Source of the DNA: an uncultured virus (IMG/VR IMGVR_UViG_3300013121_000021) | Lineage: Duplodnaviria > Heunggongvirae > Uroviricota > Caudoviricetes | DNA: 64,000 nt | Strand: one strand, 5' to 3' | IMG/VR virus record: IMGVR_UViG_3300013121_000021 | Shown here: one piece after another, positions 1 to 64,000 of the stretch | Layout: the number at the start of each line of letters is the position of its first letter | Position numbering within the stretch: position 1 is the stretch's first letter | Translations under genes and position numbers: made by a program | The notes under the pieces: model-generated | What the model saw: the letters and a program-made list of their open reading frames with translations, nothing else | The model's database searches: none | Told to the model about the DNA's origin: nothing

Positions 1-773
1 AGAAGTTCATAACCAGTTTTAAATATTGAATATTTAGTAGAGAAAAATGTTTTAATATGATCTAAAGCTGTCTCTACACTTTGTTTATTATTAAATATAA
101 GATAGTCAGTCGCTTGTTCATGCTTATCTAAAACTTTTAAATTAGATAACCCATTATAAGCCTCTAAAACTGCATCCTTATAATTTTTTATCAAATTTAA
201 AACTGGTATATCTTGTTTATAACTATCAATTTTAACTTGATCAAGATTAAGAACTGATTTTTTAATTAATTTTAATTGATTATATGATTCAATTACAGTT
301 AAAACTTCTTCTAATCTATTTTGAAATTGATTTAAATCATTAATTCTTTCATTTTTTACTCGATTAATTAATGTTACTGTTGAAGGATCTAAATTTAAAA
401 AATGTTTTTCAACATTATCATAATTAATCAATCGTGACGTAACATCTTCTTTAGCTTGTAAGATTTGCTTTACTAGATGAATAAATGAATGATATGATTT
501 TATATTTATATTTGAAGGTAATTTTGTAGAAACTTTTATTTCATTATTAATATCTACTAAAAATTCCTTAATAAATTTAATAATATCGGATTCTTTTAAA
601 GTAGTAAATGAAACTGTAAAATCAGCTTGATATAAACTTACATTTATTAATTTTGTAAAGAAATCTGTGTCTAAAAACTTACTTAAAAATGTATCGTATA
701 TCCCTATATTATCATCTAAAAGTTGTAAATTTTGTTGTGATATTGGATTGAATAAGAAGGTTTCTGGTGTCAC
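1..773 (-). CDS. Hypothetical protein, truncated by the window edge
   Basis: GTG at 773 after AGGG; frame reads open as far as translated by hand (MTPETFLFNPISQQNLQLLDDN...). Not in the ORF track, presumably because no stop lies in the window. Confidence 0.7.
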   Translation of the reverse strand, partial: MTPETFLFNPISQQNLQLLDDNIGIYDTFLSKFLDTDFFTKLINVSLYQADFTVSFTTLKESDIIKFIKEFLVDINNEIKVSTKLPSNINIKSYHSFIHLVKQILQAKEDVTSRLINYDNVEKHFLNLDPSTVTLINRVKNERINDLNQFQNRLEEVLTVIESYNQLKLIKKSVLNLDQVKIDSYKQDIPVLNLIKNYKDAVLEAYNGLSNLKVLDKHEQATDYLIFNNKQSVETALDHIKTFFSTKYSIFKTGYEL

Positions 774-838
774 TAAATAGCCCTAAATTAATGTTTAAAA
801 TTAGCTATCTGTTAAAATTATATTTATATATTCCTGAC

Positions 839-2872
839 TCAGATCATGTACTGATTTAAAACAGATAGGAGGGTATTAGAAAATAACGAAGATATATAGA
901 AATCATATAAATTCTCTCTATATATATCTATATCTAATGGGGAAAACGATTTAAAAGAATCTAATGTTCTGGTTATATATTTTTCATGATCCTCAGTTAT
1001 AATAAAATTTTCTTTATTTTCATTTTTTAGCAAACCAGAAAATTCATCTCCAAAATCACTTCCAAAATTATATAATATTATATTTTTAATATTATTAATT
1101 TCATTCTTAAATAAATTACCTTCTATAAAACCTTCAATTAAAGCAATTTTTATATATTTTCGAATAATATCAATTTTACCAGTCAGTTGATGTTCAGCTG
1201 AAATATTATTTTCTTTAGAAATTGTTATTAATTCAGGTATAAATTCATATATGATATAATTTATAAATATTTCAGAATTTATAAATTTATCAACCCAATT
1301 TATAAATTGTAAATAACAAGTATGTTCTATTATTGGAACATTCATTAATAATTCTTTTATATCTTTATTTTCATCAGATATTCTTAATTCATCAGATGTT
1401 CCACGTAATAATTCAAAAAATTTAACTCTACTAGATTTTCCTCCATAAGCAGGAATTTCATTATCTAAAGTTAAATTAAGAATTATATATTCAATATTTT
1501 CATTTAATAAACTAGCAGTTGCTATTGTGCTATCATTTAAATTAGATGGAATCTGTAAATCATCTTTAAATTCTTTTAAAAATTCACTATATATATAAAA
1601 ATGTGAATTGAAAAAATGAATCGCATCAGTATTAAATTGTGTAGATATATATTCTAATTGACTAAAAATATGTGGATTTAAATTTATTAAATTTGTTCTA
1701 ATATAAGAATATATAATAAATTCATCTATTGATTCAGTATAAGAAGATGGGATTAAATTATAATCATTTGATACAAAATGTGCTGTTAAATACGTATGGA
1801 GTTGTTCTCTAAAATTATAAATTATAAATCTATAATATTTTTCATCTATTAAACTATTTAAAAAAGTTTTAAATAGATTTTCTATTTTTTTAGTATGACC
1901 TTCACTAATAAAATTCTGTCTTATTTCATATACTTTTTTAACAGAAGATATATTATTTTTATCAATTAATTCTACATCTAAATCATTATCAATAAAAGAT
2001 TGAATCCCCTCATCTAATACATTTTTATTATTTAAATCTGGTATAACGGCGAGAATATATGATTCTTCTAATTGTTCTTTAGTTATATTCTGCGGATTAA
2101 AAATATTTAATACTATTCGATAATATTCAGATTCTTGATCTAAATTATTGGTTGCAAATATTGTTTTTATTAATAAATTAGTTAAAGTATTTGAAAAATT
2201 TGTATCTCTTAATAAATTAATATTTGATATTAAATTATTTTTTGTTAAATTTAACGAAGGATTAGATTGTTTATTTATATTATCAACTAATTGAGATATA
2301 ATTGATTCTAAATCGATAAATATATTTCTAAATAATCTATCTAATAATTTTTCAAAAATAATTAACGTTGCTGCTGATTTTTGAATACTTTTTGATATAT
2401 CAGAATTTACAGTATAATAAGATCTTGCTAAATATTTAAAATATAAATCATTGATTTGAGGTGTTAAATAATTTAATTCAAATAATTGCAATAACTTAAT
2501 TTTATAAAATGATGGATTTATATATTTATAGATATATTTTAAATTATTAATAATGTAAGTATAATCATTATTAATTTTAGGAATTAATTTTTTTGGGTCA
2601 TAAGATGTTTCACGAATTTTAAATTCATTTACACCATATGCGATAGGAACATTTTCATTTGTAATAATCCGCTTATCTCGTAAAAAATGAAAATCATAAA
2701 ATGAAAATTTATTAATAGTATCAAAATCTTTATCTAATAAAAAAGAAATTGAATTATCTTTTAATTGATTTAATAAATTAGTAAAATTTTTCTTAATAAA
2801 ATTAGGATCTTGATATATTTTATAATTATTTAATATATAATTTAAAAAATGATAAGAAAAATATGTTTTCAT
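839..2872 (-). CDS. Hypothetical protein (677 aa)
   Basis: Long ORF whose start overlaps the upstream stop (ATGA); no recognised motif. Confidence 0.8.
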   Translation of the reverse strand: MKTYFSYHFLNYILNNYKIYQDPNFIKKNFTNLLNQLKDNSISFLLDKDFDTINKFSFYDFHFLRDKRIITNENVPIAYGVNEFKIRETSYDPKKLIPKINNDYTYIINNLKYIYKYINPSFYKIKLLQLFELNYLTPQINDLYFKYLARSYYTVNSDISKSIQKSAATLIIFEKLLDRLFRNIFIDLESIISQLVDNINKQSNPSLNLTKNNLISNINLLRDTNFSNTLTNLLIKTIFATNNLDQESEYYRIVLNIFNPQNITKEQLEESYILAVIPDLNNKNVLDEGIQSFIDNDLDVELIDKNNISSVKKVYEIRQNFISEGHTKKIENLFKTFLNSLIDEKYYRFIIYNFREQLHTYLTAHFVSNDYNLIPSSYTESIDEFIIYSYIRTNLINLNPHIFSQLEYISTQFNTDAIHFFNSHFYIYSEFLKEFKDDLQIPSNLNDSTIATASLLNENIEYIILNLTLDNEIPAYGGKSSRVKFFELLRGTSDELRISDENKDIKELLMNVPIIEHTCYLQFINWVDKFINSEIFINYIIYEFIPELITISKENNISAEHQLTGKIDIIRKYIKIALIEGFIEGNLFKNEINNIKNIILYNFGSDFGDEFSGLLKNENKENFIITEDHEKYITRTLDSFKSFSPLDIDIYRENLYDFYISSLFSNTLLSVLNQYMI

Positions 2873-4152
2873 GAGAAAATACTTGTCGCGCCTGATAATC
2901 CATCACTTAATGCGCCACCAATAGTATCGAAAGCATCATTTAATGAACTATTAAGTCCATCTATAGCATCTGTTAATAAAGATGAATCTAAACCAGGTGG
3001 TAAAACTTGTTGAAAAAATGGTGGAAGATATGGAACATCTGTACCTGGTAATTTTTTAAAAGATTTAATAATGTCATTAGTAGTAGTTAATGCAAATTCT
3101 CCAGTTACATCAGTTACTTCAGTAGGATCATCATTTAACATATCTTCAACTTTTAGTATTTGCTTATCTAATACTGGATTTTTTAATGATGCGAATCCAT
3201 TAAGTGCTTGAGTGATTGTTAGTTGAACATCTACAGATAGAGGTTGCTGATATTTATTATATGTTATTTCTGGTCCAGATCTAGAAACATTCATATCTGA
3301 AATAAAAGCTAAATTCATATGAGATTGACCGTAGGCTTGAACATGGACATAACCAGTTTCACCATATGTCATACCATCGTCTGAAGTAGGTGCAGCTAAT
3401 AATAATATATATAATAACGGTTCTAAAACATGTTTTTGTATAGATTCTGGTGTTCCATATGGACTAACTAATTTAATTCTTACATTTAATGATGGAGTAA
3501 AAACCGATTCTTTCCATACTTTCGGTAATGCCATTTGCTTACCATGTAAGATTAGATTTTTTGCTAAATCTATTCCTGGTTGAACAGCATTAAGAAAATC
3601 TCTATTATTCTTTTTTAAATCATCAAAATTTATATCCATTGCGCCAGCTGCTTTAGCTCCTGCTTCAGCAGCTACATTAGTAATGCCATCTATATTAAAA
3701 CCAACAGAACGTCCAGCTTGTCGAAAATCTTGAAGTTTACCATTCCAATCATTAATTTTTCGTTCAACTGTATTTTGTTCAAAAGTATTAGCATAATTTT
3801 CAGAATATTCAACTGATGCGACCGTCCATAATCTAACACCTTTAATAGGAGCTAAATGTAATTGTTCACATCTAGATTGATAATCTAAAATTGCTTCTTC
3901 AAATTTAAGATCCATTACACCTCTATTAGCATAAGCATCTGGTTCTTTATATAATCTAGGATAATTTAAATTCCATCTTACAGGAATTAAATCCATTTTA
4001 TTCATGTAAGTTTTCATTTTTGTAGAAATTCTATAGAAATTATCCGCATTTCTATCTAATTGAACCGGTAAACCAATATCTAATATTTCAGATCCATCTC
4101 CAGCATCTCCTGAGTGACTTAATAGATCGACTGGTAAAATACCACTTGCCAT
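2869..4152 (-). CDS. Putative baseplate/tail-tube-fold structural protein
   Basis: 427-aa ORF directly after the tape-measure-like gene, GAGG RBS; function inferred from position only. Confidence 0.5.
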   Translation of the reverse strand: MASGILPVDLLSHSGDAGDGSEILDIGLPVQLDRNADNFYRISTKMKTYMNKMDLIPVRWNLNYPRLYKEPDAYANRGVMDLKFEEAILDYQSRCEQLHLAPIKGVRLWTVASVEYSENYANTFEQNTVERKINDWNGKLQDFRQAGRSVGFNIDGITNVAAEAGAKAAGAMDINFDDLKKNNRDFLNAVQPGIDLAKNLILHGKQMALPKVWKESVFTPSLNVRIKLVSPYGTPESIQKHVLEPLLYILLLAAPTSDDGMTYGETGYVHVQAYGQSHMNLAFISDMNVSRSGPEITYNKYQQPLSVDVQLTITQALNGFASLKNPVLDKQILKVEDMLNDDPTEVTDVTGEFALTTTNDIIKSFKKLPGTDVPYLPPFFQQVLPPGLDSSLLTDAIDGLNSSLNDAFDTIGGALSDGLSGATSIFS

Positions 4153-4166
4153 TTTTAACCTCGTAT

Positions 4167-4202
4167 AAAAATAGGTGAGAGATAAAATAATCTCTCACCT
4201 AT
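4167..4202 (-). terminator. Intrinsic terminator after the tape-measure-like gene
   Basis: ATAGGTGAGAGAT/ATCTCTCACCTAT inverted repeat followed by a T-tract on the - strand. Confidence 0.75.
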
Positions 4203-4209
4203 TATAAAA

Positions 4210-7200
4210 TTATTGATTAGTTGCAGTTCCAAAATCTATACCAGTTCCAAATAAATAAGTATCTTGTTTTAATAAGTCAGGAACGGCAGATAACAACTTC
4301 CATATAAATTTATCAGTATCGGCATCAAATTTTTTATCAAAATTATCTTCTATCGTTTGATTAGATTGATTTATATTATTGATATTTGATGGCATATTAA
4401 TAACTGGTGGTGCAGTAGAAGATTGTTTTTTCTCTATATCTGGGATAGTTGTCGATTGATCTGTACTTGCTCTACTTTCACCTGTTTGATCAGCTACTTG
4501 ATCACTAACTTGTTTAGTTAATAAACTCTGATCCCTTAACTTTGGTGAATTTATATTCACACCTTTATTAAATGGAGATAATTCATCAATAAATTTTTTA
4601 AATCTTGTTGATGGTGAATAATTATTTTTTAAAGGTTGATGTGAATTAACAGCAGCATATGAATCACGCAATCCAGTATTAGTTACTGTAAAATCAGCAA
4701 TAGATTGATTTTGCATTGGTGTAACACCAAACTTAGTCAAATCTATCATTTTATCGGAAGATATATTAGCATCCCCATATAAAATTTGCCTGGACATTTT
4801 ATCAGAATCACTAAGACCTGCAACTCCACCGCCTTCACCACTAGAACCAAAAAAAGATCCTATCATGGAACCAAATTCAGATACACCTGCCTTTAATTTA
4901 CCGGCTATTTCTTCTTTTGATGGCATCTTAAATTGATTTTCGCCACCACCTTCTCCTTGTGGACCAGTAGGTTGTTCTGTAGAATCAGGGTTAATTGGTG
5001 TTGATCCCATTCCAGCTGGTGTACTAGTATCTGTAGGAGTACCATCAAATCCTAATTTATGTTTTACAGTTTGATATGCTCCAACTGCAGCACCTTTAGC
5101 TTTATCAAATACTCCCTTCATTGTAGATCCTACTTGACTAGCAATACCAGATAATGATAATCCACTAGCTACTTCTGCACCAGAAACTTTTCCACTCTGT
5201 CCTCTAAATTTTCCCTGAATCGCATTCATATTAGGTAATGGTATTTCAGAAGGAGTTATATGCCATCTTTCAACTCCTCCTCGTTTTTTATCTGGTACTA
5301 TGGTAGCAATTCCCCATTTCTCTGCAAAAGTCTTTCCAGTTTGTGGATCAGTAGTTTGTTTGGCCCAATCAACATAACCACTACCAAAATCAACAGCCAA
5401 TCCCAATCCATGAGCTGACATTCCTGGTGTAGCTGCATTAACCCCAGATTTAGCTTTTGTAGCAACTTGTTCTTGATATGTTCTATACATATCTGATTTT
5501 GAAATACCTGCTACTTTTTTACCAGTCATTTTTTCATAATCTTTCGCTAAACCAGCTACTCGTCCAGCCATTTCAGGAGCTAATAAATCAAAACTTGCTT
5601 TTTCAGCAGAACCCCATCCAGAAAATCCAGATATATCAAAAGTTTGTGAATTAGGAGCTCCACTTTGTACAGGTTTTTGATCAGTTCCTTCTGTTTCAGA
5701 TGTTGGTATTTTTGTTGCATCACCTTGTGGCATAGCTTCAGCATTCAATTCAATTTTTTCAGGAGCAGTTGGACCAGAAGGAATACCTATAGGAGTTGTA
5801 GATGGAGAAGGTAATTGATCATTTAATGGTCCCATTCCACCAGTAGGTAAACTAGGAATATTATCAGATGCTTGAGCTGTTCCCATCGGATTAAATTTAG
5901 TTACTAACTGTTTTCCTTTATCTAATAGTGAAGCAACCATAGTTTGTCCACTAGAAGTATTATCTGCAACTCCAGCTACTTTAGCTTGTACTTTAGATCC
6001 AATAGTTTGCCACATTGATACAAATTGCGATGGGGATAATCCTTGTCCAGCATTAGAATCCATATTTTTTCTTATTTTTGCACTTACATCTGTTCCACTT
6101 TTTGCAGCATTATAGATTGATTTTATTCCACCCAAACCTTGTTGATGCGCAAGATAAAGATTACCTATAGAAGGTTCAATCCCTGCTTTAGATAACCCAC
6201 CCATATTTTCTTTTAAAAATGAAGCACCAGCAATAGAATTTTGATATGGATCAAATGGATCACTTAATCCTAATTTACTAGCATAAGCTCTCCATGTACT
6301 TGGTATAAATTGAAATAATCCACTAGCTCCACTTCCTTTATTGTAAGCTTTTGGATCACCTCTAGATTCAATCCAAGCCATTGTTAATAAATGTTCAAAT
6401 GGAACTCCTATTTTTTGAGCTGCGCTTTGAATTGCACCACGAACAGAATCAGTAAAACCAGATCTCCAATTTCCTGTCGTAAAACTTAATAATTTTTTCT
6501 TACCAGCCTCAGGTAAAGCTAAACTAGTACCTAAATCTTTTGTTGCTGCCCAAGCATTTTGCGCATATCCACTAGTAGCACTAGCAGCCGACTTAGCTGT
6601 ATTCCAAGCTGCTCCAACTCCGGATTTAGCTGCATTCCAAGCACCAACTGCAGCTCCTTGCATTCCACTAGGAGGTGCTGAAGGCGTACCTGCTGGCATA
6701 GAAGTATCTGGTAATTCAGATGCTTTAGGTAATGGAACTGTAGCTGAAGGCATAGTTTGTTCCATTGACCAAGTTCCCATTTTAACGGCTTGTTTTAATT
6801 GTTCTATTTCTTGTTTTTTTGTTTGTAATGCTTTTTCTTCTTCTTCAATATCTTTTTTCCAACTATCAGGTATTACTTTATTTAGAAATGGAGCAAAAAA
6901 TACCTTCTTTTTAAATGCTATTTTAATATCTTCAAAAAAATAAACTATTTCTGCAGCAAATAATTTAAATTGATCATCAAGATTATGATCAAAAAAGACT
7001 GCATTTATAAAATCAAAAATCATACCACTTATACCACCTAAAAGTGGTCCTATAAATGGAATAGTTCTAGATTTATCTGCAAATTTATTAGAATATTCTC
7101 CTTTAAACATATTTACTAGTGCATCATTCATATTTAATGTACTAGTAATAAAACTGTCCATATTAAAATTGGAAATAGATCCAATTAATGCTGCTATTCC

Positions 7201-10200
7201 ATCAACTGCTGTACCTACTAAACCACCTAGAAGTGTCAACCCTGGAAATTTCAGTCCTGACATTGTAGTAGCAAATTTAACTGAATATTCACCACTATAG
7301 TCTTTAAAAAATCCTATAATTGATCCATTTATAGAATTTAATAATGGACCTGTTGCTTCAGCTATATTAGCAGCAAAACTAAATATTGATATTACTCCAT
7401 CAACCATTGATCCGACAAGGCCACCTAATAAAGGACCTATTACTGGAATACTATCACTAAAAAAAGCAGCCATCCGAGATCCATATTTACCACCAACTGT
7501 AGTAGTAAAGAAATCTGTAATTGCTGTATTTGCTGAATCTAAAAATGGTCCAAAATTTTCGGCTATTTTTCCAATACCACTAAATATACCAACTATACCA
7601 TCTGCAACTGATCCTACTAATCCACCTAATATTGGCGGTATAATAGGAATAGGACTATCTGCGAAAAAATAAGCTCCTCTAGCTGCATATTTACCAAAGT
7701 GATCTATAAAAAATTGTGATATACTTTGATTAAATTCCCCTGTTCGGGCTTTAAATGCATCCATACTTTTAAGATTATCTGTTCCAAATAATCCTAATAA
7801 TCCTCCAATTGCACTTCCTATAAGAGCCCCTATACCCATACCAATCGGACCACCAACTAATCCAATTGTAGCTCCCATAGCTCCATATTTTCCCATCCCT
7901 TTAAATGCATCAGAAAGACCTCCTTTCATATTTCCAAAAACAGATTCCATTATACTACCTGTATCTCGGTAGTCATTAAACATTTCTATTAAACCATCAA
8001 CTATTAATAATGGACCTGCGATTTTTGCTATACTTTTTAACCCTACTTTAGGTAAAAATTTAGCTAAAGATTTATTTTTAAATAAACCGGTTCCCAATGT
8101 TGATGAAGCTGCTTGTCCCACTACACCTTCTACAGCAGTATTACTAACTGCAGATTGAGCCATTTTTGCAGCCATTGGATGTATTTTTTTAGCTACCCCT
8201 TTAACTGCGGTTCCTGCTGCTTCTGATGCAGCACCTTTAGCAGCTGCTCCTGCTACATCTCCTGCAACAGTTCCAACTCCTTTTTTAGTAAATAAATCTT
8301 TAATTTTACCAAAAAGAGTTCCAGTTCCCTTTACTGCTTTTTTACCTAATTCTACAATAGGATGCAAACCAAAATAATTTAATAAACTAACTATACCAGA
8401 TGCTATACCTTTTACTACTGGAGCTAATACAAGTCCTAATTTTAATAAAGTTGAAGTAGTTCCAGTAAGAGCACCTACAGTTTTAGCTACACCGCCAATA
8501 GAAGCAAGAACCCCACCAATCATTGGGAGGAGTTTTAATGGAGAACCTAAAAATGAAAAAAGAGTACTGAAAAAACCTTTTTTCTGTTTTTTCTTTTCTT
8601 CTTCATCATTTTTCTTCTCCATTTTATACCATGGAGAAATTACTCCTAAAAGTTGGGAAATATTTTCATTTGTTTCTTTTGTTTCTTTTAATTGTAAATC
8701 TCTATCTTCTGCTTCATCTTTGGCTTTTGTATTATCTGCTTCTAATTTTATTTGTTCAGCTACCGAAAGTTCTTTTTTATCCTGTAATTCAAGAATTTTA
8801 TCTTTATGTACATTATCTAATGTTAAAGATAATTTATCTATTGTAACTGATAAATTTTTAAGTATAGTAGCAGTTTCATCTTCACCAGTGATCTTTTGTG
8901 GTAAATTTGAAGAAAAAACAGTTGGAGATTTAATTATCTGTCCACCCATTAATTCTGGTTTTTCATTTTCTGCAACTATTCCTTGTCTAGAAATACCACC
9001 TTTAGCATGTTTTGTAAGTAATTTACCACTTGGACCTTCAACTAAATAAACTGGTTCTGGAATTATTGAATCTTGATGAATTAATAATTCTTGTTGAGTT
9101 TTAGTAAAAGAAATATAATTTTCTTTAAAGAAATCAGCTAGATATTGCAAATTAATTGGTACCCCATTAGCATCTGCTACATAAGATCTAATAGTTATAC
9201 CTTCAATCAACTGCTGTTTTATTTCAGATAATAGAGTATTTGTGGTTTGTGTAGGTGAAATTAAAGCTTCTTCTTTTATTCCTCTAAACTTATTTTTTAA
9301 ATCTCCATATCTTTTCGATATATCTTCATCCTTTCCTTGCTCTTTTAGTATTTTTAAAAATTCTTCTTGGCTTTGAGCACCTTGTAATTTTTCAATTTCT
9401 AATTGTTTTGAAGCACCGGTAAAAGAATTAATAAAATTTCCTAATGCACCTACTACACCACCACTAGCTGCAGCACCAGCTAATAATGTACCTTTTACAC
9501 CTAAAGTTGAAGCTACAATGCCTAAAGATGCGCCACCACCAGTTAATACTGTTGCTAAACCTGCTAATGCTGGAACACCCACTCCTAATAGAGTACTAAA
9601 CATATCCTGTTGTTCTATAAGTTTAGGATATGTTTCATTTTGCTGTCTTAACCACTCAGCATTTTCATACTCAGCTTCATTTAAATCACCCATAGCTTTA
9701 ATACTTCCTTGTATCATTGCTGCTTCATCTTCAATACCTAATTTATCTTTTAAAAACTTAGGTAAAAAATTATTAACAACACCAGCAACTGCCATTGTTA
9801 CTATTGAACCTTGCTGCTGTTCTTGATAATATTGTTCAATTTTACTTTTTCTTATTTCATCAAGTTGAAATTTTTTCTGAGCAGCAGATTGAGTTATTTT
9901 TCCTTTCTCATCTCTTTGAGCTTCAATAAATTTTCCAAATACAGAATCATAAACATCTTCCCTTGATTTTGTTAATGATATTCCAGTTTTTGGGTCTGTA
10001 CCTGGTTTTTCACCTGTCATACTATATCTAACGGCGGCTACATCAGCTCTCATCCGTTCAATAATAGTAATAAACTCACCACCTAAGAAATCATATGCTC
10101 TATCTTGATTACTTCGATATAAATTTGTTTCTTTTAAAGCTTGTGTTTTATCTTTTTTCTGAAGTCCAGATTCTTCTTTATAATCTCCCCACCATTTTTT

Positions 10201-11013
10201 TAATCTATTAGGAAGACTAGGTAAAGTCAAAAGTTCCTTTATAGGTGCCAAAGTAGTTTGTAACATTCCTCCAAAAAAAGGAACATTCCCAACTTTTTGC
10301 ATAAAGGTTCTAGGATCTTCATTAGGATCAAAATCACTAGTATATCTATCAGTTTTAGAAGATTCTAATCTTCTTTGTTGTTCAGTAACAGATGAAGACT
10401 TATCTTTAGAAGTAGATTTATTAATATCTACTAATTGCATTAATGAGAATCTTTGCAATTCATACATTCCCATTAATACATTAGTTTGAACAATATTAAA
10501 GTCTAATTCATTTTCAGCAACTATTCCTCTAAATTTTGTACTAGCTGGGGTTGTTATTGCTGCGGTTAAGCTCATACTTAACCCCATGGATCTAGCCAAT
10601 TTTCTATTAGTATCTTTAACTTTTTTATCAATAGTTGCTTTAGCTGATTGATTCCACATTCTCCCAAAAAATCCTTTTCTAGGCATTTCTCGAGAAATAT
10701 CAAACTCCATTCCTTGTTTAGACGCAGATCTTAAAAAATCTTCACGTCCTCCTTTTTTAGTATTATTTGAAGCAGTTAATATTTCAGCTATTTGACGTAA
10801 AATATTAGTCTGTTCAGTTTGTATTTTTATTGATGTTTGAAAATATTTTGATAAATTATTACTTGTACCTGAATTAAGATCGACTGTTTTTTCAACATTT
10901 TTATTAGATTGTTGTAATAAGCTAGCTACTGAACTATTAAATCTTCCAATATTATTATTTTGTTGTATAGTTGCCTGTTCTAATCTTCTTAATTGTTCAT
11001 TTTCGAATGCCAT
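4210..11013 (-). CDS. Tape-measure-like virion protein with lytic transglycosylase (SLT) and M15/VanY-like peptidase domains
   Basis: 2267 aa, helical with Gly/Ala-rich hydrophobic stretches; SLT motif IESRGDPKAYN..GASGLFQF; M15 motifs YRTYQEQ, PGMSAHGLGLAVD, ERWH. Confidence 0.8.
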   Translation of the reverse strand: MAFENEQLRRLEQATIQQNNNIGRFNSSVASLLQQSNKNVEKTVDLNSGTSNNLSKYFQTSIKIQTEQTNILRQIAEILTASNNTKKGGREDFLRSASKQGMEFDISREMPRKGFFGRMWNQSAKATIDKKVKDTNRKLARSMGLSMSLTAAITTPASTKFRGIVAENELDFNIVQTNVLMGMYELQRFSLMQLVDINKSTSKDKSSSVTEQQRRLESSKTDRYTSDFDPNEDPRTFMQKVGNVPFFGGMLQTTLAPIKELLTLPSLPNRLKKWWGDYKEESGLQKKDKTQALKETNLYRSNQDRAYDFLGGEFITIIERMRADVAAVRYSMTGEKPGTDPKTGISLTKSREDVYDSVFGKFIEAQRDEKGKITQSAAQKKFQLDEIRKSKIEQYYQEQQQGSIVTMAVAGVVNNFLPKFLKDKLGIEDEAAMIQGSIKAMGDLNEAEYENAEWLRQQNETYPKLIEQQDMFSTLLGVGVPALAGLATVLTGGGASLGIVASTLGVKGTLLAGAAASGGVVGALGNFINSFTGASKQLEIEKLQGAQSQEEFLKILKEQGKDEDISKRYGDLKNKFRGIKEEALISPTQTTNTLLSEIKQQLIEGITIRSYVADANGVPINLQYLADFFKENYISFTKTQQELLIHQDSIIPEPVYLVEGPSGKLLTKHAKGGISRQGIVAENEKPELMGGQIIKSPTVFSSNLPQKITGEDETATILKNLSVTIDKLSLTLDNVHKDKILELQDKKELSVAEQIKLEADNTKAKDEAEDRDLQLKETKETNENISQLLGVISPWYKMEKKNDEEEKKKQKKGFFSTLFSFLGSPLKLLPMIGGVLASIGGVAKTVGALTGTTSTLLKLGLVLAPVVKGIASGIVSLLNYFGLHPIVELGKKAVKGTGTLFGKIKDLFTKKGVGTVAGDVAGAAAKGAASEAAGTAVKGVAKKIHPMAAKMAQSAVSNTAVEGVVGQAASSTLGTGLFKNKSLAKFLPKVGLKSIAKIAGPLLIVDGLIEMFNDYRDTGSIMESVFGNMKGGLSDAFKGMGKYGAMGATIGLVGGPIGMGIGALIGSAIGGLLGLFGTDNLKSMDAFKARTGEFNQSISQFFIDHFGKYAARGAYFFADSPIPIIPPILGGLVGSVADGIVGIFSGIGKIAENFGPFLDSANTAITDFFTTTVGGKYGSRMAAFFSDSIPVIGPLLGGLVGSMVDGVISIFSFAANIAEATGPLLNSINGSIIGFFKDYSGEYSVKFATTMSGLKFPGLTLLGGLVGTAVDGIAALIGSISNFNMDSFITSTLNMNDALVNMFKGEYSNKFADKSRTIPFIGPLLGGISGMIFDFINAVFFDHNLDDQFKLFAAEIVYFFEDIKIAFKKKVFFAPFLNKVIPDSWKKDIEEEEKALQTKKQEIEQLKQAVKMGTWSMEQTMPSATVPLPKASELPDTSMPAGTPSAPPSGMQGAAVGAWNAAKSGVGAAWNTAKSAASATSGYAQNAWAATKDLGTSLALPEAGKKKLLSFTTGNWRSGFTDSVRGAIQSAAQKIGVPFEHLLTMAWIESRGDPKAYNKGSGASGLFQFIPSTWRAYASKLGLSDPFDPYQNSIAGASFLKENMGGLSKAGIEPSIGNLYLAHQQGLGGIKSIYNAAKSGTDVSAKIRKNMDSNAGQGLSPSQFVSMWQTIGSKVQAKVAGVADNTSSGQTMVASLLDKGKQLVTKFNPMGTAQASDNIPSLPTGGMGPLNDQLPSPSTTPIGIPSGPTAPEKIELNAEAMPQGDATKIPTSETEGTDQKPVQSGAPNSQTFDISGFSGWGSAEKASFDLLAPEMAGRVAGLAKDYEKMTGKKVAGISKSDMYRTYQEQVATKAKSGVNAATPGMSAHGLGLAVDFGSGYVDWAKQTTDPQTGKTFAEKWGIATIVPDKKRGGVERWHITPSEIPLPNMNAIQGKFRGQSGKVSGAEVASGLSLSGIASQVGSTMKGVFDKAKGAAVGAYQTVKHKLGFDGTPTDTSTPAGMGSTPINPDSTEQPTGPQGEGGGENQFKMPSKEEIAGKLKAGVSEFGSMIGSFFGSSGEGGGVAGLSDSDKMSRQILYGDANISSDKMIDLTKFGVTPMQNQSIADFTVTNTGLRDSYAAVNSHQPLKNNYSPSTRFKKFIDELSPFNKGVNINSPKLRDQSLLTKQVSDQVADQTGESRASTDQSTTIPDIEKKQSSTAPPVINMPSNINNINQSNQTIEDNFDKKFDADTDKFIWKLLSAVPDLLKQDTYLFGTGIDFGTATNQ

Positions 11014-11016
11014 AGA

Positions 11017-11929
11017 TTAAAAAAATTCTGGGAATGGTATATGCGTAAAATCATCAGACTTATTATCTTTATCTTCTCGTATAATTGGTAAATCAAATCT
11101 ACTTATTTCACTATCACTAAAATAATCTGCTATATTAACTTGTTTATTTTTCGATTCAATATTTATAATATTTTGAATTAGATCTTCTTGATCCTTTAAA
11201 AATTTTTCACTATTAACGCTAATTTGAGGTTCAATTTCAAATTGCCTATCTTTTTTAACTAATGCGCAAAAACAAGATGCCATGAATAAATCATCATGTT
11301 GGCCTTTTTGAGCGGCAACTCGGCCCATTGAATCTTTTTCAATAATACTTAATTGAGAAATTAATTCACCAGAATGTAATAAAGTAGGATCTGTTGTTAT
11401 TTCATCATAAAATAATGCAACCATTTTATCTTTTGATTTTTGACTTGTATATATTCCATATGGTTTTTCTACTTTACTATTCTTTTTTTGTTCTTCTTTA
11501 TATAAAAATTGCATATAATCAAACTCATTATCATTTTCTAAAGATTCAACTATAGCAATTCCCATTGAATTATTTTCTATTCCAACAATAAACTTTTTAC
11601 CAACTTGTTTATATAGAAATTTAATAACTTCTTTAACTACTTCTGAAAATTTAGTTAAAGACCCAATTCTTGAAATAAATTCTGCTGTTTGTTCAAAATT
11701 TGTATATTGAAATATTTCAATAGCGCATAAATCACCAACTAAACTACGTGCAGTATCAACTCCAACCAAATAAAAATCATTTGGATCGAAGTTTTTATAT
11801 ACTTTTAACTTACACATATGAGGTAAATTAAAAGTATCGATAGGTTTACTTGGTCGTAATTGTGTTAAATATTCATCAGTAAATATACAATTTGAACCTG
11901 CTACGAACATTAAATCTAATTCTTGATTT
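11017..11929 (-). CDS. terL: Terminase large subunit, exon 3 (RNase H-like nuclease domain)
   Basis: YLVGVDTARS, IENNSMG and GQHDDLFMA nuclease motifs; joins exon 2 in frame to give RRV-NQELDLMF. Confidence 0.9.
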
Positions 11930-12256
11930 CATTTATGTTCAATAAGGATCGCTACTCCTTATCCGGGATTTTACCCAGCTTATAGTTACCTATAAGATCA
12001 GACTATCTCTTTATCTATTAATAATTTATATATTTAATTATTTTTGGAACTATAAATATAATAAATAAATTTATTATAAGTTGAATTATTATATATCTTA
12101 ATAATAGATATTTCATATTTCCACTCGCTTGAGTGTACTTCCAAAAGGAATAGTCGTTACACTTATTTTTATTTGTAAATAAAAATAAGCTCGGTATTGT
12201 GTTATATAACAGTTTCACCGAATTAATAAAATTTTAGAAGAGCTATTATTATATTA
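11930..12256 (-). mobile_element. Group I intron (327 nt, no homing ORF) in terL
   Basis: Exon GAAGGGU pairs with IGS GCUCUUC (U-G wobble); core AAUUCGGU..AAUACCGAG, GUAACGACUA..GAGAUAGUC; terminal G; removal restores the frame. Confidence 0.9.
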
Positions 12257-12515
12257 ACCCTTCGAGAATCAAAATTTAATTCTCTAACTTGTTCTCTATA
12301 CCAATTATCATCATATATTTCAGACCAATGAAACTTAACTGAAACAAATCCATTAGTAGAAGGATCATTAATATAATGAAGATGATTATTAACCAATTTT
12401 TCTTCTTCATCATATATTTCATCTGAACCTACAGATTTATTCCACATATCATAAAAAAACTTCCCTGTTCCTTCTACCCCATTAGGGGTAGATGTCATTA
12501 AAAGAAGTGTTGGAT
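12257..12515 (-). CDS. terL: Terminase large subunit, exon 2
   Basis: Spliced reading KHG-Y-PTLLLMTSTPNG gives the terminase coupling motif (TSTPNG). Confidence 0.9.
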
Positions 12516-13803
12516 CAAATAAAAAATTTATAATTTCTTATAAAATTAGACTATATCTTAATTTTATTCTGAATATCTAAAATTTGTAAATTATTCTCTT
12601 TTAAAAATAATTCACTTTCATAATAAAATAATTTTTGACGTATGATTTTATTAATAGTGCTAATATCTTTATTATATTTTTCGGCTAATTCTTGTCTAGA
12701 ATATATTCCTGTTAAAATATCAGAAAATAATTGATTAATAAATTTATATTTACTTCCATGAAAATATAAAAATTCTATATAATAAAGTTCAACACCTAAT
12801 TCCTCACAAACAATATTACTTATTTCGGATTTAAATTTTCCTCTAACTAAATCATGGATACTTTGATATGAACATTCATATGTTAAAAGTATTTCTGTTT
12901 TATGAGTATAATTTAAAATATCAATAAATAACTGTTTAATTTCTTCATAATTGAATTTTGATTTTAAATTCAATTTAAATTTTAATTTACAATGATTTAA
13001 AAATCTATCTCTTAAACTTGATAATTTCAATTTCTTCTGTATTAAAATATAATCAACATCTCTTCTCCACAATATACCTTTTAAAATATAACGTATAGAA
13101 GTTTTTGAAATTGAATACTTTATTTCTAAATCATCAATAGAATTAAAATTTAATTTTTCAATATCATCAATAAAATTATTTAATTTTTCTTTAGATAATT
13201 TAGATGATGATATCATTTCACCATACGCCTGTCGATTCTTTTTAAGTTTATCTTTAATATTATCTAATGTTGTTCCTAATTGTAAATGAATAGGATTTAC
13301 ACAATTTGGTATATCACATTTATGCATGATAATATGATTTGTTGGGTCGATATTATATGCTAAATAATAAGATACTCTATGGGCACCAATTGATTGCCCA
13401 TTTAATGCAAATTTTCCATATCCATCTTTATCTAAAAACCCATCAAATAACCAACATTTATCATAATCTATATTACCATCTAAAGTTTTCGGGAATATAG
13501 TTTTAGATATAAAAGAATCTATTTGTACTTTATTAATATTTAGAAATTCAGACATAAAATTTCTCCCGTTTCGAATCAACATCAATGTTAACCCTACTCC
13601 CCTAAAGGGATAGTCGTTGAACGTTCTTCATATTAATATCTATATATTAATAGATAATAACTTAGAAGCTTCGCTGCTGATTGCCCAATTCTGTTAATTT
13701 TCAAACATTTAAGCCTATCTTTTCAGATTACTTTGTAGTTTAACAGACTCTAAGGGGTTTCCAGCAATTAGAGAGATTTTACATGAGCATCATTTTGACA
13801 CTT
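12516..13803 (-). mobile_element. Group I intron (1288 nt, IA-like) in terL carrying an HNH endonuclease
   Basis: Exon CAUGGGU pairs with IGS GCUCAUG; P/Q/R/S elements AAUUGCUGGAAA, AAUCAGCAG, GUUCAACGACUA, AAGAUAUAGUC; terminal G at 12516. Confidence 0.92.
12551..13555 (-). CDS. Intron-encoded HNH homing endonuclease with C-terminal HTH-like segments
   Basis: CW..GYG..AHRVSY..MHKCDIPNCVNPIHL..GT..DN motif; ATG at 13555 has a GGGAG RBS; stop codon lies inside the intron S element. Confidence 0.88.
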   Translation of the reverse strand: MSEFLNINKVQIDSFISKTIFPKTLDGNIDYDKCWLFDGFLDKDGYGKFALNGQSIGAHRVSYYLAYNIDPTNHIIMHKCDIPNCVNPIHLQLGTTLDNIKDKLKKNRQAYGEMISSSKLSKEKLNNFIDDIEKLNFNSIDDLEIKYSISKTSIRYILKGILWRRDVDYILIQKKLKLSSLRDRFLNHCKLKFKLNLKSKFNYEEIKQLFIDILNYTHKTEILLTYECSYQSIHDLVRGKFKSEISNIVCEELGVELYYIEFLYFHGSKYKFINQLFSDILTGIYSRQELAEKYNKDISTINKIIRQKLFYYESELFLKENNLQILDIQNKIKI

Positions 13804-15358
13804 ACCCATGTTTCTTAGCCTGTATCCGGGCTTTACTTAAAATAGGTTGAGCAGCACCATATGCAGAATGAATATGATTAATAAAAGCTGTTTCATCTAC
13901 ATATAATATTGGACTTGTTAATGAACGCGCTATTTGTTCAGGCCCGGATATTGAACTAGGATAAAATACATCAACCTTACTTCCATTTTCATATTCTAAA
14001 TAGGTTTTCCTATCAGCAAGTACTTTATTAGAAATACTTGGTTTAAGAAAATCTGGAAGCATTTCATGAATAAATTTAATCCTACTTAAATTTTCTAAAG
14101 CGGCAGATTTTTTCATATTGATAATAATTGCTCTATTTTTAGGAAAAAAATTAAGCATATATTCAATAATAACTGCCGCTATAGTACTATTATGTGTAGG
14201 AATATATTCTCCTACTAAAAACATTTTGTCTTCATTATCTACTTGAATACATTTAACTGGAATAGATTCTATTTTTTCAACACTTTTTATATAATGTTTA
14301 TTATACCGAGAACCTTTTAGTGATTTTTGCCGATCTCTTTTTATTTTAACTTTAAATACATCAAAATCTTTAGTTGAAAATGATAATCCATATTTTCTAG
14401 TATAAATATTTTTATTTCTACTTAATTTATTTTTTATACCTAATGAAGACAATAACTGTTTTACATCAAATAAAAATGTTAAATTTGAATGTTTTAATTC
14501 ACATCTACCAGATGCATCGCAATATCCAGATCCATCCATTATTCCTTGTAATAATTCAATTCTATTTTGAATAGAATTCATCGAATATTCAGTGGATATT
14601 CTATTTTGAAATAATCCACTATTCTTCAAAGTATTTTCAAAATTAAAAATAGTTATATGTTTTTCTGAATTATTTTTAAATATTGGTGAAATAACTGGTT
14701 TATAATTATATTGCGATATAAATTCACATATTTCATTAACTGAATTATTGGCAACTGATATTTCAGATGTGCCATAAGTATTTGAACTTAACCATAAACC
14801 ATAAATATATGGAGGTATAGTTAAATTATTATTTTCTATATATTCTATAGGTTTAGTAACTTTAATATATTTTTCTTGAATATCAAACAATTCTTTAGTA
14901 GTTACAATTGAATCATTGTCATTTATTTTCCATAAATGATCAGTATCTGCAATTATTGGATCTGCATAATCAAAATTAATTTTATAACAATCATGATTAT
15001 ACATTATCTCAGTTATAAATTTTACATTTGTAGGTTTTCCATCGGCTCCTATTATTATATCACCAATTTTTAATTCTTCAATAGTTGTATAACTACCATC
15101 AAATAATGGAACTAATGTATCTAAAGATAAAGCTTTCCCTAATTGTCGAGAAGCCATAAAAATAACTTTATCGAATTTAATAGCAGAACGTATTACTCTC
15201 TTCAATTTGAGATGCATATGTTCTGGGGCATATTTTAAACTTCCACCAATTTCAGGAATATAAACATAATTATAAATAAAATAGAATATATTATTTTTAC
15301 ATTTAATATATTCTATAGCTTTCTGCTCTGTTGTTAAATTCGAATATTCATTAAACAT
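13804..15358 (-). CDS. terL: Terminase large subunit, exon 1 (ATPase domain, contains an intein)
   Basis: Walker A SRQLGK[intein]ST, Walker B LYVDETAF. Exon lengths give a 908-aa spliced precursor and 593 aa after intein removal. Confidence 0.9.
14189..15133 (-). mobile_element. Class 3 intein (315 aa) with LAGLIDADG-like (DOD) domain
   Basis: Starts Ala (ALSLDT), ends THN before Ser; WCT signature DHLW / VKCIQV / IPTHN; ELLQGIMDGSG motif. Confidence 0.9.
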
Positions 15359-15362
15359 ATAA

Positions 15363-15713
15363 TTAAAAAGCTGTATTTTTTATTAATCTATATTTATTAT
15401 ATAAATATCCTGGTATTGTTTCTCTTTTACTAAAAAGAGCATCCCCTAATGTGGTATGCCCTGTAACTTGTCTCGCAGTATCGGTAACTCCTGTTGCAAG
15501 TGAATTTCCAGCAGAACCTAATGCATCAACCGCAGTTTGTAAAGGTCTCGGTAACATATCATTTTTTGCTGCTAAAATAGTCGCACCAAGAGCCGCACCA
15601 GCTAATATTTTTTTCTTATGTCTTTCAAGAAATGACTTATTTTCATCTGGTTTTATAGTAGAAAATGTATCTTCTGTTAAATTAATTAAACTATGTATTT
15701 CTTGTAATAACAT
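15363..15713 (-). CDS. Small leader-family protein (putative internal virion protein)
   Basis: Leader MLLQEIHSLINLTE, then RHKKKILAGAALGA. Confidence 0.75.
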   Translation of the reverse strand: MLLQEIHSLINLTEDTFSTIKPDENKSFLERHKKKILAGAALGATILAAKNDMLPRPLQTAVDALGSAGNSLATGVTDTARQVTGHTTLGDALFSKRETIPGYLYNKYRLIKNTAF

Positions 15714-15714
15714 A

Positions 15715-16017
15715 TTAATCTTTAATTGATCCTTTTATATCTTGAATATTTGGTATTTTAACTGGAGCATAATTAGTTCCAATATCCATCGCTTTTTTAG
15801 AAAGGGCTCTCAATCCTTGTCCAGCCATAGTCATATTAGAATTAAAAAATCTTTGTGCTCCTGCTCCAAGTATACCTTTATGTGCTAATGCTCCAGCACC
15901 TAATAAAGCAGCTCCACCTAATATTTTCCCTTTATGTCTATCCCAAAAAGTAGATCCATCATAATATTCTTCTTCAATCATAGTTATTAATGAATCAATA
16001 TTTTCTAATATTTTCAT
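15715..16017 (-). CDS. Small leader-family protein, paralog of 15363..15713
   Basis: Start at 16017 (AGGA RBS); MKILENIDSLITMIEEE, then RHKGKILGGAALLGAG. Confidence 0.75.
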   Translation of the reverse strand: MKILENIDSLITMIEEEYYDGSTFWDRHKGKILGGAALLGAGALAHKGILGAGAQRFFNSNMTMAGQGLRALSKKAMDIGTNYAPVKIPNIQDIKGSIKD

Positions 16018-16034
16018 ATTTTTTCCTATAATCA

Positions 16035-16277
16035 TTAAATAGGAGACCATCTCCTAACACAATCTATAACTTTTATTATTTGTCTTAATTTAATTAATGT
16101 TTCAACTCTTTGCATTTCATTTTTAATAAATTTTAATTGTTTTAAATCATCTAATAATTCATTAAATTCATCTTCAGTTATTTTTTTATTAATTAATTTA
16201 AGACGCAATTCTTTAGTTTTTGTTACAAAATCTTTTACTGTAGGATCATTAATTTGTAATAGATCCTGAAAATTCAT
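16035..16277 (-). CDS. Hypothetical protein (80 aa)
   Basis: ATG at 16277 with AGGAG RBS, overlapping the upstream stop. Confidence 0.7.
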   Translation of the reverse strand: MNFQDLLQINDPTVKDFVTKTKELRLKLINKKITEDEFNELLDDLKQLKFIKNEMQRVETLIKLRQIIKVIDCVRRWSPI

Positions 16278-16645
16278 AATTGTTCTCCTAATGTAGATAA
16301 AATCAAAGTTGTTGCCTCCGATATATTTTCTACTTTTTGTAAGCAATATTCTTGACTAAAAGAATTTCGAAAATATATTTTATCTACAATTTGTTTTAAT
16401 GAAATTGTTGATTCATATATTTGTGGCCTTTCAATTCTATATTTTGAATATATTATTTGATGTGATAATATATTTCTAATATCTGAAATTATAGGTAAAA
16501 TTTTTCTATAATCTGAACATTTATATTTATTAGAATCAATTAATTTTTTAATAGTTACATATTTATCATATTCAATATTATCAAATTTTAAATTAACACA
16601 AGAAGAAAATATACACAATAACAATATACAAATTTTATTTTTCAT
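16274..16645 (-). CDS. Putative lipoprotein next to the endolysin
   Basis: MKNK plus a hydrophobic stretch and lipobox-like FSSC. Confidence 0.6.
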   Translation of the reverse strand: MKNKICILLLCIFSSCVNLKFDNIEYDKYVTIKKLIDSNKYKCSDYRKILPIISDIRNILSHQIIYSKYRIERPQIYESTISLKQIVDKIYFRNSFSQEYCLQKVENISEATTLILSTLGEQL

Positions 16646-17129
16646 TTGCAGCTAGACGAAGATTTGAAATTATTCTTCTTGTCCATCCTTTACCAAATGT
16701 TTTCCAAGTTCTTAATTCTGTAAGGTATTCTAAACGATGGGCATTAAATAATAATACTAATTTTGATATATCTGAGTTTAAAATAATTTGTTTAGTTTTA
16801 TCGTCAAATTTTGAATTAGGAGGTAATTTTAAAATTATATTTAACCATTGAACGGCACGATCTTGTCCACTATTAACAGCAACATCAAATAATTGAAAAG
16901 CTAGACTAAAAGGAATTTCATCAAATTTTGGATTCCAATATTTTTTTCTATATATTTGCTTTGCAAAATCAATAGGCATATTTTTCATATTTCCGGTATA
17001 ACCTTCAGCTCTAGCAACAGTTTTAGTTATACCAAAATTAGTTTCTCCTCCTGGATCTTTTGGATTATTTACATAACCTCCTTCATGCTCCATCAATTTA
17101 GCAAAAGCTTGCTCAAAATTCGTCATCAT
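16635..17129 (-). CDS. Endolysin, glycoside hydrolase family 108 with peptidoglycan-binding C-terminus
   Basis: EGGYVNNPKDPGGETNFGIT, FDVAVNSG and FGKGWTRR motifs; start probably 17129 or 17126. Confidence 0.9.
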   Translation of the reverse strand: MMTNFEQAFAKLMEHEGGYVNNPKDPGGETNFGITKTVARAEGYTGNMKNMPIDFAKQIYRKKYWNPKFDEIPFSLAFQLFDVAVNSGQDRAVQWLNIILKLPPNSKFDDKTKQIILNSDISKLVLLFNAHRLEYLTELRTWKTFGKGWTRRIISNLRLAANEK

Positions 17130-17595
17130 TATCGTCATCTTGTCCACAACATGATTCAGATTCTTCATCGGAATCAATTGTTTCGATATCTACAAATTCA
17201 TCATTTTCTAAATTATAATATATATTTATTGCTTGATTATCTTCTAATAATTCACCACATTCAAAAGTAAAAGCTATAATATTTTCACTATCATCTGTTG
17301 ATGAAATACCTTTAAGATCAATACAATTTAATATTTCAGATGGATCTATCTCTTCTTCTAAATTTTCTATAATATATTCACAGATTTTTTGTTTAAAACT
17401 GTCATAATCTTCAGCAATCCCTAAAGCTATTTCTTCAAGTTGATTTGTAGATTCATCATCTATATTATCTGGATTACCATGATTTGCAATATATAAAACC
17501 CCATCATTATTTGGGAATTCAATTGTTTTTCCAAAAGTTCCAGTTTTTTCTTCTACTGAAATAAATTCATTCTCATTAATAAATTGAATATTCAT
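17113..17595 (-). CDS. Highly acidic hypothetical protein
   Basis: 160-aa ORF, D/E-rich throughout, AAGG RBS. Confidence 0.75.
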   Translation of the reverse strand: MNIQFINENEFISVEEKTGTFGKTIEFPNNDGVLYIANHGNPDNIDDESTNQLEEIALGIAEDYDSFKQKICEYIIENLEEEIDPSEILNCIDLKGISSTDDSENIIAFTFECGELLEDNQAINIYYNLENDEFVDIETIDSDEESESCCGQDDDNDDEF

Positions 17596-17603
17596 TATGT
17601 ACC

Positions 17604-17906
17604 TTAATTATAAATATTTTTTGCTCCGCGAATACCTTTTATTGTAGCAATAGTTTTTAAATTTTTAAGCGTACTTGGAGCTTGAGCTACTACTGGGGCT
17701 TTTATAAGTCCTGGTAATTGACTAGCTGCTAATCCATGTATGCTTTGACCCACTCCTTTAATAGGATTAACCACCATATTTTTTACATATGTCGCTGGCA
17801 TTGCCAAAGCTGCTGCGCCCGCACCTAGACCAGCACCTAGACCAAGAGCAGTATTTCTTAACATATTTGCTTCTTCTATTAAATTACTTATTTCATTTAT
17901 AATCAT
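17604..17906 (-). CDS. Small leader-family protein
   Basis: MIINEISNLIEE, then LGLGAGLGAGAAALA. Confidence 0.75.
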   Translation of the reverse strand: MIINEISNLIEEANMLRNTALGLGAGLGAGAAALAMPATYVKNMVVNPIKGVGQSIHGLAASQLPGLIKAPVVAQAPSTLKNLKTIATIKGIRGAKNIYN

Positions 17907-17907
17907 A

Positions 17908-18138
17908 TTATATTGGATCTAAATTTGGTGAATAAGGATTTTTCTTAATTGCTTTTGAAAAACCATAAGCACTAGTTGCAGCACCTAATAATTTCATTTG
18001 TTCAGCACCAATAGATCTACCAATTCCCATTTGATGTAATTTTCCTCCTAACATATGGCCACCAACTAGTGCTCCAACGGCTCCTATTCTATCAGCTATA
18101 TCTTCATTCAATAAAGATTTAATATCATCTAATATCAT
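17908..18138 (-). CDS. Small leader-family protein
   Basis: Start at 18138 (ATGA overlap); MILDDIKSLLNE, then IGAVGALVGG. Confidence 0.72.
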   Translation of the reverse strand: MILDDIKSLLNEDIADRIGAVGALVGGHMLGGKLHQMGIGRSIGAEQMKLLGAATSAYGFSKAIKKNPYSPNLDPI

Positions 18139-18614
18139 CTTAACTTCCGATATATCCAAGGAGTTTGATGCAATCCAGATTCTGCCCAAATTCCTAATTT
18201 ATTATCTTTTGCCATTATTTCTTGTTCATAATACTTATTATTTATTAATGGACAATATTGATCATAAACTGCTGCATATCCATTAGAAATTAATTTTAAA
18301 TTAATATTAGAATTATCATTAAGATCATATAATTCTGCAATAAATCTTCCATATATATCTATACCTAATATATCAACTTTAATATTTTTTTTAAAATAAT
18401 TTATCCATTCATAATAAGCTAATCGATTATATGGGGTTTGTTTTTTCTCTGGAGCATCAATACAATATAATCGTATTTTTCGTAAAAAAGGTTCATCTAT
18501 ACAGATAACTGTTATTGTATCCCCATCTATAATTCTTGTTATATTACATTCTTTTATTTCATCTGCATATATTTTACTAGAAAACAATACTAGTAAAAAT
18601 ATTATAATATTCAT
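18135..18614 (-). CDS. Thermonuclease (SNase-like) with N-terminal signal/TM segment
   Basis: IIDGDTI, IRLYCIDAPE, DIYGR and GIW motifs. Confidence 0.9.
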   Translation of the reverse strand: MNIIIFLLVLFSSKIYADEIKECNITRIIDGDTITVICIDEPFLRKIRLYCIDAPEKKQTPYNRLAYYEWINYFKKNIKVDILGIDIYGRFIAELYDLNDNSNINLKLISNGYAAVYDQYCPLINNKYYEQEIMAKDNKLGIWAESGLHQTPWIYRKLR

Positions 18615-18976
18615 TTTTTGTGATTCATTCGCTTATCATTAATAAATTTATCATTAGCAATTGTTTTACCAATTGTCCCGCCAATTGCAGCTCCACCTAT
18701 TGCACCAAGATATGGATGACCAACAGCACTTCCAAGAATACTTCCTATGATTGCGGTTGGTACTCCAAACATCATTGATTTTTTACTTCGATTTTTAATT
18801 AATTCATCTGCCTCATCTGGGGTAACAGATATATCATGTTTTTTTAATTCTTTTCTAACATAATGGTTTAATACATTTGAACTACTTTCACCACCAAGAT
18901 ATCCTAATATTCCAGATTTTGCAGCATCAACTGCAGTTGATTCATTTATTAAATTTTCAACTTCTTCTAAGATCAT
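18611..18976 (-). CDS. Small leader-family protein with glycine zipper
   Basis: MILEEVENLINE; GSILGSAVG..GAIGGAAIGGTIG. Confidence 0.75.
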   Translation of the reverse strand: MILEEVENLINESTAVDAAKSGILGYLGGESSSNVLNHYVRKELKKHDISVTPDEADELIKNRSKKSMMFGVPTAIIGSILGSAVGHPYLGAIGGAAIGGTIGKTIANDKFINDKRMNHKK

Positions 18977-18979
18977 TTT

Positions 18980-21523
18980 TTAATCCGTAATATAATAAAT
19001 AGAAATATTATTTATATCCCACCAGAATAAAGTAGGGCAATATTTTAATATTTGGTCTTTTGTCATTCGATCAATTAAATCATCTTGACTACTAATAACT
19101 AAATTACCATTTGGAATATATTGGCCTAAAATATTATTATTTGCGTCTCTATATCCAGTTTTATCTGTTATAAAAACATCTGCACCTTTAACGCTTGGAA
19201 AATTATGAATTATATCATCAATTGTAGATTTATAAAAGTAAAAATCAGGTCCAGTTTTTTCACTATTTAAAAATTTAGAAATCTCATATTTAATCTTTTC
19301 AACTTCAATTACAATATCTAATTTATTTAATAAAATATAAGATTTAATAAAAGTAAGATTTATAAATACTTTTAACGGCAAATATAGATCAAAATCATAT
19401 TGAGGTGTAAGAGGACATAATACTTTTAAATAATCTTTTGAAATATAATTAGAATTTAAAAATCGTATTTGAGGATCATCTGTAATTAATCTAACATTAT
19501 TTATGTTTAGACCTTTTAATCTTGTATATAATGTATTAACAATATAATCTTTATTATCATCATATTGTTCTTTATCTATTAGCGGTACAGACATTAATAA
19601 ATGTTCTGTTTCTGCTCTTTCATTTTTATATATTATAGTTTTAAGTCTTAAAATATCTTCAAGATTTAATAAATATTGAACATTTTCAAATTTAAGATCT
19701 AAAATATTTACTAATATATCTTTTAATACAAATGGTTCATTTTCAGTAGTATATGAAATCATATCATATACATTAACCGTAGCTGTAAAAACTTCTGAAG
19801 TTAAACCAGTATGTATATAATATGTCGATATACTACTACCTTCTTCAAATGTCATTATTTCATCATATATTCCTAAATTTGATATTGTTAATTTAAATAT
19901 ATAATTAGAAATATCAGATGTCGATTTAATAGAAAAAATAGTATGACAGACAGATTCTGTATCACTAATATTTTCCATTTCTAATTTAATTTCTAAATAA
20001 ATTAAAGGTAGAACCTTATTATATGATGAAATTCTATATAAAGTTGATCCTATAGATGTAGCTAATAATTTATAAATATCATTTTCAATTATTGATGTAT
20101 AATATTGTGAATAATTATGTTTTAATAATAATGCTGAAAATGAGCTTATATTTTTAACTTTTTTGAAAATAAATGGACAAATTAATTGCCTATTATCATC
20201 AATAATTATAGGATTAACTATATATGTTTCTAAAACATTATATTCATTTCTAATAATATATGATGGATTTAAATTAGAAGTAAATTCATCATATGAAATA
20301 ACTTTAGTATTAGTATAAATAGGATTAAGATATTTATCAAGTATATCTATATAAATATAAATTATATTTTCATGTAATGTTGATTTTTTAAACATTACTG
20401 TGTAATATTCAAATATCTTACCTACTATTTGTCTATAATCAGTTTCTGAAATTAAATTATCTCTATTTTGAACATATTCAATTAATGAATCTCTTAATTT
20501 TTCTTGTTTTAGTATATTTCGTCCACCAGATCCATTAATTATTTCTAATCCAATAAAATCTCTAGAATTTAATCTAATTTCATTCATATCAATATTTGAA
20601 TAATAATCAAATATTGTAACATCATTTGAAATTTCAGTTTTTATATTATGAATACCTATATTTCCTTTTTCACCATAAGTAGTTTTTACTATTATAGTTA
20701 TTGTAGAACGAGGAATATATTTACCATGAACTCCAGATCCTAATTCGATTAATAATGTTTTCCCTTGTTCGGTTTCATATATTCTATAAAATACATGGGT
20801 ATCATTTGATTCTGAAAAATTTTTAATATTTTTAATTTCAAAATCTTGTTCATAGTCATTACCAACTTCTTGTACCCTTACATTAATAGAGCACACATCT
20901 TGAACATCAGGAATCTTAATCTTAATAGGATAAAAAGAATTAAATTTATATAATGGAACTGAAAATATTTCTGTAAATTGTTTATATTGATTAAAATCTA
21001 TTATTGCTGCATATGCATTACTATAAGTAACAGGAAAATTAGTTTTTTCTCCATTACTATTTGTAACTTGTATAAACCAATTCATTATTGAATTAGTTTT
21101 TGTCATAATTATAACATATTTTGAATCCATTACATACTGCATACCATTTATATTAAAAGATGCAGAATTTAAATGGATTTCTCGTTTTATAATATTTACC
21201 GTCGGTAATAATAATGCATCCAAATTAAATTTAATTGATCCATTTAACGTAGCTGGAACTGCTAAGTCATAATTAAACCCAAACAATGTAGAATGTTCAA
21301 TTAAATTTGCATTATCGATTGCACTTACTGGAAAAGCTTCATTGAATAAATAATTATAATATTGTTTAATATCATATTGAAGATTTCCCATTAAATTTAA
21401 CATATAACCAATTAATCCAACTTTTGAAATCTGTAAATCTACAGAATTTAAGTCTAATTTTAATTGATTATAATAATGTTTTATAAATTCTTCTGGTGTA
21501 CTTAATTCGTTTAAATTTTGCAT
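18980..21523 (-). CDS. Baseplate wedge protein (T4 gp6-like)
   Basis: N-terminal EAFPVSA..NLIEHSTLFG, then IELGSGVHGK, TTYGEKGN, GG and NLISETDY, a pattern typical of gp6/baseplate J proteins. Confidence 0.7.
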   Translation of the reverse strand: MQNLNELSTPEEFIKHYYNQLKLDLNSVDLQISKVGLIGYMLNLMGNLQYDIKQYYNYLFNEAFPVSAIDNANLIEHSTLFGFNYDLAVPATLNGSIKFNLDALLLPTVNIIKREIHLNSASFNINGMQYVMDSKYVIIMTKTNSIMNWFIQVTNSNGEKTNFPVTYSNAYAAIIDFNQYKQFTEIFSVPLYKFNSFYPIKIKIPDVQDVCSINVRVQEVGNDYEQDFEIKNIKNFSESNDTHVFYRIYETEQGKTLLIELGSGVHGKYIPRSTITIIVKTTYGEKGNIGIHNIKTEISNDVTIFDYYSNIDMNEIRLNSRDFIGLEIINGSGGRNILKQEKLRDSLIEYVQNRDNLISETDYRQIVGKIFEYYTVMFKKSTLHENIIYIYIDILDKYLNPIYTNTKVISYDEFTSNLNPSYIIRNEYNVLETYIVNPIIIDDNRQLICPFIFKKVKNISSFSALLLKHNYSQYYTSIIENDIYKLLATSIGSTLYRISSYNKVLPLIYLEIKLEMENISDTESVCHTIFSIKSTSDISNYIFKLTISNLGIYDEIMTFEEGSSISTYYIHTGLTSEVFTATVNVYDMISYTTENEPFVLKDILVNILDLKFENVQYLLNLEDILRLKTIIYKNERAETEHLLMSVPLIDKEQYDDNKDYIVNTLYTRLKGLNINNVRLITDDPQIRFLNSNYISKDYLKVLCPLTPQYDFDLYLPLKVFINLTFIKSYILLNKLDIVIEVEKIKYEISKFLNSEKTGPDFYFYKSTIDDIIHNFPSVKGADVFITDKTGYRDANNNILGQYIPNGNLVISSQDDLIDRMTKDQILKYCPTLFWWDINNISIYYITD

Positions 21524-21526
21524 ATC

Positions 21527-23014
21527 TTATGTCGAAATTAAACTTTTAATATAAACTGGATCTAATCTTGAATTTTTTATAATAATATCAGTATCAATAT
21601 TTTCATTAGAATATTTAGAACTAATAATTAAATCTTCAATAATCAACATTATTTTTTCAATTTGAGATTGAACTAATAATTTATATCTATTTGATAATTT
21701 AATTTTAAAATCAGAAAATAATGTTGTTAAATTAAAGTTTTTTATTATATTAAAACGGCGATTTTTTATATTAGATAAAAATTCAAGAATGATTAATTTA
21801 GTTTTATTTTGATCTTCTTCAGTTTGATATTTAAATGGTATATTATATAATTTCTGAATATCTTTAAAAGTTTGGGTTTTAAAGATATATTCAATTGAAT
21901 TATCAGTAAATGAAGAAAATATTATTTCTGTAATTTGGTTTCTATTTAATTTTAATATTTGACTATTAGCGTTATTAAATTTATATGTTTTCTTATCTTT
22001 TAATAAATCAATAACAAAATTTATTGTTAAATCTATATTTGATAAAAATGTTTTTTCAAATTGCAAATAAATAATATTTGTAATTTGATCTGATAATGGT
22101 TCTAATTCTGAATCTATTAAAACCACTTCAATTTTAGTTCTTATTTCATCTAATAGATTTGTTAAATTAATTATAAAACTATTTAAATTATCAGAATTGT
22201 TTAAATATTGTAAAATATTTGAACTTAATCCATATTTAATTTTATAGTTTTCAATCAAAGCTATAATATCTTGAGTTGTAAATTCTGCCGAAAATATTAT
22301 TTTTCTTATATCAATTAATAAATTCGGTATTACAAATTCTTGATCAATATCTAAATCTCTATTACCTTCAATAATTAAATCTATCTTTGAATCAATTGAT
22401 TGTTCAATGTCAAATATTTGTTGTATTAATGGTATGATATTTATTTTGTTAATTTGAAAATTATTTTTTATTAGACATTGATTTATAATTCTAAAAAATT
22501 TTTCTTCTTTACTATTAAAAATATTTTTAATTATAGCATATAAATCATCAATTATATCTGGTATTATTACTAATTTGTCATAAGATGTAGGTACAATCTG
22601 TTTATAAATTTGCAATTCAATATTTTCCATTAAAATTGATTTTTCAAAAAATATAGAATCAATTTTTTGCAAATATATTGTTATTAAATCATTTTTTAAT
22701 ATATTAATTATATCATCTTCACTATGAATTAAATTAGAATCAATCCAAGATTTAATAGAAAACTTAAATTTAGAATCTAATTTTTTAGATATTAAAAAAT
22801 TAGAAATATTATTTTGAGTTTGATAATATATATTTGAAATGTTTTTCTTTAATGTAGGTTGTATAGTAGAAAAAACATCATTTATTGTATTATTTAAAAT
22901 ATTTATTAATTCAACTCTTTGATCATTTAAAAGTTTAATAGTATCATTTATATCTGATTCAAATATAGATAAACTCGAATAAATATTTTCTGAAAATTCT
23001 TCATCGGTTATCAT
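21527..23014 (-). CDS. Hypothetical protein (495 aa)
   Basis: Long ORF coupled to its neighbours. Confidence 0.8.
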   Translation of the reverse strand: MITDEEFSENIYSSLSIFESDINDTIKLLNDQRVELINILNNTINDVFSTIQPTLKKNISNIYYQTQNNISNFLISKKLDSKFKFSIKSWIDSNLIHSEDDIINILKNDLITIYLQKIDSIFFEKSILMENIELQIYKQIVPTSYDKLVIIPDIIDDLYAIIKNIFNSKEEKFFRIINQCLIKNNFQINKINIIPLIQQIFDIEQSIDSKIDLIIEGNRDLDIDQEFVIPNLLIDIRKIIFSAEFTTQDIIALIENYKIKYGLSSNILQYLNNSDNLNSFIINLTNLLDEIRTKIEVVLIDSELEPLSDQITNIIYLQFEKTFLSNIDLTINFVIDLLKDKKTYKFNNANSQILKLNRNQITEIIFSSFTDNSIEYIFKTQTFKDIQKLYNIPFKYQTEEDQNKTKLIILEFLSNIKNRRFNIIKNFNLTTLFSDFKIKLSNRYKLLVQSQIEKIMLIIEDLIISSKYSNENIDTDIIIKNSRLDPVYIKSLIST

Positions 23015-24156
23015 AATTGGGTTTCAATATTTGTAACAGCATTATTTGTCGTGGTATCTACTGATGCCATTATAGTATTATTTACAGTATTTACTTGTGT
23101 TTGAGATGTATTTAAAGTTGAATCTATAGAATTATTAGTTAATTGTTCTGCAGATTTTGAAACATTTTGAGTTGCTTCAACAGAAATATTATTTAATTGA
23201 CTTAAATCTTGTGAAAGTGAATTATTATCTGTAGATGTTTTAGGAGCATCGGACATAGATGATGCATTTTGAACTGGATCTGCAGCTGGAGTAGTATCTT
23301 GAAAATCTATATTCGATGTTACACTTAATCCCATTGGTGTAGCTGAAACACTTGAAGAAAAAGATTTTCCAACTGCAAACATTGCATAAACATCAATTAA
23401 AAAATCAAGAATTAACCAATCATTTACACCTGTAAAATTAGATACTGGTAAAATAGATTCTGTACCTTTTAAAATAACATCTTGATAATCTGTACAAATA
23501 TAAGGAACAGTATATACTGTAGTTTGATAATTATTTCTTGTACCCACTACCTCTTTAGTTGGTATAGATACTGGAAATAATCCAATTGCTTTTCCAATAT
23601 AAGTAATACTTCTTAAATCTGGTTTATATTTTATAATATATGCGCAAGTAGCATAATCTAATGTTTTATCACTATAATATAATTCTGTTGGTTGCACCTC
23701 TCCTAAAATTACTTGCTCAATATAATGAAACCAAGTATGATGCATTTCATATACATCTAATGTTGCATTTTCTAAATATGAAATTGTAAAATTTCCTCCA
23801 CTTGATCTACCTACACCATAAGGTACACGTAAATTCATAGTAGAGGCAACTTCATTATTAAGAATTTGAATTTCGGGAGGATTATAATCTTGGGCCAAAA
23901 AAACTGTATCTAAACAATTATAAAAATATTTGACAGTTTTTAATGGATTCCAAAGTAACCCACTTAATATTGGAGGCTTTAAAAAAATAACATTATAACC
24001 TGAAATATCTGGTATGCCGGCAGCAAAACCAGTACCAATAAATGTATCTATTTTTTCAGTAAGCCATGTTTTTATAAAATGGGTTGCTATTGGATTCCTT
24101 AAATATTCCGAATATCTCCTTGGTAATTCATATAGATTCATACATTTAATTGACAA
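23011..24156 (-). CDS. Putative tail-tube-fold protein with S/T/N-rich tail
   Basis: FTISYLE..VYEMHHTW and GLFPVSIP pattern reminiscent of gp19/gp54-like proteins. Confidence 0.5.
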   Translation of the reverse strand: MSIKCMNLYELPRRYSEYLRNPIATHFIKTWLTEKIDTFIGTGFAAGIPDISGYNVIFLKPPILSGLLWNPLKTVKYFYNCLDTVFLAQDYNPPEIQILNNEVASTMNLRVPYGVGRSSGGNFTISYLENATLDVYEMHHTWFHYIEQVILGEVQPTELYYSDKTLDYATCAYIIKYKPDLRSITYIGKAIGLFPVSIPTKEVVGTRNNYQTTVYTVPYICTDYQDVILKGTESILPVSNFTGVNDWLILDFLIDVYAMFAVGKSFSSSVSATPMGLSVTSNIDFQDTTPAADPVQNASSMSDAPKTSTDNNSLSQDLSQLNNISVEATQNVSKSAEQLTNNSIDSTLNTSQTQVNTVNNTIMASVDTTTNNAVTNIETQL

Positions 24157-24976
24157 TTAAATTTTTGTATATTATAACTTAACATATAAACTACAATTCT
24201 TCGTAATTGGGATCTATTAGTATCGGAATAACCCATATAATTGTATTTTCTTTGAAATTTTGTTTCTAATATATCTTGAAGTAATTTATCACAAATTGCT
24301 TTTATTTGATTTACTTCATGATTATGTTTAGATGAAATAATTCGTTTTTGTATTTCCGTAAAAAATGACTGATTACATATGTTTTGTTGTGATAAACCAG
24401 ATATTCTCCTAAATATTAATTCTAATAATTCCTTAATATAATCTACATATTCCATTTTATGTAAAGCATTAAGTATTATTAATATATTACTCTCTTGAGA
24501 TTTTGACTGATCCCTTAAAAATCCCATAAAATCTGGTGAATATTTAGGAGCTGAATTTGTAACAATATAATTTGTAATATTATCTACTTGTTCATCAAAT
24601 CCGGAAGAATTTTCATCTTCCGGATTTGACATTTCATCACTTTTAGATGTAGATATTTTAAGACCTTTTTGTCTTGCTTCAAAATATAATGGTTGTAATC
24701 CACTTGAATATTTCATACCACCAGTATCTAAATCTGCAACGGCACCAGATCTAAAAATTTGTCTTAATCTATTAAAAGATTGTTCAAATAATCGTTTGGT
24801 TTCGTCTGAATTTCCAATTATATTTGGTTTATATTTTGTATATATCGTCCCAACAAAATATTGGGTTATCATTTCTAATGGCGTAGAGTATTTATTTGGT
24901 AAATACTTACGATTCATCATATTAGATACTACATACGCCATTGTATTAGCATTACAATACGGGATGCTACTTTTTA
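24138..24976 (-). CDS. Unknown intron-split gene, exon 2
   Basis: Splicing gives WNGR-L-KSSIPYCNANTMAYVVS; 410 aa in total. Confidence 0.82.
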
Positions 24977-25203
24977 CATTTATGTTCAGTAAAGATCGCT
25001 ACTCTTTACCCGGGATTTTACCCAGCTTATAGTTACCTATAAGATCAGACTATCTCTTTAGTTAAAAAACTATTTTACATTTCCACCCGCTTGAGTGTAC
25101 AATTAGTCGTTACACCTTCTAGATTTAATCTAGTTTGGCTCGGTATTGTCCTTAGCGTTAGGAGTTTCACCGAATTAATAAAATTTAACGTCACCTATTT
25201 TTA
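24977..25203 (-). mobile_element. Group I intron (227 nt, ORF-less)
   Basis: Exon GUCGCU pairs with IGS GGUGAC; same core and 3' end as the 11930..12256 intron; terminal G; frame restored. Confidence 0.9.
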
Positions 25204-25597
25204 AGCGACCATTCCACAATTTAAATAACATCAATGTAAGAGCATTTTGTGCTAAATAATCATTATCAGTTTTAGCACCTAATAATATACATAATAATAA
25301 AATATGATAGTAAGGATTATTATGCATCCGGGCCGTACTTGGAACTACCCATTGCGTCGAAAATGCTTGGTTAATCTGATCTTTAGTTATACCTATTTCA
25401 TCAAACAAATGATAAATATCCTTTTCAGGAATAACAAAAGTAACACAATAACCTTCATTCTTTTTCTTTGTATCTAGAATATCTAATTGTATTTTATGTA
25501 TTAATCGTTGTAAAATAACTGTTAATCGTCTTTGGAACTCTTTATATTCTGGTTTAGTAATTATTTCAACAATCTGGTCGATTGGTTTGGTGGCCAT
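25204..25597 (-). CDS. Unknown intron-split gene, exon 1
   Basis: AAGGA RBS; ORF runs into the intron P1 helix. Confidence 0.82.
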
Positions 25598-25627
25598 TTT
25601 CCTTACCTTTAAAAAATGGATTTTTAT

Positions 25628-26347
25628 TTATATTAATAAAGAAAATATTCTAGATAATTTTGTATTGTTATCTTTAAATGTTTCTACTAATTCAAATAAT
25701 TTATCACGATCAAATATTTCACTATATAAATCAGATTCCATTAATTCATTAATTTTACTTTCAATAATATATGGAAAATTAACAGATTTGATAAAATTAC
25801 TCATCATTATAGATTTATAAGAATGATTTATTGATTCTTCTATTGATAATCCTTCTGTAAGCATTAATTCATAAGAATTCTCTATTACTATATCCTTATA
25901 TTTTTCTTTTCTCTGCTGTTCAGTTAAATTATAATAATTTTTTGAAAAGAAATCAAGAGTCAATCTATTAGATTCTGTTTCTAAATCTATTTCACTAGAT
26001 TCTAATGTTAAATTCTTAAACCCATGTACTTTAGGTTCAATATTAATAAATTCATAAATATCTTTAACATTTTCTAATAATGTTGATAATATCTCTTTAG
26101 CTTTTTCTTGCTGTTCTTCATTTAATTGATTAATAAATTTCTTATAAATATATGAATCATATTTAACTTTATTTTTAAATTGATCATCAGTATATTCTTC
26201 AAAAATATACATCGAATAATCAATTTTTTTAGGCGTGTTTTGTTTTAACTGTTCATTAATTTCAATTTGCTTATTTTCTTTAATTTTATTTAAAGCAGCA
26301 TATGCGGCTTTTGATAACTCATATTTATCTGTAAATAATGCGCTCAT
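25628..26347 (-). CDS. Hypothetical protein (possible head-associated protein)
   Basis: 239 aa, GAGG RBS, several L/I-x-E motifs. Confidence 0.75.
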   Translation of the reverse strand: MSALFTDKYELSKAAYAALNKIKENKQIEINEQLKQNTPKKIDYSMYIFEEYTDDQFKNKVKYDSYIYKKFINQLNEEQQEKAKEILSTLLENVKDIYEFINIEPKVHGFKNLTLESSEIDLETESNRLTLDFFSKNYYNLTEQQRKEKYKDIVIENSYELMLTEGLSIEESINHSYKSIMMSNFIKSVNFPYIIESKINELMESDLYSEIFDRDKLFELVETFKDNNTKLSRIFSLLI

Positions 26348-26367
26348 TTAATTCTAACCTCATTGTA

Positions 26368-26718
26368 TTAGTCTTTATAATTTATTGTATTAGGTTGTGT
26401 ATAAAAAGATTCTTCAGATTTAATTGGTTTACGTCTAGTTAATAAATATCCTGCACCTAAACCTAAACCTAATGAACCTAATGCTAAAGTAGGATTGATA
26501 CTTTTTACTACTTTATCATTAATAATTTTATTAGTTGTATTAGCTGCGGCTTTAATTGCATTTATTTTAGAACTTTCTTGTCCGTCTTTTTTACCAATAT
26601 AATACGCACCAGTTCCTAATAAACCAAGACCTGCTCCTACACCTATTCCTTTTAATATTTTTTTCCCAATAGAACCTTTTGTTTCTTGAATTAAAAAATT
26701 TATATCATCTAATATCAT
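26368..26718 (-). CDS. Small leader-family protein with two Gly-rich hydrophobic segments
   Basis: MILDDINFLIQE; GIGVGAGLGLLGTG and LGSLGLGLGAG. Confidence 0.75.
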   Translation of the reverse strand: MILDDINFLIQETKGSIGKKILKGIGVGAGLGLLGTGAYYIGKKDGQESSKINAIKAAANTTNKIINDKVVKSINPTLALGSLGLGLGAGYLLTRRKPIKSEESFYTQPNTINYKD

Positions 26719-26720
26719 TA

Positions 26721-28814
26721 TTAAAATACCTGAAATACATCTTTTTGATGGGTTATAAATGTTTTCATATTATCTAAACTTAACATACCAACACTTGTTG
26801 GAGTATCAAACATAAATTTATAATATACCATTTTTGTCTTTTCATCGATAACAATAATATTAGGAACATTTAATCTATCATTAATTAACCTAACCATATT
26901 GCTAAGATGCTTTTCATTTAATTTAAATCCATCTAATGGATTCGTTTCTCTTGCTTGTTCTTCTTCTTCTTTACCTCTATTTGCAATTTTATTTTGATAA
27001 ACTTGTTTTTGTTTTGAAAAATTTATTGTAGCCAAAGACATAAATAATTTTTCAATTACAGATGCCCGTAAAACCAAACAATAATTTGGAAATTCTAAAG
27101 CATCTCTTTTTTGAATTTTTACTTCTTCAGTTACACTTTTAAAATATTCACATATATATGCTAAAAAACAATATAATGATATAAAATATAAAATATTTGA
27201 TATTGCTGAACTTAAATTTTCTAATAATTTTTCATTACCGGGTTGTTGATTTCCTAATAATCGTTGTATTCTTACTCCAAAAGTTACATTTTGTAAATTT
27301 TCATTATCATTTTGATCTTTTGATCTTGTAAAAATATCAAATATTCCTGCGTTATTTATATTAATTGCTGGAGTTTCTCTATTAAATAATAACTTTGATA
27401 TAGCATCTTTATATGTTTTAAATATATCTGTTAATCGAGATTCTTTTAAAGCTATCTTATAAATAAATTTTTCAAGTAAAGAAGTTTGAGCTGACAATTG
27501 TGTTGACAATGTAACTATTTTATCAACAAAATCTGCAAACTTATTTGTAGACATTCCAACTAATCCAAAATGGGTTTGTCCTAATTGTCTTAATATATTT
27601 TCAACAGAAATTCTCGGAACAACTTGACAAATATTTGAATTTATATCTAATTTTTGCTGTAAAGCTTTTACTTCTTCTTCTGTCTTTACATTTGTTGCAC
27701 CACCAGTAGATGCCGTTAAAACAGCGTTGAAAATATTTTCAAATAAACTATCAGTTAAATCTGATATTTTTTCAATTTTAGAGGATACCACCTTCGAAAC
27801 ATCTATTTCATCATCACTAACTAATGCATTTGCTACAGAATTTAGTAATGGAACTATATGATTTGCTAATAAGCCACCAAATAAAGTATTACATTTTTGA
27901 ATTATTGTATTTTTTGCAACAATAGAATTAGTAAAAGCTGTAGATGCTTGGACAACTAATGAATTATCAGTTTTAATATTTACTTCATCAGCAAATAACT
28001 TTGGATCTAATACTCTTTTTAAATATTTTATAGTTATATCTAATTCTGATTCCGCTCTATCTAATAATACTGCAACTCTATTACTTGGTGTGCGTTCATC
28101 ATAACCAGGTTTTCTAGTATCATATGTTTTTTCACCTTCTGATGTACCAAAATATTTCATGTAATCATCAACTTTAACTTTATTCATTATGTTGACGATT
28201 GCACTTAAATTAGATGATGAATCAAGTGTCAATGGATTAGATTCTCGTTCTGGAGCAAACCCAGCACTAATAAATAAAATCCAAAATAAAGCAGAACTAG
28301 ATGTAAAATATTGTTTTGTTCCTATTACTAACGGAATATCCACTAAATTTTCAATAGTAATAGTAGATACTATTGGATTTAATTGTTTATAATTTGGATT
28401 ATTTTTTATTTGATCTTGTATAAAAGCTTTTAATTGATTTATTTTATTTTGATATTCATACTTATCATTAGGGGCATAACGAGATTGTTCTATAGGTTGA
28501 CGATCATAATAAGTTGAATAATTTCTTGTTAGTGATCCTAAATTTTTTGCTAATTCCTCAGCTGGATTTATTTCTCTATTATCAACATTAATATAATTAG
28601 ATTTACTGGCGGCTGTCTGTAAATCTAAAATATTAGAGATTTTAATTTGAGTAATAAATTGAACTGTAAAAAAATCTCTTATAACTTCAGAATAGGATCT
28701 TAATTTATCATCAAATATGATAGGATATGTAAAAACTAAACTATCTTTATTTAATGTTTTAGAAGGTTGTCTTATATTTTGTAATGTTTCCGACGGAGAA
28801 GACGGTAATCTCAT
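26721..28814 (-). CDS. Hypothetical protein (697 aa)
   Basis: Long ORF, no recognised motif. Confidence 0.8.
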   Translation of the reverse strand: MRLPSSPSETLQNIRQPSKTLNKDSLVFTYPIIFDDKLRSYSEVIRDFFTVQFITQIKISNILDLQTAASKSNYINVDNREINPAEELAKNLGSLTRNYSTYYDRQPIEQSRYAPNDKYEYQNKINQLKAFIQDQIKNNPNYKQLNPIVSTITIENLVDIPLVIGTKQYFTSSSALFWILFISAGFAPERESNPLTLDSSSNLSAIVNIMNKVKVDDYMKYFGTSEGEKTYDTRKPGYDERTPSNRVAVLLDRAESELDITIKYLKRVLDPKLFADEVNIKTDNSLVVQASTAFTNSIVAKNTIIQKCNTLFGGLLANHIVPLLNSVANALVSDDEIDVSKVVSSKIEKISDLTDSLFENIFNAVLTASTGGATNVKTEEEVKALQQKLDINSNICQVVPRISVENILRQLGQTHFGLVGMSTNKFADFVDKIVTLSTQLSAQTSLLEKFIYKIALKESRLTDIFKTYKDAISKLLFNRETPAININNAGIFDIFTRSKDQNDNENLQNVTFGVRIQRLLGNQQPGNEKLLENLSSAISNILYFISLYCFLAYICEYFKSVTEEVKIQKRDALEFPNYCLVLRASVIEKLFMSLATINFSKQKQVYQNKIANRGKEEEEQARETNPLDGFKLNEKHLSNMVRLINDRLNVPNIIVIDEKTKMVYYKFMFDTPTSVGMLSLDNMKTFITHQKDVFQVF

Positions 28815-28819
28815 TAATA

Positions 28820-29812
28820 TTACCTATATTTTTCACAAGTTTGCTTATAAACACAAAAATAACAACCTTTTGTATCTATAAATTTATTATCCATTGGTAT
28901 TATTACATTAGAATCTATTGCAGTTTTAATAGTATTATATTTTTCTAATAAATAATTTTCATATATTTTAATATTTATTTTACTTAAATCTACGGATAAT
29001 GTTGTTATAAACCAAAAAGGATTTCTTCTACTATCTAATTTTTTCTTTAATTCTTTACTAAACTTTAAATCTTCATTTAGAGTACTTGAATCAGAAGATA
29101 TTAATTCATGACAAACATATATCAATTGAATATATTTAATATTATACTGATCAAATTTGGGTAAAGCCCCATTTCTTGATGGTTGCTGCTGTTTTATTTC
29201 TTCTAAATGATTTTCCAATAAATGTTTATAAAAAACAGCCTGATAAAAATCAGAATTTCTCGGGGCATTTGATTTTATAATTGAATCATAATCTGCATAT
29301 GTACATGATTTTATTTCAACTAATACATCGTCATTTATTAATGCATCTGCTCTAACCGATATTTGTAAACTTGGAATTTTTAAACAGACTTCAATTTCTG
29401 AAAAAACATCATCCACAGATTGAAGAAAATCGTGAACTGAATTACCAATATGTCCTCGCATAGCTAATGGTAACCATGAAGAACTATAATCTTTTACTGG
29501 ATAATCTTTAATTCTAAAAAATGGAATTCTTGCACATTGCGATGAAATATCATATGCATTTATATTATAAGAATTATTATGATATGATTTATTTGTTTGA
29601 TGTGATTTCTTTTTTAATTTAGAAGTAAAATTTTCAATTGAAAATAATGGAAGTTTTTCTAACGGCGAATTATTTTTAGATTCAATAATTGAAGTTGGAG
29701 ATGTAGTTGGGATTGCAGTTGGAGCGGATACTGATTCTGTAGAAGGTTCAAATGGATTAATTGTAGTATTAATTTGGAGATTATTTAATAGATTATCATA
29801 TAAAGAAGACAT
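28820..29812 (-). CDS. Cas4-like PD-(D/E)XK exonuclease
   Basis: N-terminal Cys (SQCAR), GNSVH, RADALI..VEIKS, QxxxY and C-terminal CYFCVYKQTC Fe-S ligands. Confidence 0.8.
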   Translation of the reverse strand: MSSLYDNLLNNLQINTTINPFEPSTESVSAPTAIPTTSPTSIIESKNNSPLEKLPLFSIENFTSKLKKKSHQTNKSYHNNSYNINAYDISSQCARIPFFRIKDYPVKDYSSSWLPLAMRGHIGNSVHDFLQSVDDVFSEIEVCLKIPSLQISVRADALINDDVLVEIKSCTYADYDSIIKSNAPRNSDFYQAVFYKHLLENHLEEIKQQQPSRNGALPKFDQYNIKYIQLIYVCHELISSDSSTLNEDLKFSKELKKKLDSRRNPFWFITTLSVDLSKINIKIYENYLLEKYNTIKTAIDSNVIIPMDNKFIDTKGCYFCVYKQTCEKYR

Positions 29813-29817
29813 ATTTT

Positions 29818-30753
29818 TTATTTAAAACTAGAGTTAATATATTGTCCACGTAAATCTGTTTTAATATTTCTTGGCGAATAATGTTTGTTCACCTTTCCAC
29901 TTAAAGAATCTTTAACTTTTTGATTCATAATATTTATCCACATTGATTTTAATTGTGGATTTTCTTTAAATAAAATATCAATCATCTTCTTAAAATTTTT
30001 ATACGATTCGTCTAATTCATCACGAATTTCTTGACATCCACTTCCAGTAGGAATCGCAGATAAAGGATCGTCAGTTAAATCAACAGTAGATAAATCTTCA
30101 CCTGTTTTTTGTAAACAAATTTTATATACTTTTGTTAATTCAGCATATGCTGAAGTTAAAAAATCTAATGTACATGTAATTGCACAATCTGACTTATCAG
30201 TAGTATCAAATGTATTATAATTTGATTTTGTTCTTAAAGTTTCCCAAAATGTAGTTTTTTGTTTTACATCTATACCACATTTTTTAGCACAATTAGAATA
30301 TTCTTCATCTAACATAGAAAGAATAACTTCGTGCTGTTTTACTTTTTCTCCTAAAAATTTTACCCATTTAGCAGATAAAAATTTTTGTTTCAATGTAGAA
30401 ATTGATGAAAGGAAAGCTCGAAATGCATGACTTAAAATATTATCTTCATACATACCAATAATAATACCACCCATGAGAGCGGCTAAAGCTATCCCACCAG
30501 TTACAATTCCTAAATCTTCATTTAATAATTCTTCTTCGCAAATATTTTCATGCGAATCAAATAATCTATAAATTATTCTTTGTTGATATAATTTACTTTC
30601 TTCTAATAATTCATTATATAAAATTGGATTTGAAATTCTTACTAATTTTCTTAAATCCAATATATATTCATATAATTCATTGTATTTTTCTTTTGATAAA
30701 CTTCTATCCTTAAGATATGAGGTTGTTATATCTGATAAAAATTCATTATTCAT
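29818..30753 (-). CDS. Hypothetical membrane protein, paralog of 42616..43374
   Basis: LLNE followed by a TM segment; KKC and C..AEL..Y..L..G.D pattern shared with 42616..43374. Confidence 0.72.
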   Translation of the reverse strand: MNNEFLSDITTSYLKDRSLSKEKYNELYEYILDLRKLVRISNPILYNELLEESKLYQQRIIYRLFDSHENICEEELLNEDLGIVTGGIALAALMGGIIIGMYEDNILSHAFRAFLSSISTLKQKFLSAKWVKFLGEKVKQHEVILSMLDEEYSNCAKKCGIDVKQKTTFWETLRTKSNYNTFDTTDKSDCAITCTLDFLTSAYAELTKVYKICLQKTGEDLSTVDLTDDPLSAIPTGSGCQEIRDELDESYKNFKKMIDILFKENPQLKSMWINIMNQKVKDSLSGKVNKHYSPRNIKTDLRGQYINSSFK

Positions 30754-30789
30754 TTTTTAAATAAAAAATTTAACGTTATAATAAAATGA

Positions 30790-30915
30790 TGGACCTAATG
30801 GGAGTTGAACCCATATGAGAATGGCCGTTCAGGCTTCATTCTCATCGAGCACCAAAGATAATGATTCTGGGAATGATTACCCATTCTCTTCCGATAAATC
30901 ATTATTCGTAGGCCC
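30790..30915 (-). ncRNA. tRNA-like non-coding RNA (126 nt), non-canonical
   Basis: 7-bp acceptor stem GGGCCUA/UAGGUCC plus A; T-arm AUGGG-UUCAACU-CCCAU; interior has two long hairpins in place of the D and anticodon arms. Confidence 0.75.
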
Positions 30916-30925
30916 AAAACATTAT

Positions 30926-30939
30926 TTAATATCTATATA
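30926..30939 (-). promoter_or_regulatory. Candidate phage promoter TATATAGATATTAA
   Basis: Ends 10 nt upstream of the tRNA-like RNA; exact copies at 13633..13646 (-) and 38606..38619 (+). Confidence 0.5.
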
Positions 30940-30945
30940 AAAATA

Positions 30946-31128
30946 TTAATAATCTATATTCCATTCTATTTTTACTTTAAAAATTCCTTTTTGGAAACCA
31001 TATTCGTCTTGCGGAATATCTTTTACTAATGGATTAAATTTACTATCAAAGGCTTCAATAATATCCCTTTGAACATCGCAAATACTTTCACCATCATATT
31101 CTTTTTCAAATATAGTTTCATTCTGCAT
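30946..31128 (-). CDS. Hypothetical protein (60 aa)
   Basis: Small ORF overlapping the recA stop. Confidence 0.65.
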   Translation of the reverse strand: MQNETIFEKEYDGESICDVQRDIIEAFDSKFNPLVKDIPQDEYGFQKGIFKVKIEWNIDY

Positions 31129-31801
31129 TTGTTAATTCTTCTTCTATTTCATCTAGAATGACAGGTGTACTACGTAGCATTCCTTTCTTAATTCTTTGAT
31201 CTACAGATAATACAACTGCAGCATCAAATATTTTTCTAAATTCAGGATCCGAATTATATTTTTCAATTAAAGTTCTTTCTGAGAATTTATCACTTTTAAC
31301 AATAATTTCACCAGTCTCTGGATTAACCAAAGTAATTTGTTTAGATTTAGCGTCTCCAGATGCTAATAAAGGATAAATTAATTTAGATTCATTCTTTTTT
31401 GTTATCTTCATCTCCCATGGTGTCATATTTGAAAGGAAATGATATTCGCTTAATATTGGAATAATTCCATATTTTTTATCAAATAAGACACTAATACTAT
31501 ATCCACTTTGTGTATTTTTATTTTTCTCAATATGGACATTTAATATCCAACCATCAATTCCTAAAGGTTCATTAGGTGATAATTTTGCACCTTTAGATAA
31601 AAATAACCATTGTGAATATGCATGATGTAAACTTGTAATATTAGAAGCTGCTTTATAATCAGAAAATTCACCTACGCTTTTTTCACTTTTTACATATGGG
31701 CCATCAATCTTCATATTTGCACGAATCTGATCAATAATGATCATAGTAACTCGATTCATTGCAAATAACGGTTTATATTTACTAATAAGGAAGGTTAGTT
31801 C
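31118..31801 (-). CDS. uvsX: RecA/UvsX-like recombinase, exon 3
   Basis: Joins as GFKAR-ELTFLISK; IIIDQIR and IEKNK RecA-family motifs. Confidence 0.85.
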   Translation of the reverse strand, partial: ELTFLISKYKPLFAMNRVTMIIIDQIRANMKIDGPYVKSEKSVGEFSDYKAASNITSLHHAYSQWLFLSKGAKLSPNEPLGIDGWILNVHIEKNKNTQSGYSISVLFDKKYGIIPILSEYHFLSNMTPWEMKITKKNESKLIYPLLASGDAKSKQITLVNPETGEIIVKSDKFSERTLIEKYNSDPEFRKIFDAAVVLSVDQRIKKGMLRSTPVILDEIEEELTNAE

Positions 31802-32048
31802 CACTTTTATTCAATAAAGATCGTTACTCTTTATTCGGAATTACATCCAGCTTATAGTTACCTATAAGATTAGACTATCTCATCAACTTTATTATAGTTG
31901 CTCTGTCTTTCCGCTTACTTAAGCGTACAATTAGTCGTTACACCTTTTTGTAAAATTTACAAATTTGGCTCGGTATTAACTTTAATTAAGCTTTCTACCG
32001 AATTTACAGAGTTTTCATCTATAAATTACTTTATAGAGCCGCAATATT
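31802..32048 (-). mobile_element. Group I intron (247 nt, ORF-less) in recA/uvsX
   Basis: Exon ..CCGU pairs with GCGG; AAUUCGGU/AAUACCGAG, GUAACGACUA/GAGAUAGUC; family 3' end; terminal G; phase 0. Confidence 0.9.
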
Positions 32049-32402
32049 ACGGGCTTTAAAACCAATAACCTTATTAACATCTTCTGCTTCACTATCTTTA
32101 CTACTTGATGTTGAAGCTATTGAATCCCATACAAAAAGTAACTTAAATTCTCTATTTGTGGCTTCTTCTAAACGTTTTTTAACACTAACTAAATCTTCAA
32201 GAATATTAAATACTTGTTCAAGATTAGCTACAATAGGTTTATACATAAACCTATTATTATCAATATTAAAATCTACAATTCTTGAACTACCACCTTTATC
32301 TTGTACTGATGCTGCTGCATTTTCTATATCAAGATAAACAGCTACAGCATCTTCATTTTCTCTTAAAAATTGACTGCAAAATTGAAATGCAAAAGTCGAC
32401 TT
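32049..32402 (-). CDS. uvsX: RecA/UvsX-like recombinase, exon 2
   Basis: KST of Walker A, VYLDIENA, Walker B FVWDSIAS. Confidence 0.87.
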
Positions 32403-33382
32403 CATTTATATTCAAAAAAGTTCACTACACTTTTTCCGGAATTATATCCAGCTTATAGTTACCTATAAGATTAGACTATCTCTTCAGTTTAAAAACTGAT
32501 TTATACTTCGGCTATCAATCATTTATAGCCTACTCTACTCAAATAACTAAATTATATGGAGATGATGGATCTTGATATTGCATATTAAATTTATATTTCA
32601 TATCTTCAGGTACTAGATAGAAATATTTTTTCATTAAATTAAAGAATTTTTTAAATTCTGTTGCATTAAAATATATATAATTGTAAAATTTACCTGTGAC
32701 TTGTAAAGTTTGACCATATATTTTAACATCTAAATTCCATTTATCTTTAAATACTTTTTGAATTATTTTATGTTCATCCAATGAATAACATTGTGTAGAT
32801 AATCTAGCATGACGTTTAGAACCACGATCATCTTTATAAATACACAAAGAACCATCATCTAAATACCATAATAATAATCCAAAATCATGTAATTGATGTA
32901 ATCCATTTTCAGTAATTATTTTCTTACCGTTTTGATAAAAATCTTGCGATTCAAAAAAATCAATAATTGGTGGTTTTGCAGCAACATATGAACATAAATT
33001 TTGACCTAAAAACCCACCTTTATTTATTACATCATATTTACTATATTGATATATATTTAAATGAATATATAAATATTCTAAAAATTGAACATAATCATTT
33101 TGAAGTGAACTATGTTTATTGTGTATATATCTTGCATTCTGATATATTTTATGTCTTTGGTAATTTCCATCTCCATAAAAATTACCAAGTAAAATTTGAC
33201 ATTTCTCAAGATCAGTTAAATTATTAAACATTTTAGAGGAATTCTCCTACTTATTTTTTAGTTATTCTTTCGATAGTCGTTACACCTTCAACTATTATTT
33301 TGAATAATAGAAGCTTGGCTCGGTATTGTCCAAATTGGATATCTACCGAATTCATAAATTTTTATAGTCAAGCCAATCAATA
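32403..33382 (-). mobile_element. Group I intron (980 nt) in recA/uvsX carrying a LAGLIDADG endonuclease
   Basis: Exon GUCAGGU pairs with IGS GCUUGAC; family core and 3' end; splits Walker A STPESG|KST. Confidence 0.92.
32539..33231 (-). CDS. Intron-encoded double-motif LAGLIDADG homing endonuclease
   Basis: ILLGNFYGDG and GLLLWYLDDG motifs; AGGAG RBS. Confidence 0.88.
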   Translation of the reverse strand: MFNNLTDLEKCQILLGNFYGDGNYQRHKIYQNARYIHNKHSSLQNDYVQFLEYLYIHLNIYQYSKYDVINKGGFLGQNLCSYVAAKPPIIDFFESQDFYQNGKKIITENGLHQLHDFGLLLWYLDDGSLCIYKDDRGSKRHARLSTQCYSLDEHKIIQKVFKDKWNLDVKIYGQTLQVTGKFYNYIYFNATEFKKFFNLMKKYFYLVPEDMKYKFNMQYQDPSSPYNLVI

Positions 33383-33565
33383 ACCTGACTCGGGAGTACT
33401 AGATACACATACAGGTAAACTTGAACTTATTCCTCCACCTAATAAACAATCCAGGGTTCTAACCCCAAAAGGGGTTGAATAAGGAATGGGTGGAATAATA
33501 CCTCCAAATTTTTGAACTAAAACGGCATCAAATGCAGCTGCTAATCTTTTTGCGTCTTCAGACAT
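33383..33565 (-). CDS. uvsX: RecA/UvsX-like recombinase, exon 1
   Basis: TPFGVRTLDCLLGGGI and STPESG; spliced product 406 aa. Confidence 0.87.
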
Positions 33566-33590
33566 ATGATTTGCTCAATATATAATTGTT

Positions 33591-33785
33591 TTACCAGCCA
33601 ATTTCTTTACTAACTTTTGAATGATTTTCATCATCTATTCTTAATTCTTTCATTCTTTCAGCAAAGTATTCTCCTGACTCACCTTCGAATAAAGGATCAC
33701 CAATTGGAGAAAATCTATGTTTATATAATAATTGCGAATAAGTCATTTTGTCAATTTGTTGTTTTATATTTTCAGTAAGTTTCAT
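33591..33785 (-). CDS. Hypothetical protein (64 aa)
   Basis: Small ORF with plausible composition. Confidence 0.7.
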   Translation of the reverse strand: MKLTENIKQQIDKMTYSQLLYKHRFSPIGDPLFEGESGEYFAERMKELRIDDENHSKVSKEIGW

Positions 33786-33866
33786 AGTATAAAAATAGAA
33801 TTAAAAAATAATATTATAGTTTCTATATCAATTATATATATCTATATCAAATGTGAGCAAACACAA

Positions 33867-34376
33867 TTATAATTCATAAATTGGATCAGAATTTATAGCT
33901 TCTAATTCTTCTTGTATTGTATTTTTTGTTTCTGAATTACCAAACTGCAAACCTTTCATAGTCTCTAATAATTCAAGTTGAGATGGCATTAAATTCTTCA
34001 AATTTTTCATTTCAACTTCAATTAACTTAATCACTTTATAATTCAAATCATTTTGTTCTTTTCTATATTTATATTTTGTTTCTGCAAATCTATTATAATT
34101 ATCATAATACATTGATAATAGTTCTTGAGATTTGCTTAAAATTTGATATAATTTTGGCTTATCAGAACCTTGAGTATTTTTATTTTTCAATATTAATTCT
34201 ATTTGAGTAATTTGCGCTTCAATAACCATTATATGTTTTTGAATTTGCGATAACATTAATTCAATATTATTAATATCTTTTCGAAGATTATCAACATTAT
34301 CTTCGAATTTACTTTCAATTGTATCTGAAGGTAAAATAGTTTCTTCTAATTCATCATCATCTAAAAAATTTGTCAT
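33867..34376 (-). CDS. Coiled-coil hypothetical protein
   Basis: 169 aa, heptad-like; a terminase small subunit is possible but unsupported. Confidence 0.72.
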   Translation of the reverse strand: MTNFLDDDELEETILPSDTIESKFEDNVDNLRKDINNIELMLSQIQKHIMVIEAQITQIELILKNKNTQGSDKPKLYQILSKSQELLSMYYDNYNRFAETKYKYRKEQNDLNYKVIKLIEVEMKNLKNLMPSQLELLETMKGLQFGNSETKNTIQEELEAINSDPIYEL

Positions 34377-35551
34377 AATTGTCGAATATCGAAATCGATT
34401 TCAGATAAAATAATATTAAAAAAAGTATTTAATTGTATTAAAAAATTCACATTTTCAATATCCATTATTTCTAATGTTAATATGTCCATATATGAACCAA
34501 AACATAAAGAATTTGATATTTTTTTAGAAATATTATCTATCAATGGTAATAATATTGAATTAGAAATAGTTCCATTAAAATTAATATATAATACATCATG
34601 TATATTTTTTTGAACTTGTTTTAAAAATGTATCGCTAACTCTTTTATTATTATCAATATGAAGACATCTTAAAATTTTATATATTATTGGACATTTATTT
34701 TTAATAATATTTAAATTGATACATTTTTCAGAATTAGCTAATAAAAGTAATAATTTTGGATCTTCTAATGAATCTTTATTTAATATTATAGAATATATTT
34801 TTTGTAATTCATTTGATAAAATTTTATATTTAATACTATAATATTTATCATTTATATTTTTTAATGTAGTAGATTGATGACATAGTTGTAATATTTCAGA
34901 TATTTTAATTCCATTATTATACAATCTAGATCTTACAGATTGATTTATAAAATGTTCTTCTTTTGTTATAACTGGAGATAAATCAGATTCAATAAAACCA
35001 TCAGTTTTACTTTTTAAATAACTATAAAATAAATATCTTAATAATGAATCATAATATTCTCTCAAATTATTAATATCTAATGGATTATGTTCTCTAAAAA
35101 TTTTAAGAAAAAAGATATTTAAAATATCATTTTGAATAATATTTGGTTCAGAATTATAAAAAACTAAATAAAAATCTAATACATTTTCACAAGAACTTTT
35201 AATTTGATTGTAAATTGTTTTTATATCTCTTGATAATATTTTTTTACAACTATCAAATTTATTAACTAATACATTAATAATATTTGGTAAATAAAATTCA
35301 TTATTTATTTTATTTTGTTCATAATTATAATGTAAATCAAGATGATTAACTAATAGATTCGAAAATAAATATAATAAATAAAATTTTTGTATATCTACTG
35401 AACTTGTAGAAATTTCTAAATATTTAAATTGATTTAATTTTTCAAAAATAATATCTATTTTTTCCAAATCTATTAACACAGTTTCTTCAAAATTTGTATC
35501 AATAATACTATCAAAAATTATTAGTAAAGCATTTTGATCATTATCAAACAT
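34373..35551 (-). CDS. Hypothetical protein (392 aa)
   Basis: ORF coupled to its neighbours. Confidence 0.78.
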   Translation of the reverse strand: MFDNDQNALLIIFDSIIDTNFEETVLIDLEKIDIIFEKLNQFKYLEISTSSVDIQKFYLLYLFSNLLVNHLDLHYNYEQNKINNEFYLPNIINVLVNKFDSCKKILSRDIKTIYNQIKSSCENVLDFYLVFYNSEPNIIQNDILNIFFLKIFREHNPLDINNLREYYDSLLRYLFYSYLKSKTDGFIESDLSPVITKEEHFINQSVRSRLYNNGIKISEILQLCHQSTTLKNINDKYYSIKYKILSNELQKIYSIILNKDSLEDPKLLLLLANSEKCINLNIIKNKCPIIYKILRCLHIDNNKRVSDTFLKQVQKNIHDVLYINFNGTISNSILLPLIDNISKKISNSLCFGSYMDILTLEIMDIENVNFLIQLNTFFNIILSEIDFDIRQL

Positions 35552-36131
35552 GCATATATTGTTTTAAATAATTTGGAAAAAAATTTTTACCTAAATTCAT
35601 AAAGAAAATATTCTCATATAAATTAGGTACAAATTTACCTTCTAATGATACTGGATTTATAACATAATTACAAATACATTTGTATAATTTTCTAGTATAT
35701 ACATCTTGATTACTATCTCCTATTAATAAAATATTTATAAAAGGATCTATATTAAAATTACTATCTAATAAATCTTGAGTTTCTTGATTTAATATTATAG
35801 AATTATTTTCAATTGCATCTTGTTTAGTTTCTTCTAATGTTTTTACATATTTCATATTTAACGGCATTGTATTATGAGCTATATAATTTTCATTATAAAA
35901 TTCTATAATATAATGCCATGGCAATATATTATTTTCCCTTGCCGCAGGTGCATATAATTTAAAAAATTGATCTATTATTAATCCAACATTAGATTTATTT
36001 GTATCAATTTGTATTAATTTAATAGGGAAAGAAATATTATTATATGAATCTTGAATTAATACACCTAGTGGTCTGGGTGGCAATATGTAGTTATTTCTAA
36101 TTTGTTTTAATTTAGTTATATCAAATTGCAT
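35544..36131 (-). CDS. Hypothetical protein, weak amidase-2-like fold
   Basis: LPWHYII and INILLIGD resemble the amidase WHY..I.L.G pattern, but the first Zn-ligand His is not evident. Confidence 0.5.
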   Translation of the reverse strand: MQFDITKLKQIRNNYILPPRPLGVLIQDSYNNISFPIKLIQIDTNKSNVGLIIDQFFKLYAPAARENNILPWHYIIEFYNENYIAHNTMPLNMKYVKTLEETKQDAIENNSIILNQETQDLLDSNFNIDPFINILLIGDSNQDVYTRKLYKCICNYVINPVSLEGKFVPNLYENIFFMNLGKNFFPNYLKQYMHV

Positions 36132-37301
36132 TTATATTGGACAGACAAAATTATCAGGTCTAGTTACTTTAGTTGGATTACCGGTACAACCATCATCCAT
36201 ATTAACATAAGTAGCTCCTTTACACCAGAAATATGTTAATACATCTCCAGGACCAGTTGCATGGTGAGTTTTTAAACCACCGACATCAGAATCCCAACAA
36301 GCTCCTCTTCCACCTCCAGTTGGAGCTGTAATTTTAGCTAACCAATCATCCATTCTATCTTCAAAATCTTTATCTTCTTTATCTTCTGGTTTATCAAATG
36401 GTCCATTAGCACATGATAATCCCATTCCTTTATTTTCTTCAACTGTCCCTGCTGCGACTGCATTCCTTGTCATAAATACTTCTCCATCTAAACAAATAAT
36501 AGGAGCTTCTAATCTAATAATATTTTTTGCTTTAAGTGTAATAAATGGTAATTCTGTATAAAGATCGATACCTAAATAATGAAATTCTAAATGATTTTTA
36601 AAATTTCTATCATCTATTGCTAACCCATTATCACCAGTGGTTGTTATTTTTTTACCTTGAATTACTTTTTGAAATTGTGTATTTTGAACATCTTCATAAA
36701 CTGTAAACATACTCATGTTTTTATTTTTAAAAAGCATAGTATATTTATCTCTATCGTTTGGGTCTAATTTTTGTCCAGCTATATTTGTTGGTGGAGTGGT
36801 TATCGATGGTCTTTGAGATGGTGAACCACTATTATTACCTCCTGCACCAGTTGCAGAATCAGTTCCAGATGAACTATTTATAGATGCAGCTTCCGATAAT
36901 GATTGAGAGGAATTCGAAGAAAATAAATTTCCAGCAGCACTATTAATATCAGTTCCATTACCTGAAGTATCAGACCCAGATCCAGAACCACCAGATGATG
37001 AACTGGACATACTTATAACTGTTCCTGGAACAATACCAATTATATATCCAGTATTATAATCTTTATCATAAAATTCTACGGCAACAGCAGTTCCTTCTTG
37101 TAAAGGCATATATTGCCCATATGAACTATTATCTTGTAACCAATAATATCTATCAATTTGATTCCAACAAATTAAAGTTCCATTATATTGTAATAGGTTT
37201 GGAATATAAACATAATACCGATCCCCAATAGTATCTATTTTTCCAGTTATTAAACCAATATATTTTTCAATATGATCGTTAGATCCTAAACCATAATTCA
37301 T
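36132..37301 (-). CDS. Putative baseplate central spike (gp5/gpV OB-fold-like)
   Basis: YVYIPNL..GQYMPLQEGTAVAVEF..GYIIG OB-fold pattern, Ser/Gly linker, beta-strand-like C-terminal part. Confidence 0.6.
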   Translation of the reverse strand: MNYGLGSNDHIEKYIGLITGKIDTIGDRYYVYIPNLLQYNGTLICWNQIDRYYWLQDNSSYGQYMPLQEGTAVAVEFYDKDYNTGYIIGIVPGTVISMSSSSSGGSGSGSDTSGNGTDINSAAGNLFSSNSSQSLSEAASINSSSGTDSATGAGGNNSGSPSQRPSITTPPTNIAGQKLDPNDRDKYTMLFKNKNMSMFTVYEDVQNTQFQKVIQGKKITTTGDNGLAIDDRNFKNHLEFHYLGIDLYTELPFITLKAKNIIRLEAPIICLDGEVFMTRNAVAAGTVEENKGMGLSCANGPFDKPEDKEDKDFEDRMDDWLAKITAPTGGGRGACWDSDVGGLKTHHATGPGDVLTYFWCKGATYVNMDDGCTGNPTKVTRPDNFVCPI

Positions 37302-38245
37302 ATTAGTTTTTGAAATGCTACTTTAGAATAAAATATTGAAAGAGACGATTCAATTTTAGATTGTGAGGTTCTATTTATAAATAACGGCGAATAATAATCA
37401 CATGGATATTGTGATAAAATTGAACATGCAATTAAATTACCAATATCTGAAGTAATTAATAATACCCCAATAGTTTTAATTGATAATAATAAATTATATA
37501 ATAATTGATTTGGTGGTTCGAAAGTTATTTTAAATTCAGCTAATAATTTAATTATATCTTTAATTTCAGAATATTTAGTTATATTAGAATTTTTTATTGA
37601 TGATTTAAATTCAGAATAATAATCTTTTGATATTAATGATTCACATTTTTCAATCGATAATACATCATTATATTTATAATAACATTTATAATACATAACC
37701 CCAACTATAAATTTTAACAGTTCGATCTGTTTATCATTTAACATTGGTAGTTTAAGATTTTTCATAAATAAATATGAAATATATTCTATCAATAAATTAT
37801 TTAATTCAGTATTTCTTTCTATATCTTTAGAAAATATTTCAGTTATCGCACGTATAAATTGAAAGTAAATTATATAATTGATATTTTCAGGATCATATAA
37901 TTCTCCTGTTTTAAAATCCATATCCAAATTATTTACATTTAATACTATTGCTGATATTTTATCACCTTCAGTAGCGTAAGTTCCTAATATAGCGTTATTT
38001 GCTTTTGAAAGCATTCCTAAATAAATAACATCCTTATTCAATAACATTGAACAAATAGATGAAGATTGGTTTTTAATTTTTGATAAATATACAGTTAATT
38101 TATTGAAAAAATTAGTATATATTTCTTCAGATTCTTTATTTTTAATTAAAACTAAAGTATCTTTTTCAATCATACCAACTGGGGATGAATCAACCAGTGA
38201 TTTTTTTCTTGATATATTTGATAATTGAACTAATTTTGTACTCAT
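37298..38245 (-). CDS. Hypothetical protein (315 aa)
   Basis: ORF coupled to its neighbours. Confidence 0.78.
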   Translation of the reverse strand: MSTKLVQLSNISRKKSLVDSSPVGMIEKDTLVLIKNKESEEIYTNFFNKLTVYLSKIKNQSSSICSMLLNKDVIYLGMLSKANNAILGTYATEGDKISAIVLNVNNLDMDFKTGELYDPENINYIIYFQFIRAITEIFSKDIERNTELNNLLIEYISYLFMKNLKLPMLNDKQIELLKFIVGVMYYKCYYKYNDVLSIEKCESLISKDYYSEFKSSIKNSNITKYSEIKDIIKLLAEFKITFEPPNQLLYNLLLSIKTIGVLLITSDIGNLIACSILSQYPCDYYSPLFINRTSQSKIESSLSIFYSKVAFQKLI

Positions 38246-38586
38246 ATTCTAGGCATTATTAAAATATTTGTTATTGCCATTTTGGTAGGTGCAACTATTT
38301 TTGAATTCATCATTTCTCTTGTAAATTCAAAAATAGATCTTATATTATTCGTTAATAAAATTATAGGATATAAAGTAGGATTTTCATATTCATCTAAACA
38401 AAATTTCTGAGGATTTTTATCCCAAACATGTTTATTAAAATCTTTTTGTTTTGAATTTTCTACTAAATATTCTTTATTACGAAAAAATACATTTTGATGT
38501 AAAGGTTTTGAAAATTCATATAAAATTACTTTACTATCAATAGTTATTATATCAAATTCTTTAAGTAAATTTGCGGTTGTTGTCAT
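38242..38586 (-). CDS. Putative baseplate wedge protein (gp53/LysM-like)
   Basis: PQKFCLDEYENPTLYPIILLTNNI matches the gp53-type pattern. Confidence 0.6.
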   Translation of the reverse strand: MTTTANLLKEFDIITIDSKVILYEFSKPLHQNVFFRNKEYLVENSKQKDFNKHVWDKNPQKFCLDEYENPTLYPIILLTNNIRSIFEFTREMMNSKIVAPTKMAITNILIMPRI

Positions 38587-38605
38587 TTTTGGTTTTTCAT
38601 AAAAA

Positions 38606-38619
38606 TATATAGATATTAA
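38606..38619 (+). promoter_or_regulatory. Candidate phage promoter TATATAGATATTAA
   Basis: In the divergent intergenic gap, oriented toward the + strand operon. Confidence 0.5.
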
Positions 38620-38652
38620 TTAATTGTATTTCATCTATTCTAACTAATAACA

Positions 38653-39024
38653 ATGATTAATATTTTTTTAAAATATAGTAATAATGTTCCATTTATTCAA
38701 GTTATAGAATTAAATGATTTATTTGGGGATTCTTATTCAATATATATAAAAAGTTTAAATATAGTTATTTTTAATCATGCAATTAAAGGATTTTCAAATA
38801 TTTCACAACAAGATTATGAAAAAATAATTAAAAAATCTTGGAAACAAAATGATTGGTTTAATTTAATTATACATAATAAAGAAAATATAAAAATTAACTT
38901 TTTAGATGATGAAATAAGAATATGTAAATTAATTAGTTATTATCCTGATAAATTATTCACAAATGATGAAAAATTATCAGTAATCCAAAAAGGATCTATC
39001 TCATTTATTGAAGTAACAATATGA
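38653..39024 (+). CDS. Hypothetical protein (123 aa)
   Basis: First gene of the + strand block; ATGA overlap with the next gene. Confidence 0.7.
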   Translation: MINIFLKYSNNVPFIQVIELNDLFGDSYSIYIKSLNIVIFNHAIKGFSNISQQDYEKIIKKSWKQNDWFNLIIHNKENIKINFLDDEIRICKLISYYPDKLFTNDEKLSVIQKGSISFIEVTI

Positions 39025-40193
39025 ATCAATTTGAAAACACTATATCTATCCATGATGCAATTTTAGATGTTCGTGGATTAGTACACATGCAGTTTCAACA
39101 TGGGATTGGTGGAAATGTAGCCTATCCTATTTTAATTGGTAATCCAGGAATTGCTAAAACGGCACTTTGTGTGCAATATTTTTCAGGAGATACCAATTTA
39201 ATAATTAGTGATTTTCCACATCTACCATTAGAAGAAGTAGGTGGAATGCCAATTATAGAAGATCTTGAATTAAATGGACATAATTTTAAAAAAACTAGTT
39301 GGACTATCCCAAGTTTATTAGCGGAAGTATATGAATCAATTAAAATAAAACCAACAGTATTATTCTTTGATGAAGTTGATAAATGTGATCAATCTCATCA
39401 AGATTTATTAGTAAGTATTTTAAATGGTAAATTGAGAGGGTTTAATTTACCAAAACAAAATTTTGCAATCATTATGGCTGGAAATGGATCTAGTAGAGCT
39501 GGATCCAAAATATTATCTTCTATTTTAACAAATAGAAGTGCAATGATTCCAGTTCATATGGATTTTAAATATTGGAAACAAAACTTTGCAATTCCAAATG
39601 AAATTAACAATAAAATTATATCATTTCTTTCAAATGATAGATATTTAAAATATTTTTCAATGGAAGAAATGGTTAATCGTCCTTGGGCTTCTCCAAGATC
39701 ATGGACTCGATTAGCAACATTCCTATCATTAAAAGAACAATTTATTGGACAATTAAATTTCCAACAAATTTTATCAACAGTTGAGTCATTTGTTGGATCT
39801 GAAGCTGCTTCTGATTTTGCAGCATATTATAAATTGTATACTGAAACTGAAATGGACAAAGTTTTTGAAAAAAGAAAACAAATTCAAATACCTTCAGATT
39901 ATACAGAACAGTATACATATATATTAGCAGCAGTATCAGAATTTTTCAATAAATTAAATGATGAAAAAGAAAAAGATAATAATTCTATATTTGATATTAT
40001 GTCAAATATAATTGTCGGTATTGCAAGTAAATCCTCTGAAATTGCTATTACTGGTATGAGAGAAATTGTTACTATTGATAGCTTTTCTAAAAAAAGGAGA
40101 AAAATTGCTATTTATTCTGAATTGAGGAGAAGAATTTCTACTTTAAATCCAGAAGTAGAACAAAAAATAACAAAAGACATCGAATTATTGTAA
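39021..40193 (+). CDS. MoxR-like AAA+ ATPase
   Basis: GNPGIAKT, LFFDEVD, IMAGN, LTNR and WASPRSW motifs. Confidence 0.88.
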   Translation: MNQFENTISIHDAILDVRGLVHMQFQHGIGGNVAYPILIGNPGIAKTALCVQYFSGDTNLIISDFPHLPLEEVGGMPIIEDLELNGHNFKKTSWTIPSLLAEVYESIKIKPTVLFFDEVDKCDQSHQDLLVSILNGKLRGFNLPKQNFAIIMAGNGSSRAGSKILSSILTNRSAMIPVHMDFKYWKQNFAIPNEINNKIISFLSNDRYLKYFSMEEMVNRPWASPRSWTRLATFLSLKEQFIGQLNFQQILSTVESFVGSEAASDFAAYYKLYTETEMDKVFEKRKQIQIPSDYTEQYTYILAAVSEFFNKLNDEKEKDNNSIFDIMSNIIVGIASKSSEIAITGMREIVTIDSFSKKRRKIAIYSELRRRISTLNPEVEQKITKDIELL

Positions 40194-40200
40194 ACCAAAT

Positions 40201-40244
40201 AATTGCTGGGAAGAATTTTTATTCTTTCCAGCAATTTTCTTTTT
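40201..40244 (+). terminator. Terminator-like hairpin between the AAA and VWA genes
   Basis: TTGCTGGGAAGAAT/ATTCTTTCCAGCAA stem followed by TTTTCTTTTT. Confidence 0.65.
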
Positions 40245-40256
40245 AAATATTGTACT

Positions 40257-41570
40257 ATGGAAACTAAAGAAAAATTCGATAAAGCTAATCATTTATTAAA
40301 AGTATGTCGTTTAAAATTAATGAATATTGCAGAATTACGTATATATGGATGCGTAATTTATAGATTTCATATTGAAATTATCGAAAGTAATGAAATTGAA
40401 ACTGCAGTATTTACATTTGTAAATAATATTCCAACTATTTTATTAAATGTTGATTTTGTTTGTAGAATAAATTCTGTTCCAAAATTACAATTTATTTTAA
40501 TTCATGAATTAATGCATTTCTTATATCAATTTTTCTCTCGTGTAAGAGATCGAGATCCAAACATTTATAATTTAGCTCAAGATCATGTAATAAATAATAT
40601 TTTAATACATGATGCATTACATTCATTAAAGAATCATATACAAATTCCAAGTCCAGAATCTAATCCATTTATTATCGAAGAATTAAAATCACAAGATGTA
40701 TCTTCAGAAGAAGCGTATGATTGGTTAATGCGTGAAAAAGTAATTCAATATATAGTTGATGCTTCTTCAAATACAATTACTATTAAAATGCCTGGAAAAG
40801 GTGAACAAACTTATGAACTAGATTATAAATCTGCAGATAATAATGAAAATTCTAATGGGCAAGAAAATAATAGAGAAATTGAAAATTTAATTAATGAAAT
40901 TAGAGCTGAAATTAGAGCAGCAATCGATAATAATTTATGTAATAATAGAGGAACTGAAAGTTCAAAACTATTCGAATTTATAGATAAAATTACAACTGTA
41001 GAAATTCCTTGGGATAGAATAGTTGAAAATTGTATTAATTCAACTATGACATTATCTCCAGATAATCGATCTTGGAAATATATAAATAAAAGAATGGCAT
41101 TTTATGGATTTTTAATGCCATCTAAAGGATTTGTAGAAAAAAAGGATAATTTATATATTGTTGTAGACACATCTGGTAGTATTTCAACTAAGGATTTATC
41201 TAAATTTTGTGATATTATTGAAAAAAGTTTAAATCATTTTGAAAATATAAAAATTATTCAACATGATGCTAAAGTTACACATGTTGATGAATTAAATCAT
41301 TCTGAATTTATCGCAAGACGAAATGATATATTTAAAATGTATGGTAGAGGAGGAACATCACATGATGATGCTTTTAAATTAATCGAAGAAGATTATGTCG
41401 AATCATCACCAATTGGAATGATTTTATCATTAACTGATTATGAAAGTGATATTGAACATATTTGGTCTAAATTTAAATGGAAAGATGAAATTCCTTTTAA
41501 ATTAATTATAAATAGACAAAATAAAAAAGTAAATCCAATTATTGATAAATCACCAATTGTAATTAAATAA
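40257..41570 (+). CDS. Metallopeptidase-like/VWA domain protein (DUF2201-type AAA partner)
   Basis: HELMH, YNLAQDHVIN, VDTSGS (MIDAS), GRGGT and LTD motifs; start at ATG 40257. Confidence 0.85.
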   Translation: METKEKFDKANHLLKVCRLKLMNIAELRIYGCVIYRFHIEIIESNEIETAVFTFVNNIPTILLNVDFVCRINSVPKLQFILIHELMHFLYQFFSRVRDRDPNIYNLAQDHVINNILIHDALHSLKNHIQIPSPESNPFIIEELKSQDVSSEEAYDWLMREKVIQYIVDASSNTITIKMPGKGEQTYELDYKSADNNENSNGQENNREIENLINEIRAEIRAAIDNNLCNNRGTESSKLFEFIDKITTVEIPWDRIVENCINSTMTLSPDNRSWKYINKRMAFYGFLMPSKGFVEKKDNLYIVVDTSGSISTKDLSKFCDIIEKSLNHFENIKIIQHDAKVTHVDELNHSEFIARRNDIFKMYGRGGTSHDDAFKLIEEDYVESSPIGMILSLTDYESDIEHIWSKFKWKDEIPFKLIINRQNKKVNPIIDKSPIVIK

Positions 41571-41574
41571 TGTT

Positions 41575-41613
41575 AAAAAATGGGCGAAATAATTATATAT
41601 TTCGCCCATTTTT
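41575..41613. terminator. Bidirectional terminator between convergent genes
   Basis: AAAAATGGGCGAAATA/TATTTCGCCCATTTTT inverted repeat. Confidence 0.85.
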
Positions 41614-41624
41614 ATTTGAATAAA

Positions 41625-42239
41625 TTAGTCGTTATACTTATCGTATGCTAATTTACCACCAACCCCAAGTGCTCCAAGACCAGCTGTTCCTATAGCAAGG
41701 CGCTTTGCACCAGCTCTTTGTAAATCAGCTTTACTTAAAACCTTTCCTTTTCGACTGGTTATTTGACCCATAACATTCGTCTTACTTCCTACTTTACCTA
41801 CTTTTTCAAGTCCAGCTTTTCCAGCATCAACAGTTGCATCTGTAGCTTTTTTTGCTGTACTCTTTGTAGATTTCCATGCCTTTTTTAATGCTACTCTAGG
41901 CTTCTGAAAAAATTTTCTAAGTTTATATGCAGTTGTTTTTTCTGAAAGTTTTGCTTCAATAAGAGCTACTTTTTCTTCAAGAGAACTATCGGACCGAATA
42001 ACTTCCGAAACTTCATTGATAAAATCGATATTTTCATTAGCTACTGTATTTCGTATATTTTCATACGTAGCTGCTAAATCACCTTCGATAATAAAATCAT
42101 CAACATTTTCAAGAATATATTGCTCTAAAGCTACATTGTATGCTAAAAGATGTTCAGTTGCATACTGAATTAATTCTTCATTTGTTGTAGCTAAAGACTG
42201 AACATTTTCATTTTCAAAAATTGCTTTAATGTATCTCAT
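41625..42239 (-). CDS. Putative internal head protein (acidic N-half, basic and Gly-rich C-half)
   Basis: GAGG RBS before ATG 42239; charge switches after LIE/LSE; C-terminal GTAGLGALGVGG. Confidence 0.7.
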   Translation of the reverse strand: MRYIKAIFENENVQSLATTNEELIQYATEHLLAYNVALEQYILENVDDFIIEGDLAATYENIRNTVANENIDFINEVSEVIRSDSSLEEKVALIEAKLSEKTTAYKLRKFFQKPRVALKKAWKSTKSTAKKATDATVDAGKAGLEKVGKVGSKTNVMGQITSRKGKVLSKADLQRAGAKRLAIGTAGLGALGVGGKLAYDKYND

Positions 42240-42265
42240 AAAATATTTCCTCAAAATTAATATAT

Positions 42266-42616
42266 TTAAACAACACTCACTTTATATACACACTGATTTA
42301 ATTTATTTCGTAAAGAACCTTTAGGACATTTTAAAATATATTTATTTCGTATACCTACAGTTCCTGGCATATTTAATGAACCTATACCAAAACGTCCTCT
42401 AGTTTTATTATTAGGTTTTAAAATTTTAATTAATATTTTATTTTTTAATTTATTAATAGTATCTTGTTGAACTGAAGATTGAAGATTTTCTATTAAAAAA
42501 TCAATATCTTCCAAAATTCTTCTTTTATATTTTAACTTTGGTATGCGAATTTTAACTCTATATGCATGGATTAATGAATTTGTTAAATTAGCACCAGGTA
42601 TTGTTTTTGTATGCAT
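42266..42616 (-). CDS. Basic hypothetical protein with an internal leader-like motif
   Basis: ILEDIDFLIEN at about residue 34; CPKG..C motif like 45939..46223. Confidence 0.68.
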   Translation of the reverse strand: MHTKTIPGANLTNSLIHAYRVKIRIPKLKYKRRILEDIDFLIENLQSSVQQDTINKLKNKILIKILKPNNKTRGRFGIGSLNMPGTVGIRNKYILKCPKGSLRNKLNQCVYKVSVV

Positions 42617-43374
42617 TAACGTCTTTGAAAATGTGGACGTTGTGCTGGTATAGAAAAAGTTGGTTTTATTGATGGCGTTTGAATTTTTTTAACTTCAATA
42701 TTAGAAATTTGAGATTTAATTTTTATTAAAACATCATCATTAAATTTTTTTGGATCCTGTTTTAATAAATCAAGAATTTCATTAAATCTATTTTGTATTG
42801 TAGTTATTACTAAATTAAAAGTTGGTTCTTCTTGAAACGATAAAATATATTCATAACTAGATGCTTTTTTACAATCAATACCTTTTAAAGCTAATAGTTT
42901 AATATAATAAATATATAATTCAACTAAACAAGTCTCCATATATATTTTTAATGCTGCTATCGAACAATTAGCTTTTAATAAAAAGAATTTCTTTTTATCT
43001 TCTTCTTTTTCTATAATATCATTACATTTTTTTATAGAATCATCTCTAGCTTTAATAGATTTATCTTTTATTATTTTAATATTATTATATCCATTTAATT
43101 CTAATCTATTAAAATTTGTTTCTAAAAATTCATCTATTTTCGTAAAATATTTTAAACGTTCATAAGTAAAAAGAGAAAGACTAACTGTACCAGTAGCTAA
43201 AATACAAAATAAAAGATATTGTAAAATTGTTTTAGAAAGCGTAACTAATAATGGCACTCCAATATATATTGAAACTGACATTAAAGCTGCTAAACTAATT
43301 AAACTTATAGCTTTAGTAGTTATTCCTAAAACTTCTAGTATTAAATTATCTATTTCATTTAAAATTTTGCTCAT
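42616..43374 (-). CDS. Leader-family membrane protein
   Basis: MSKILNEIDNLILE followed by two TM-like segments. Confidence 0.75.
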   Translation of the reverse strand: MSKILNEIDNLILEVLGITTKAISLISLAALMSVSIYIGVPLLVTLSKTILQYLLFCILATGTVSLSLFTYERLKYFTKIDEFLETNFNRLELNGYNNIKIIKDKSIKARDDSIKKCNDIIEKEEDKKKFFLLKANCSIAALKIYMETCLVELYIYYIKLLALKGIDCKKASSYEYILSFQEEPTFNLVITTIQNRFNEILDLLKQDPKKFNDDVLIKIKSQISNIEVKKIQTPSIKPTFSIPAQRPHFQRR

Positions 43375-43389
43375 AAATAATAAAAATAT

Positions 43390-43422
43390 AAAGGGAGAAA
43401 TATAAAAATTTTCTCCCTTTTT
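43390..43422. terminator. Terminator-like hairpin
   Basis: AAAGGGAGAAA/TTTCTCCCTTT inverted repeat in an intergenic gap. Confidence 0.65.
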
Positions 43423-43437
43423 AATTAACTAAAAATT

Positions 43438-43716
43438 TTAATTTTCAGTTACTCTTGCATTCATACGTGCTTCCAGTACCGCACCAACCGCCATACCACC
43501 AGCAATAGCAGCACGAATATTAGAAATAGTTCCTTCACCTAAATAATCTTGAATTTTCTCTTCAATCGCAACAGATTCAAGATTTAAATTAAATTCTTCT
43601 TTATTAGAAGAATCTACACCTTCAAGATTAACATTTAAATCAGAAGACTCTGTAACTTCAGTAGTATTCTTATTAATAGAAGAAGAAAGTAATGTATTAA
43701 TGTCTAATTTACCCAT
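43438..43716 (-). CDS. Small acidic protein, possible prohead core component
   Basis: GAGG RBS, repeated NLE/VTE motifs, followed by a terminator. Confidence 0.65.
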   Translation of the reverse strand: MGKLDINTLLSSSINKNTTEVTESSDLNVNLEGVDSSNKEEFNLNLESVAIEEKIQDYLGEGTISNIRAAIAGGMAVGAVLEARMNARVTEN

Positions 43717-43729
43717 AATAATTAAAACC

Positions 43730-45625
43730 TCAATTAAATAAACAAAAAACGGGGTTAAATTTATTTACTTTAACAAAAAAACTCATAAAAAGTTTTTCAG
43801 TAATTATAAAACGAACATTTTTATCATCAGAATATTCATTATCTACAATAATTGAAGGTAATTGATCATCAGATGAAATTATTAAATCATTTATAATAAA
43901 TTTCCATTTAAAATTATTATAATCAAATTTAAATTCCTTATTTAAATTTATATCTAAATAATATCTTCTATTTAATTCGTCATATGTTGTATTTAATTCA
44001 TCTAAAACAATATTTACATATTCATTTAATATAGTACTATAATTTTCAAATGGTGTTATACTAGAAATTAATTCATTATTATAATTAAAATCTAATGTTA
44101 AAGAATCAGTAATACCTTCATGTAATCCAGCAATATAATTAAATGTTAATTTATTAAAATTAACCGCAATTATTTCAATATCATTATCATCGGGTAATAA
44201 TTGACTACATGAAATTATAGCTGTATCTGGATCAATATTGAAATTAAATGAATAAATTTTTGTATCATATACAAATTCTAATATTCCTTTAGATTTATAT
44301 GTTTCTGCTAATTCTATACTTTTATATTCTGATAAATTTTTATCAAAAATTAAAACAGCATAAATTATTGAATTATTTAGATCGATTCTAACAGAGTATT
44401 CGTTTATTTTTAATATAAAATCTGGAATTTTATTAAAATTATTATAAACTAATAAATAATTTAATACATTATAATCAAAAAAATTAGCAACAAACGTTTG
44501 TAATGAATATTCTACATATTTATTAGTTATTTTAAAATTTAATTTTTCATTTATCTGTTTATTATTAAAATATCCTGTTAGCCACGCAGTAATATCATTA
44601 TCTACAATATTAACATTTTTCAATTGACCTGAAAAAGAACCAGTACAATAATATTTAGAATTATTAGTTATAAAACTATATTCTTTTACTATTTTTACAG
44701 CATATACTATATCATCATATATAATATCAGCAGAATATGTTGTCCGCTCACTTTCTAATCTTCCGCTGACATTACCATATAATAAACTTACTATAAATGT
44801 ACCATCTGCTTGATAATTAATTGGTACAAGTTGTGATTCAATATATGCAGTTTCTTTATGTTGTAATTCTAAAATTAAAAATAATGATTGTTTTATGGCT
44901 ATCGGAATATTTGTATAGTATAATTTTTTTGTTACAATATCTACATTTTTTGAATAATCAATAGGTGGACCAAATATATATATTGGTAATTGATTTAAAA
45001 TTTCAAAACTATTTGCAACTTGAAAAGAACTTGCCGTAATATTAGTTAAATCAACCGACGATGAAACTAATCTAACTAAAGGTTCATATTGTATAGAAAA
45101 ACAATAATCTAAATTATTACTATACTTATTATGTTTTAAAAATAAATTATATATTTTATCTTTTTCAGGATTGAATAATAATCTATTTAAAAAAATTGAA
45201 TTTATTTCAAAAAAACTAATAAATTTAAATAAATGTAAATATTTATTTAAAGGTAGAAAATTCATTAAAATATGATTTATATTTAATGCTTGAATTTGTG
45301 ATTCACAATTAATTAAAAAATCAATATTAGAAACATAATGTTCTTCTTGAATTACTAATTCAATATCTTTAGTTTCATTATATAAAACTGGAAATTGATG
45401 TTGATTTTTTAAATTAGATTGGAAAATATATGGATGATTAATATATGGAGACGTACTTCCTAAATTAATTATGGCAGATGGTAATTCAAACTGTGGACTT
45501 AAATCTAAATTAAAACTAACATTTGCTAAATTAAATTGATAATGTTTTATTTTTGTAGGGAGTAAACTATTGATATGATTTGCTAATCCAAGCATTAAAT
45601 CAGAAAACAAATTATGAATATTCAT
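43730..45625 (-). CDS. Hypothetical structural protein (possible tail completion protein)
   Basis: 631 aa; function inferred from context only. Confidence 0.6.
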   Translation of the reverse strand: MNIHNLFSDLMLGLANHINSLLPTKIKHYQFNLANVSFNLDLSPQFELPSAIINLGSTSPYINHPYIFQSNLKNQHQFPVLYNETKDIELVIQEEHYVSNIDFLINCESQIQALNINHILMNFLPLNKYLHLFKFISFFEINSIFLNRLLFNPEKDKIYNLFLKHNKYSNNLDYCFSIQYEPLVRLVSSSVDLTNITASSFQVANSFEILNQLPIYIFGPPIDYSKNVDIVTKKLYYTNIPIAIKQSLFLILELQHKETAYIESQLVPINYQADGTFIVSLLYGNVSGRLESERTTYSADIIYDDIVYAVKIVKEYSFITNNSKYYCTGSFSGQLKNVNIVDNDITAWLTGYFNNKQINEKLNFKITNKYVEYSLQTFVANFFDYNVLNYLLVYNNFNKIPDFILKINEYSVRIDLNNSIIYAVLIFDKNLSEYKSIELAETYKSKGILEFVYDTKIYSFNFNIDPDTAIISCSQLLPDDNDIEIIAVNFNKLTFNYIAGLHEGITDSLTLDFNYNNELISSITPFENYSTILNEYVNIVLDELNTTYDELNRRYYLDINLNKEFKFDYNNFKWKFIINDLIISSDDQLPSIIVDNEYSDDKNVRFIITEKLFMSFFVKVNKFNPVFCLFN

Positions 45626-45626
45626 T

Positions 45627-45932
45627 TTATTTCTTTTTAACTATATCTTGATACAATTTTGTGATTGTTCTATCAAGATCATTATATGAACCTTCAACTT
45701 CTTTCAATTTAATATCGAATTCATTTTTAGAAAGTAATATCGTCGCTTCCATATTTTTTATTTTATTTTCTAACTCTAGAATACGACGTTCATAATATTT
45801 AAATGTTTCTTCTTGTCTTATCATTATTCCAGTTTGATTATTATTTAAATTGACCCAAGAAGTAAACAATCCACCTACGAAAATAAATAATGTAAAAACA
45901 TCCTTTAAAGGAATTTTTAATTCATTAAGCAT
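45627..45932 (-). CDS. Membrane-anchored coiled-coil protein
   Basis: N-terminal TM VFTLFIFVGGLFTSWV followed by a coiled coil. Confidence 0.7.
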   Translation of the reverse strand: MLNELKIPLKDVFTLFIFVGGLFTSWVNLNNNQTGIMIRQEETFKYYERRILELENKIKNMEATILLSKNEFDIKLKEVEGSYNDLDRTITKLYQDIVKKK

Positions 45933-45938
45933 ATATTA

Positions 45939-46223
45939 TTAAAGATGTCTACGCAATCTTAATAAATTGGATTTCATCCTACGTTTTTTCATCATTAATA
46001 CGTTTATTCCTCTTAATGTTTTCTTTTTTGTTTTTAACATTAATTTAGCTGCTTTTTTTCTTTTTCTAAGTTCCATTGGATTCATTTTTACGCATCTTTT
46101 ATCGACACGTTTAAATCCAGGCGGACATACTAATTTTTTAACAATTTTTCCACCACGAACTACTTTTTTAAATTTTACAGCTTCTTCTATTAAATTATTA
46201 ACATTTTCAAGTATGGGTCCCAT
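45939..46223 (-). CDS. Very basic leader-family protein (prohead-core-like)
   Basis: MGPILENVNNLIEE, then KKVVRGGK..CPPGFK..CVKM and a K/R-rich tail. Confidence 0.72.
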   Translation of the reverse strand: MGPILENVNNLIEEAVKFKKVVRGGKIVKKLVCPPGFKRVDKRCVKMNPMELRKRKKAAKLMLKTKKKTLRGINVLMMKKRRMKSNLLRLRRHL

Positions 46224-46258
46224 ATTTTATTTATATGTCTATATCAAATTTTAAAAAC

Positions 46259-46951
46259 TCAAAATGATAATTTATCTATTTCTAACATTGATGCAACACA
46301 ATGAAGATTATTTGGTACAGTTGATTTAATAGACAGTTTTTGACCACTTAATAAATTGACCGTTTTATCCCATACAAAAATAGTATTTGGTGGAACGCGA
46401 ATATTTTGACCGATAATATATGGTGTATTTAAATTATCTATATCAATAATTCTAACTGTAATAAATGAATTTTGAAATCCATTATTAATATTAACATTTG
46501 CAAATTGCATTCCATGAATTATAGAATTAATTCTATCGGAAGGACATTCATATATATTTTTAAATTCTTCATCTTCAAATTTTGCAAATGCATTTGCATA
46601 TCTTTCAAATGGATTTTCATAAACTTCAAAAATAGCTAAATACAAATGTGCTGTTTCACCACTCTCATAATCAGAATGGGATTTAGCATAAATTGTATCG
46701 CCAGTTTTTAAGTTTATTGGTTTATCCCATGCTAATGTAACTTTAGGAGGAATTCTTATTAAATTGCCTAAAATATATTCTTCATTAGTAGAGTAATCTA
46801 ATATACTAAAAGTTGGAGTTATTACATTATTACTAATATTTGAACAATTTAAACTATGAATTACCACAGATTTTACATCTGGGCAAGTATATATAGCCTG
46901 TTTAGTATTATCTAATTTTTTTAATACATTACTGTGAACTTCTACTGCCAT
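46259..46951 (-). CDS. Tail-associated protein with two ~100-aa repeats
   Basis: Two IY.CP..IH..N..WDK.NL..G units; paralog of 50750..51382 and 48563..48877. Confidence 0.72.
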   Translation of the reverse strand: MAVEVHSNVLKKLDNTKQAIYTCPDVKSVVIHSLNCSNISNNVITPTFSILDYSTNEEYILGNLIRIPPKVTLAWDKPINLKTGDTIYAKSHSDYESGETAHLYLAIFEVYENPFERYANAFAKFEDEEFKNIYECPSDRINSIIHGMQFANVNINNGFQNSFITVRIIDIDNLNTPYIIGQNIRVPPNTIFVWDKTVNLLSGQKLSIKSTVPNNLHCVASMLEIDKLSF

Positions 46952-46953
46952 AA

Positions 46954-47583
46954 TTAATCAAAATTTAAAATTGCGAATAAATTTACTATTTCTTCAAAAC
47001 TATTAAGTAAAATTTCAGATCTTGGATATACAAGGAAACTTTTTCCTCGTATTTGCATTACCGCAGGTCTCATTAATCTAGTAGGAACTTGAGTAACAGT
47101 TTTCAGTGTTTTATTAAATGTAAATTTAGCAAGGATAACTCTATCAAAATCAATTTGAAAATCATCAGGAATTGTATCTATGCCATTAGAAGAAACATAA
47201 AACAATTTTAATTTAGATAAGTTCGTATATAATGTATTTAAAAATCTATAGGATAAAGTTACAATTAAAGATCCTGTATCAGTAAATGGAGTAACATCAA
47301 TATTTAATACATTTTCTGCTTTTTGTGAAGTTATTTCAACTAATGTACTATCAATAATTGCTTTACCATGATCTACACTAATTGTAATAATATCATTATC
47401 TGGATTATATTCCGCATATGAATGTAATCCATCTAAAACACAATCCTCACCTATAGATTTAAGTAAATTATTAACTGATCTTGATATATAAACTTTTGAA
47501 GAATGAGTATCAAAATCAAATAATTTATTACTATATGGGTTTATTAATATTTCTTGTTCTAAAGGAGTTATCGAAGCAGCCAT
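46954..47583 (-). CDS. Tail-associated hypothetical protein, paralog of 49197..49793
   Basis: Shared FDT.SS..Y, IG.D, KLKL.YV and DRV/ILAKF motifs. Confidence 0.75.
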   Translation of the reverse strand: MAASITPLEQEILINPYSNKLFDFDTHSSKVYISRSVNNLLKSIGEDCVLDGLHSYAEYNPDNDIITISVDHGKAIIDSTLVEITSQKAENVLNIDVTPFTDTGSLIVTLSYRFLNTLYTNLSKLKLFYVSSNGIDTIPDDFQIDFDRVILAKFTFNKTLKTVTQVPTRLMRPAVMQIRGKSFLVYPRSEILLNSFEEIVNLFAILNFD

Positions 47584-48560
47584 TAATTATTATGCTCATG
47601 ATATATTTGAGAAACTCTAGCTCTGCGTTCTTTTCTTCTTCTGTAAAACGGCAGATCTTGAATTGTATGTCTTGCTGATAATTGTAACTTAAAAGCATGA
47701 AATATTTGTAATTTAATATCTTCTGGAAAGAAAGAAAATCTGGGTACAGGATAAACCTTATTATCTATTTCAATATTTAATAGATCAGAATCCGGATTAT
47801 TTATTACTTTTTCATGAATAATTTCTGGGATAATATCATATGACATTCCATAATCTCTAAATAATCTTTCCATTATATCAACTTGATGAAATGTCATTAT
47901 ATATTGTTCAACAATAAAAACTTCTTTATTAGATTTTAATACAGTATCAAATACTGCTAAAATCACATAATCTTTAGTTGGTTCCCAGATAATATCATTT
48001 GAATTTATAACTTGTTTATTAGTATCTACATAAAATAATTTCAAAGAGAATGGTGGTAATAAATGAGAGGTGGAATATGGTCCATCTAAATCATATTTAT
48101 TACCTTTTTTATGAAATAATTGTTGTCTATTTGCAGATTGAGTATTATCATAAACAAAATCTAATACAACAATTAATTTATCCGGTTGAAATAATCCTTC
48201 ATAATCTATCGTTAATATTTGTGGTTTTGATAAAATTAATAATGTTGAATTAACAACAGCGGCTCCAGGAGAAATTAATACTGAAATTTCTTTATTGATA
48301 TTATTCTCTTTTTGATCATTAAAAGAATTATCAATATTTAATATATAACAATCAAAACCATATAAAATAGAATTTCCAGTAAATCCTTCACATAAAGCTC
48401 TTAAATTATAACTAATAAATCTAGATATATATTTTTTTGCAGCTTCTCTATTTTGCGTAGGTGTAGATGTTTTTACTGAATCAGAAAATTTTTCCAATTC
48501 AGTATTTTGCATATATCTACTATTATACGCAGTTTGTGAAGGTTCAATTGAGAGTTTCAT
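47583..48560 (-). CDS. Tail-associated hypothetical protein, paralog of 49777..50568
   Basis: Shared DCYI.N, LI.PG and TI.DL..Y...ER motifs; start probably ATG 48560. Confidence 0.75.
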   Translation of the reverse strand: MKLSIEPSQTAYNSRYMQNTELEKFSDSVKTSTPTQNREAAKKYISRFISYNLRALCEGFTGNSILYGFDCYILNIDNSFNDQKENNINKEISVLISPGAAVVNSTLLILSKPQILTIDYEGLFQPDKLIVVLDFVYDNTQSANRQQLFHKKGNKYDLDGPYSTSHLLPPFSLKLFYVDTNKQVINSNDIIWEPTKDYVILAVFDTVLKSNKEVFIVEQYIMTFHQVDIMERLFRDYGMSYDIIPEIIHEKVINNPDSDLLNIEIDNKVYPVPRFSFFPEDIKLQIFHAFKLQLSARHTIQDLPFYRRRKERRARVSQIYHEHNN

Positions 48561-48562
48561 TA

Positions 48563-48877
48563 TTACTCTTCGTATCCCCAAACAACAGCGGCTGCATTAT
48601 TTGAAGTACTTACGGAAATTGTCTGACCAGAATTTACTACAATACCAGTTCTTTCATAGGTATTATTTGGAGTTAATTCAAAATTATATTCAATATAATC
48701 CGACATACTTGGTGCAGACGTATTTGCTTTAACCGCTATTTTAATAATAATAGTCTGCGAATTTAAATTACATAATGACAATGTAACTACACCAGTTTTA
48801 CCTGTTGGTGCAGAGTAAATATTTGTATCTGTATTTGCACTATTAACATGAACTGCAGCTAATCTACCAGTACTCAT
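48563..48877 (-). CDS. Small tail-fibre-associated protein
   Basis: GAGG RBS; single copy of the IY.AP..CN domain. Confidence 0.75.
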   Translation of the reverse strand: MSTGRLAAVHVNSANTDTNIYSAPTGKTGVVTLSLCNLNSQTIIIKIAVKANTSAPSMSDYIEYNFELTPNNTYERTGIVVNSGQTISVSTSNNAAAVVWGYEE

Positions 48878-48892
48878 GAATTATAATCCTCA

Positions 48893-49180
48893 TTAAACAA
48901 AGCTTGTTAAGAAAAATTGAAATGGGCGATCCGCCTTAGTAGCATAATTATTTATCCATAAATTATTTTCATACATTAAAACTTGACCATTTTGAGGATC
49001 ATTAATATTAATATTAATAATATCACTGAGGTCTATAGATAAATCCGCAAATGCTTTATTTTCCCATCTCTGATTAATACTATTGAATGCAAATAAATCT
49101 TTATTACTTGGTGTTATTACTGACACATCTGCCAGTGAATTTAGATCAGGGATTGGCCCTAATACTCCCATATATGACAT
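48893..49180 (-). CDS. Small fibre-like protein
   Basis: Two L.D(V/I)..P.N...L.(Y/F)....W.N repeats typical of phage fibres. Confidence 0.72.
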   Translation of the reverse strand: MSYMGVLGPIPDLNSLADVSVITPSNKDLFAFNSINQRWENKAFADLSIDLSDIINININDPQNGQVLMYENNLWINNYATKADRPFQFFLTSFV

Positions 49181-49196
49181 ATGTTCACCTACTTTA

Positions 49197-49793
49197 TTAA
49201 TTTAAATAGTTATATAAAAATGAAAATTTTTCAATATATTTAAGTTGTGATTTAAAAAGATTTGATAATGGATATATTTCAAAATCTTTACTTAAAATAC
49301 TATATATTTCATTTGTATTAAATGAAATTTCTGATTTATATAGAGTTCCATTATCTAATAGAAACTTTGCAATAAGAATTCTATCATAATCTAAATTAAA
49401 AGTATCTGGATATATTGAATTTCCTATTACATAATATAATTTAAGTTTTGCTGTATTATATTCCTGTTCATTATATTTATAATTTAGGAATATAAGTAAA
49501 TCTGCTTGATTTTCAAATCCTGTTGTATTTATATCAAGATTGATATTCTCATTGGATTCGATTAAAGTTATATCACAAATAGCTTTCCCAGGAGCAATTG
49601 TAAAATAAAAATTATCTCCATCTTGTGTAAATGATGTTTCAAATCCATTTATAATTATATCATTCCCAATAGCTTTTAAATTTCTATTTATATTTTTCTT
49701 TAGATAATATCTAGAAGAAATTGTATCAAATTGTAAAATATTACTTGATTCTATATCTATATCTGGTGATACTAACTCAACAGTAGAAGTCAT
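49197..49793 (-). CDS. Tail-associated hypothetical protein
   Basis: Paralog of 46954..47583. Confidence 0.75.
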   Translation of the reverse strand: MTSTVELVSPDIDIESSNILQFDTISSRYYLKKNINRNLKAIGNDIIINGFETSFTQDGDNFYFTIAPGKAICDITLIESNENINLDINTTGFENQADLLIFLNYKYNEQEYNTAKLKLYYVIGNSIYPDTFNLDYDRILIAKFLLDNGTLYKSEISFNTNEIYSILSKDFEIYPLSNLFKSQLKYIEKFSFLYNYLN

Positions 49794-50568
49794 CGTAAAA
49801 TTCTCTAAATACGGCTAAATGTCTAGATACTCTTTCTCTTTTATATTCATAAATATCTAAATCTGTTATTGTTCTTCTAATAATTACTGAACTCGATATA
49901 TATTTATTTAAATTTGATAAAATTTTTTCAGAAGGTGTAAGTAACGGTCTTATATAATATTCATTATTAAATAAAACGAGTTTATTATTTTCTAATAAAT
50001 CAGAATAATAAATATTATTTAAAGATAATATATTTGAAAATGATTCTAAACTATATTTAGTTATTTCAATATTTACTAAATTAGAATAATTAGAAAAAAC
50101 ATAAGAAAATATTCTTAATCCATATCTATTATCGAAATTTAATTTAAATCCAGATAAAATCAAATATGTATCATCAAATTCATATCCATCTGAATTTATT
50201 AATATATTATTTTTTATATAGAATAGAGTCAATCTTAACTTATATTGATTATCAATATGTTTTGCGCAAATAAATATATAACTTACACTATCATCTAAAA
50301 AAGTTTCAGTATCTAAAAGAACTGGGTCGTGAATCTCACCAAATATATTATTAATTAAAAAATTTCCAGGAGTTATTAAAAAAGTTAATTTATTTAGTGA
50401 TTTATTTATTATATAGCAATCAGTATTAAATAATATACAATTTGATTTAAAATCAGTAAGTACTAAATTTTGAAATGCACTTAATTTATTTAAATATAAA
50501 TCTATATCTTCATTATTGTAATTAGATATATTATTTTTTTGTTGTTCTTTTGTAGAATAAACTTTCAT
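49777..50568 (-). CDS. Tail-associated hypothetical protein
   Basis: Paralog of 47583..48560. Confidence 0.75.
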   Translation of the reverse strand: MKVYSTKEQQKNNISNYNNEDIDLYLNKLSAFQNLVLTDFKSNCILFNTDCYIINKSLNKLTFLITPGNFLINNIFGEIHDPVLLDTETFLDDSVSYIFICAKHIDNQYKLRLTLFYIKNNILINSDGYEFDDTYLILSGFKLNFDNRYGLRIFSYVFSNYSNLVNIEITKYSLESFSNILSLNNIYYSDLLENNKLVLFNNEYYIRPLLTPSEKILSNLNKYISSSVIIRRTITDLDIYEYKRERVSRHLAVFREFYDDFYC

Positions 50569-50747
50569 ATAAATAATAGTTTAATCTGTATTTCATCTCT
50601 TTGTTCTGCATTTGATAATTCTGTTTCAATATTCTGATTTATAATTTGCTGATCATCAAATGAATTTTGTATATTGGTAATTATTATTTCCCAATCACGT
50701 AATGTTTTTAATACTTTATCAAAACTATAGTAGCCTAATACTGCCAT
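50565..50747 (-). CDS. Hypothetical protein (60 aa)
   Basis: Fills the gap between coupled genes. Confidence 0.65.
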   Translation of the reverse strand: MAVLGYYSFDKVLKTLRDWEIIITNIQNSFDDQQIINQNIETELSNAEQRDEIQIKLLFI

Positions 50748-50749
50748 AA

Positions 50750-51382
50750 TTATTCCAATTTTAAAATTGATATAAAAGTATCTATGTTATCATTAACATT
50801 ACTGGTTGAGCCAAATATTTTTTGTGATGATATTAAATTAATTGGTTTATTCCAAATAATATTTGATATTACTTCAGAATTTTTCAATATGTAAAATATA
50901 TTTTGATCATCATCCTCAACCCATATATTAACTCGGGAAGGATTTAATAAATTATTATTACATATATAAAAACTATAAATGTTACTTGTTATATCTTGAT
51001 TATTATCATAAATCAATTCTGAAGTCGTTGTTAAATGCTTAAATGCATTTGAATATAACTCAGACCCCATCTGGACTACAAACAATTCAGATAATACGAC
51101 ATCTATAGAATTTTCAATATCACAATCAATATATAACTCATCTCCTTGACATAAATTTATTCCTTTTTCTAATGTATAAGTAGTGTTTAACGGCAAAACA
51201 AAATTTCTAAATAAATTTATAGTCTGTCCTTGAGATTTAAATTTTAAAGTAATTTTAATATCGCTATTACCAATATTACAAATATATAAACTATGAATTA
51301 CAACATCAGTAGTTGCTGAATAAATTAAATTATCTAAAAAATTATTAGCTCTACTTAATTTAGAAGAATAAAGTTCTTTCAT
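50750..51382 (-). CDS. Tail-associated protein with two repeats
   Basis: VVIHSLYICN, K(G/P)INL; paralog of 46259..46951. Confidence 0.75.
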   Translation of the reverse strand: MKELYSSKLSRANNFLDNLIYSATTDVVIHSLYICNIGNSDIKITLKFKSQGQTINLFRNFVLPLNTTYTLEKGINLCQGDELYIDCDIENSIDVVLSELFVVQMGSELYSNAFKHLTTTSELIYDNNQDITSNIYSFYICNNNLLNPSRVNIWVEDDDQNIFYILKNSEVISNIIWNKPINLISSQKIFGSTSNVNDNIDTFISILKLE

Positions 51383-51396
51383 ATTAAAATATAGAA

Positions 51397-51432
51397 TAAA
51401 TGGAGGATAAATAAAAATTTATCCTCCATTTA
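51397..51432 (-). terminator. Terminator-like hairpin
   Basis: TAAATGGAGGATAAAT/ATTTATCCTCCATTTA inverted repeat after the fibre gene. Confidence 0.7.
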
Positions 51433-51441
51433 ATTAGTTTA

Positions 51442-53382
51442 TTAATTTGTAGCTAAATAACTAACTACTACAACATCTGTTGATTCATTAGCAGATGTGA
51501 ATACAATATTACCTCCTGTAATATTATAATCATTAGACACGCCAGATCTTTGCAGAACACCATTTACAAATACAGCTTCTGTTCCAGATACCAATGTATA
51601 AGCAGTGGTGTAAGTAGTATCGTCAGAAGTAGAAGGTGCTTCATTACGAACATCACGATACGCCGTAGTCTGATTAGAACCATTACCACGATAAATCCAA
51701 CCAGAATTTAAATTAGATGATAATGCGCCAGCAACAGAAATTACACCATCTGTCCAAGTTAAACCTGTACCAGCAATTGATGAATTAACTGCTAATTTAC
51801 CAGTATTAAATGTTAACGCACTATTAGTATCTAACTCTACATCAAGTACGCCATCAGTATAACTAAGTCCATTACCTGCAATTGATGCATCTAAAGCTAA
51901 GCCAGCTTCAGTAATTGACATTCCAGAACCAGCCGGAATTAACAATTCTAATGCATCATTAACAATCTGTAATCCAGCAGTAGATGAAAGATTAACATCA
52001 ATTGCACCAGTAGTCTCATTCCATACTAAACCATCGCCAGCAGTCGTAGCTGCAATACGAAGCTTACCACCAGCAGAAATTTCAAGACCACTAAGAGTAT
52101 CTAACTCTACGTCAAGTATACCATTAGTATAGCTTAAACCATTACCAGCAATTGACGCATCTAAAGCTAAGCCAGCTTCAGTAATTGACATTCCAGAACC
52201 AGCCGGAATCAATAATTGAAGTGCATCATTAACGATTACTAAACCAGCTTCTGATGAAAGATTAACATCAATTGCACCAGTAGTCTCATTCCATACTAAG
52301 CCATCACCAGCAGTCGTAGCTGCAATACGAAGCTTACCACCAGCGGAAATTTCAAGACCACTAAGAGTATCTAACTCTACGTCAAGTACACCATTAGTAT
52401 AACTAAGACCATTACCTGCAATTGACGCATCTAAAGCTAAGCCAGCCTCAGTAATTGACATTCCAGATCCAGCTGGAATCAATAACTGAAGTGCGTCATT
52501 AACGATTACTAAACCAGCTTCTGATGAAAGATTAACGTCAATTGCACCAGTTACAGCATTCCATACTAAACCATCACCAGCTGCTGATGAAGCAATAGCT
52601 AACCCATCACCATCAGATGTCAATCCACCTAATGCATTCAACTTAATAGAAAGTTGATCAGATGAAATTTGAATACCACCAGTCGATGATACAGCTACAT
52701 CTAACTGATTACCAGTTTTGGTTAATGCAGATCCAGCATTAATCTGCCCCGCACCAGAAAACTGTACCCAGTTAATTGCAGTTGTTCCAACTGTAATTGG
52801 ATCATTACTAACAACAACCCAACCAGAATCTGCATTAACAGTACCTTCCTGAATAAAAGTAAAAATACCACCTTTTACTTCATTTGCAGGAGTACCATCA
52901 GCATCTGCGGAACGAGTTAATACAAATGGAGTACCAGCATCACCAACGGTAGTGACTGTATAAATACCATTTTGTAAAGCTGTAGTTTGATTTTTTACTA
53001 AAACTCGATCATCAGCAACTACAGTAACTCCGTCAACTGACAATGCACCATTAGCAGATGCCGTTAAAACATTATTTGAATATGTCGCACCCAAATTTTC
53101 AGTAGTGGCTGCACGTACTGAATCTTTAACTACTAAACCTTGAGCAGTACTATCGACATAAATTTTAGTAGCAGCATCAGTATCATTTACTGGTTCAGCT
53201 AGATTAGTAATTTTATTATTACCTAAATCTAAATCATCAGTGACTGATACTGAACCATCAGCCATAAAAATATTATTACCATCAGCTAATTTACTTGTGG
53301 CAATTGCAGCATTAGTTGCAATTTGTCCATCTTCAATTGAATTGGCGATAATCTGGGTATTACCACGAATTTTCATGCCCAT
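51442..53382 (-). CDS. Fibre/decoration protein with a repetitive AGxGL shaft
   Basis: DAATKIYVD and DRVLVKNQ..NGIY fibre motifs; repeated ~18-aa AGxGL units. Confidence 0.8.
   Translation of the reverse strand: MGMKIRGNTQIIANSIEDGQIATNAAIATSKLADGNNIFMADGSVSVTDDLDLGNNKITNLAEPVNDTDAATKIYVDSTAQGLVVKDSVRAATTENLGATYSNNVLTASANGALSVDGVTVVADDRVLVKNQTTALQNGIYTVTTVGDAGTPFVLTRSADADGTPANEVKGGIFTFIQEGTVNADSGWVVVSNDPITVGTTAINWVQFSGAGQINAGSALTKTGNQLDVAVSSTGGIQISSDQLSIKLNALGGLTSDGDGLAIASSAAGDGLVWNAVTGAIDVNLSSEAGLVIVNDALQLLIPAGSGMSITEAGLALDASIAGNGLSYTNGVLDVELDTLSGLEISAGGKLRIAATTAGDGLVWNETTGAIDVNLSSEAGLVIVNDALQLLIPAGSGMSITEAGLALDASIAGNGLSYTNGILDVELDTLSGLEISAGGKLRIAATTAGDGLVWNETTGAIDVNLSSTAGLQIVNDALELLIPAGSGMSITEAGLALDASIAGNGLSYTDGVLDVELDTNSALTFNTGKLAVNSSIAGTGLTWTDGVISVAGALSSNLNSGWIYRGNGSNQTTAYRDVRNEAPSTSDDTTYTTAYTLVSGTEAVFVNGVLQRSGVSNDYNITGGNIVFTSANESTDVVVVSYLATN
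51826..52581 (-). repeat. Tandem 270-bp (90-aa) repeat, 2.8 copies
   Basis: CCATACTAARCCATC recurs at 52021, 52291 and 52561; near-identical protein units. Confidence 0.92.
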
Positions 53383-53406
53383 TTTTATAATTCCTCGAAA
53401 AATAAA

Positions 53407-54018
53407 TTATAATTCAAAATTTATAACTCTAATTTTATCATCAATAAATAAGTTTGATAAACTTATTGTACTTATATTATTAACTGTTTCAAGAATATAA
53501 TCGTCATCATATTGAATCAATCCATTTATCAATACAGTTAATGAATTTTTAGATGTGGATATTTTTGATAATTGTAATTGTGATTCTCCATCTTCTTGAA
53601 TAATAAATTCATCAACACTTATTAAACCATTTATACCTTGATTGTTTTTTATTATATCAATTTCTTGAGCTAAAATATCTACTGCATTTTTAATAGTAGT
53701 TGGAGGTATAGTTACCGATGTAGTAACTATACCTTCATAACCAACTAAATTAGAACCTTCTCCAGATGAAGTAGATGCTAAACTATTTATAAAAGTTGCT
53801 AATTCTGAAAAATCTGGAAAAACTTGTATTGTATAATTATCAGATGAATCCAAAGTTGAATATTTAAAATTTTTTTCAGATGAGTTATACCAAATCCTCC
53901 CTGCACTTTCAATAATAGGTGGATCCTGATCTAAATTTTCAATATGACAATTAATTATACTAGTTCCAGCAGATAATTCAATTCCATTAAATAGGATATA
54001 TTGATTCTTATTTGCCAT
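53407..54018 (-). CDS. Fibre-associated structural protein
   Basis: GRIWYN and V.INGL.Q..DY motifs, the latter shared with the C-terminus of 51442..53382. Confidence 0.72.
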   Translation of the reverse strand: MANKNQYILFNGIELSAGTSIINCHIENLDQDPPIIESAGRIWYNSSEKNFKYSTLDSSDNYTIQVFPDFSELATFINSLASTSSGEGSNLVGYEGIVTTSVTIPPTTIKNAVDILAQEIDIIKNNQGINGLISVDEFIIQEDGESQLQLSKISTSKNSLTVLINGLIQYDDDYILETVNNISTISLSNLFIDDKIRVINFEL

Positions 54019-54030
54019 TTTAACCCCTAA

Positions 54031-54798
54031 TTAGAAAAATTGAATATCAACATATCCACTAGTAGGTTTAGAGAAAGTTATTCGAAGATTATTATTATCT
54101 AAAATTTCAAATGGACTAATAATTTGTCTATTTGTCCCCAATTCATATATTGACATTATAACAACATCAGTATTAAACCCATGAGATATAATCCAAATAT
54201 CACTAGGATCTAAAAATTCATATCGATGAACATGAGGAATTTTTAATGTTGAAGCAACAGATGCAGAAATATCAGTTACTATTGTAGGAGTAATTGAATC
54301 TAATACTTCTGTGGTTACATTTGTTAAAACTTGTTGTGTAATATTAACTATTACATTTTGATTTAAAATTTGTATTGTTGCTTCATTAAGAATATCTCTA
54401 GATAAATTACTAACAACTTCGGAAACATAAGTTTTTAAAGATTTAGCATTAACTACTATGCGCTCTTGAGTGATAGGTAGATTTTTTAAATCTATATCTG
54501 GAAAATAATTTGCAGCTGTAAATGTATTTGATTGATGTAAACCTGCTTTCTTTGCTAAAGCATTATTAACAGCTTTTGAACTAGGTACCTTATCACTTAA
54601 TTCATCTTGAACTTCTTGAACAATAAAATTTAAAACATTATTTTGCAATTTTATTAGTTCAATTACATCTAATCCATCTTTATCTAAATTTGGAGGTCCT
54701 ATAAATAGTGTGCCTGATGAATAAGAATATCCTATTTGACCAGGTACTAAAGGAGCTACAATAGATTTATTTAGCTCATATTTAATTTTATCCGCCAT
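54031..54798 (-). CDS. Fibre-associated structural protein
   Basis: LFIG, VPSSKAV and WIISHGF motifs seen in phage fibre proteins. Confidence 0.7.
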   Translation of the reverse strand: MADKIKYELNKSIVAPLVPGQIGYSYSSGTLFIGPPNLDKDGLDVIELIKLQNNVLNFIVQEVQDELSDKVPSSKAVNNALAKKAGLHQSNTFTAANYFPDIDLKNLPITQERIVVNAKSLKTYVSEVVSNLSRDILNEATIQILNQNVIVNITQQVLTNVTTEVLDSITPTIVTDISASVASTLKIPHVHRYEFLDPSDIWIISHGFNTDVVIMSIYELGTNRQIISPFEILDNNNLRITFSKPTSGYVDIQFF

Positions 54799-57251
54799 TA
54801 TACGTCATATTGAGCAAAATATAATTTAGAATCTTCTAAAAATTGTACTTTAATTTGTATAAATGGTGAATAATAAGGATATTTAACTGGAACTGGATAA
54901 TGCCAAAAATAATAATAACGCCAATGATAATAAGGAACATTTGAATAAATTAATGCTCCTTGATTTGTCCATCCAATAACAGAAAAATGATTATAATACG
55001 CGGTTCTGACTACATCATATTCACCAGTCTCTATTTGCATTGGTGTAACTTGATTTACAACAAGTCCAAGACTAGTTGACGATCTTATTGTAAATGAAAA
55101 TTTTATAGTATCAGAACTAGAATATATTGTTTTCGATGGAGAAATTACTATATTTCTAACACCATTAAATAAATCTGCATACTTAGAATAACCATTTTTT
55201 GGGTTCAAAGATAAATCAATAGTATAACTTTTTAAAGATGCAATTCTACTAGCTGTTACAAAATCTGGGGTAGTTAATTCTACCTTATACGAATAAATAC
55301 CAGATGTAACAGAAAGTAACGTAACGTCTACTGCAGTAATTTCATTTCTAATTAAAGCTGGACTCGCTCCAGTTTCAATAATTGTAAATTTAACTTTATT
55401 TACAGTATCTACAAATGGATTATTAAAAGGTGGATATGGATATGGTTTACCTAAAAAGTTTCCACCGCTAATTAGTTTTCCATTATTTCCACCTAATTGC
55501 ATTGGAAATTCATACCACCACAATTTATCTCTATCATAGATCAATTCTGGAACTACTGTAACGAAATCTACAGTTTTATATTTTGTAGCTTGCGGACTAG
55601 GACCAGGAGGACCAGCAGGACCAGCTAATCCTTGAGGACCTGGAGCACCTACAGGTCCTGCAGGACCCATTGTACCTGGAGCACCATCTGCACCTGGAGC
55701 ACCTGGAGCACCTGGTAATCCTGGAGCACCTGGTAATCCTGGTAGTCCTTGTTCACCTTTAGCACCTTGTTCACCTTGCAATCCTTGCAATCCTTGTGCA
55801 CCTACTGGACCTATTGGACCTTGTGGACCAGCAGCACCTTGTGGACCAGCAGGACCTGGAATACCTTGTTCTCCTCTCGCACCAGGAGGACCAGGAGGAC
55901 CAACTATAATTAAAGGAGGATTAGGTAAAAATGCTGGATCTAATCTTGGATTTTCAAAATAGGTTGCAATATTTCCAGCTTCTAATTGAACTGCAGTTAT
56001 ATAATGAGTTCCCTTAATTTGTGGTAAGCATATTGTTACTACTATAGCATCATTTCCATCCTGGCCAATTTTTATAGGTTGAATAGATCTTGAATTTTGT
56101 CCAGCATATTGTAATGATTCTTCAGTTGGTATTGTAAAAGTAAAAGTATATCTAGTCCAAATTTTATTAGACGGTAATACTTTTCCTTGTAATTGTAGAT
56201 GATTTGGTGTGCTTATATTAATATTATTAGTTGTACCTAAAAATAAATTCGGTACACACATAATATAATCAGGATTCCCATCATATACCGATTTATACCA
56301 AAATGAAACTGTAACTGGTTTACCCAATAAATTTGCTAATGAACCTTTTGATGTAGTTACAACTAATTCATTTAATGGTTTGTAACCATCTATTGTTGGA
56401 ATATCATCATTATAATCAAATCTTAAACGATATGCTGGATCTGTTGGAAGTTCTGAAATTGCATCAGTTGTAGGCCATGCGTCAGACGCAAATTTTTCTC
56501 TAAAAATATCTATATCTAAATTACTACTTGGATATACAGCATTAGATATAGCCATATGGAATTCAACTCCATCCGCTATATCAATTGTTTTATATGAAAT
56601 TGTCTGTATATATGCATTAGTTAAAGCTTCAGCTGGATATGAATTCCAAGGTATTTTTATTGTATTCTCTGATGGTTTAGATATAACTTTAAATTTATCA
56701 ATATAATTTCTATTTGAATCATATACTGATACGTAATCCCCAACATTTACAGTTGTAAATTTATTAGGATTAACGGCAGTTATAAGTCGATCAGAAATTG
56801 GATATAATTCAGATACTTTCGTTAATACAAATGGAGTTCCAGCTGTTCCAAGATTAGTAATTGAATAAACGCCATTTTCTTCTAATTTATTTTCAGGTTG
56901 TCCAGTAAAAATAATTTTATCACCGATAACAAAATTATTAATACTATTAAATGAGATTATTCCATTAGTAGAAGATGTGAAAACCCCAGTTTCATCATTA
57001 TATGTACCATTAACTTCAATATCAACTGTAGTTCTAGCAGCTAATATTTTTTCTTCTGTCAATGCTTCAGCATTAACAATATACATATGATCATCTAATC
57101 CAGACCAAGTACTATCTTCAAGATCTAAATTATACGATAAAACTTGAAATTCTGTAGTTGAATTTCTAAAATCTCCATTTACAATATAATTCTTAATCCC
57201 CGATCTATCTGTCAAATCTAAATTATTTAAACTTCTTGCATAAGTCGTCAT
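54798..57251 (-). CDS. Tail fibre with collagen-like domain
   Basis: [27 protein letters not shown] carbohydrate-binding-like module followed by Gly-X-Y repeats. Confidence 0.82.
55596..55901 (-). repeat. Collagen-like repeat, 34 uninterrupted Gly-X-Y triplets
   Basis: Counted from GPPGPP to GPPGPS. Confidence 0.92.
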
Positions 57252-57301
57252 AAACTTACCCGTGTAAAAAAGTTATGTAAAAATATTTTTTATATAAAAT
57301 A

Positions 57302-58201
57302 TTATATCTCTATCTTCTTTGTCATCATATCAAATAATCCTTCTTCCAATGTCATTAATTTATCTGGAAGAATACCACATAAACGAGATTTAAGTGTATC
57401 TGCTTGAGTATATATTTGATAATTATGTTCTGGAGCTTTTATATAAGGTATATCTAATTTTAATATATTTTTTATATCGTTAAAAGATCTAGAAACACCT
57501 GTTCCAATATTAAATATACCAGAAATATTTAACTGTAATGCATTAAAAATAGATTGTACGACATCATTTATATAAATAAAATCTCTTAATTGTTCACCAT
57601 TTTCAAATAAATATTTTAATTGTTTTGTAATTAATTGAAAAGGAACAGATGCCATTTTACCTTTATGAGATTCATTTATTCCATATACATTAAAAAATCT
57701 CAATCCAACTACTGGATGTTTATCTATATATGGTATTATATACTTATCAAATAACATCTTAGATTCAGCATATAAATTAATTGGATTTTCTAATTTATCA
57801 TCTTCACAAAATGAGTCTGAATTACCATATACACTTGCTGAAGATGCATATATAAATTTTATTTTTCTAAAAGCACAAAAATCTAATAATGTTTTACTAT
57901 AATTAAAATTATTATTAAATAAATAGTCTCTATTTTGTTCCATTGTATTAGAACAAGCCCCAAGATGAATTATACATTCAATATTATCATGAGATTGTAA
58001 ACTATATAAATAATCTATAAAAAATGTCTTATCAATATAAAAATTTATATTATTACAATTTTTTATTTTATTAATATTTGAATTTATATTATCAACTATG
58101 ATAATATCATATAATTCATTAAAATAATTATTTATAAAATTAACTAAATGTGATCCTATAAAACCTAAACCACCAGTTATAATAATTCTTTGTTTAGCCA
58201 T
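57302..58201 (-). CDS. hldD: ADP-L-glycero-D-manno-heptose-6-epimerase-like SDR
   Basis: ITGGLGFIGS, HLGACSNT, YASSASVYG, YAESK and FFNVYG..ESHKGKMASV motifs. Confidence 0.8.
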   Translation of the reverse strand: MAKQRIIITGGLGFIGSHLVNFINNYFNELYDIIIVDNINSNINKIKNCNNINFYIDKTFFIDYLYSLQSHDNIECIIHLGACSNTMEQNRDYLFNNNFNYSKTLLDFCAFRKIKFIYASSASVYGNSDSFCEDDKLENPINLYAESKMLFDKYIIPYIDKHPVVGLRFFNVYGINESHKGKMASVPFQLITKQLKYLFENGEQLRDFIYINDVVQSIFNALQLNISGIFNIGTGVSRSFNDIKNILKLDIPYIKAPEHNYQIYTQADTLKSRLCGILPDKLMTLEEGLFDMMTKKIEI

Positions 58202-59520
58202 TCTGAAAGTTTATCCAATGGTTCTTTCCAACTTCTCGTTTTAGTTTGTCTAAATATTTTTACATTATCACCATACCATGGTGATTGTTCCATACTATGA
58301 CACCAAGTATAGTAAGAAGAAATTGGAATAATTACACATGTCTTTTTACCCATAGATGCAGCTATATGTGCAATTGAAGTACATGATGTAATTATAATAT
58401 CTAATTTACTAATTAATTCAATAGTATCTTCCCAATTTTGTAATGCATATTCCATATCATTAATATAAGGGAAATCCTTTATTTCATCTAATCCAGTATC
58501 TCTTTGTAAACTATAAAAAGAAGCATTTATTTTTCTTACTGAATTATATATTTCTTTTAATGGTATAGATCTATGTAAATCTTGATCATAATCTGGATTA
58601 CCTTGCCAACGTATTCCGATTTTAGGATATAAACAATCATCTAACCATTTAAATTGTTCTGTATTTCTTGCCGTTAAATATGGACCATACCATAAATCTT
58701 TATATTGTAAATTAAGATAAATTGGCAAACACATTGGAAATGTCCATAACAAATCTTTAGTGTTTTTTAATTCATTAAGACTTGTTATGACATTAAAATT
58801 ATTTCTTCTAAAAACTTCAGCTAAATCTATTCTATCGGTATGCCATATTGGTACCATACCTAATTCTTGAAGATGTTTCATAAATCTAATATTTACTACT
58901 TCATCTCCAATACCAGCTTCAGCATGTAATAATAATCTTCTACCAGGTTGTATTCCACCTTCCCAAAATTTATAAGGTAAATTATCTTTTTGCCAAAAAT
59001 CTAATTTCTTTCCTTCTAATAAAAAGAATTTTAATCCTTGTTGGAACTTATCTTTATACATATAATAAGTTCCAAGATTAAATTTTATTTTTGTTTTTTC
59101 TTCTTCAGTTAATTCATTTACATTATTTAATACATAATGTAAAATTGTTTCTGCCTTATCTTTTTGATTTAAAAGAAAATAAGCATAAGATTCTTCTAAC
59201 ATTGCATGGGCATCATATTTGCCAGCATAGTTTTGTTGTTTTAAATATAACAAAGCTAATTCTGGTAAATTAGCATGATTATAAACATTGATTAGATTTG
59301 ATCTAGCAACATGTAATTCTTCTCTACTTTTAAATAAAGTAAAAGCATCTTCAGCATGTTTTATAGATTTTTTATATTCTTTTAATTTAAAATAACATTT
59401 TGCTATATCATCAGATTGTTCAAAAGAATAAGTTATGTCTGCTAAATTATCTAATAAATCTATCGCAGCTTTCTTTTTATTATTCTTTAATAAATACTGG
59501 GTTAATTTTTCAAGATACAT
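58177..59520 (-). CDS. TPR-containing GT9-like glycosyltransferase
   Basis: N-terminal TPR-like helices; EAGIGDE, IGIRWQG, LDIIITSCTSIAHIAASMG and SPWY motifs. Confidence 0.8.
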   Translation of the reverse strand: MYLEKLTQYLLKNNKKKAAIDLLDNLADITYSFEQSDDIAKCYFKLKEYKKSIKHAEDAFTLFKSREELHVARSNLINVYNHANLPELALLYLKQQNYAGKYDAHAMLEESYAYFLLNQKDKAETILHYVLNNVNELTEEEKTKIKFNLGTYYMYKDKFQQGLKFFLLEGKKLDFWQKDNLPYKFWEGGIQPGRRLLLHAEAGIGDEVVNIRFMKHLQELGMVPIWHTDRIDLAEVFRRNNFNVITSLNELKNTKDLLWTFPMCLPIYLNLQYKDLWYGPYLTARNTEQFKWLDDCLYPKIGIRWQGNPDYDQDLHRSIPLKEIYNSVRKINASFYSLQRDTGLDEIKDFPYINDMEYALQNWEDTIELISKLDIIITSCTSIAHIAASMGKKTCVIIPISSYYTWCHSMEQSPWYGDNVKIFRQTKTRSWKEPLDKLSEWLNKELL

Positions 59521-59521
59521 A

Positions 59522-60064
59522 TTATTTTATAACCATCATTTTAATATAAGTTTCTTTATATACATTATTAAAATTTTTAGTTATATCAATAATTTGTTCT
59601 GGAGTTAATGATTTAAATCTTTCTTCCCAATCACTAAATAATTTATATTCAAAATCTATTATTTCAAAATCAATATCTAAAGTATTAGCAATATTAACAT
59701 TAGATTTAAAACTTGCAATATTTAAATTATTAAATTTCTTACTAAACATTTTCATGTTTTCAACAGTAATAAATCTAACATGGTTAATATCATCATACCA
59801 CAATTCACTTCTATGGTGTATAGTTGCAATATCTAAAATTGCTTCCGGTTTACATACTCTATAAATTTCTTTCATTAAAAAGAAAAATTTATCACCTAAA
59901 TATTCAAATATATAATGCGCTTTTACTTCATCTATTGTATTATCATCAAACGGTAGAAGATCTTTTTCAAAATCAATAACATAATCAGGATGAGTATTTG
60001 TATCCTTATCCAAATTGATAAAATTAGGATATTTTCTATAACCAGAACCAATATTTATTTTCAT
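59522..60064 (-). CDS. Class I SAM-dependent methyltransferase-like protein
   Basis: KINIGSG, LPFDDN and EIYRVCKP motifs. Confidence 0.8.
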   Translation of the reverse strand: MKINIGSGYRKYPNFINLDKDTNTHPDYVIDFEKDLLPFDDNTIDEVKAHYIFEYLGDKFFFLMKEIYRVCKPEAILDIATIHHRSELWYDDINHVRFITVENMKMFSKKFNNLNIASFKSNVNIANTLDIDFEIIDFEYKLFSDWEERFKSLTPEQIIDITKNFNNVYKETYIKMMVIK

Positions 60065-62832
60065 AACCTATGATATCCAATTTCAGTTTGAGAAACTATA
60101 TCTAATAGAATATTAAATTCAATATTTGATGTTGCTAGAATTTGAATTTTTTGGTTTTCATCATTTTGAAATTCTCGAATTTCTATTTGCTTGTTCTTTA
60201 ACGGCACTTTATTAACATATAAACTTGCATATACATCTTGAATGAATGGATAACATTTTTTTAATATCCATAAATCCTTTGATTTTATAAACACATTTTC
60301 CCAAAAATAAAAAATATTATCTAAAGAATCAAGATTGCCATTTTCTTTTAATTTAGTACATAACAAACCGAAATAATAATATTGAGCTATTAATCTGTTT
60401 GGAAAAGTTTTATAATTTTTTACAATTAAATCTAAATATTTATTTGTAATTCTTTCAGTTCTTTTATATTTATTAATTGTACCATAATGGGCTAAAAAAC
60501 TAATATCTTGAAATAATCCTTTTTTAATCCAATCTTTATTTTCAAAACAAGGATATTCATGAACTACACCTGTAAATTCAATTCCTTTATTATTTTTAAA
60601 TAATCTATCATGATGTGAATCATCTATACCATCTAAAGTATCACCTACTACGATACAAGATCTTTGCTTTACTAATATACTGTCATAATAATCTGAAATT
60701 ATAAAACTAACTAATTGTGGCGCATGAATTAATTCTTCATCAGCATCAATCCATAAAATATAATCACTAGTACATTTTGATAAACTATGATTTCTAGCTC
60801 TAGCAAAATTTCCTAACCCATCTTCTTCTTCCCATTTTAAATCATATATTTTATCAGTAAATCTAGAAGCTATTTGTTTTGTAGTATCTTTTGAACCAGT
60901 ATCAACTATTATAATTTCATCTACAATACTATTAATCGATTTTAAACATCTTGATAAATTATCTTCTTCATCTTTTACAATTAAACTTGCAGATATTGAT
61001 TTATATGGTCTTGTTTTAATAAATTTTTCAATATAATTCGGTTTGTAAAATTTTGGAATATTATTAGGTTCAACAATAAAAGAATATATCCAATGTGAAC
61101 AATATTCACCTTTACGCCCATATGTATTTTGTTTATTTTTAATAATATTTAATTCAACATCTTTAAATATTTGTTTTATATCATTTAATTCAAAATGATG
61201 AACATGATGTTTTAAAGTATTATTTTTTATAATTGATTCCCATGGACCAAATGGGGTTGTAAATACAAATAATGTCCTTTCCTTAACTAAAAACATTAAA
61301 TTATTTAAGAACTCAACTGTATTTTCAATATGTTCTAAAATTTCACCTAATATAATAACATTAGTATCAATATTATATTTAGATAAATTTAAAATATTAT
61401 CATTTATAATATTAATATTAGGTAGAGCTTCTTTTAAATTATTTAAAGCATCATTATTAGAATCAATTGCATATAATTTATCAACATAAATTTCTAATTG
61501 TTCTGCAATATTTCTTATAATAAGTCCATCATTACATGCTATTTCAAAAACATTTAAATTATAATTTAAACACCCAAGTTCTTTTTTTATTAATTCAATA
61601 ACAGCTTGAACTCTTGAATTATAAAATCCTTTTGTTTGAATATATTTTGTTTCATTTATATTGCAATATTCTGCAAATTTTACAAAATCAAAATATTTTT
61701 CATTAAATGGTACTAAATTTTTTAATGCTACTAAATCCGAATTATATTCTAATCTTTTATAAATAGCTTCTTTTTGATTTACAGATCTAGAAATAAAAAT
61801 AGAATTAATTGTATCATTCCATTTCTTTGCAATTTTTGTCCAACTATATTCTTCAATAAGATCTTTTGCAAATTTTACTTCAAAATCATATGTTTTATTT
61901 TTATATGAATTTAATAATCCTAAAAATTCTTTATTATAATCCTCAGAAATTTTAACTTTAGTATTACTTTTTATAGTTTCAGATAATGCAAAATCATCTG
62001 TAGTGATTACTAAACATCCGTTAGCTTGTGCCTCAATTGCATTAATACATGATATCTCTGGAAAATCCGTTGGATATATCATATATTTGCATTTATTTAA
62101 TAATTTATAAAAATCAGATTTTAATAAATTACCATGATTAACAATATTTTTTGATTTTAATAATACTTCATTTATATCTTGATAATGTTCAAATACTGGG
62201 TGTTCTTTAGGAATATTAGTATTTAAATAACCACACAAATGTAATTTTGAATCTGGATCTTTTTCTAAAATTTTCGGCCAAATTTCTTTTAATAATTTAA
62301 GTAAACCTCTCTCAGGCCTAGATGCATAAATATAATCATTTTGTTTTTTATCATATGAAAGAGGTTGTATTGTTAAATCTAAATCAAATCCATTTGTAGT
62401 TAAATAAAAAATACTATCATCTATTGAATATTTTTCCTGATATAATTTTTTTTGATATTGAGATAGGCAAAATATTTTATCAATTTTACCTAATGATAAT
62501 TCCATATCTTGAACATCAATATCATGAACCCATAATATATTTAATTTAGAATCTATATTTAAAGATAGAAAATTAGTAAATCTAGATACTATACAAACAT
62601 CCATTTGTGATTTATTATCATTAGTAAAATCCTTATTACTTCTATATTCTATATTATTATAAAAACCTGGTCTATCACATTTACAATAAACAGTTATTTC
62701 ATTATCATCAAATTTAGACAATTCATTTGCAATATATATAACGGCAGATTCAGAACCACCTAAAGATATTTCATTTAATGAATTGCCGTTAAATTCTAAA
62801 CCATCTGTAACAATAGAAATTGTTTTTCTCAC
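60061..62832 (-). CDS. Multidomain GT4 glycosyltransferase / methyltransferase / GT2 glycosyltransferase
   Basis: LGGSE, SRPERGL, EISCINAIEAQ (GT4); EIACNDG, EILEHI (MTase); VDTGSKD, FARARN, WIDADE (GT2). Confidence 0.88.
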   Translation of the reverse strand: MRKTISIVTDGLEFNGNSLNEISLGGSESAVIYIANELSKFDDNEITVYCKCDRPGFYNNIEYRSNKDFTNDNKSQMDVCIVSRFTNFLSLNIDSKLNILWVHDIDVQDMELSLGKIDKIFCLSQYQKKLYQEKYSIDDSIFYLTTNGFDLDLTIQPLSYDKKQNDYIYASRPERGLLKLLKEIWPKILEKDPDSKLHLCGYLNTNIPKEHPVFEHYQDINEVLLKSKNIVNHGNLLKSDFYKLLNKCKYMIYPTDFPEISCINAIEAQANGCLVITTDDFALSETIKSNTKVKISEDYNKEFLGLLNSYKNKTYDFEVKFAKDLIEEYSWTKIAKKWNDTINSIFISRSVNQKEAIYKRLEYNSDLVALKNLVPFNEKYFDFVKFAEYCNINETKYIQTKGFYNSRVQAVIELIKKELGCLNYNLNVFEIACNDGLIIRNIAEQLEIYVDKLYAIDSNNDALNNLKEALPNINIINDNILNLSKYNIDTNVIILGEILEHIENTVEFLNNLMFLVKERTLFVFTTPFGPWESIIKNNTLKHHVHHFELNDIKQIFKDVELNIIKNKQNTYGRKGEYCSHWIYSFIVEPNNIPKFYKPNYIEKFIKTRPYKSISASLIVKDEEDNLSRCLKSINSIVDEIIIVDTGSKDTTKQIASRFTDKIYDLKWEEEDGLGNFARARNHSLSKCTSDYILWIDADEELIHAPQLVSFIISDYYDSILVKQRSCIVVGDTLDGIDDSHHDRLFKNNKGIEFTGVVHEYPCFENKDWIKKGLFQDISFLAHYGTINKYKRTERITNKYLDLIVKNYKTFPNRLIAQYYYFGLLCTKLKENGNLDSLDNIFYFWENVFIKSKDLWILKKCYPFIQDVYASLYVNKVPLKNKQIEIREFQNDENQKIQILATSNIEFNILLDIVSQTEIGYHRL

Positions 62833-63185
62833 TGTTGCTCCAATTTAATTCCAAATTTACTAAATACTAAATTTTTAAAACCAGGATAATGTCCTTTTCG
62901 ACAATCAAATTGTTTGCAAGCTTTAGGTCTATCATCATAAATAGTACATCTATTACCATTAAAATAATAACAACCTTTTTCATTTCTAGGAATTGCTATT
63001 GTTGGTAAATTAGGATCGGGACTACTTATTAAAGTATAAACATATTTCGCCGATATAAATTCATCAGGAGTAAGAATTGGAGATAATTTTTTACAACATT
63101 CATGACAATCACCACATGGAACAGAAGATTCTTCTTCTGGTCTATCAATAGCTACTGCTTGAATATTGAATTTTTTATAAATCAT
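62829..63185 (-). CDS. YkgJ-family CxxCxxCC Zn/Fe-chelating protein
   Basis: CGDCHECC..C....CTIYDDRPKAC; start probably ATG 63185. Confidence 0.82.
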   Translation of the reverse strand: MIYKKFNIQAVAIDRPEEESSVPCGDCHECCKKLSPILTPDEFISAKYVYTLISSPDPNLPTIAIPRNEKGCYYFNGNRCTIYDDRPKACKQFDCRKGHYPGFKNLVFSKFGIKLEQQ

Positions 63186-63955
63186 CTCCAAACCTCTAAA
63201 TTGGAAAATGCTTGCCAAACATCTGGTGGTAAAATTGTAGGTCTTTCTATAAATCTTACTTTCTTCCTAATTTTATGTAAACCTTCAATATTAGCATCTA
63301 AATCATATTCATCGTATTCAGCTTTTATATCATTAAAATCATGTTCGAAATATGGTTCATCTATAAAATGATAAATAGATTTTAATGTTTGTTCTGGATG
63401 TTTGGCTAATTGTTCATATTCAATTAATATTAATTTGTTTTTATGTTCACTTGTAATAGCTTCTTTTAATCCATCATAAGCGAATCTAAGAATATGTCCT
63501 GTAGACATTAATGCTTGACATCTCGAATAAACATTTTCAGATTCATGTTCAGCATATAATTGAGATACAGAAAATGGATTTTTTCTAAATAATATTTCAA
63601 ATGAATCTAATATCCAATTAATATCTCTAACACAACAAATCATTTTAAAATTATCATTTATAGAATTTAAAACATTTAATAATAATGTCCATCCACGATT
63701 TGTATTGAAACAAACAGGATAATCTTTATCATAATAATATGTATCTATTAATGATTGTGACAACTTTATCCTTTTTTCAACGGGACATTGTAATTTATAC
63801 CCAGGTCCAGCAAAAGATTCAGTAATAACCGCTCTTATAAATCTGGCTAAAGGAGAAGATATATCAGAATAAAATCTTGGATTTTGATTTAAAATAGATG
63901 TTAATAAAGTAGAACCAGATCGTGGCAAACCAGAAATGAAATGAATTTTTTTCAT
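63182..63955 (-). CDS. Sulfotransferase family protein
   Basis: 5'-PSB motif SGLPRSGSTLL, 3'-PB VRD...ILDS, YEQL..P. Confidence 0.87.
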   Translation of the reverse strand: MKKIHFISGLPRSGSTLLTSILNQNPRFYSDISSPLARFIRAVITESFAGPGYKLQCPVEKRIKLSQSLIDTYYYDKDYPVCFNTNRGWTLLLNVLNSINDNFKMICCVRDINWILDSFEILFRKNPFSVSQLYAEHESENVYSRCQALMSTGHILRFAYDGLKEAITSEHKNKLILIEYEQLAKHPEQTLKSIYHFIDEPYFEHDFNDIKAEYDEYDLDANIEGLHKIRKKVRFIERPTILPPDVWQAFSNLEVWR

Positions 63956-64000
63956 GTTAATGTTTTTAAAGCTAAAGCTGCTTGACTAGCTACCCAAGTT

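Follow-up and report, generated by a model that had tools for sequence, protein, structure and literature searches.

The locus considered here raises the question of what kind of RNA has the two ends of an alanine tRNA and none of the parts with which a codon is read, and why such an RNA would be encoded between two genes of a phage. It lies in a stretch of 64,000 nucleotides of DNA from an uncultured virus of the Caudoviricetes, which was analysed as a whole and is referred to as the window. A minihelix made of acceptor stem and T-arm is enough for cleavage by RNase P, and alanyl-tRNA synthetase has no requirement for an anticodon. An RNA may accordingly have the outline of a tRNA substrate in its top half and something quite different in place of the rest. 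Here, we report the anatomy of a 126-nt tRNA-like element and relate it to tRNA-Ala, to tmRNA and to the stable RNAs of phage T4. The description that suits the element best is that of an orphan which varies the T4 species 1 design with alanine-type ends, and the explanation that we favour, a non-decoding tRNA mimic, is given about an even chance of being right.

Anatomy of the element

The element occupies positions 30790..30915 on the minus strand and has a G+C content of 0.44, against 0.25-0.28 in the surrounding DNA. Its predicted fold (ViennaRNA, -42.8 kcal/mol, z -3.43) was matched in stability by 0 of 200 dinucleotide shuffles, and the interior taken alone was still unusually stable (z -2.95, a stability reached by 2 of 300 shuffles). 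An acceptor stem, two hairpins, a linker and a T-arm are common to the minimum-free-energy and the centroid fold, and all are given below on the minus strand.

The 5' strand of the acceptor stem, GGGCCUA (RNA nt 1-7, 30909..30915), pairs over 7 bp with the 3' strand UAGGUCC (nt 119-125, 30791..30797) at probabilities of 0.85-1.0, and the U of the third pair, G3-U123, takes the position of U70 in the G3-U70 pair of tRNA. Hairpin 1 (nt 11-58, 30858..30905) consists of an outer stem of 9 bp with pair probabilities of 0.6-0.97, an internal loop and an inner stem of 6 bp capped by GUAA (30877-30880). It is separated by the 12-nt single-stranded linker CUUUGGUGCUCG (nt 59-70, 30846..30857), which is unpaired in the centroid fold, from the 31-nt hairpin 2 (nt 71-101, 30815..30845), in which 9 bp, an AA bulge and 3 bp lead to the loop UGAAC at pair probabilities of 0.91-1.0. 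The T-arm AUGGG-UUCAACU-CCCAU (nt 102-118, 30798..30814) follows hairpin 2 without any spacer and is paired at moderate probabilities (0.54-0.68). The RNA ends in a discriminator A at the A73 position (nt 126, 30790), after which UCA stands where a CCA might have been encoded.

The element has the 7-bp acceptor stem, the 5-bp T-stem and the 7-nt T-loop of a tRNA, while it lacks a D arm as well as the anticodon arm with its 7-nt loop, the interior being made up of the two hairpins and the linker. This is the anatomy that the original prediction had read from the letters (acceptor stem, G3-U70, A73, T-arm, two hairpins and no CCA), and it proved correct in every detail checked against sequence and fold. 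The accompanying statement that there was no obvious room for a tag frame is not strictly true, as a frame of 7 codons leads from the linker into hairpin 2 and ends at a UGA stop in its apical loop; ARAGORN calls no tag there. Longer open frames are also found on both strands, an ORF of 40 codons started by TTG (30795-30917) overlapping the element on the same strand and one of 41 codons on the opposite strand.

Chance, assembly and the origin of the ends

Minihelices of a loose kind are easily found in DNA of this composition. A pattern allowing any 5-bp T-stem with the loop TTCRANY, enclosed by any 7-bp stem with a spacing of 60-200 nt, occurred 0.7 times per shuffled window and at least once in 91 of 200 shuffles, and a second match to it in the real window is AT-rich and looks like chance. 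The element's T-arm is the only exact GGTTCRANTCC in the 64 kb, and the exact partner strand GGGCCUA is present about 110-111 nt upstream of the 3' acceptor strand. Generic minihelix patterns arise by chance in AT-rich DNA, whereas the specific sequence of the element does not.

The sequence type of the 3' end was traced in the JGI metagenome collection with a 22-nt pattern that covers the T-arm and the 3' acceptor strand before the discriminator and has two 2-fold positions. Among the 40 loci retrieved, ARAGORN placed a tRNA-Ala gene at that spot in 26 (with anticodons CGC, GGC and UGC), tRNA-Val in 2 and tmRNA in 1, with no call in the remaining 11. Since this pattern sits at tRNA-Ala genes in 26 of 40 loci, the 3' end of the element is of the type used by real alanine acceptors.

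Contigs of four sequencing runs from four studies of sludge and soil carry identical pieces of the element region, and one of these independent pieces spans 30741-31011, that is, the whole element and both of its junctions. No sequence variants were found across the region in the contigs of those four runs. Because identical pieces were recovered in four independent runs, the element is not an assembly artefact.

Some of the loci collected on account of the shared acceptor stem deserve mention for themselves. At a contig end in locus L068 (1732-1811), an ARAGORN-negative element of 80 nt has the same acceptor stem and T-arm, and its 5' segment resembles the start of the tmRNA in L062. Eleven bacterial MAG contigs (L204-L214), 8 of which bear Patescibacteria or candidate-phylum names, harbour a tRNA-Ala gene with the element's acceptor stem that adjoins a partial second copy, either a 5' or a 3' fragment. 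These tandem fragments may be integration scars, and as a hint to the origin of the phage minihelix they are weak and biased.

Genomic surroundings

The genome is tightly packed, and the 192 nt between two minus-strand ORFs are for the most part taken up by the element, which starts 30 nt after the stop codon upstream and ends 36 nt before the start codon downstream. The upstream ORF (30946..31128, - strand) encodes 60 aa of phrog_11659, a phage family of unknown function, and itself comes after an intron-split uvsX-like gene. The downstream ORF (29818..30753, - strand) encodes 311 aa without a family match, and a gene for a Cas4-like nuclease is likewise found downstream of the element. The neighbourhood is accordingly a recombination gene block, and no tRNA-related function was found among the neighbouring proteins. 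Tail-fibre, virion and glycosyltransferase genes are found elsewhere in the window, and the ORFs scanned gave no match to an integrase family or to the SmpB family. The phage, which comes from sludge, is large and AT-rich. By its large terminase, which has about 32% identity with its counterparts in T4-like and RaK2-like phages, it falls within the wider T4-like group.

A sigma-70-like promoter match (TTAATA, 17 nt, AATAAT; 30921..30949, - strand) has its -10 hexamer ending 6 nt before G1, and the scan found 6 such matches where 6.6 were expected, which is no more than chance in AT-rich DNA. Neither a terminator nor a better-than-chance promoter flanking the element was detected in the promoter and terminator scan, and the T4 late-promoter motif TATAAATA was not enriched in the window. 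A search of the window for antisense matches to the linker or to the loop of hairpin 2 led back to the element alone.

One gene of the window is interrupted by introns and a second appears to be. In the uvsX-like recombinase gene there are two group I introns (31851-32060 and 32452-33397, - strand), one of which scores 72.9 bits and is missing from the whole-window Rfam scan at gathering thresholds, while the other is matched in two halves of 29.7 and 25.3 bits around a LAGLIDADG endonuclease ORF (32539-33231). The large terminase gene (11017-15358, - strand) looks interrupted as well, in that a 518-aa terminase ORF and a 297-aa ORF with a weak terminase match are separated by the core of a group I intron (13562-13776) and by an ORF for an HNH endonuclease (12551-13585).

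Searches for known families and homologs

ARAGORN reported no tRNA or tmRNA gene in the 64-kb window, and Rfam at gathering thresholds gave only a group I intron elsewhere in the window and nothing at the element. At permissive thresholds (E up to 10), the sole Rfam match inside the element consisted of the 17 nt of its T-arm, aligned to positions 347-363 of the tmRNA model at 9.8 bits. The tRNA model (RF00005) has no row of its own for the element at E up to 10, overlapping matches of the same clan having been merged under the best, which was the tmRNA T-arm. The original prediction had held that a strong full-length match to a known family would remove the novelty of the element; neither ARAGORN nor Rfam returned any match beyond the T-arm.

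Searches for relatives of the element itself were equally negative. No homolog was found in reference phages, either by megablast of 3 kb or by blastn of the element, and an exact 25-mer of the element was not found in IMG/VR. A covariance model built from the single sequence (R1) found only the element itself in the window and had no match over 9 related viral records; the phage's closest IMG/VR relative, with a terminase 89% identical, is a fragment and did not match R1 either. At four loci of related phages that were collected by their neighbouring proteins (L001-L004), there was no element at the syntenic junction, as judged by direct reading, ARAGORN and the T-loop pattern. The 22-nt pattern retrieved tRNA-Ala and tmRNA genes from the JGI metagenomes and no homolog of the whole element, and local blastn of the interior against the 215 loci collected gave no match. 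Gapped patterns in IMG/VR and GTDB contigs gave no homolog either, the first gapped IMG/VR scan having yielded at least 120 matches and its results applying among the matches listed. Literature searches for a described class returned phage tmRNAs and T4 RNAs only, with no account of an element of this kind. The collection of phage homologs on which the original prediction had meant to base a covariation analysis was therefore empty in every collection searched, so that covariation speaks neither in favour of the fold nor against it.

One of the syntenic loci has a structured region of a different sort. In L001, from a 183-kb viral contig, G+C-rich nested hairpins lie at about 2890-2990, just upstream of the homolog of the 311-aa ORF, and a pseudoknot is possible there, as 10 nt of a loop are exactly complementary to a sequence about 45 nt further downstream.

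Comparison with tmRNA and tRNA-Ala

The element resembles the tRNA-like domain (TLD) of tmRNA in that it is phage-encoded, like the DS6A example below, and has an alanine-type acceptor stem with G3-U70, a discriminator A73, a T-arm and no anticodon. A genuine tmRNA (L062) has the same acceptor stem as the element and nearly the same T-arm. According to excerpts of PMC4131195, a TLD-only tmRNA is on record for Mycobacterium phage DS6A, and a molecule similar to it is reported to inhibit tmRNA, perhaps by titrating SmpB. The DS6A genome (NC_023744 28478-28560) was used as a positive control for the Rfam tmRNA model (RF00023), which scored the 83-nt RNA at 43.2 bits in an alignment over its full length, with the closing helix and the segment that follows the acceptor stem both covered. 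In the element, by contrast, the same model aligned the T-arm only, at 9.8 bits. The conserved segment that follows the acceptor stem in tmRNA is not found in the element, and where tmRNA has a helix between its inner 5' and 3' segments, the element has two local hairpins. The only candidate for such a long-range helix, nt 28-35 with nt 92-99, is 6 kcal/mol worse and has a probability of about 0. With the alignment confined to the T-arm and the closing helix at that probability, the element is not classed as a tmRNA or tmRNA domain, and the mini-tmRNA put forward in the original prediction is not supported.

The likeness to tRNA-Ala lies in an acceptor stem and T-arm of the same sequence type, as documented by the 26 of 40 loci above. 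It ends there, as the element has neither D arm nor anticodon arm, measures 126 nt as opposed to 71-76 nt, and is reported neither by ARAGORN nor by the Rfam tRNA model.

Two further viral contigs contain short RNAs of tmRNA type. The one in L100, of 129 nt, is a very short tmRNA-like RNA that the Rfam tmRNA model aligns end to end at 48.4 bits, and the one in L096, from a 341-kb contig, has a tmRNA-like start and end over 136 nt and scores only 16.7 bits.

Comparison with T4 species 1 RNA

The T4 species 1 RNA (rnaC; NC_000866 70908-71046) is a stable RNA of 139 nt from the T4 tRNA cluster. Excerpts of three publications, a review from 2010, an omics study from 2022 and a further paper from 2025 (PMC3014915, PMC9697503, PMC12685909), state the function of RNAC and RNAD as unknown. 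In its fold, a 7-bp closing stem leads straight into the T-arm. Of the two hairpins in the interior, the first is long and irregular and the second stops 1 nt short of the T-arm, with an A-rich single strand between them. This fold is backed by an alignment of 7 copies from the Tevenvirinae, with compensatory change at 22 of 44 pairs.

The two RNAs have the same parts in the same order, namely a 7-bp closing stem, a long hairpin, a single-stranded linker and a second hairpin 0-1 nt from a canonical T-arm, and both are without D arm and anticodon arm. They have no sequence similarity. The closing stem of rnaC has two U-U mismatches and no G3-U70, which is present in the element, and rnaC is located in a tRNA cluster, whereas the element lies in a recombination gene block with 0 tRNAs in 64 kb. 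A covariance model built from the 7 rnaC copies (R2) picked the element as the top match in the window (14.3 bits, E 0.11), a score that reflects only the shared top half of a tRNA, because ordinary tRNAs score the same (14.1 bits). Searches with rnaC itself gave no match outside enterobacterial-type phages. Of the analogy to the T4 species 1 and 2 RNAs raised from the start, the one with species 1 is consequently supported as regards architecture, with its rnaC order of parts, and is not supported as regards homology, given that R2 scores ordinary tRNAs equally. On the models compared here, the likeness between element and rnaC is one of design, and descent is not demonstrated.

Proposed role and rival explanations

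The explanation that we favour is that the element is real, is processed by the host and is a non-decoding tRNA mimic that can probably be charged with alanine. The chances of this being so are in our judgement about even. Of an alanine tRNA or tmRNA, the phage would have kept no more than the top half, that is, a coaxial acceptor/T-arm minihelix of 12 bp with G3-U70, A73 and a canonical T-loop, and would have replaced the D and anticodon arms by two stable hairpins and 12 nt of single strand. Such a minihelix would suffice for host RNase P to cut at G1, the 3' end would be made after A73 and CCA would then be added, upon which alanyl-tRNA synthetase would charge the RNA. The sequence allows aminoacylation, with G3-U70 and A73 in an acceptor/T minihelix of tRNA-Ala type, and the synthetase could accept it since the enzyme needs no anticodon. 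As the product could not read a codon, the RNA would act off the decoding pathway. The hairpins and linker would carry the role that is specific to this RNA, the whole forming a stable, tRNA-shaped scaffold that presents them to a partner. Alternatively, the acceptor end would itself be the active part and act as a decoy, by offering host factors the top half that they recognise in tRNA-Ala or tmRNA.

In favour of the mimic are the stable fold and exact anatomy, the alanine-type ends, the way in which the element fills its gap on the coding strand, its recovery from independent samples, the rnaC order of parts and five look-alike loci in other viral contigs. The G+C content of 0.44 in a genome of 0.25-0.28 also counts for it, because an unselected relic would be expected to lose such a difference. 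Against it, the element is an orphan without homologs and shows no sign of selection beyond its composition, the R2 match is unspecific, no tRNA cluster is near and generic minihelix patterns are common.

The same fold could serve in cis as a processing signal, in which case RNase P and RNase Z would excise it from a polycistronic transcript, the cut would separate the message of uvsX and the 60-aa ORF from the downstream genes and set their ends, and the excised RNA would have no job of its own. The t-elements of plant mitochondrial mRNAs and the tRNA punctuation of organelle messages are tRNA-like cleavage signals of this sort, and the element resembles them as a tRNA-like fold between co-oriented ORFs, 30 nt from one and 36 nt from the other, outside any tRNA cluster and without its own terminator or a better-than-chance promoter. 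It differs from t-elements in its large structured interior, for which a cleavage role has no need. Cutting requires the acceptor/T minihelix only, yet 94 nt of extra stable and G+C-rich hairpins have been kept, along with an alanine identity pair that cutting does not require either, and the syntenic loci of four related phages do without any such element at this junction. We consider a pure processing signal unlikely. The orphan state of the element could also mean that it is a relic without a function, either what is left of an integration site or a host tRNA-Ala or tmRNA gene altered by decay or rearrangement. Its ends are indeed of the same sequence type as cellular tRNA-Ala genes, and the bacterial MAG contigs retrieved commonly show tandem tRNA-Ala fragments with this acceptor (11 loci). 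For an att-type remnant the 3' part alone would do, whereas here both acceptor strands are intact and fully paired about 110 nt from each other, and no integrase family was matched in the ORFs scanned. Two well-formed hairpins with the interior z of -2.95 are not what degraded tRNA sequence looks like, and the G+C content is well above that of the genome. These features make a relic distinctly improbable.

The element might further be a mini-tmRNA or a tmRNA decoy that is charged with alanine and either enters stalled ribosomes or titrates SmpB, on the lines proposed for the DS6A RNA, possibly by use of the 7-codon frame. G3-U70, A73 and the lack of an anticodon fit this, as do the acceptor stem and T-arm of the L062 tmRNA, the sequence of a linker followed by a hairpin with a putative tag frame that stops in the apical loop, and the TLD-only phage tmRNA, to which a molecule reported to inhibit tmRNA is similar (excerpts of PMC4131195). 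The T-arm match of 9.8 bits compared with 43.2 bits for DS6A, the absence of an ARAGORN tmRNA call, the candidate closing helix at a probability of about 0 and the lack of an SmpB family match among the ORFs scanned all weigh on the opposite side and leave the suggestion very doubtful. A small protein encoded by the 40-codon frame (30795-30917, same strand), which is open across the element, is scarcely credible: the ORF starts with TTG and coincides exactly with a tRNA-type fold, and as the opposite strand is also open for 41 codons, open frames of such length mean little here. The probability beyond the mimic and these four alternatives is left for readings not considered.

To return to the non-decoding mimic, its most specific form is that the RNA is matured, provided with CCA, charged with alanine and works as an alanyl-tRNA mimic. 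It would then be a decoy for alanyl-tRNA synthetase, EF-Tu, SmpB or a tRNA-directed defence nuclease or, as the boldest option, a minimal ribosome-rescue RNA that uses the 7-codon frame. So complete a chain is a long shot, although if the ribosome-rescue reading were true the element would represent a tmRNA-like device on a different plan from every known tmRNA. The combination of a T4-type layout and a clean alanine identity set in one RNA leads to a testable idea, charging without decoding. Should charging occur, the synthetic alanine minihelix would have a natural equivalent in the element, which would also provide a handle on phage interference with tRNA-dependent host processes.

Look-alikes in other viral contigs

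Five IMG/VR loci (L215 and L217-L220), on viral contigs of 74-360 kb, keep the GGGCCUA/UAGGUCC acceptor frame of the element around a non-standard interior and with spacings of their own, and none with a spacing of 110-140 nt was found in IMG/VR. All five are ARAGORN-negative. Rfam identifies L215 and L217 as tRNAs that contain a large insert and gives no match for L218-L220. Four of the five are located beside tRNA genes or in tRNA clusters, and the element differs from most of its look-alikes in lying outside any such cluster. Together with the element, these loci in large phage contigs suggest that phages make wider use of non-decoding, tRNA-shaped RNAs than current RNA catalogues would indicate. 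As a single orphan sequence the element is a lead rather than a result, and it adds to the signs that phages have a kind of RNA not yet catalogued.

An alanine-type tRNA-like element of another layout was encountered among the matches listed in six IMG/VR contigs (L094, L124, L149, L167, L179 and L201). Over 133-134 nt, it combines four internal hairpins with a T-arm and with an acceptor stem of 7 bp that includes G3-U70, and there is one compensatory pair in the T-stem; the two copies that were scanned gave no ARAGORN or Rfam match. Finally, positions 1-348 of L215 match the GOLLD RNA at 138.2 bits (gathering score 150), the match being cut by the end of the locus and adjoining the tRNA cluster of this 360-kb viral contig.
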